Below are positions 1 through 33,817 of a stretch of DNA of 33,817 nt, piece by piece. The stretch is from a virus, in UHGV virus genome UHGV-2163408; one strand, written 5' to 3'. The notes under the pieces were generated by a model that saw nothing but the letters and a program-made list of their open reading frames with translations, was not told where the DNA came from and did no database searches. The first letter of the stretch is position 1; every line of letters starts with the position of its first letter. Position numbers and translations under genes: made by a program.

Positions 1-9820: not shown

Positions 9821-11092
9821 TTACGGATTACCGAAGAACTGACCGCCCATGTGAGGGTTAAAGCACACATATGCAGGCAGTAAGTCGAAGCGCATTTTTT
9901 GCACGTTGGCATCGCCATCTGCGTATTTATGTACGCGGATGGAGAAACCTTCATATGTTGCAACAGCAGAATCAATACTGTGCAGTTTCGGCAGTGGGAT
10001 AGAGCCAAGTCCACAGAAGAACTTGTTATAGAACAGGTTTGGCTTCATTGTCTGGCTAGCAGTGCCTACTACAGATACGGCATCGCCTGCCTCTACCTGA
10101 CGACTTACAGAGTTGTACTGCGGGTTTGTAGTGTCATAAATCGGAACACCAGAAAGCGTAACCGTCACATCGCCACTGCTGTCTGAATTAGCATCAGCAG
10201 TAACCGTTGCAGTGAAGCTAATTGGTGTGGCTCCGTTATACAACGCCTGTTTGGTCTGCTGTTGCAGCCAGTAGGTATTGGTGAATTTAACCTGATCACC
10301 AGCTTTCAGAAAACCTGTAACGCTGGCTGTCGCTCCGGTCAATGTTACAGTGAACTGGTATGAGTCTTTAACTGCGTTATAGGTAACAGTTGGCTGTGTT
10401 TTGACTGTCAGTGTTCCGCCAAATGCCCCCTGCGTACGAGAGGCAAGCCCATTAGACATCAGTGCGCGAATGCCGCCAAAATTGGTTGGGATCTGTGCGT
10501 TCTCCCATGCAGTACGAACCAATTGATCTGAAGCATGCAAACCAGTCTGCGCATCAGCAAGTCGCTGTGCAGACCATGGATCCATTACAGCATAGTTTTC
10601 ACCTTCATTAACGCCGAGGTCTTTCAGGAAAGATGCCGTCTGCGCAACATCAGACCATTTGGTGATTGGAGTATTGGGGCTACCAAGTGACAACGCACCG
10701 TTATTCATCATGAAGTGAGCAAGCTCTGTTTCAAGGTCGGTAACGATTCGCTGGCGAACCGGCGCGAGAATTTCTTCCAGTTGGTTAAGCTTGATCGCTT
10801 CCTCCAGTTGCTGATATTCAACAGCAACAGTGATGTAGTTACCTACACGCCCCGTAGCTTTACCTGAGATCAGGTTGTTTTTATTTTGCCCTGAGATATC
10901 ACCAGTGGGAGTACGGAGGGATGAGAATTGATGCGGACGTTTAAAGCTAACGCTATCGCCAGTGCTGGAGTTGATTTCACCTGCCAGCAACTGACGGTCT
11001 ACGGTTTTCGCCAGAACTAAATCTGACATAAAACCCGGAAGGAATTTTTTCAGAACGATTTGACTGACGTTACTGTCGAGATTGTTAGGCAT
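9821..11092 (-). CDS. Major capsid (coat) protein, Sf6/P22-family
   Basis: 423 aa, downstream of scaffold and portal in conserved order; MPNNLDSNVSQIV... resembles the Sf6-type coat as recalled. Confidence 0.8.
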   Translation of the reverse strand: MPNNLDSNVSQIVLKKFLPGFMSDLVLAKTVDRQLLAGEINSSTGDSVSFKRPHQFSSLRTPTGDISGQNKNNLISGKATGRVGNYITVAVEYQQLEEAIKLNQLEEILAPVRQRIVTDLETELAHFMMNNGALSLGSPNTPITKWSDVAQTASFLKDLGVNEGENYAVMDPWSAQRLADAQTGLHASDQLVRTAWENAQIPTNFGGIRALMSNGLASRTQGAFGGTLTVKTQPTVTYNAVKDSYQFTVTLTGATASVTGFLKAGDQVKFTNTYWLQQQTKQALYNGATPISFTATVTADANSDSSGDVTVTLSGVPIYDTTNPQYNSVSRQVEAGDAVSVVGTASQTMKPNLFYNKFFCGLGSIPLPKLHSIDSAVATYEGFSIRVHKYADGDANVQKMRFDLLPAYVCFNPHMGGQFFGNP

Positions 11093-11103
11093 TTATCTTT
11101 TCC

Positions 11104-11988
11104 TTATTCGATTTTTGCGCCGGGGCATAATTTGTTGAATTCGTCTTGTTTCGCATCAGCACCGCCACCACGTACTTCCGGCTCTGGCTTGATGGCTTTC
11201 TTTGGTTTTGGAGCAAGGCTTACCTGTTTGCTAATCTGCCCCAAGAGGAATGCTGCGCGAATTGGATCTGTCTCAGCGGCTACACGCTGGCGTAATTGCT
11301 GGCTCTTACCTAAGCCATAGGCGAGTAGTTCAGAGCCTTCGTCTGCACAGTGAATGATGATTTCCTGCTGAATTGGTGGTAGCTCACTAAGAACAATGGC
11401 TTCCATTTCCTGATAATCTTTCACAGGAAGTTTGGCTGCCCGTTGTTTATGCGCTTCTACCCTTTGCTGGAAACGCTGCTGGTATTCCTGTTGCTGACGT
11501 AGTTTTTGTTGCTGCTGCTGTTCGACACGGCCTTTTTTCTCATGCCAATCAGTCAATGCCTGTTCAAACGCCTGTTCGTCATAATCACACGACTCAAGAG
11601 TCGGTTTTGGTGGAATAGCGTCTGGTTGTGGTTGCTGATGTTCCGCAGGCTTGGCTAATGCTTCCTCAAGCTGGCGGCGCAACTCACGGTTTTCTTTCTG
11701 TGTTTCTTTGAATCCTTTGCGAAGATCTTTCACCCATTGCGGTGCAGGTTGCCCGTCAATGTGATCATCATCGTCAGCGTTAAGCTGAATTTCTTCATCA
11801 CCAATACGCAAGGCGTAATCTTCTGGTGTCTCTTCGGTTTTTTCAGGATCAGTTGCCATCTCTTTTCCGTTGTCATCCTGGCTTTCATTCTCAGGCTGTG
11901 ACTCTGTTTGGATGATGGTTTCTTCTGCATTTTCCTGTGTTTCAGACAGGTCAATAACCTGACCGTCGATGATCAGTTCGTTTTCCAT
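11104..11988 (-). CDS. Scaffolding protein
   Basis: 294 aa, highly acidic and Gln/Glu-rich with a basic helical C-terminus; between portal and coat. Confidence 0.8.
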   Translation of the reverse strand: MENELIIDGQVIDLSETQENAEETIIQTESQPENESQDDNGKEMATDPEKTEETPEDYALRIGDEEIQLNADDDDHIDGQPAPQWVKDLRKGFKETQKENRELRRQLEEALAKPAEHQQPQPDAIPPKPTLESCDYDEQAFEQALTDWHEKKGRVEQQQQQKLRQQQEYQQRFQQRVEAHKQRAAKLPVKDYQEMEAIVLSELPPIQQEIIIHCADEGSELLAYGLGKSQQLRQRVAAETDPIRAAFLLGQISKQVSLAPKPKKAIKPEPEVRGGGADAKQDEFNKLCPGAKIE

Positions 11989-12001
11989 TGATTACTCCTG
12001 G

Positions 12002-14128
12002 TTAACTCGGCATTAAGTCTGCCGGTGACTGTGGTGGTGACTGGAATTGCTGTTGTTGTGACTCGGCGACATCTTTCAGAAGGCGTATTGCCTCCATCAC
12101 TGCTTTGTCATCGATGTTTCTGGCTTGAGCCAGTTTATAGACAGTGTTTGCCTGACTCTCCATCGCATCCTGCTGGGCAGTAAATGCTTTGATTTGAGTT
12201 TGAGCAGTTTCGTTAGTTGCTTTTTGCGCTTCTGCCTGCGCTGCTACCATTTGCGCCTGAGCGAGAACCATTTCAGGATTTGGCTGGCTTTGTGCTGCCA
12301 TTTGCGCCTGTTGAACAATCTGCTGCTCTTTCTCATTGCGTGGTTTTGCAATACCAGATATCAGCAGTTGGTTTCGGTTGTACTCTTTGAAGTCATCAAG
12401 GCCTTCGCCATCGATATTGTCCAGAATAATACCCTGAATTGCCTGGCGCATTGGGTCTGTTGGAAGCATAGAGCTAAGGACATTTGTCAGTACAGAAACC
12501 GTTGCATCACGTCGTGCTGTGTAGCTTGGTCCAACATCAACCGTCACATCGTATCGACCGACAGAAAGGTCATTTAACGCAACAACAGCCCCTGTTTGCC
12601 TGTCAACAACCTGTGCGCTCAGGACAGCGATATCATCACTTCCATCTTCGTTAACGATGCGCACTTCACGTTCTGAACCGTACACTTCACGCGCCATTGA
12701 CAGCCATACTTCACCAGCGCGTTTAAGACTTTTCGCCATATTGTCCAGATAGATAAACGAAGCCATATCTGCTCTGTTCATCAAGTTGTTAACCGTTTCC
12801 TGAGCAATATTACTTGGCATCTGCTGCATGGCCTGACTGCCGCCTGTAACCTCCTGAATATCTGCACTGGTTTGCTGTAGTAATGCAGCCAATGCCTGAT
12901 TCATAACCGCAGGCTGTGTATATCCTGCCGGGGTAGCTCCAGCGATAATGTTGCCAGATTTATCTCTCACTTCGCGCAACGGCAAGAACGCTGGGCGTTT
13001 CTTGTTGCGAGCCTCCCAGTGCTTCTCAAGTCCACGAATTTGCTCCATGCCAACTATAGGGATCTGACCGGGGTCTTGCGCTGCAGTATCAGCCAGCATT
13101 GAAACCTGAAGGTTGTACAAACGCTGTGGATCCATTGCTTTTGCAATGTGCCCTTCGACACGCTCAATGTCATCAATGAACCAGCGTTTTCCATAAACCG
13201 GGATGAGGGGGATATGCTCACCAGGAATACGTCGAGGTTTCTCAAGGAAACCATCACCATCCACTACGGATACATACACACGACGGCGCTTCACTGAGCG
13301 CCTTGCCACTTCCTGAAATCCAGCTATTGCCAGTTCATCTTCAATATCTTCAACCTGATCACTGTCGTATGTTGCAATCTCTCCAGTGATTGGATGTCGA
13401 TAACTGATGACGTCAACAGACTCTTTACGAACTTCGTAATACTTCGCTATGTAAATAACATCTGCACCAAACCAGTTATATTCCCAACTGGTCATAGACG
13501 TTACATCCAGAGAAGTAGGAGGTTTCTTTCCGTATTCAGCCTCATATTTTTCAGGTGACAACGAATACATACAGAACGCCCACAACGCGTCAGATTTGTC
13601 GTACTTCTTAGCGTCAGGGTCAAACCACACAGAGCGCGACGGGTCGTATATTGGTTCAATAGCAATACGCTGACGATCGTCCATGGGGTCGTATTCATTG
13701 ACCAGCATCGACGTCAAACGGAAGCAACCGAAACCACCAGTAGCAGCGTCGTCAAATGCATTATCGCAAGCCTCACCGCCATCAGTTTCTTCGTAGTCAG
13801 CACGGAACAGACCATTTAATTTATTGGCTAACTCTTCGCTTGCCTCTCTGTCACCAGGACGAAACTTAACGGTGATTCTGTTATTGCGGTATTCTGCAAT
13901 GATGCGGTTAAGTTCAGTTGCTACCTTATTGATTTCAAACTTAGGATACTTCTCGAACTGCTCATCAAGCTTAGTTCCAGCCGCCGTTGCTCCTTCCCAT
14001 TGACCTCCTGGGACACGAGCAAACCTCGTAGCTTCAATGCACTTTTCGCGCACTTCCTTCTGTGGAGAATAGGCGCGGTCAAACCTGAGCATGATCCGCT
14101 CATGTTTTTTCTCTAATGTCTCTGCCAT
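12002..14128 (-). CDS. Portal protein
   Basis: ORF 12002-14200; preferred start ATG at 14128 (MAETLEKKHERIM...), 4 nt after the terminase stop, giving 708 aa; immediately downstream of large terminase. Confidence 0.85.
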   Translation of the reverse strand: MAETLEKKHERIMLRFDRAYSPQKEVREKCIEATRFARVPGGQWEGATAAGTKLDEQFEKYPKFEINKVATELNRIIAEYRNNRITVKFRPGDREASEELANKLNGLFRADYEETDGGEACDNAFDDAATGGFGCFRLTSMLVNEYDPMDDRQRIAIEPIYDPSRSVWFDPDAKKYDKSDALWAFCMYSLSPEKYEAEYGKKPPTSLDVTSMTSWEYNWFGADVIYIAKYYEVRKESVDVISYRHPITGEIATYDSDQVEDIEDELAIAGFQEVARRSVKRRRVYVSVVDGDGFLEKPRRIPGEHIPLIPVYGKRWFIDDIERVEGHIAKAMDPQRLYNLQVSMLADTAAQDPGQIPIVGMEQIRGLEKHWEARNKKRPAFLPLREVRDKSGNIIAGATPAGYTQPAVMNQALAALLQQTSADIQEVTGGSQAMQQMPSNIAQETVNNLMNRADMASFIYLDNMAKSLKRAGEVWLSMAREVYGSEREVRIVNEDGSDDIAVLSAQVVDRQTGAVVALNDLSVGRYDVTVDVGPSYTARRDATVSVLTNVLSSMLPTDPMRQAIQGIILDNIDGEGLDDFKEYNRNQLLISGIAKPRNEKEQQIVQQAQMAAQSQPNPEMVLAQAQMVAAQAEAQKATNETAQTQIKAFTAQQDAMESQANTVYKLAQARNIDDKAVMEAIRLLKDVAESQQQQFQSPPQSPADLMPS

Positions 14129-14130
14129 GT

Positions 14131-15543
14131 TTACCAACCGGAGGATGAGGGAACGTATATTTCTGTTTCTTCGCGGACCAATGCCGGGCAATGCATACAC
14201 ATCATCAGCGCATCAGCCAGGTTAGGAGATGGAATACCGAGCTTCTGCTTCATTTCGACCTTAGTCATAAGCTCCAGCTTCCCGTTATTATTGAATTTGC
14301 GCTGAATCTGCGTCAGTTCTGCAAACAGCTTCTCCAGCATCTTCTCGCCTATCGCTTCTTTGTCGAAACTCAGCATGTCGTCGGGGTCTGCATACTCACC
14401 GTGAACAACCGCCCGATATGTCAGATACAGCCTGTCAGCCAGCGCGTAATAGAATTGTGCTCGCTTATTGCGGAACACATCGCCAATAGTGCGAACGTTG
14501 TCACCCTGTACGACTTCATCAGCCCATGCTCCGGCTTGATACGGTGCATCTTCATCGAATGGCGATTCGCTGCCCTTGAACATCGTGGCGGTGATTTTCT
14601 TGCCGGAAAACGCTTCCGTTGTCTGTCTGCGTAGCCCGGCACCAACACCATCACCATCCCACAGGTAATGGTCAGCGCCGTCTTCAATCGCCAGCGAAGT
14701 AGCCCAGTCAGCACCCTCGTTGATGTCCATCAGCAGACCTTCGGCAATGCGCTTAACTACCGAACCGTGACGCGATGCATAACCTTTAGCATCTGGCCCT
14801 GTATCTGATGGGTCATGCGCAGAGACAACAGCGCCTTTCGCTTTCCATCCGAGTTTCTTGTGCGCATCGGTTGCGGCTTCAAGCCATTCACGTTTGATAA
14901 TTGCCATATCACTTGCGCTCACTGGCTCACCAAGCCAGATGTGACGATACAGTGTCGGATTTCTGCGTTTACACTCTTCCATCTCCAGACGGAGAACTTC
15001 AGGAAAGTGCGGGTTGTCGGTGTAGTTCACCGTCAACAGGCAAATATCATCAGGAGGATTTACGACGAATCGCTGATAGGTATCGTCGAGTATGTTCTTC
15101 GGGTTAAAGCTCACCCATATTTCAGAGAACGGCTTACGGATGGTTGGTATCAGGATATCCCATGATTCCTTCGTTACCGCTTCCGCTTCTTCCACCCAGC
15201 AGATATCAATACCTTCGAGCGATTTAATCTTCGTCGGGTTGTTTTTGATGCCGTAGAACATGAATTCAGCATTCGTTCCGAGATGACGAATCATGGAACG
15301 CTGAATTTCAAACTCAGCCGTATACCCTTCACGCTCTATGGTGTCTTCAAGCAGCCGGATTACCGAATCGCTGATACTGTTTTGCAGTTCACGAGCGCAG
15401 AGAATACGCACTGGCTGCCGACGCGCCGCTTCAACAAGCAGTCTCGCAATTGCCCATGATTTACCGCTACCTCGACCGCCTTTGGCGACTTTGTAGCGAT
15501 GCGCCTCAATGAACGGTTCAAAGATAGGATTAATCGAGGTCAT
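14131..15543 (-). CDS. Terminase large subunit
   Basis: 470 aa; Walker A KVAKGGRGSGKS near the N-terminus; C-terminal nuclease-like region; length matches the Sf6-type terminase. Confidence 0.9.
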   Translation of the reverse strand: MTSINPIFEPFIEAHRYKVAKGGRGSGKSWAIARLLVEAARRQPVRILCARELQNSISDSVIRLLEDTIEREGYTAEFEIQRSMIRHLGTNAEFMFYGIKNNPTKIKSLEGIDICWVEEAEAVTKESWDILIPTIRKPFSEIWVSFNPKNILDDTYQRFVVNPPDDICLLTVNYTDNPHFPEVLRLEMEECKRRNPTLYRHIWLGEPVSASDMAIIKREWLEAATDAHKKLGWKAKGAVVSAHDPSDTGPDAKGYASRHGSVVKRIAEGLLMDINEGADWATSLAIEDGADHYLWDGDGVGAGLRRQTTEAFSGKKITATMFKGSESPFDEDAPYQAGAWADEVVQGDNVRTIGDVFRNKRAQFYYALADRLYLTYRAVVHGEYADPDDMLSFDKEAIGEKMLEKLFAELTQIQRKFNNNGKLELMTKVEMKQKLGIPSPNLADALMMCMHCPALVREETEIYVPSSSGW

Positions 15544-15980
15544 TTTCCGAATAGAGTACTCATCGGTGATGTTTCAATCTGGATTGCGCCGCCGTCTTTG
15601 CCTGTTAGCTCGTGATCAACCTTGTCGCGCCATTTATCCTTCTGTCGGTTCTTAAGCCAGAAGATGGCAGCTGTTGTATCAGGCGGGTAATACTTCTCAA
15701 GAGGAGTTTCGACAATTCTGTTTTCAATAACACGAATATCGATGTCTGGAGCCACGAAGCCCATAGCGCGTTGATAAAGACGGTCACTAACTTCTGCATC
15801 AGCGACGGCCTTACCCTTTTTTATGGACTCCGAAAACTCAGGATAATCAAGCTTCCACTTGTTAATAGTTGACTCACTGACTTCGAAGAAATCAGCAAGC
15901 TCTGCATCGGTGTAGCCCAGCAAGCACAGTTTGCGTGCCTGTTCGGCATACGCCTCTTGATACTTTGTTGGGCGCGCCAT
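15540..15980 (-). CDS. Terminase small subunit
   Basis: 146 aa, helix-turn-helix-like N-terminus (LGYTDAELADFFEVSESTINKW); stop overlaps the large-terminase start. Confidence 0.75.
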   Translation of the reverse strand: MARPTKYQEAYAEQARKLCLLGYTDAELADFFEVSESTINKWKLDYPEFSESIKKGKAVADAEVSDRLYQRAMGFVAPDIDIRVIENRIVETPLEKYYPPDTTAAIFWLKNRQKDKWRDKVDHELTGKDGGAIQIETSPMSTLFGK

Positions 15981-15982
15981 GT

Positions 15983-16225
15983 TTATGCTCCGGTGGTGAA
16001 CAGGTATAACGCTTCCTTCGATTTACGCACCGCTTCGATAGTGCGGGTAGTGATATCTGAATTAGCGCCGCCTGACTGGAAGTGAATTTTGAATAGCTCA
16101 AGCTTCAGTTCGTCAGTGCCAATGAACTGAAATGCTTCCTCTGCGGCTGCGTTCTGGTTCATGACCAGCTTGTAAATCTCTAACTGGAATTTCTGTTCTT
16201 CAGTCATGGGAATAATCTCTGCCAT
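15983..16225 (-). CDS. Hypothetical protein (position of P22 orf80)
   Basis: 80-aa ORF between rha and small terminase, as in P22 gene order. Confidence 0.45.
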   Translation of the reverse strand: MAEIIPMTEEQKFQLEIYKLVMNQNAAAEEAFQFIGTDELKLELFKIHFQSGGANSDITTRTIEAVRKSKEALYLFTTGA

Positions 16226-16452
16226 TGTTGGCTCCGTTTATCCGTTAAAAGGGATATCAGTTAAGTTATCCCGTGTAGGGTATAAGCCATTGTCGAGACC
16301 ACTCATTGAATGGTCTCTGCAATAACCGATGTCTTTCCATCAGTACGCCACCACAAAGAATCTTTTTTGCCATAAGGCAGGAGGTTCATCTTTCAGTGGC
16401 TGCCAGTGTTATTTCCCCACTTTCTGGCTTGGGTTGTTTCGCTGTACTGCCG

Positions 16453-16995
16453 TTAATTGGTGAGTCCGGGGATTACGGTTTGCCCGTGCTGTTCAAGGCG
16501 TTCAATTCTCGCCAGTAGCTGAGGCTTCTTAATTTTTCCCCAGCGATTAAGCAGGCGGCCTGACATGCTGGCAACATCCTTCTCTTTCATGTACTCCAGC
16601 ATTACGGCATTTCTCTCTTCTTCAAATTGACGATGACCAACCTGAAGCATGGCGTACATCCAGTTGAATGCGTTGATGTAAGCAATTTTGATACGCATTG
16701 CTTCTTTTTTGGTGTAGGACATAACCAAAAGCATCAACCCATCCTTGCGGAGACGGTAGAATTTTTGCGGCTTACCATTCTGTAACTCATTGTTTTTATA
16801 GCAAAGCTCAAAGTTGAGCTTTGTATCAAACTCAGGAGGGCAAGCTTCTATGGTTCGTTCAATGTCACGAACCACGTTCTTCGGCAGCTTTCCAAATGCT
16901 TTTGCCACCATAAAAGAATCTGTAACCGGATCGTTGTTTGCTACAAAAATTAGGTCTCTGAAATCTATATCGTTAACAACGGTTGGGTAGTTCAT
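16453..16995 (-). CDS. rha: Phage regulatory protein Rha
   Basis: ORF 16453-17064; preferred start ATG at 16995 (MNYPTVVNDIDFRDLIF...), 180 aa; position between lysis genes and terminase as in P22. Confidence 0.7.
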   Translation of the reverse strand: MNYPTVVNDIDFRDLIFVANNDPVTDSFMVAKAFGKLPKNVVRDIERTIEACPPEFDTKLNFELCYKNNELQNGKPQKFYRLRKDGLMLLVMSYTKKEAMRIKIAYINAFNWMYAMLQVGHRQFEEERNAVMLEYMKEKDVASMSGRLLNRWGKIKKPQLLARIERLEQHGQTVIPGLTN

Positions 16996-17140
16996 TGCGT
17001 CTTTACCTTTTAGAAAGATGAGCCTGTTCGCACAGAAAAGCCGCCCCGAGATGGTCGCCACCATATACGGCAGTTCTCAGGCTCAGCTTTCTGAAAGACT
17101 CGGGATTGTTACGCGCTGCGATGCGCGGTTTACTGCAGAT

Positions 17141-17166
17141 ATAAAAAAGCCCCGCGAATGCGAGGC
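17141..17166 (-). terminator. Rho-independent terminator downstream of Rz
   Basis: Minus strand GCCTCGC-attc-GCGGGGC followed by TTTTTTAT. Confidence 0.55.
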
Positions 17167-17340
17167 TAAATCCTGGTATTTGTAATGACTGGCTCTTATC
17201 TCAACGCAGCCCCTTACCGCGCGCCAGATGCTCAATATCAAGCATCAGCAATGAGATGTTTAATCTGGATTCACTCCAGAAGTGATCACCACCCTGTCTA
17301 CAGAGCCAGATGTGAAGGATGATGAGTAAAATTATCGCTA

Positions 17341-17778
17341 TCATCGAAGGCATTGCGTCCTGATGTACTCCTGCAGGTAGTTAACCTGCGCGGTTATCCT
17401 GTCGATTCCACTTCGGAGACGGTAATAATTGAGTTCAGCATCTGCTGTAAGTCTTGGGTTTTCTCCATCGCCCATGCTGCTGGCTCCGGTCGTTGACTTT
17501 GCACAGGTGGCGGCGACTTGCAGGCGCTTACGCCCAGCAGAAACATCAGCACGGAGACTTTCGATAGTCGCGTTAGCATCAGCAAGCTCCTTTGTGTATC
17601 TTGCGTCGAGTTCTGCTACATCACGTTGACGCTTCCGCATATCAGCGATGATGGATGTGGCTTTATCGCGCTGCTCTTTGTAGGCGATTGCATTATCACG
17701 GTAATGATTAACAGCCCATGACAGGCAGACGATGATGCAAATAATCAGAGCGGAGATAATCGCGGTGACTCTGCTCAT
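17341..17778 (-). CDS. Rz: Rz i-spanin
   Basis: 145 aa; [30 protein letters not shown]... near-identical to lambda Rz at the N-terminus as recalled. Confidence 0.9.
17394..17585 (-). CDS. Rz1: Rz1 o-spanin lipoprotein, embedded in Rz in the +1 frame
   Basis: 63 aa; lipobox-like LLGVSAC then Pro-rich [16 protein letters not shown]; entirely inside Rz in a different frame, as in lambda. Confidence 0.8.
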
Positions 17779-18251
17779 ACCTCAATCTCTCTGACCGTTC
17801 CGCCAGCCTCTTTGAATTTTGCAATCAGGTTGTCAGCCTTATGCTCGAACTGACCATAACCAGCCCCCGGAAGTGAAGCCCAGATATTGCTGCAACGGTC
17901 GATTGCCTGACGAATATCACCGCGATCAATCATCGGTAAAGCGCCACGCTCTTTAATCTGTTGCAGTGCCACAGCGTCCTGGCTTTTCGGAGAGAAGTCT
18001 TTCAGGCCAAGCTGCTTACGATAGGCATCCCACCAACGGGAAAGAAGCTGGTAACGTCCGGCTGCTGTTGATTTGAGTTTGGGGTTTAGCGTGACAAGTT
18101 TGCGAGGGTGATCGGAGTAATCAGTGAATAGCTCTCCGCCTACAATGACGTCATAACCATGATTTCTGGTTTTCTGACGTCCGTTATCAGTTCCCTCTGA
18201 CCACGCCAGCATATCGAGGAACGCCTTACGTTGATTATTGATTTCCACCAT
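17775..18251 (-). CDS. R: Endolysin (lambda R-type lytic transglycosylase)
   Basis: 158 aa; [35 protein letters not shown]... essentially identical to lambda R as recalled. Confidence 0.95.
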
Positions 18252-18558
18252 CTTCTACTCCGGCTTTTTTAGCAGCGAAGCGTTTGATAAGCGAACCAAT
18301 CGAGTCAGTACCGATGTAGCCGATAAACACGCTCGTTATATAAGCGAGATTGCTACTTAGTCCGGCGAAGTCGAGAAGGTCACGAATGAACCAGGCGATA
18401 ATGGCGCACATCGTTGCGTCGATTACTGTTTTTGTAAACGCACCGCCATTATATCTGCCGCGAAGGTACGCCATTGCAAACGCAAGGATTGCCCCGATGC
18501 CTTGTTCCTTTGCCGCGAGAATGGCGGCTAACAGGTCATGTTTTTCTGGCATCTTCAT
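18235..18558 (-). CDS. S: Holin/antiholin S (dual-start M-K-M)
   Basis: 107 aa; [39 protein letters not shown]... matches lambda S107/S105. Confidence 0.95.
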
Positions 18559-18850
18559 GTCTTACCCCCAATAAGGGGATTTGCTCTATTTAATTAGGAA
18601 TAAGGTCGATTACTGATAGAACAAATCCAGGCTACTGTGTTTAGTAATCAGATTTGTTCGTGACCGATATGCACGGGCAAAACGGCATGAGGTTGTTAGC
18701 GCAACCTCCTGCCACCCGATTTCACGAAGCCAGCCATTGAGCTGGTTTTCTTTTATGCAAAGCACACCGCACCGTAGCCACAGCGGATAAGGTGATTATT
18801 TTGGTCTGTCTGGTATTTGGTTTGATGTGCTTTCAGAAAGGCCGTGCTTA

Positions 18851-18890
18851 AAACGCAAAAAGCCCCGAGCTATTAACTCAGGGCTTTATT
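18851..18890 (-). terminator. tR-prime-like terminator of the short pR-prime transcript
   Basis: Minus strand AGCCCTGAG-ttaatag-CTCGGGGCT followed by TTTTTGCGTTTT. Confidence 0.55.
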
Positions 18891-18912
18891 TAACGAGTGC
18901 ATTTATCCATCG

Positions 18913-18950
18913 TTGAGTCAAATTTACCCAACTTTATTCAAAAAGTCAAT
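18913..18950 (-). promoter_or_regulatory. Late promoter pR-prime with overlapping qut region
   Basis: Minus-strand reading TTGACTTTTTGAATAAAGTTGGGTAAATTTGACTC matches the lambda pR-prime region as recalled; lies between Q and S. Confidence 0.65.
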
Positions 18951-18991
18951 ATCATGCCGTTAATATGTTGCCATCCGTGGCAATCATGCTG

Positions 18992-19615
18992 CTAACGTGT
19001 GACCGCATTCAAAATGTTGTCTGCGATTGACTCTTCTTTGTGGCATTGCACCACCAGAGCGTCATACAGCGGCTTAACAGTGCGTGACCAGGTGGGTTGA
19101 GTAAGATTTGGGATTAGCATCGTTACAGCGCGATATGCGGCGCTTGCTGGCATCCTTGAATAGCCGACGCCTTTGCATCTTCCGCATTCTTTCTCAACAA
19201 CTCTCCCCCACAGTTCTGTTTTGGCTATATCAACCGCACGGCCTGTACCGTGGCAATCTCTGCATCTTGCGCCCGGCGTCGCGGCACTACGGCAATAATC
19301 CGCATAAGCGAATGTTGCGAGCACTTGCAGTACCTTTGCCTTAGTATTTCCTTCGAGCTTTGCCACACCACGGTATTTCCCCGATACCTTGTGTGCAAAT
19401 TGCATCAGATAGTTGATAGCCTTTTGTTTGTCGTTCTGGCTGAGTTCATGCTTACCGCAGAATGCAGCCATTCCGAATCCGGCTTGTGATTGCGCCATCC
19501 CCATAGCAGCCATCACATCAGTACCGGAAAGAGAGTCAGAAGCCGTAGCCCGTGGTGAGTCGCTCATCATCGGGCTTTTTGGCGAATGAAATTTAGCTAC
19601 GCTTTCGAGTCTCAT
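18992..19615 (-). CDS. Q: Late gene antiterminator Q
   Basis: 207 aa; MRLESVAKFHSPKSPMMSDSPRATASDSL... matches lambda Q as recalled. Confidence 0.95.
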   Translation of the reverse strand: MRLESVAKFHSPKSPMMSDSPRATASDSLSGTDVMAAMGMAQSQAGFGMAAFCGKHELSQNDKQKAINYLMQFAHKVSGKYRGVAKLEGNTKAKVLQVLATFAYADYCRSAATPGARCRDCHGTGRAVDIAKTELWGRVVEKECGRCKGVGYSRMPASAAYRAVTMLIPNLTQPTWSRTVKPLYDALVVQCHKEESIADNILNAVTR

Positions 19616-19800
19616 GGCCTTCCCCTTTTGCCCTGTTTGACCATCAGGACGCCGTTAACTATTACGTGACGCTCGCCTTTGCTGTCTCGGTTGTACTTGA
19701 GCACTGTTCCTCTTGCGCAGGAAAGCATCCTCGCCACTTCGGTCTGATTGCCTCGTGTCTGGATAAGAAGCTCTGGTATCGTTTGAATTGTGGCGTTCAT
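19612..19800 (-). CDS. ninH: NinH-like small DNA-binding protein
   Basis: 62 aa; TIPELLIQTRGNQTEVARMLSCARGTVLKY resembles lambda NinH (Fis-like helix-turn-helix). Confidence 0.7.
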   Translation of the reverse strand: MNATIQTIPELLIQTRGNQTEVARMLSCARGTVLKYNRDSKGERHVIVNGVLMVKQGKRGRP

Positions 19801-20159
19801 GCGTTCTCCAGTTCGGTGATTTTTATTCCAAGCCGCCCGCCTGGTACTTTCACACCACGAATTACGCGAATGTCATCGAATTGCTCGTCGTCTTCCGCAA
19901 ATCCGGCGTGGATAAGTGAGTCGAGTAAACCTTTCAGGATGTTATCGAGGTCGCGGCGGCGGGAGTCTGGAACGTCTGCGATGACTTTGATGCGGAGTCG
20001 TGATTTGGTGAAAATGTCTAACTTGAGTTGGCGGATGATTTGCTGAACGTCTTTTCGGTATTTCTGGCCTTTATCGCTGATGTAGTATTGGCTTCCCCGT
20101 CTTCGCCAGTAGGTGTTCACCGACGGCGGGTATGGAAGCACAAACTGATATTCGTTCAT
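19797..20159 (-). CDS. rusA: Holliday junction resolvase RusA
   Basis: 120 aa; conserved RusA motifs LPYPPSVNTYWRR and RRRDLDN. Confidence 0.85.
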   Translation of the reverse strand: MNEYQFVLPYPPSVNTYWRRRGSQYYISDKGQKYRKDVQQIIRQLKLDIFTKSRLRIKVIADVPDSRRRDLDNILKGLLDSLIHAGFAEDDEQFDDIRVIRGVKVPGGRLGIKITELENA

Positions 20160-20446
20160 GACTTAATCTTCCCCTCCTTCAGCAGTATCGCCTGCGTCCT
20201 GATCACGCCTTCGAGGTGGTAAAGTCTGGCGTCTTTGTTGTCGAGATTATGGGTGCGTCGGTCGATTTCATCGTGACACGCGCTACAAGCCCATGCGCCG
20301 ATCAGGTCGTCAGGCTTCATTCCCGTTCCGCAAATTCCAGCCATCCGGTAATGTGCCAGAACTGTAGTTTCAGGATTACCATTGCATACGCCGTAAATAC
20401 GTACCTGGCATTCTCTGCCGCGCGCTTCTTTGCGTAGGTTAGCCAT
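20156..20446 (-). CDS. ybcO: YbcO-like nin-region protein (DUF1364-type)
   Basis: 96 aa; MANLRKEARGRECQVRIYGVCNGNPETTVLAHYR... with conserved Cys residues resembles E. coli DLP12 YbcO as recalled. Confidence 0.65.
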   Translation of the reverse strand: MANLRKEARGRECQVRIYGVCNGNPETTVLAHYRMAGICGTGMKPDDLIGAWACSACHDEIDRRTHNLDNKDARLYHLEGVIRTQAILLKEGKIKS

Positions 20447-21168
20447 TAAGCAGCCTCCCCTGTTACTTTCAGCATTCCGTTATCGAGCAGCTTTCTGGTC
20501 AGCCACTGTTGACCACGCCCGGTGATTTTTGTGGTGAACGATATCTGTATTCCGTGATTTGTGTTGACCGCTGTTTCTTTCACTGTGAAATAGCCGCGAT
20601 CCATATATTCCTGCATTGGCACATTGCGCCGGGAACCTGAAGCAATAAGGATTTTGTGATCGCGCATCCACGCAAACAGTTTGTTTGGACCAATACCGAC
20701 AACCTTTGCAAAGTTTCCAATCAAAATTCCGCTGGACTCGCCAACGCGATCGGCAAACTCAACTTTAGGTGCGGCAATTGCGAGCTGGTTTTCCAGTTGC
20801 ATTTTCTGCTCAGCAAGATCAGCAGCAAGGCGCAACGCTTCTGGTAGCGTTTTGGGGATATTAACCGCGGTTTCTTCAAGCTCTCGCCAACGGTCAACAA
20901 GACGAGCGGTGAATTCCGGCGACAACTGGGCTACAACGACAATACTGTCTCGCTTACCTTGTTCGCCCTCAAAAACGTAAGCCTCTACGCCACGAAGTAA
21001 TCCTAAGTTATTGATTTTTTCGAAAACCACCATTGGGGGATTTCGGATCACACCTCGAGCCGCCAGTCGTTCAATAGATTGTTTCACCTTGTCATGACGC
21101 TTACCCACCAACTCAGCGATTTCAATGCTTGTCATTTTGATGGCATTGCCATTTATTAACTCATTCAT
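20446..21168 (-). CDS. Antirepressor-like protein (Rha-type N-terminal domain + KilA-C/ANT C-terminal domain)
   Basis: 240 aa; N-terminus IKMTSIEIAELVGKRHDKVKQSIERL typical of Rha-type regulators; domain assignment from memory, not searched. Confidence 0.6.
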   Translation of the reverse strand: MNELINGNAIKMTSIEIAELVGKRHDKVKQSIERLAARGVIRNPPMVVFEKINNLGLLRGVEAYVFEGEQGKRDSIVVVAQLSPEFTARLVDRWRELEETAVNIPKTLPEALRLAADLAEQKMQLENQLAIAAPKVEFADRVGESSGILIGNFAKVVGIGPNKLFAWMRDHKILIASGSRRNVPMQEYMDRGYFTVKETAVNTNHGIQISFTTKITGRGQQWLTRKLLDNGMLKVTGEAA

Positions 21169-21337
21169 CGTCTTCTTCCTCGTACATTGAGCTATTCGGA
21201 TCGCTCATCAGTTCTGCGCAGCAGTGCTCACACACGTGAACTTCCAGCACATGCAGCTTCTTACCGCAGTTAGCGCACGTTAAAGCTCGCTCGACGCTTT
21301 CTTTCTGGTATTGAATGGATTGGGATGGGCTAAGCAT
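21161..21337 (-). CDS. ninF: NinF
   Basis: Start at 21337 gives [50 protein letters not shown]..., matching lambda NinF as recalled. Confidence 0.8.
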   Translation of the reverse strand: MLSPSQSIQYQKESVERALTCANCGKKLHVLEVHVCEHCCAELMSDPNSSMYEEEDDE

Positions 21338-21719
21338 TATTGGCGTCCTGCAGCATGAGAAAGACAATCATGGCGGCACGGAGTGGATTGTCATATGCGA
21401 CACCAACATTCGGTCCTGCATCATCAAACAAGTCCCTTGCGTTGTCTGTGGCGCACGGCATTGAGGGATTGTCTAAAATTATGCTGATGTTGTTTTCAGT
21501 GATAATCGGCCATGCGTCTGCTGAGTTTACGCATGGGTTAAATGATCCGCGCTCAACTTCTACTTCAACTGCGTCTCCGTTTACAATGTCTCCCTCAAAT
21601 GAGACAAACACCATATCGCCATTCTCACCTTCTTTGTAATCCGGTGATCCGTTATGAATGGCTTCGAATACCGCCACGTTAATTTCAAAATCACTTAACT
21701 GTGAATAATCCATTGTCAT
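21330..21719 (-). CDS. Hypothetical nin-region protein (possibly NinX/DUF2591-like)
   Basis: ORF 21330-21755; start at 21719 ([17 protein letters not shown]...) abuts the ninE stop; acidic; family assignment is a weak recollection. Confidence 0.5.
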
Positions 21720-21892
21720 TTCCTCGCACGATGTCTTAGCCACCGGATATCCCACAGGTGAGCCGTGTAATTGAAGGTTTTTACGTCAGATTCTTTTGGG
21801 ATTGGCTTGCGTTTATTTCTGGAGCGTTTCGTTGGAAGGTATTTGCAGTTTTCGCAGATGATGTCGGTGAAACTTCGTCGCTGTCGTCTCAT
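21716..21892 (-). CDS. ninE: NinE
   Basis: Start at 21892 gives [51 protein letters not shown]..., matching lambda NinE as recalled. Confidence 0.8.
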
Positions 21893-22299
21893 TCGTACCT
21901 CCTGTCGGTAAATCTGACACCCTGACCAATAGCCCATGCTGTTGTGTACTCGATCAGACTTGCCATACGCTTCACACTCATCTGCGCGCTGCTTTCGCGA
22001 ATGTTGACGTATTCGCCTTCAAGCCCGGGCAAAACATCAGCTTCCTGTTTTGTTGCCACTGCATGACCGCTGATCAACAAAACCTTCCATTGTTCTGGTT
22101 TTAACCATTTATCGCGCCACTGAACTTGCCTAGCGATATCTGCGACCATCGCGTGAAATTTTGCGTTCTGGTCAAGGTTGCGCTTGTAGTCAGTAATGCG
22201 GATGGTGACTGGCTTGTCTTTATCGAGTGGTGTTGCGAGGATGGCATTTATTGCAGCTTGCTGTTGTTGCTTAGTTCGGAGGAAGATTGTTTGCTTCAC
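21889..22299 (-). CDS. ninB: NinB (Orf-family recombination mediator)
   Basis: 136 aa; conserved core [22 protein letters not shown] similar to lambda NinB. Confidence 0.75.
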
Positions 22300-22310
22300 T
22301 GAATACTCCT

Positions 22311-22502
22311 TTATTTTTTATGCCTGTAACCCCATTCTTCCAGCAACCTTGCGGCGTACCACCCAAGAAACAAAGGAAAGAACATTACAATGAGATATTT
22401 CCCGCCACGGTCAATGTTCGAAATTGACCAGATTACGATGTAACCAGTGCAGGACAGGAATATTACAAACCCCAAAAAGCTACTTCGTCGACTCATGCTC
22501 AC
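22311..22502 (-). CDS. Small hypothetical membrane protein (two predicted TM helices)
   Basis: 63 aa, two hydrophobic stretches; start overlaps the upstream stop (ATGA). Confidence 0.4.
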   Translation of the reverse strand: MSMSRRSSFLGFVIFLSCTGYIVIWSISNIDRGGKYLIVMFFPLFLGWYAARLLEEWGYRHKK

Positions 22503-22915
22503 TCCTTCACTTTGATTCCAGCGGCGCGGATAGCCTCTACATCGCTTTCGTATTGCGATTCTGCACCTGAGTCATAGCCAATGTGATAATCACCGGGAAG
22601 TGGGCCTTTCTTTGGCTTTTGCAGCTCAATTTCAATAGCTGCTCTCGATGCCTGCCACGTTTGCCAGTGGCCTTGAACATCGTCCATCACGTATTGACCA
22701 CCAATATCACCACTGCCAATTTCATGGTGATTTTCAGGGTAACGGATAAGGTCTGAAGATTCGCCCCCACGTCGTAACCAACTCTCTTCAAACTGGCATC
22801 TGCTTTCGTCATCTTTCATAAGGCAGTCACATTCAATAAAAATCGGCTCTCCCCAAGGAGTAGAACCTCCGCTATCACACATTCCTGTGTTATTGCACTT
22901 TTGGCACTTGCTCAC
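22499..22915 (-). CDS. Hypothetical protein with N-terminal Cys cluster (possible zinc ribbon), acidic C-terminus
   Basis: 138 aa; CQKCNNTGMC ... ECDC near the N-terminus. Confidence 0.45.
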   Translation of the reverse strand: MSKCQKCNNTGMCDSGGSTPWGEPIFIECDCLMKDDESRCQFEESWLRRGGESSDLIRYPENHHEIGSGDIGGQYVMDDVQGHWQTWQASRAAIEIELQKPKKGPLPGDYHIGYDSGAESQYESDVEAIRAAGIKVKE

Positions 22916-22927
22916 ATTAACCTCCGA

Positions 22928-23134
22928 TTAACTCACAAAACGCCACGCCACTTTTGCTACGACAACAGGCATAACACCGATAATCACCCACAGAAAAATG
23001 CTACCGAAAAGCACACCCACCAGGTCTTTACCTTCGCCTACCAACCGGACAAAACAGCCAGCAACCACAATGAACGTCGCCACCATCCACAGAGCACCGA
23101 GAAGCCTCAATGCAGAGAAAATCAACTCAACCAC
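22928..23134 (-). CDS. Small hypothetical membrane protein (two predicted TM helices)
   Basis: 68 aa; GTG start at 23134 with GGAGAG upstream; strongly hydrophobic. Confidence 0.4.
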   Translation of the reverse strand: MVELIFSALRLLGALWMVATFIVVAGCFVRLVGEGKDLVGVLFGSIFLWVIIGVMPVVVAKVAWRFVS

Positions 23135-23157
23135 GATTTACTCTCCCCCAAATAAAA

Positions 23158-23181
23158 AGGCCTGCGATTACCTGCAGGCCT
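23158..23181 (-). terminator. Hairpin terminator downstream of ren (tR2-like position)
   Basis: Minus strand AGGCCTGC-aggtaatc-GCAGGCCT followed by TTTTTATTTG. Confidence 0.5.
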
Positions 23182-23206
23182 GTTATTAGCTCAGTGATGT
23201 AGATGG

Positions 23207-23497
23207 TCATCTTTTAACTCCATATACCGCCAATATCCGTTTCATCGTGGCACTCTGGCGACACTCCTTAAAAATCAGGTTCGTGCTCATCTTTCCTTCC
23301 CGTTCTTCCTTGGTAGCAAACCGGTAATACACCGTTCGCCAGACCTTACCTTCGATAACCAGAAGACCTGCCCGTGCCATTTTAGCCGCGGCCTGATTTA
23401 TGCTGGTTACTGTTGCGCCTGTTAGCGCGGCAACGTCCGGCGCACAGAAGCTATTATGCGTCCCCAGGTAATGAATAATTGCCTCTTTGCCCGTCAT
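23207..23497 (-). CDS. ren: Ren
   Basis: 96 aa; MTGKEAIIHYLGTHNSFCAPDVAALTGATVTSINQAAAKMARAG... matches lambda Ren as recalled. Confidence 0.9.
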   Translation of the reverse strand: MTGKEAIIHYLGTHNSFCAPDVAALTGATVTSINQAAAKMARAGLLVIEGKVWRTVYYRFATKEEREGKMSTNLIFKECRQSATMKRILAVYGVKR

Positions 23498-24183
23498 ACA
23501 CTTGCTCCTTTCAGTCCTAACTTAGCTTTAATTTCTGCGATCTTCGCCAGCGCCTGAACACGATTTAGAGGTCTGCCGCCCATGACAGGAAGTTGTTTTA
23601 CTGGTTCAGGTATCGTCTCACCACGGTTAATTCGCGCTGTCATACAGGTCAGTTCATCGGCAGCCTTGCGTCGTAATTCCGCGTCAGTCAGCGCATTGGC
23701 CCGCATGTTCTGGTACAGGTTGGTAACCAGCCAGTAGTGCGCGTTCGATTTCCACGGATAAGACTCTGCATCCGGATACAGGCCTCGCTTCCGGCAATAC
23801 TCGTAAACCATATCAACCAGCTCGCTGACGTTTGGCAGTCCGGCGATAANNNNNNNNNNNNNNNNNNNNNNNNNNNNNNNNNNNNNNNNNNNNNNNNNNN
23901 NNNNNNNNNNNNNNNNNNNNNNNNNNNNNNNNNNNNNNNNNNNNNNNNNNNNNNNNNNNNNNAAAGCCAGAACCCACTGGCGGCGGATTTCGTTCAGTTC
24001 GTTCTGGTCACGGTTAGCCAGACTCGCCGGGAAAGTTGCCAGTAACTGGCTGAACACACCGTTGATGATCTGCGCTACCTGCTGTACCTGCGGCTTTTCG
24101 TCGTACTGTTCCGGCATGTTGTTGGCGATCCGACGCATCTGCTCACGGTCAAAATTAACCATCTGTGCGGCGATGTTTTTCAT
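23494..24183 (-). CDS. P: Replication protein P (helicase loader); interrupted by an assembly gap
   Basis: N- and C-terminal parts match lambda P (MKNIAAQMVNFDREQMRRIANNMPEQYDEK...); 113 N at 23850-23962 lie inside the gene. Confidence 0.8.
   Translation of the reverse strand: MKNIAAQMVNFDREQMRRIANNMPEQYDEKPQVQQVAQIINGVFSQLLATFPASLANRDQNELNEIRRQWVLAXXXXXXXXXXXXXXXXXXXXXXXXXXXXXXXXXXXXXXXIAGLPNVSELVDMVYEYCRKRGLYPDAESYPWKSNAHYWLVTNLYQNMRANALTDAELRRKAADELTCMTARINRGETIPEPVKQLPVMGGRPLNRVQALAKIAEIKAKLGLKGASV
23850..23962. other. Run of 113 ambiguous bases (assembly gap or masked region)
   Basis: Literal n characters in the sequence. Confidence 1.
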
Positions 24184-25079
24184 AAATCCACCCCGTAAAT
24201 CCAGTCAGTGTTTGTCAGGTCGAGTTTTGGTTTGCAGGCTGTCACACCTGCCTGTTGCTTGTTACGGTTGATTTCGAGCTGGGTCCACTTGTCGCGGAGT
24301 TTGGCCGGGCTCAGCACGTTACCGGACCAGAAGTTGTCCTGGCATGCCCAGCGGAACAGTACACACATGTCGCGATGGTTACGTCCGTCACGTTCACGCA
24401 TCAGGCGGATATCGTTAGCCCACCCTGCAAAATTCGGTTTTCTGGCTGATGGCGCGATGGTCTTCACCATGTCAAACATCCATTCTGCGGCGGTCAGGTC
24501 TTCTGCTGTCCCCCACTTGCTGCCGCTCTGAATTGCAGCATCCGGTTTCACCACAGAAAGGTCGTTTTCTGGCTGGTCAGAGGATTCGCCAGAATTCTCT
24601 GACGAATAATCTTTTCTTTTTTCTTTTGTAATAGTGTCTTTTGTGTCCCCCTGTTTTGAGGGATAGCAATCCCCCAATTTGAGGGATGTTTTATCCCTCG
24701 TTTTAGGGGATTTTCCCTCGTTTTGAGGGATACACCATTCTGAGATGTTTTTATTTGGTCCAAACATGCCGCCTTGCTGCTTGATAATATTCATTCTGAC
24801 GAGTTCTAACTTGGCTTCATTGCACCGTTTGACGGGTAACTTTGTAATCTCGCTAAGTTGAGAATCGGTGATTCTGTCCATTGGTTTATTCCATCCATAG
24901 GTTTTACGCAGAATGGCAAGCAGCACTTTAAACTGTCGCTTGGTCAGATCTGCGCCTGAATAAGCCTCAAGCAGCATATTTGATAGTCTGGCGTAACCAT
25001 CATCGAGATCTGCCACATTACGCTCCTGTTTGGCAAAGTTACCTCTGTAGAAGTTGAGTATTTTTGCTGTATTTGTCAT
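24180..25079 (-). CDS. O: Replication initiator O
   Basis: 299 aa; MTNTAKILNFYRGNFAKQERNVADLDDGYARLSNMLLEAYSGADL... matches lambda O; contains the origin iterons. Confidence 0.95.
   Translation of the reverse strand: MTNTAKILNFYRGNFAKQERNVADLDDGYARLSNMLLEAYSGADLTKRQFKVLLAILRKTYGWNKPMDRITDSQLSEITKLPVKRCNEAKLELVRMNIIKQQGGMFGPNKNISEWCIPQNEGKSPKTRDKTSLKLGDCYPSKQGDTKDTITKEKRKDYSSENSGESSDQPENDLSVVKPDAAIQSGSKWGTAEDLTAAEWMFDMVKTIAPSARKPNFAGWANDIRLMRERDGRNHRDMCVLFRWACQDNFWSGNVLSPAKLRDKWTQLEINRNKQQAGVTACKPKLDLTNTDWIYGVDL
24605..24735. other. Lambda-type replication origin: AT-rich segment plus four about 19-bp iterons inside the O gene
   Basis: Four direct copies of the TCCCTC-N-TTTTGAGGGAT type at about 24645-24731, preceded by T-rich 24611-24644. 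Confidence 0.85.
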
Positions 25080-25111
25080 AATGACTCCTGTGGATTGATC
25101 CAGTAATGACC

Positions 25112-25405
25112 TCAGAATTCCATCTGGATTTGTTCAGAACGCTCGGTTGCCGCCGGGCGTTTTTTATTGGTGAGAATCGAAGCAACTTGTCGTGCCAATC
25201 GAGCCATGTCGTCGTCAACGACACCCCATTCAAGAACAGCCAGAAGCATTCCCATTTTTGGGATGAAGCTGTCTTTCCATCGTGAAATTTGCGATTCATT
25301 AATCCCTAACGCGTCGGCAACCTTTCGCTGACCACGTACAGCAATTCGATTCAGGATGTTGCTTGTAATTGCATTCGCTTTCTTGCGAGTACTTGTAAGT
25401 TCCAT
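25112..25405 (-). CDS. cII: Transcriptional activator cII
   Basis: Start at 25405 gives 97 aa; C-terminal two-thirds (QISRWK...MLLAVLEWGVVDDDMARLARQVASILTNKKRPAATERSEQIQMEF) matches lambda cII; N-terminal third differs. Confidence 0.85.
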   Translation of the reverse strand: MELTSTRKKANAITSNILNRIAVRGQRKVADALGINESQISRWKDSFIPKMGMLLAVLEWGVVDDDMARLARQVASILTNKKRPAATERSEQIQMEF

Positions 25406-25463
25406 ATGTAAGTATTTCCTTAACAAATAAGAAGTTATGCGCATCAACTTATGCGCGTTGTAT

Positions 25464-25507
25464 TCCCGCATTTCGGCGGGAATGAGGACCATGACTGTTA
25501 AAGAGCG
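25464..25507 (-). promoter_or_regulatory. nutR (boxA CGCTCTTTAACA + boxB hairpin TCCCGCCGAAATGCGGGA)
   Basis: Minus-strand boxA-like element 8 nt after the cro stop, followed by a 6-bp stem hairpin identical to the one upstream of N. Confidence 0.6.
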
Positions 25508-25514
25508 GTGTTAC

Positions 25515-25715
25515 TTATGCAGTTGTTTTTTTGTTGCTTGGGAAGGGCTTTATTTCTTCCGCATAAACGCTTCCATCAGCGTTTATAGTTAAAAAAATAT
25601 TTCGGCCTGCATGAATGGCCTTGTTGATCGCGCTTTGATATACGCCGAGATCTTTAGCCGTCTTGGTTTGACCAAAGCGCATTGCATAATCTTTCAGGGT
25701 TATGCGTTGTTCCAT
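25515..25715 (-). CDS. cro: Cro repressor
   Basis: 66 aa; [38 protein letters not shown]... matches lambda Cro. Confidence 0.95.
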
Positions 25716-25741
25716 ACAACCTCCTTAGTACATGCAATCAT

Positions 25742-25805
25742 TATCACCGCTAGAGGTAAAATAGTCAACACGCACGGTGTTAGATATTTATCCCTTGCGG
25801 TGATA
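25742..25805. promoter_or_regulatory. Right operator OR1-OR2-OR3 with divergent PR and PRM promoters
   Basis: Three 17-bp lambda-type operators: TATCACCGCTAGAGGTA 25742-25758, CAACACGCACGGTGTTA 25766-25782, TATCCCTTGCGGTGATA 25789-25805. Confidence 0.9.
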
Positions 25806-25812
25806 GATTTAA

Positions 25813-26529
<717 letters not shown>

Positions 26530-26595
26530 TATATGTGAAATGCATATATTGATATAAATGCAGCAATATCAAATAGTTAAAAGGTTATATTTTTA

Positions 26596-26976
26596 ATGAA
26601 TGATCTTGATAAGAAAAAGTACGACCAAGTTATTGATTCTGTGAACTTCGCCCTTAGATCGTTGTCAGAGTTATTCGAAGCCCATGGAATGCATGGGATG
26701 TATGATCTAACGAATCCAAGCCTTGATGAGCTAAAATTAGTGTTTACAAGGATGAAAAACGGAGTTGACTCTATTGCTCAAAGCTTTGAGCATATGGTAG
26801 AGACAGCAAAGGATATGGATGCCGCAAGTGCAAGCATAAATGTTATGAACATCAAGCAAGGATTGATGTATGCTGAATCACTATTGCTTGCTGTAGAGAA
26901 ATTAGACTATGATAAATGTGTGGAAGCAAATACGCAGATAAAAACCCACGATCTTCCACCAACCCAATGGCCTTAA
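26596..26976 (+). CDS. Hypothetical AT-rich cargo protein downstream of cI (rexAB position)
   Basis: 126-aa ORF, visibly lower GC than flanking lambda-like DNA; same strand as cI; no TM segment; not recognised. Confidence 0.5.
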   Translation: MNDLDKKKYDQVIDSVNFALRSLSELFEAHGMHGMYDLTNPSLDELKLVFTRMKNGVDSIAQSFEHMVETAKDMDAASASINVMNIKQGLMYAESLLLAVEKLDYDKCVEANTQIKTHDLPPTQWP

Positions 26977-27045
26977 TAGTAAATCAAGATTTCATATAGT
27001 CTATTTGAACTAGGCTAGTACCATAAAATAAACCGAGGAAACGCA

Positions 27046-27147
27046 ATGAAAACCATGTCCACTCTGCACAAAGATGCAATGACCCTGAGATCTCTCATTA
27101 ACGAGATTCTGGCTCGCTCGTCAGCACACACCAAAAAAGCTGCATAA
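27046..27147 (+). CDS. Possible small ORF (33 aa) upstream of the immunity terminator
   Basis: ATG at 27046 with GAGGAAA upstream; MKTMSTLHKDAMTLRSLINEILARSSAHTKKAA; ends 12 nt before a terminator; weak support. Confidence 0.25.
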   Translation: MKTMSTLHKDAMTLRSLINEILARSSAHTKKAA

Positions 27148-27158
27148 TGCCTACATAA

Positions 27159-27181
27159 CCCGGCCTCATCGCCGGGTTTTC
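27159..27181 (+). terminator. Rho-independent terminator ending the cI operon (timm-like)
   Basis: CCCGGC-ctcatc-GCCGGG followed by TTTTCTTTG. Confidence 0.55.
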
Positions 27182-27340
27182 TTTGCCTCACGATCGCCCC
27201 ACCTAAAAACACATAACCAATTGTATTTATTTGAAAATTAATAGATACAACTCACTAAACATCGCAATTCAGATCTCTCGATCACCTTCCCAATCCACAC
27301 AACCCTGCAAAAAATAAATCTATATAAAAAACATACAGAT

Positions 27341-27403
27341 AACCATCTGCGGTGATAAATTATCTCTGGCGGTGTTGACACACATACCACTAGCGGTGAT
27401 ACT
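27341..27403 (+). promoter_or_regulatory. Left operator OL3-OL2-OL1 with PL promoter
   Basis: AACCATCTGCGGTGATA 27341-27357, TATCTCTGGCGGTGTTG 27361-27377, TACCACTAGCGGTGATA 27385-27401; -35 TTGACA 27375-27380, -10 GATACT 27398-27403. Confidence 0.85.
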
Positions 27404-27448
27404 AAACACATCAGCAGGACGCTGGCAGCCAAACGGAACAGATTGGCA

Positions 27449-27490
27449 GGCTCTTTAACATTGATGGGATTGTCCCGCCGAAATGCGGGA
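27449..27490 (+). promoter_or_regulatory. nutL (boxA GGCTCTTTAACA + boxB hairpin TCCCGCCGAAATGCGGGA)
   Basis: Between PL and N; boxB identical to the nutR copy. Confidence 0.6.
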
Positions 27491-27597
27491 ACCAAAGAGT
27501 AGTTGGCTTTGGGGTGACGTGAAGTGCAGCTGCACGACGGCAACCGGAAGATAAGCACCCGGCGCGTCACCGCCAAAGTCAATCATCGGAGGTCAAC

Positions 27598-27903
27598 ATG
27601 ACAGTCGTCATTACATATCTGGCTGACGATAACACCAGAAATCGCCGCAGAGCACGCAGACAGGCTCAACGTGAGCAGGCAATGCAAGAACAGCGACTGG
27701 CGCGAAAAATTGCGCTAAAGCTCTCTGGTTGCGTCAGAGCAGATAAAGCAGCATCACTCGGAAGCCTTCGCTGCAAGAAGGCAGAAGAAGTCGAGAGTAA
27801 ACAGAATCGTATTTACTACCGCAAGCCACGCAGTGAAATGGGTGTGACCTGTTCAGGCCGCCAGAAGCAACGCGGAAAATCAATTCCAGCTTATTACGAT
27901 TGA
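27598..27903 (+). CDS. N: Antiterminator N (N family, not the lambda allele)
   Basis: 101 aa; GGAGG ribosome-binding site; arginine-rich motif NRRRARRQAQREQ near the N-terminus; C-terminal GVTCSGRQKQRGKSIP resembles lambda N GITCSGRQKIKGKSIP. Confidence 0.8.
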   Translation: MTVVITYLADDNTRNRRRARRQAQREQAMQEQRLARKIALKLSGCVRADKAASLGSLRCKKAEEVESKQNRIYYRKPRSEMGVTCSGRQKQRGKSIPAYYD

Positions 27904-27911
27904 GGTGAGCC

Positions 27912-28049
27912 ATGCTCAAGAAAGTCAAACGCCGACTTTACAAAGAAGGTAGATATTCATGCCATTTGCCAAAATGCGACACAGCAAAATGGAGTGTCGA
28001 TGATTGGTGTAACTGGATAGATAGATACGGAACTTGGTGGGATAAATAA
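27912..28049 (+). CDS. Possible small Cys/Trp-rich ORF (45 aa)
   Basis: ATG at 27912 just after the N stop with GAGGTGA upstream; MLKKVKRRLYKEGRYSCHLPKCDTAKWSVDDWCNWIDRYGTWWDK. Confidence 0.3.
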   Translation: MLKKVKRRLYKEGRYSCHLPKCDTAKWSVDDWCNWIDRYGTWWDK

Positions 28050-28103
28050 CAGGTAACTTAAGCGGATTTATTTTCGCAGCAAACCACTTATTTGAGGTGA
28101 GAT

Positions 28104-28367
28104 ATGGACGAGAAAATTAAATCATTGAAGCCAGGAATTGTTATCAGAGACATAAGTGGTTATTACGATACAGAGACATATGATATTTTATATGTGCATG
28201 CAGATGGAAAATGTCAGTATTCGAACGACATTTTTAATAATAAAGGCGATGCCGAAATTGCTGCCACCACAGTTAATAAAGAGCTCGTAGCTAACGAGTC
28301 GTGGGATTATTTTATGCCATCATCCACTTCTATGAACTGGAAAGTGGTTTTGTACATTCCATCATAA
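28104..28367 (+). CDS. Hypothetical AT-rich cargo protein between N and cIII
   Basis: 87-aa ORF with GAGGTGA ribosome-binding site; low GC; not recognised. Confidence 0.45.
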   Translation: MDEKIKSLKPGIVIRDISGYYDTETYDILYVHADGKCQYSNDIFNNKGDAEIAATTVNKELVANESWDYFMPSSTSMNWKVVLYIPS

Positions 28368-28407
28368 TTGTAGCTGCCGTTCAAAAATGAAAGTAAATCT
28401 AACATCA

Positions 28408-28433
28408 CAGGCCGCATAGTCGGCCTTCTTTTG
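28408..28433 (+). terminator. Rho-independent terminator (tL1-like)
   Basis: AGGCCG-catagt-CGGCCT followed by TCTTTTGG. Confidence 0.5.
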
Positions 28434-28551
28434 GCATAAACAACAGAATAAACACTGCACTGTGTATTCATTCCAACGAGTGAATACACTGAGCAATGTC
28501 GCTCGTAACTAAACAGGAGCCGACTTGTTCTGATTGTTGGAAATCTTCTTT

Positions 28552-28577
28552 GCCCTCCAGTGTGAGGGCCTTTTTAT
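28552..28577 (+). terminator. Rho-independent terminator-like hairpin upstream of cIII
   Basis: GCCCTC-cagtgt-GAGGGC followed by CTTTTTAT. Confidence 0.5.
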
Positions 28578-28638
28578 ATGCATACCAATAACGCTTCACT
28601 CGAGGCGTTTTTCGTTATGTATAAATAAGGAGCACACC

Positions 28639-28779
28639 ATGCAATATGCCATTGCAGGGTGTCCTGTTGCTGGCTGCCCTTCCGAATCTTTACTTGAACG
28701 AATCACACGTAAATTACGTGATGGATGGAAACGCCTTATCGACATACTTAATCAGCCAGGAGTTCCCAAGAATGGATAA
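28639..28779 (+). CDS. cIII: CIII (FtsH inhibitor, protects cII)
   Basis: AAGGAG ribosome-binding site; MQYAIAGCPVAGCPSESLLERITRKLRDGWKRLIDILNQPGVPKNG matches lambda cIII as recalled, slightly shorter. Confidence 0.85.
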   Translation: MQYAIAGCPVAGCPSESLLERITRKLRDGWKRLIDILNQPGVPKNG

Positions 28780-28885
28780 AACACTTATGGCTATCCAGAC
28801 TAAATTCACTATCGCCACTTTTATTGGCGATGAAAAGATGTTTCGTGAAGCCGTAGAAGCCTACAGAAAATGGAGGTCAAAATGA
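28772..28885 (+). CDS. kil: Kil (host cell-division inhibitor)
   Basis: MDKTLMAIQTKFTIATFIGDEKMFREAVEAYRKW... resembles lambda Kil as recalled; start overlaps the cIII stop. Confidence 0.65.
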   Translation: MDKTLMAIQTKFTIATFIGDEKMFREAVEAYRKWRSK

Positions 28886-29070
28886 TTCCGGTAGAACTGG
28901 CGAAAACCCCAGAGTTAAGCCGATTAAAAAGAGAGTATCACATTGCTGAGGCTCGTTACTGGCGTAAAGCGGGAGATAAATCAAAGAAACAACTTTGCTT
29001 ATGGCAGGCACAAAGAGAGCGCATGAATGAGCGCAAATTTCTTTCCGCCCCATCCGAATTACCATTCTGA
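28882..29070 (+). CDS. Hypothetical small basic protein
   Basis: 62 aa from ATG 28882 with GGAGG upstream; not lambda Gam-like. Confidence 0.4.
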   Translation: MIPVELAKTPELSRLKREYHIAEARYWRKAGDKSKKQLCLWQAQRERMNERKFLSAPSELPF

Positions 29071-29078
29071 GGTGAATT

Positions 29079-29759
29079 ATGGGAACTGCGACATTAATAC
29101 TCGGTGAGTCTGGCACCGGAAAATCAACCAGCATGAGAAATATCAATCCAGAGGAAGCAATACTTATAAAACCAATAGGCAAGCCGCTACCATTTAAATC
29201 AAAAGACTGGCTTGCATGGGATGCCAGAGCAAAAAAAGGAACCGTAGTTACCACTGACAAATGGGACGTAATAGTTGCTGTAATTAAGCGTGCTCACGAA
29301 TACGGAAAAAGAATCGTTATTGTTGATGACTTCCAGTATGTGATGAGCAATGAGTTTATGCGCCGCTCAGAAGAAAAATCGTTTGATAAATTTACTGAGA
29401 TAGGCCGCCACGCATGGGAGGTGATTAAGGCTGCACAGGATGCACCTGATGACCTGAGAGTCTATTTTCTTGCGCACACAGAAGAAACCCCTATGGGGCG
29501 CGTGAAAATGAAAACTATCGGCAAAATGCTGGACGAGAAAATCACTGTCGAAGGCATGTTTACTATAGTTCTTCGCACCCTTACCCGTGATGACCAGTTC
29601 TTTTTCACCACGAAAAACAACGGTGCAGACACTGTTAAATCCCCAATGGGAATGTTTGATTCCAATGAGATTGATAACGATCTCTCTTTTGTCGATGCCA
29701 CTGTTTGTGATTACTACGGCATCAATAATGTTCATCAAATTAAGGAAAACGCCGCATGA
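29079..29759 (+). CDS. P-loop ATPase, Sak4-like (RecA-fold recombination ATPase) candidate
   Basis: 226 aa; Walker A GESGTGKST at residues 9-17; hydrophobic strand then DD (IVIVDD) consistent with Walker B; size and position fit Sak4-type proteins. Confidence 0.6.
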   Translation: MGTATLILGESGTGKSTSMRNINPEEAILIKPIGKPLPFKSKDWLAWDARAKKGTVVTTDKWDVIVAVIKRAHEYGKRIVIVDDFQYVMSNEFMRRSEEKSFDKFTEIGRHAWEVIKAAQDAPDDLRVYFLAHTEETPMGRVKMKTIGKMLDEKITVEGMFTIVLRTLTRDDQFFFTTKNNGADTVKSPMGMFDSNEIDNDLSFVDATVCDYYGINNVHQIKENAA

Positions 29760-30343
29760 GCAACGTGATTTTTACTTATAACGAAGAAGCAGCACTGACA
29801 GCAGGGCAAGGTGGTTTTATTAACGAAACTGGCGCTCATATCATTACCATTACTGAAGCAGAACTCAAGCAATCAGAAAAAGGCGCAAAATTTATTGAGT
29901 TTTCTGGCGAATCCGACGACGGACGTAAAATCCAATATCTTAGCGTCTGCGTTCAGAAAAATGACGGAACGGAAAACAAATTTGGCGCAAATGTCGTTCA
30001 CGCCATGATGGGGTGTGCCGGGATTGGGCAGTTAACGCAACATATGATTTCCGTCAGTAAATTTGTTGCACCTGAATTTCATGGAAAGAAAATCGGGTTG
30101 GTGCTCCAGAAAGTATTAACCACAAACAAAAAGACTGGCGCAGACAGCTACCAGATGGAAATACGCATCCCGTTTATTGCACAAACTGGTCAAACCCTTA
30201 AAGAAAAGGCGGAAGGCAAGCAACCAGAAACTATCGCCAACATGGTTGCCAGTCTCAAAGATAAAGACAATCGCTCTAAAAACGTAATCCAGAATCATGC
30301 AGATGATTATGGTTACAGCCAGAACGATTACCCTCCTTTCTGA
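29756..30343 (+). CDS. Hypothetical protein, possible SSB-like partner of the ATPase
   Basis: 195 aa, start overlaps the upstream stop; C-terminus DDYGYSQNDYPPF resembles the acidic DDDIPF-type tail of bacterial SSBs. Confidence 0.4.
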   Translation: MSNVIFTYNEEAALTAGQGGFINETGAHIITITEAELKQSEKGAKFIEFSGESDDGRKIQYLSVCVQKNDGTENKFGANVVHAMMGCAGIGQLTQHMISVSKFVAPEFHGKKIGLVLQKVLTTNKKTGADSYQMEIRIPFIAQTGQTLKEKAEGKQPETIANMVASLKDKDNRSKNVIQNHADDYGYSQNDYPPF

Positions 30344-30366
30344 TTACTGAAAATAAGGCTCCCATT

Positions 30367-30663
30367 ATGCCAGCGCCTCTGTATGGTGCGGATGACCCGC
30401 GCAACTGCTCCGGTAGCTCCAAGGCGGAGGTGCTGGAAAATATCAAAAACAATTTCGACACGTTTATTGCCCTGACACCAGAAACAAAAGCAGAACGGAT
30501 GTACCGACGCGATATACAGCTCGCGTTAAAAGATGAGAGGGACCGAACAAACGAAACAGCAATGCGACCGTTGCGAAAAGCGACAATAGACAAATTCCCT
30601 GAATATATCGACCCGCGCCTGCGTAATTACCGCTCACGCTATGGCGCTATCAGTAATGACTGA
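30367..30663 (+). CDS. Hypothetical protein
   Basis: 98-aa ORF, coding-like composition, same strand as the early-left operon. Confidence 0.4.
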   Translation: MPAPLYGADDPRNCSGSSKAEVLENIKNNFDTFIALTPETKAERMYRRDIQLALKDERDRTNETAMRPLRKATIDKFPEYIDPRLRNYRSRYGAISND

Positions 30664-30739
30664 GGAATTTACCATGAGAGGACTTGCTTAAGAGAAAGAG
30701 TTTCGGTTCTGTTAATGACAACAAATATCTGAATGCGAT

Positions 30740-31276
30740 GTGGCGGAGTGGGAAGAAATGAAACAAATGTCACTAATTGAGATGGATGGTTTTCTGAAAG
30801 GTAAATGCATCCCAAGTGATTTAAAGGTTAACGAAACAAACGCTGAATACCTTGTCCGTAAGTTCGGTGAACTTGAATCAAAACTGGAAACGGCGTTGCG
30901 GGAGTGTAGTTCTGCTGGAATCACGATTGATAACCTTGAGGCTAAATGCGCGAAGATGGCTGCTGAAAATACCTCACTTAAGCAATCTGAGAAGGAATTT
31001 AATGACTTTTGTCGTGAGGAGTTTAGCGAATGGGAAGATGATGTTACTGAAACCCCAGCCACCGATGCTTTTCTGGCTGAAGTGCGGGCGCAGGGGGTGG
31101 ATGCTGCTATAGAAGCTGCAAAAAATCTGGTGGCCCAAGAATATGAGTATAAGGATTTCAAAGCGGCGCAGAGTGATTGCTGTATGCACCCTGGTTCAGA
31201 CCTGGTAGGGAAGGTTGAAATGACTGAGTGGTTAGTTGACTTTGCTGCCCAGCTTCGCAAAGGAGGCAACCAGTGA
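30740..31276 (+). CDS. Hypothetical acidic protein (early-left accessory gene)
   Basis: 178-aa ORF; alternative start at 30758; its stop overlaps the next start. Confidence 0.45.
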   Translation: MAEWEEMKQMSLIEMDGFLKGKCIPSDLKVNETNAEYLVRKFGELESKLETALRECSSAGITIDNLEAKCAKMAAENTSLKQSEKEFNDFCREEFSEWEDDVTETPATDAFLAEVRAQGVDAAIEAAKNLVAQEYEYKDFKAAQSDCCMHPGSDLVGKVEMTEWLVDFAAQLRKGGNQ

Positions 31277-31572
31277 CTGTATGTCTTATTGATAAACGTC
31301 GACGCGGGCAACAAATACCATCTGTTGAAATGCCGAATCACACATGGTTTTGCGTACTTGATATCGATGGTATGGATACGTTGGTTGACACTCGTCATTA
31401 CTGCGATACCGCAACAGCTACTCCGGCGAAAGCAAAGAAAATGGCTGCTCTGATAGAAAACTGGACTCCACCTGATGGTTGGTGCAATGGGAATGATCGA
31501 GATTGGCACGAAAAAATGAAGGGCTATATCTGCGATTTTTTACGTAAATGCAACGGCTTCAGGGTGATGTGA
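31273..31572 (+). CDS. Hypothetical protein
   Basis: 99-aa ORF with GTG start overlapping the upstream stop. Confidence 0.4.
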   Translation: MTVCLIDKRRRGQQIPSVEMPNHTWFCVLDIDGMDTLVDTRHYCDTATATPAKAKKMAALIENWTPPDGWCNGNDRDWHEKMKGYICDFLRKCNGFRVM

Positions 31573-31573
31573 T

Positions 31574-32260
31574 ATGACCAAAATTAACTATCAGGCACTG
31601 CGTGAGGCGGCAGAACGTGCAATTCCGGCAATGGAACGCCTGTTAATGTTGCCAGTTGATGATGATCTGATAAGCGAACAGGAACTTAAAGATTACGGTG
31701 TGGATATTGATGCGCTCAACGCCTTCAAATTTCTGGCCGGACCAGAAACCGTGCTGGCACTACTGGATGAACGGGAAAGAAACCAGCAATACATAAAACG
31801 CCGCGACCAGGAGAACGAGGATATTGCGCTTACGGTTGGGAAGCTGCGCGTTGAGCTGGAAGGCAAAGACAGCAAAATAGCCAATCTTACCGCCGAACGC
31901 GATGCTCTTCGTGAAGGTGAGATGGGCGACGCTAGGCATAGCAACACACGGGCCGCAGCTGATATCTACTTCCAACTGGTCGAGGAGTGCGAAATTCCTG
32001 CTGGCGGATCTCTGGTCGAGTACGTTGACGATATGCGCGAGAAGCTGGAAGCCGCAGAGAAGCGCATTGCAGAGTTAGAAAGTGGTTCTCAGGCACAAAA
32101 GTTAGTTGAAGCAATCATTGTTGCGATAGAAAACGAACAGGAAAGGCTTTTTGATGAAGATTACCTAATGGATTCGAAAGAATGCATTGACGTAATTCGT
32201 GAAGAAGTAAAGCGATGGAATGATTCCCGTGCCGCTGACATTCGCATCAAAGGAGAGTGA
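31574..32260 (+). CDS. Ead/Ea22-like protein
   Basis: 228 aa; N-terminus MTKINYQALREAAERA is typical of ead/Ea22-like proteins of lambdoid prophages (recalled). Confidence 0.55.
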   Translation: MTKINYQALREAAERAIPAMERLLMLPVDDDLISEQELKDYGVDIDALNAFKFLAGPETVLALLDERERNQQYIKRRDQENEDIALTVGKLRVELEGKDSKIANLTAERDALREGEMGDARHSNTRAAADIYFQLVEECEIPAGGSLVEYVDDMREKLEAAEKRIAELESGSQAQKLVEAIIVAIENEQERLFDEDYLMDSKECIDVIREEVKRWNDSRAADIRIKGE

Positions 32261-32261
32261 T

Positions 32262-32411
32262 ATGGCTAAGTACATCGTGACTATCGAAGGATTTAATGAT
32301 TGCAAGGTTGTTGAGTTTGAAGCAGACACGCCAGAGGATGCCGAAGAAATAGGCAGAGACATATTCTATGAAGAATGCAACTACGGCGTATCACCTGCTA
32401 CAGAGGACTAA
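32262..32411 (+). CDS. Small hypothetical acidic protein
   Basis: 49 aa from ATG 32262 with AGGAGAG upstream; the ORF-track start at 32220 lacks a ribosome-binding site. Confidence 0.35.
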   Translation: MAKYIVTIEGFNDCKVVEFEADTPEDAEEIGRDIFYEECNYGVSPATED

Positions 32412-32414
32412 CAC

Positions 32415-33296
32415 ATGACCACCTTTACCAAAGAACAGCTAATTGATCATATTAATGATCTGAAGATTTTCCGTCAGAGAATGTTAGATACCGCAACGAT
32501 TTCTTCTGGATTCCGAGAATATCTTGAAAGAGAGCTTGCCACCGATCAGATTGCCCTAGCTTCGCTGGAAGCCGAACCTGTTCTGTATCAGTCCTGCACT
32601 CGCCCCACCTGGAATAGCGGTGTTCCGTGGACGGAATGGAAAGAACGTAGTCGTGAGGGCTACGAAGACGATTTGCGCTTTACAGACACGCCTGACCATG
32701 CCGGTTGGATATACAAATGTCGAAAATCATATACCACTCCGCCAGCGCCGATAGCGTTAGAGGCCATCGAAAACGCAATTGAATACATCCGCAGTATCGC
32801 TTTTCACATCGATGAAGACGATTACCACGGCAAACATATTGCGTATTTCATGCGACAAGCATTGGCCTGGCTGGAAGGGCATTCATGCAGCGACGACAGG
32901 CTGGGTAAAGCCGAGAATCAACCAGTACGCGGCAACCAGGCTGCCGAATCCAATCGCGGTAATGAGTGGACCGGCAATCCTGATATTGATAACGCCATCA
33001 TCATCCTCGATCGCATAGATACGCTGGAAAGTTGCGATGATGACCGTATTGAGGCGGTTAAGACTGTTTTGCGTAGACTGGCTGGCAACTATCCGGTAAC
33101 TCCGGATGGTTGGATAAGCTGTAGTGAGCGAATGCCCGCTCAAGATGATTGGATTTTAATTTATTCAAAGCACGGCGAGTATATGGCAGGACAGGTACAA
33201 GGGGAATACGTGGAGTTGAGCGACGGCACTTTATCGTGGTTAGGGAACGCCTTGTACTGGATGCCTCTACCAGAACCGCCGCAGGAGGCGAAGTGA
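32415..33296 (+). CDS. Hypothetical protein with DUF551-like C-terminus
   Basis: 293 aa; C-terminal ...WISCSERMP...ALYWMPLPEPP resembles the DUF551 phage domain motif as recalled. Confidence 0.5.
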   Translation: MTTFTKEQLIDHINDLKIFRQRMLDTATISSGFREYLERELATDQIALASLEAEPVLYQSCTRPTWNSGVPWTEWKERSREGYEDDLRFTDTPDHAGWIYKCRKSYTTPPAPIALEAIENAIEYIRSIAFHIDEDDYHGKHIAYFMRQALAWLEGHSCSDDRLGKAENQPVRGNQAAESNRGNEWTGNPDIDNAIIILDRIDTLESCDDDRIEAVKTVLRRLAGNYPVTPDGWISCSERMPAQDDWILIYSKHGEYMAGQVQGEYVELSDGTLSWLGNALYWMPLPEPPQEAK

Positions 33297-33580
33297 TGGA
33301 CTCCTTCGCGAAATATACGATTATTGACTGGATAGCATTCATTCAGGTTTTGCTCATCTGGTTTTATATGGCTTACAGGAGTGGACAGTGGATTGTCAGT
33401 GTAGCCTGTAGCAATGGATGGCGTTGGTGGAACCGAAAGAATAAAAAAGCGCTGGCCTTGGCTTCGTTTTACGAAGCATTCAATCTTAACAGTCTTCAGC
33501 CTGGTTCTGTCGTTGTAGTCACCACTCAAAGCGGCATGACGATACAAATTCACAAGCCAAAGGAGGAAGGTCGTGGCTAA
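33296..33580 (+). CDS. Small hypothetical membrane protein
   Basis: 94 aa; ATG overlaps the upstream stop (TGATG); hydrophobic segment IIDWIAFIQVLLIWFYMAY. Confidence 0.4.
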   Translation: MDSFAKYTIIDWIAFIQVLLIWFYMAYRSGQWIVSVACSNGWRWWNRKNKKALALASFYEAFNLNSLQPGSVVVVTTQSGMTIQIHKPKEEGRG

Positions 33581-33817
33581 CCTGCAACTTGCCGTTAAAG
33601 GTGAATACTTCGATGCCATGATTCGCGGAGAGAAAACGGAAGAGTATCGCCTGTGTAATGACTACTGGAATAAGCGAATTATGTTCCGCGAGTATGACCG
33701 CCTGATTATCACAAAGGGATATCCGAAGCGCGACGATTCCAGCCGCAGAATTGACGTCCCGTATGACGGATATGAAATCAAGACAATCACACATCCGCAC
33801 TTCGGCGATAAACCGGT
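33573..33817 (+). CDS. Hypothetical protein, partial (runs off window end)
   Basis: GTG at 33573 with AGGAGG at 33561-33566; VANLQLAVKGEYFDAMIRGEKTEEYRL...; no stop before the window end. Confidence 0.4.
   Translation, partial: MANLQLAVKGEYFDAMIRGEKTEEYRLCNDYWNKRIMFREYDRLIITKGYPKRDDSSRRIDVPYDGYEIKTITHPHFGDKP

Follow-up and report, generated by a model that had tools for sequence, protein, structure and literature searches.

The interval directly downstream of the repressor gene cI in the lambdoid prophage described here is occupied by a mobile accessory cassette of two genes that brings its own terminator and replaces rexAB right after cI. The order of its parts (a gene for a 126-aa protein, a spacer, a gene for a 33-aa peptide and a terminator, following directly on cI) can be regarded as practically certain. 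What is new is the presence of two protein families without known relatives as repressor-linked cargo; that this slot holds uncharacterised cargo is in itself what specialists would expect.

Anatomy and expression of the interval

The window (the whole stretch of 33,817 nucleotides of UHGV virus genome UHGV-2163408) is a lambdoid prophage whose immunity region has O, cII and cro on the minus strand, followed in order by cI, the cargo, OL/PL and N on the plus strand. The cI gene (25816-26529, plus strand) encodes a repressor of 237 aa and of lambda immunity type, with the Pfam domains HTH_3 and Peptidase_S24. On the two sides of the cargo, a blastn alignment with lambda gives one block with cro, OR and cI (window 25493-26530 against lambda 38263-37226) at 96% identity, and one with the immunity terminator Timm, OL and PL (window 27155-27422 against lambda 35828-35570) at 89%. 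Homology ends at the cI stop codon (26530) and restarts exactly at Timm (27155). In between (26531-27154, plus strand) blastn finds no lambda match: the 624 bp found here take the position of a 1,397-bp lambda segment with rexA and rexB (37225-35829). The first-pass annotation of this DNA had described the cI, OR, OL and PL flanks as lambda-type and had placed an AT-rich cargo at the position of rexAB, and both descriptions hold. The composition is indeed deviant, since the cargo segment has a GC content of 37.5%, whereas the window averages 46.9% (sd 3.0). It is the GC-poorest stretch of 625 nt in the window, and only 0.1% of all 625-nt windows are that low.

The two open reading frames lie exactly where they had been drawn. 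ORF126 (26596-26976, plus strand) is followed by a spacer of 69 nt (26977-27045) with a strong Shine-Dalgarno sequence (GAGGA) preceding ORF33 (27046-27147, plus strand), which ends in KKAA-COOH. A Rho-independent terminator (AACCCGGCCTCATCGCCGGGTT followed by a T-run; 27157-27188, plus strand) closes the unit; homology and a terminator scan identify it as lambda Timm, under which name it is annotated in the GenBank records EF120458-60. Further downstream lie the OL operators and the PL promoter (TTGACA-17-GATACT; 27330-27403, plus strand), from which transcription would proceed to N and not into the cassette. Where the cassette joins the cI stop codon, we read an inverted repeat with arms of 7 bp (ATATATG-N7-CATATAT, 26530-26550) that is identical behind three different repressor genes.

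The presumed source of transcription in the lysogen is the OR/PR/PRM control region (25716-25815). A PR-like site is present on the minus strand (25768-25740), and we infer PRM from the homology to lambda, not from independent detection. On the plus strand the stretch from the cI stop to Timm contains no terminator-like site, and the spacer between cI and ORF126 measures 66 bp; in prophage BTP1, RNA-seq reads cross an 88-bp spacer between cI and bstA (PMC7067206, PMC8585504). By analogy with cI-rexAB of lambda and cI-bstA of BTP1, the cassette is thus quite probably expressed in lysogens. Three promoter-like sites (9-of-12 matches) lie upstream of ORF126 and ORF33, but such sites are no commoner here than in shuffled sequence and we do not claim a promoter inside the cassette. 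In slots that have no repressor gene upstream, the cassette must bring or borrow a promoter. The two genes also seem to be translated unequally: in most of the lineages that could be read the Shine-Dalgarno sequence of ORF126 is weak or absent, whereas that of ORF33 is strong. The spacer hairpin is weak in this window, while relatives have GC-rich hairpins, two of them with T-runs. Taken together, spacer hairpins and Shine-Dalgarno skew point to a controlled ratio between the two products.

A conserved pair of small genes

The cargo had been introduced as a single gene accompanied by a possible 33-aa ORF. The first half of that description does not stand and the second can be put more firmly: judged from sequence comparison, ORF33 is a real gene and the obligate partner of ORF126. 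An ORF of 33-63 aa lies 5-85 nt downstream of the large gene in all 12 lineages compared, across which the large protein is 26-85% identical (prophages of E. coli, Klebsiella and Pectobacterium; Providencia- and Proteus-type phages; Aeromonas phages; and five metagenomic lineages). Wherever this was read, a strong Shine-Dalgarno sequence precedes the small ORF, and in nearly all 12 lineages a hairpin terminator follows it. Aeromonas phage AsXd-1, which holds the sole homologue of the large protein among 50,697 phage records (46% identity), has an ORF of 36 aa downstream of it, and the full cassette is present in each of the 32 cassette-positive E. coli genomes at an identity of at least 99.1%. 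A profile of the small protein, searched against 5.8 billion proteins, recovers only cassette partners.

Both ORFs also behave as coding sequences under purifying selection. Across four enterobacterial copies, the non-synonymous proportion of differences is 0.09-0.17 in ORF126 and 0.25-0.35 in ORF33, far below the synonymous proportion (0.6-0.95, which is saturated), and both are coding and constrained. Among the relatives examined no decayed or orphan copies are seen that would point to toxicity. Truncated homologues of 73 aa were considered as decay of a toxin gene and turned out to be gene-calling artefacts; one frameshifted small ORF, considered likewise, belongs to an error-ridden assembly. 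Rfam has no match within the cassette. The 33-aa gene is left uncalled by RefSeq in all three E. coli records inspected, which illustrates that micro-ORFs can go unseen in accessory slots of prophages.

ORF126 is an acidic protein of 126 aa (pI 4.8, or 4.81 to two decimals; net charge -8) that is confidently modelled as a soluble, up-down four-helix bundle. The AlphaFold2 model, for which the alignment included distant relatives, reaches a pLDDT of 90.7 and a pTM of 0.82, with predicted helices at residues 3-36, 43-71, 74-101 and 105-117. Invariant or nearly invariant residues are G31, G34 and P41 in the turn between helices 1 and 2, N85, Q88 and G89 in helix 3, L96, and D104 and C108 at the start of helix 4; in addition W125, close to the C-terminus, recurs in nearly all family members that are long enough. 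Transmembrane segments and signal peptides are absent from both ORF126 and ORF33: the Kyte-Doolittle mean over 19 residues peaks at 0.81 and 0.25, respectively, and every helix bears 4-10 charged residues.

The family of the 126-aa protein had been called unrecognised, and our searches agree. It corresponds to PHROG 16322 ('unknown function'); neither ORF126 nor ORF33 has a significant match in Pfam or NCBIfam (the best Pfam scores are far below the cut-off), and PADLOC-DB v2 returns nothing at E <= 1 for either, so that the proposed check against known defence families came back empty. A profile search finds nothing below E = 0.02 among the PDB sequences. Remote homology and structure prediction had been proposed as well: fold searches give generic helical bundles only, without an informative relative, and clear homology to a non-defence protein, which had been named as grounds for giving up a defence function, was looked for and did not appear. 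No enzymatic or DNA-binding domain (HTH, RHH, AbrB) is recognisable in either protein, in Pfam or in the AlphaFold2 model. Two more specific candidates were rejected. A HEPN-like toxin is contradicted by the fact that the sole R-x7-H of ORF126 lies outside the R-x4-6-H window and is unconserved in the family alignment, and a remote relationship to the slot cargo proteins mEp23403 and HK542c105 gets an hhalign probability of at most 0.2%. The cassette was not found in the literature when searched by accession, PHROG identifier and sequence strings, or in the DefensePredictor supplements as far as these are searchable.

ORF33 is a basic peptide of 33 aa (pI 10.5, or 10.45 to two decimals). Its helical moment indicates an amphipathic helix at about residues 5-22, followed by a variable tail of Ser, Ala and Lys. 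The preceding tail differs between family members in length and sequence, and the best-conserved feature is the extreme C-terminus: all 12 lineages finish in [A/V]-A-COOH, and 11 of these have K or Q as the third- or fourth-last residue (KKAA, RKAA, KKVA, QKAA, LKAA, HKVA and KEVA). The general pattern can be written [K/Q]-x-[A/V]-A-COOH. C-terminal degrons of ClpX include those of ssrA (...YALAA), RseA(1-108) (...GVAA) and MuA (...RRKKAI) (PMC12723719, PMC8138137). The ORF33 family shares the terminal A-A or V-A with ssrA and RseA and the basic residues ahead of the C-terminal end with MuA; unlike ssrA, most members have Lys and not Leu at -3. The tail thus resembles a ClpX C-terminal degron, which is a likeness and not a demonstration. 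We also compared ORF33 with orf59a of phage P22 and rejected the relationship, as the two bear no resemblance.

Distribution and exchange between slots

The ORF126 family is small. Clustering at 50% leaves 18 representatives among 1.84 billion proteins, all of them single-domain proteins of 43-134 aa. Among 185,579 species-representative genomes the cassette is present in three (Providencia huashanensis, Proteus terrae and one metagenome-assembled genome), and its family is found on 33 viral contigs of IMG/VR. It occurs in 32 of 5,426 complete E. coli genomes, with all copies chromosomal, and on none of 72,556 plasmids.

All contexts long enough to be read are accessory slots of prophages or neighbourhoods of small mobile elements, and the commonest position is just after a repressor gene. 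In E. coli the cassette follows a cI-type repressor gene and precedes OL/PL-N; it stands there behind at least three repressor alleles while being at least 99% identical. The same post-cI position is seen in an enterobacterial phage with an 85%-identical copy and in Providencia- and Proteus-type phages, where the large protein is 36-37% identical. Other relatives occupy other slots. A P22-like prophage of Pectobacterium carries the cassette directly after an mnt-like gene and on the same strand, and in a Klebsiella prophage at tRNA-Pro it is the first gene inside, adjoining the attachment site. In HK97-like phages of Aeromonas it likewise adjoins the attachment site and lies between int and the tail-fibre genes, on a metagenomic phage contig after a head-completion gene, and in another relative after an HTH repressor-like gene, with IS1595 elements flanking.

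These moves have left traces in the sequence. In E. coli L054 about 25 nt of the 3' end of a lambda-type cI remain between an unrelated repressor gene and the cassette, a remnant that we read as the scar of recombinational transfer. The terminator hairpin (AACCCGG-loop-CCGGGTT) is similar in the copies of E. coli, Pectobacterium, Klebsiella and Aeromonas. The mobile unit therefore comprises ORF126, the spacer, ORF33 and the terminator. Intact moves between repressor, mnt, attachment-site and head-gene slots document the exchange of accessory cassettes, terminator included.

The interval between cI and N is a documented hotspot for accessory genes, the occupants of which include rexAB and bstA (PMC8585504, PMC7067206). 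GenBank records (Degnan 2007) show alternative cargo ending at Timm: a 301-aa ORF in CL707, two ORFs in HK542, and hicAB plus one ORF in mEp234. The present cassette belongs to the same class of cargo. It lies between the repressor stop and Timm/OL, its flanks are conserved, unrelated alternatives occur within the same immunity type, and it is both compositionally deviant and horizontally mobile.

Candidate functions of the pair

Membrane depolarisation is the means by which lambda RexAB keeps out T4 rII and other phages. The cassette shares with RexAB the slot from the cI stop to Timm, the presumed PRM/PRE transcription unit, the two co-oriented genes and the AT-rich composition. In place of RexA (279 aa) and the membrane protein RexB (144 aa) it has two unrelated products, a soluble four-helix bundle of 126 aa and a peptide of 33 aa without transmembrane segments: no RexA homologue is present (there is no lambda homology in 26531-27154, and no Rex family is hit in Pfam or PHROG), and hydropathy and the soluble model give no RexB-like polytopic membrane protein. 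The cassette thus occupies the place of RexAB and possibly works like it, but stands outside that family.

Other known systems show partial likenesses as well. BstA of the Salmonella prophage BTP1 lies directly after the repressor gene, is co-transcribed with it and has its own rho-independent terminator, and its link to the repressor is kept across genera (PMC8585504). Position, terminator and link recur for the cassette, with co-transcription presumed; BstA, however, is one large protein to which a self-immunity element in the DNA (aba) belongs, whereas the cassette encodes two small proteins without homology to it. The inverted repeat at the cI junction is not equated with aba. The hicAB genes of mEp234 and HK106 (EF120460/61) likewise form a module of two small genes between cI and Timm in lambda immunity, but the cassette has no homology to HicA or HicB and neither an RNase nor a DNA-binding domain. 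In Pectobacterium it sits after an mnt-like gene at the position held by orf59a and sieA in the immI region of P22 (mnt-orf59a-terminator-sieA); in contrast to that region it shows no resemblance to orf59a, no SieA-type match in PHROG searches and no transmembrane segment. The TomB-Hha (YmoB-YmoA) pair also counts among the closest known systems.

The slot downstream of the repressor gene in lambdoid prophages has repeatedly been a source of abortive-infection or exclusion systems (RexAB, BstA). From this position the first-pass annotation had argued for a strong candidate exclusion or defence function. The argument itself is sound, as there is no terminator between cI and Timm, the slot is a hotspot and the cassette recurs behind several repressor alleles, including those of the Providencia and Proteus type. 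The idea of defence thus survives with the precedent of the slot behind it; the word 'strong' owed everything to position and finds no support in homology or fold. We regard an anti-phage role of any kind as plausible, while stopping just short of calling it probable.

By analogy with known modules we tentatively read the cassette as a lysogen-expressed, toxin-antitoxin-like defence pair, a composite view that we hold with some doubt. We prefer it over the other models given the strict coupling of the genes, the combination of an acidic and a basic protein that are both cytoplasmic, the degron-like tail and the skew in ribosome-binding sites. The architecture is that of type II toxin-antitoxin modules, with small, adjacent, co-oriented and co-occurring genes, one product being acidic and the other basic. 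Neither partner has homology to a known toxin, antitoxin, Abi or defence protein (in Pfam, NCBIfam, PADLOC or the PDB sequences), and the autoregulatory DNA-binding domain of a type II antitoxin is absent from both. Classical type II modules have an acidic antitoxin, encoded upstream, as their labile member. The cassette reverses this: its degron-like tail belongs to the basic product of the downstream gene, which leaves the roles of the partners ambiguous. The rarity of the family and its absence from plasmids are atypical of toxin-antitoxin families and count against this reading.

If the pair acts in this way, the following course can be envisaged. Transcription from PRM in the lysogen (and from PRE during establishment) would yield a cI-ORF126-ORF33 transcript stopping at Timm, and the oppositely charged products would bind each other as a complex. 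The [A/V]-A C-terminus may make ORF33 a short-lived substrate of ClpXP that needs constant synthesis, which would fit its strong ribosome-binding site compared with the weak one of ORF126. A superinfecting phage that disturbs host expression or proteolysis, or that binds one of the partners, would shift the balance, and the freed partner would then stop the growth of phage or host and so protect the lysogen population. The specific mechanism of a ClpXP timer is unlikely on our estimate. Distinctly unlikely, in our judgement, is the complete version, a two-component anti-phage system in which the ClpXP-degraded 33-aa peptide serves as proteolytic timer and infection leads to abortive infection without a toxin, nuclease or membrane effector domain of known type. 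In such a timer the partner, a four-helix bundle of a new fold family, would be held in check by the peptide or would present it.

The main rival is a module for lysogenic conversion or regulation without a role in defence, in which the pair tunes the physiology of host or prophage; we consider this somewhat unlikely. As an example, ORF33 might compete for ClpXP as a substrate or inhibit it, while ORF126 would serve ORF33 as chaperone or regulator; the stability of ClpXP substrates such as the phage O protein, RpoS or repressor fragments could be modulated in this way. Lambda CIII acts on FtsH in the manner envisaged for ORF33. The amphipathic helix and degron-like tail of ORF33 suit this explanation, as does the O protein of the prophage, which begins with the ClpX degron of lambda O. 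It would also agree with the empty PADLOC search and with the non-defence genes held by similar slots (lom, bor, O-antigen modification, umuDC neighbours). It is weakened by the lack of homology to CIII, anti-adaptor proteins or any regulator in Pfam, PHROG and NCBIfam, and by the documented occupants of the slot that have been characterised, which serve in exclusion or abortive infection or form a toxin-antitoxin pair. Should the cassette be defensive, it would be a mechanistically new and very small system (about 0.6 kb) and a clean model of a micro-protein that controls an immune effector. Should it not be, it is still a conserved pair with predicted expression in lysogens, of which the small gene was missed in three E. 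coli annotations of RefSeq.

Two genes for an acidic and a basic product, one of them apparently labile, might also form a pure addiction module that stabilises the prophage through post-segregational killing and has no anti-phage role, and hicAB in the same slot of mEp234 and HK106 offers a precedent. We judge this improbable: the cassette is missing from plasmids (0 of 72,556), where addiction modules thrive, an integrated prophage has little to gain from one, and an autoregulatory DNA-binding domain was not detected.

Anti-CRISPR genes of some phages sit in head-gene clusters, and one relative of the cassette does lie inside such a cluster. Since ORF126 is small, acidic and all-helical, the pair could be thought to act in counter-defence (anti-restriction or anti-CRISPR-like), the acidic protein inhibiting an immune system of the host. 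This is quite improbable, as the slot is read from lysogenic and not from early lytic promoters (with PL directed away), the net charge of ORF126 (-8) is nowhere near what DNA mimics carry, the conserved unit lacks an Aca-type HTH regulator gene, and the obligate basic peptide would be left unexplained.

Superinfection exclusion at the membrane, with DNA entry blocked as by SieA, SieB or HK97 gp15, has in its favour that the cassette shares its kinds of slot with P22 sieA and gp15-type accessory genes; it is very improbable for two proteins that have neither transmembrane segment nor signal peptide, with ORF126 modelled as a soluble bundle. Scarcely credible, finally, is a single-gene cargo in which ORF33 arose by chance or belongs to a 3' untranslated region or a small RNA: RefSeq never calls the 33-aa ORF in the E. 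coli records inspected, but Rfam has no match at ORF33, and the explanation is refuted by a small ORF in all 12 lineages, whose strong Shine-Dalgarno sequence, peptide features and C-terminus are kept in spite of saturated synonymous sites.

Junction with the repressor gene and transfer of the cassette

Exactly where the cI stop meets the cassette of ORF126 (an acidic four-helix-bundle protein) and ORF33 (a basic 33-aa peptide), the window carries a 7-bp inverted repeat (ATATATG-N7-CATATAT, 26530-26550). This repeat is unchanged in three E. coli loci (L001, L053 and L054) in which the cassette lies behind three different repressor genes, and it could mark a joint formed by recombination or act as a regulatory site. 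In one of these loci (L054, NZ_CP054662.1) the repressor gene is an unrelated one of the S24 family, and between it and the cassette sits a remnant of about 25 nt of a lambda-type cI 3' end (cagtggcctgaagagacgtttt, at about 3440-3470). The remnant is a scar of recombination and shows that the cassette came here from a lambda-cI context.

The two genes and their spacer

The spacer between ORF126 and ORF33 (26977-27045) forms only a weak hairpin in the window. GC-rich hairpins are found in the spacers of three relatives (L024, 6385-6456; L003, 6385-6455; L004, 6379-6462), two of them accompanied by T-runs, and folding energies for the whole spacer amount to -17.7 kcal/mol in L003 and -19.6 kcal/mol in L024. 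Such a hairpin could act as an attenuator or as a site of RNA processing, and thereby set how much of one product is made relative to the other.

The conserved 33-aa gene (27046-27147) is unannotated in all three E. coli RefSeq records inspected (L001, L053 and L054), where ORF126 alone is called, as 'hypothetical protein' WP_021539111.1. The C-terminal tail of ORF33 is ClpX-like, and the gene for a known ClpXP substrate lies 1.5 kb from that of this peptide: the O-like replication protein (24180-25079, minus strand), which begins MTNTAKILNFYRGNF and contains a near-copy of the N-terminal ClpX degron of lambda O (TNTAKILNFGR).

Further genes in the slot and the PL operon

The slot between cI and N can hold stacked cargo, because an IMG/VR viral contig closest to Providencia huashanensis (L033) has an additional ORF of 113 aa, with no assigned function, between cI and the cassette (5357-5698).

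A second low-GC ORF in the window (87 aa, 28104-28367, plus strand, local GC about 0.36), located in the PL operon in the interval from N to cIII, is a further accessory-gene candidate; it belongs to PHROG 33140 ('unknown function') and searches of Pfam, NCBIfam and PADLOC gave no match. The lambda cIII thermoregulator element is strongly matched in Rfam (28626-28684, plus strand, 84 bits, E = 4e-20). A cIII-like reading frame (MQYAIAG...) lies within the ORF at 28534-28779 and ends in ...PKNG, while lambda CIII ends later. Also in the PL operon, a P-loop ATPase-like ORF of 226 aa (29079-29759, plus strand) has only weak NCBIfam matches, and at the equivalent position L054 carries an ORF annotated as 'ATP-binding protein'.
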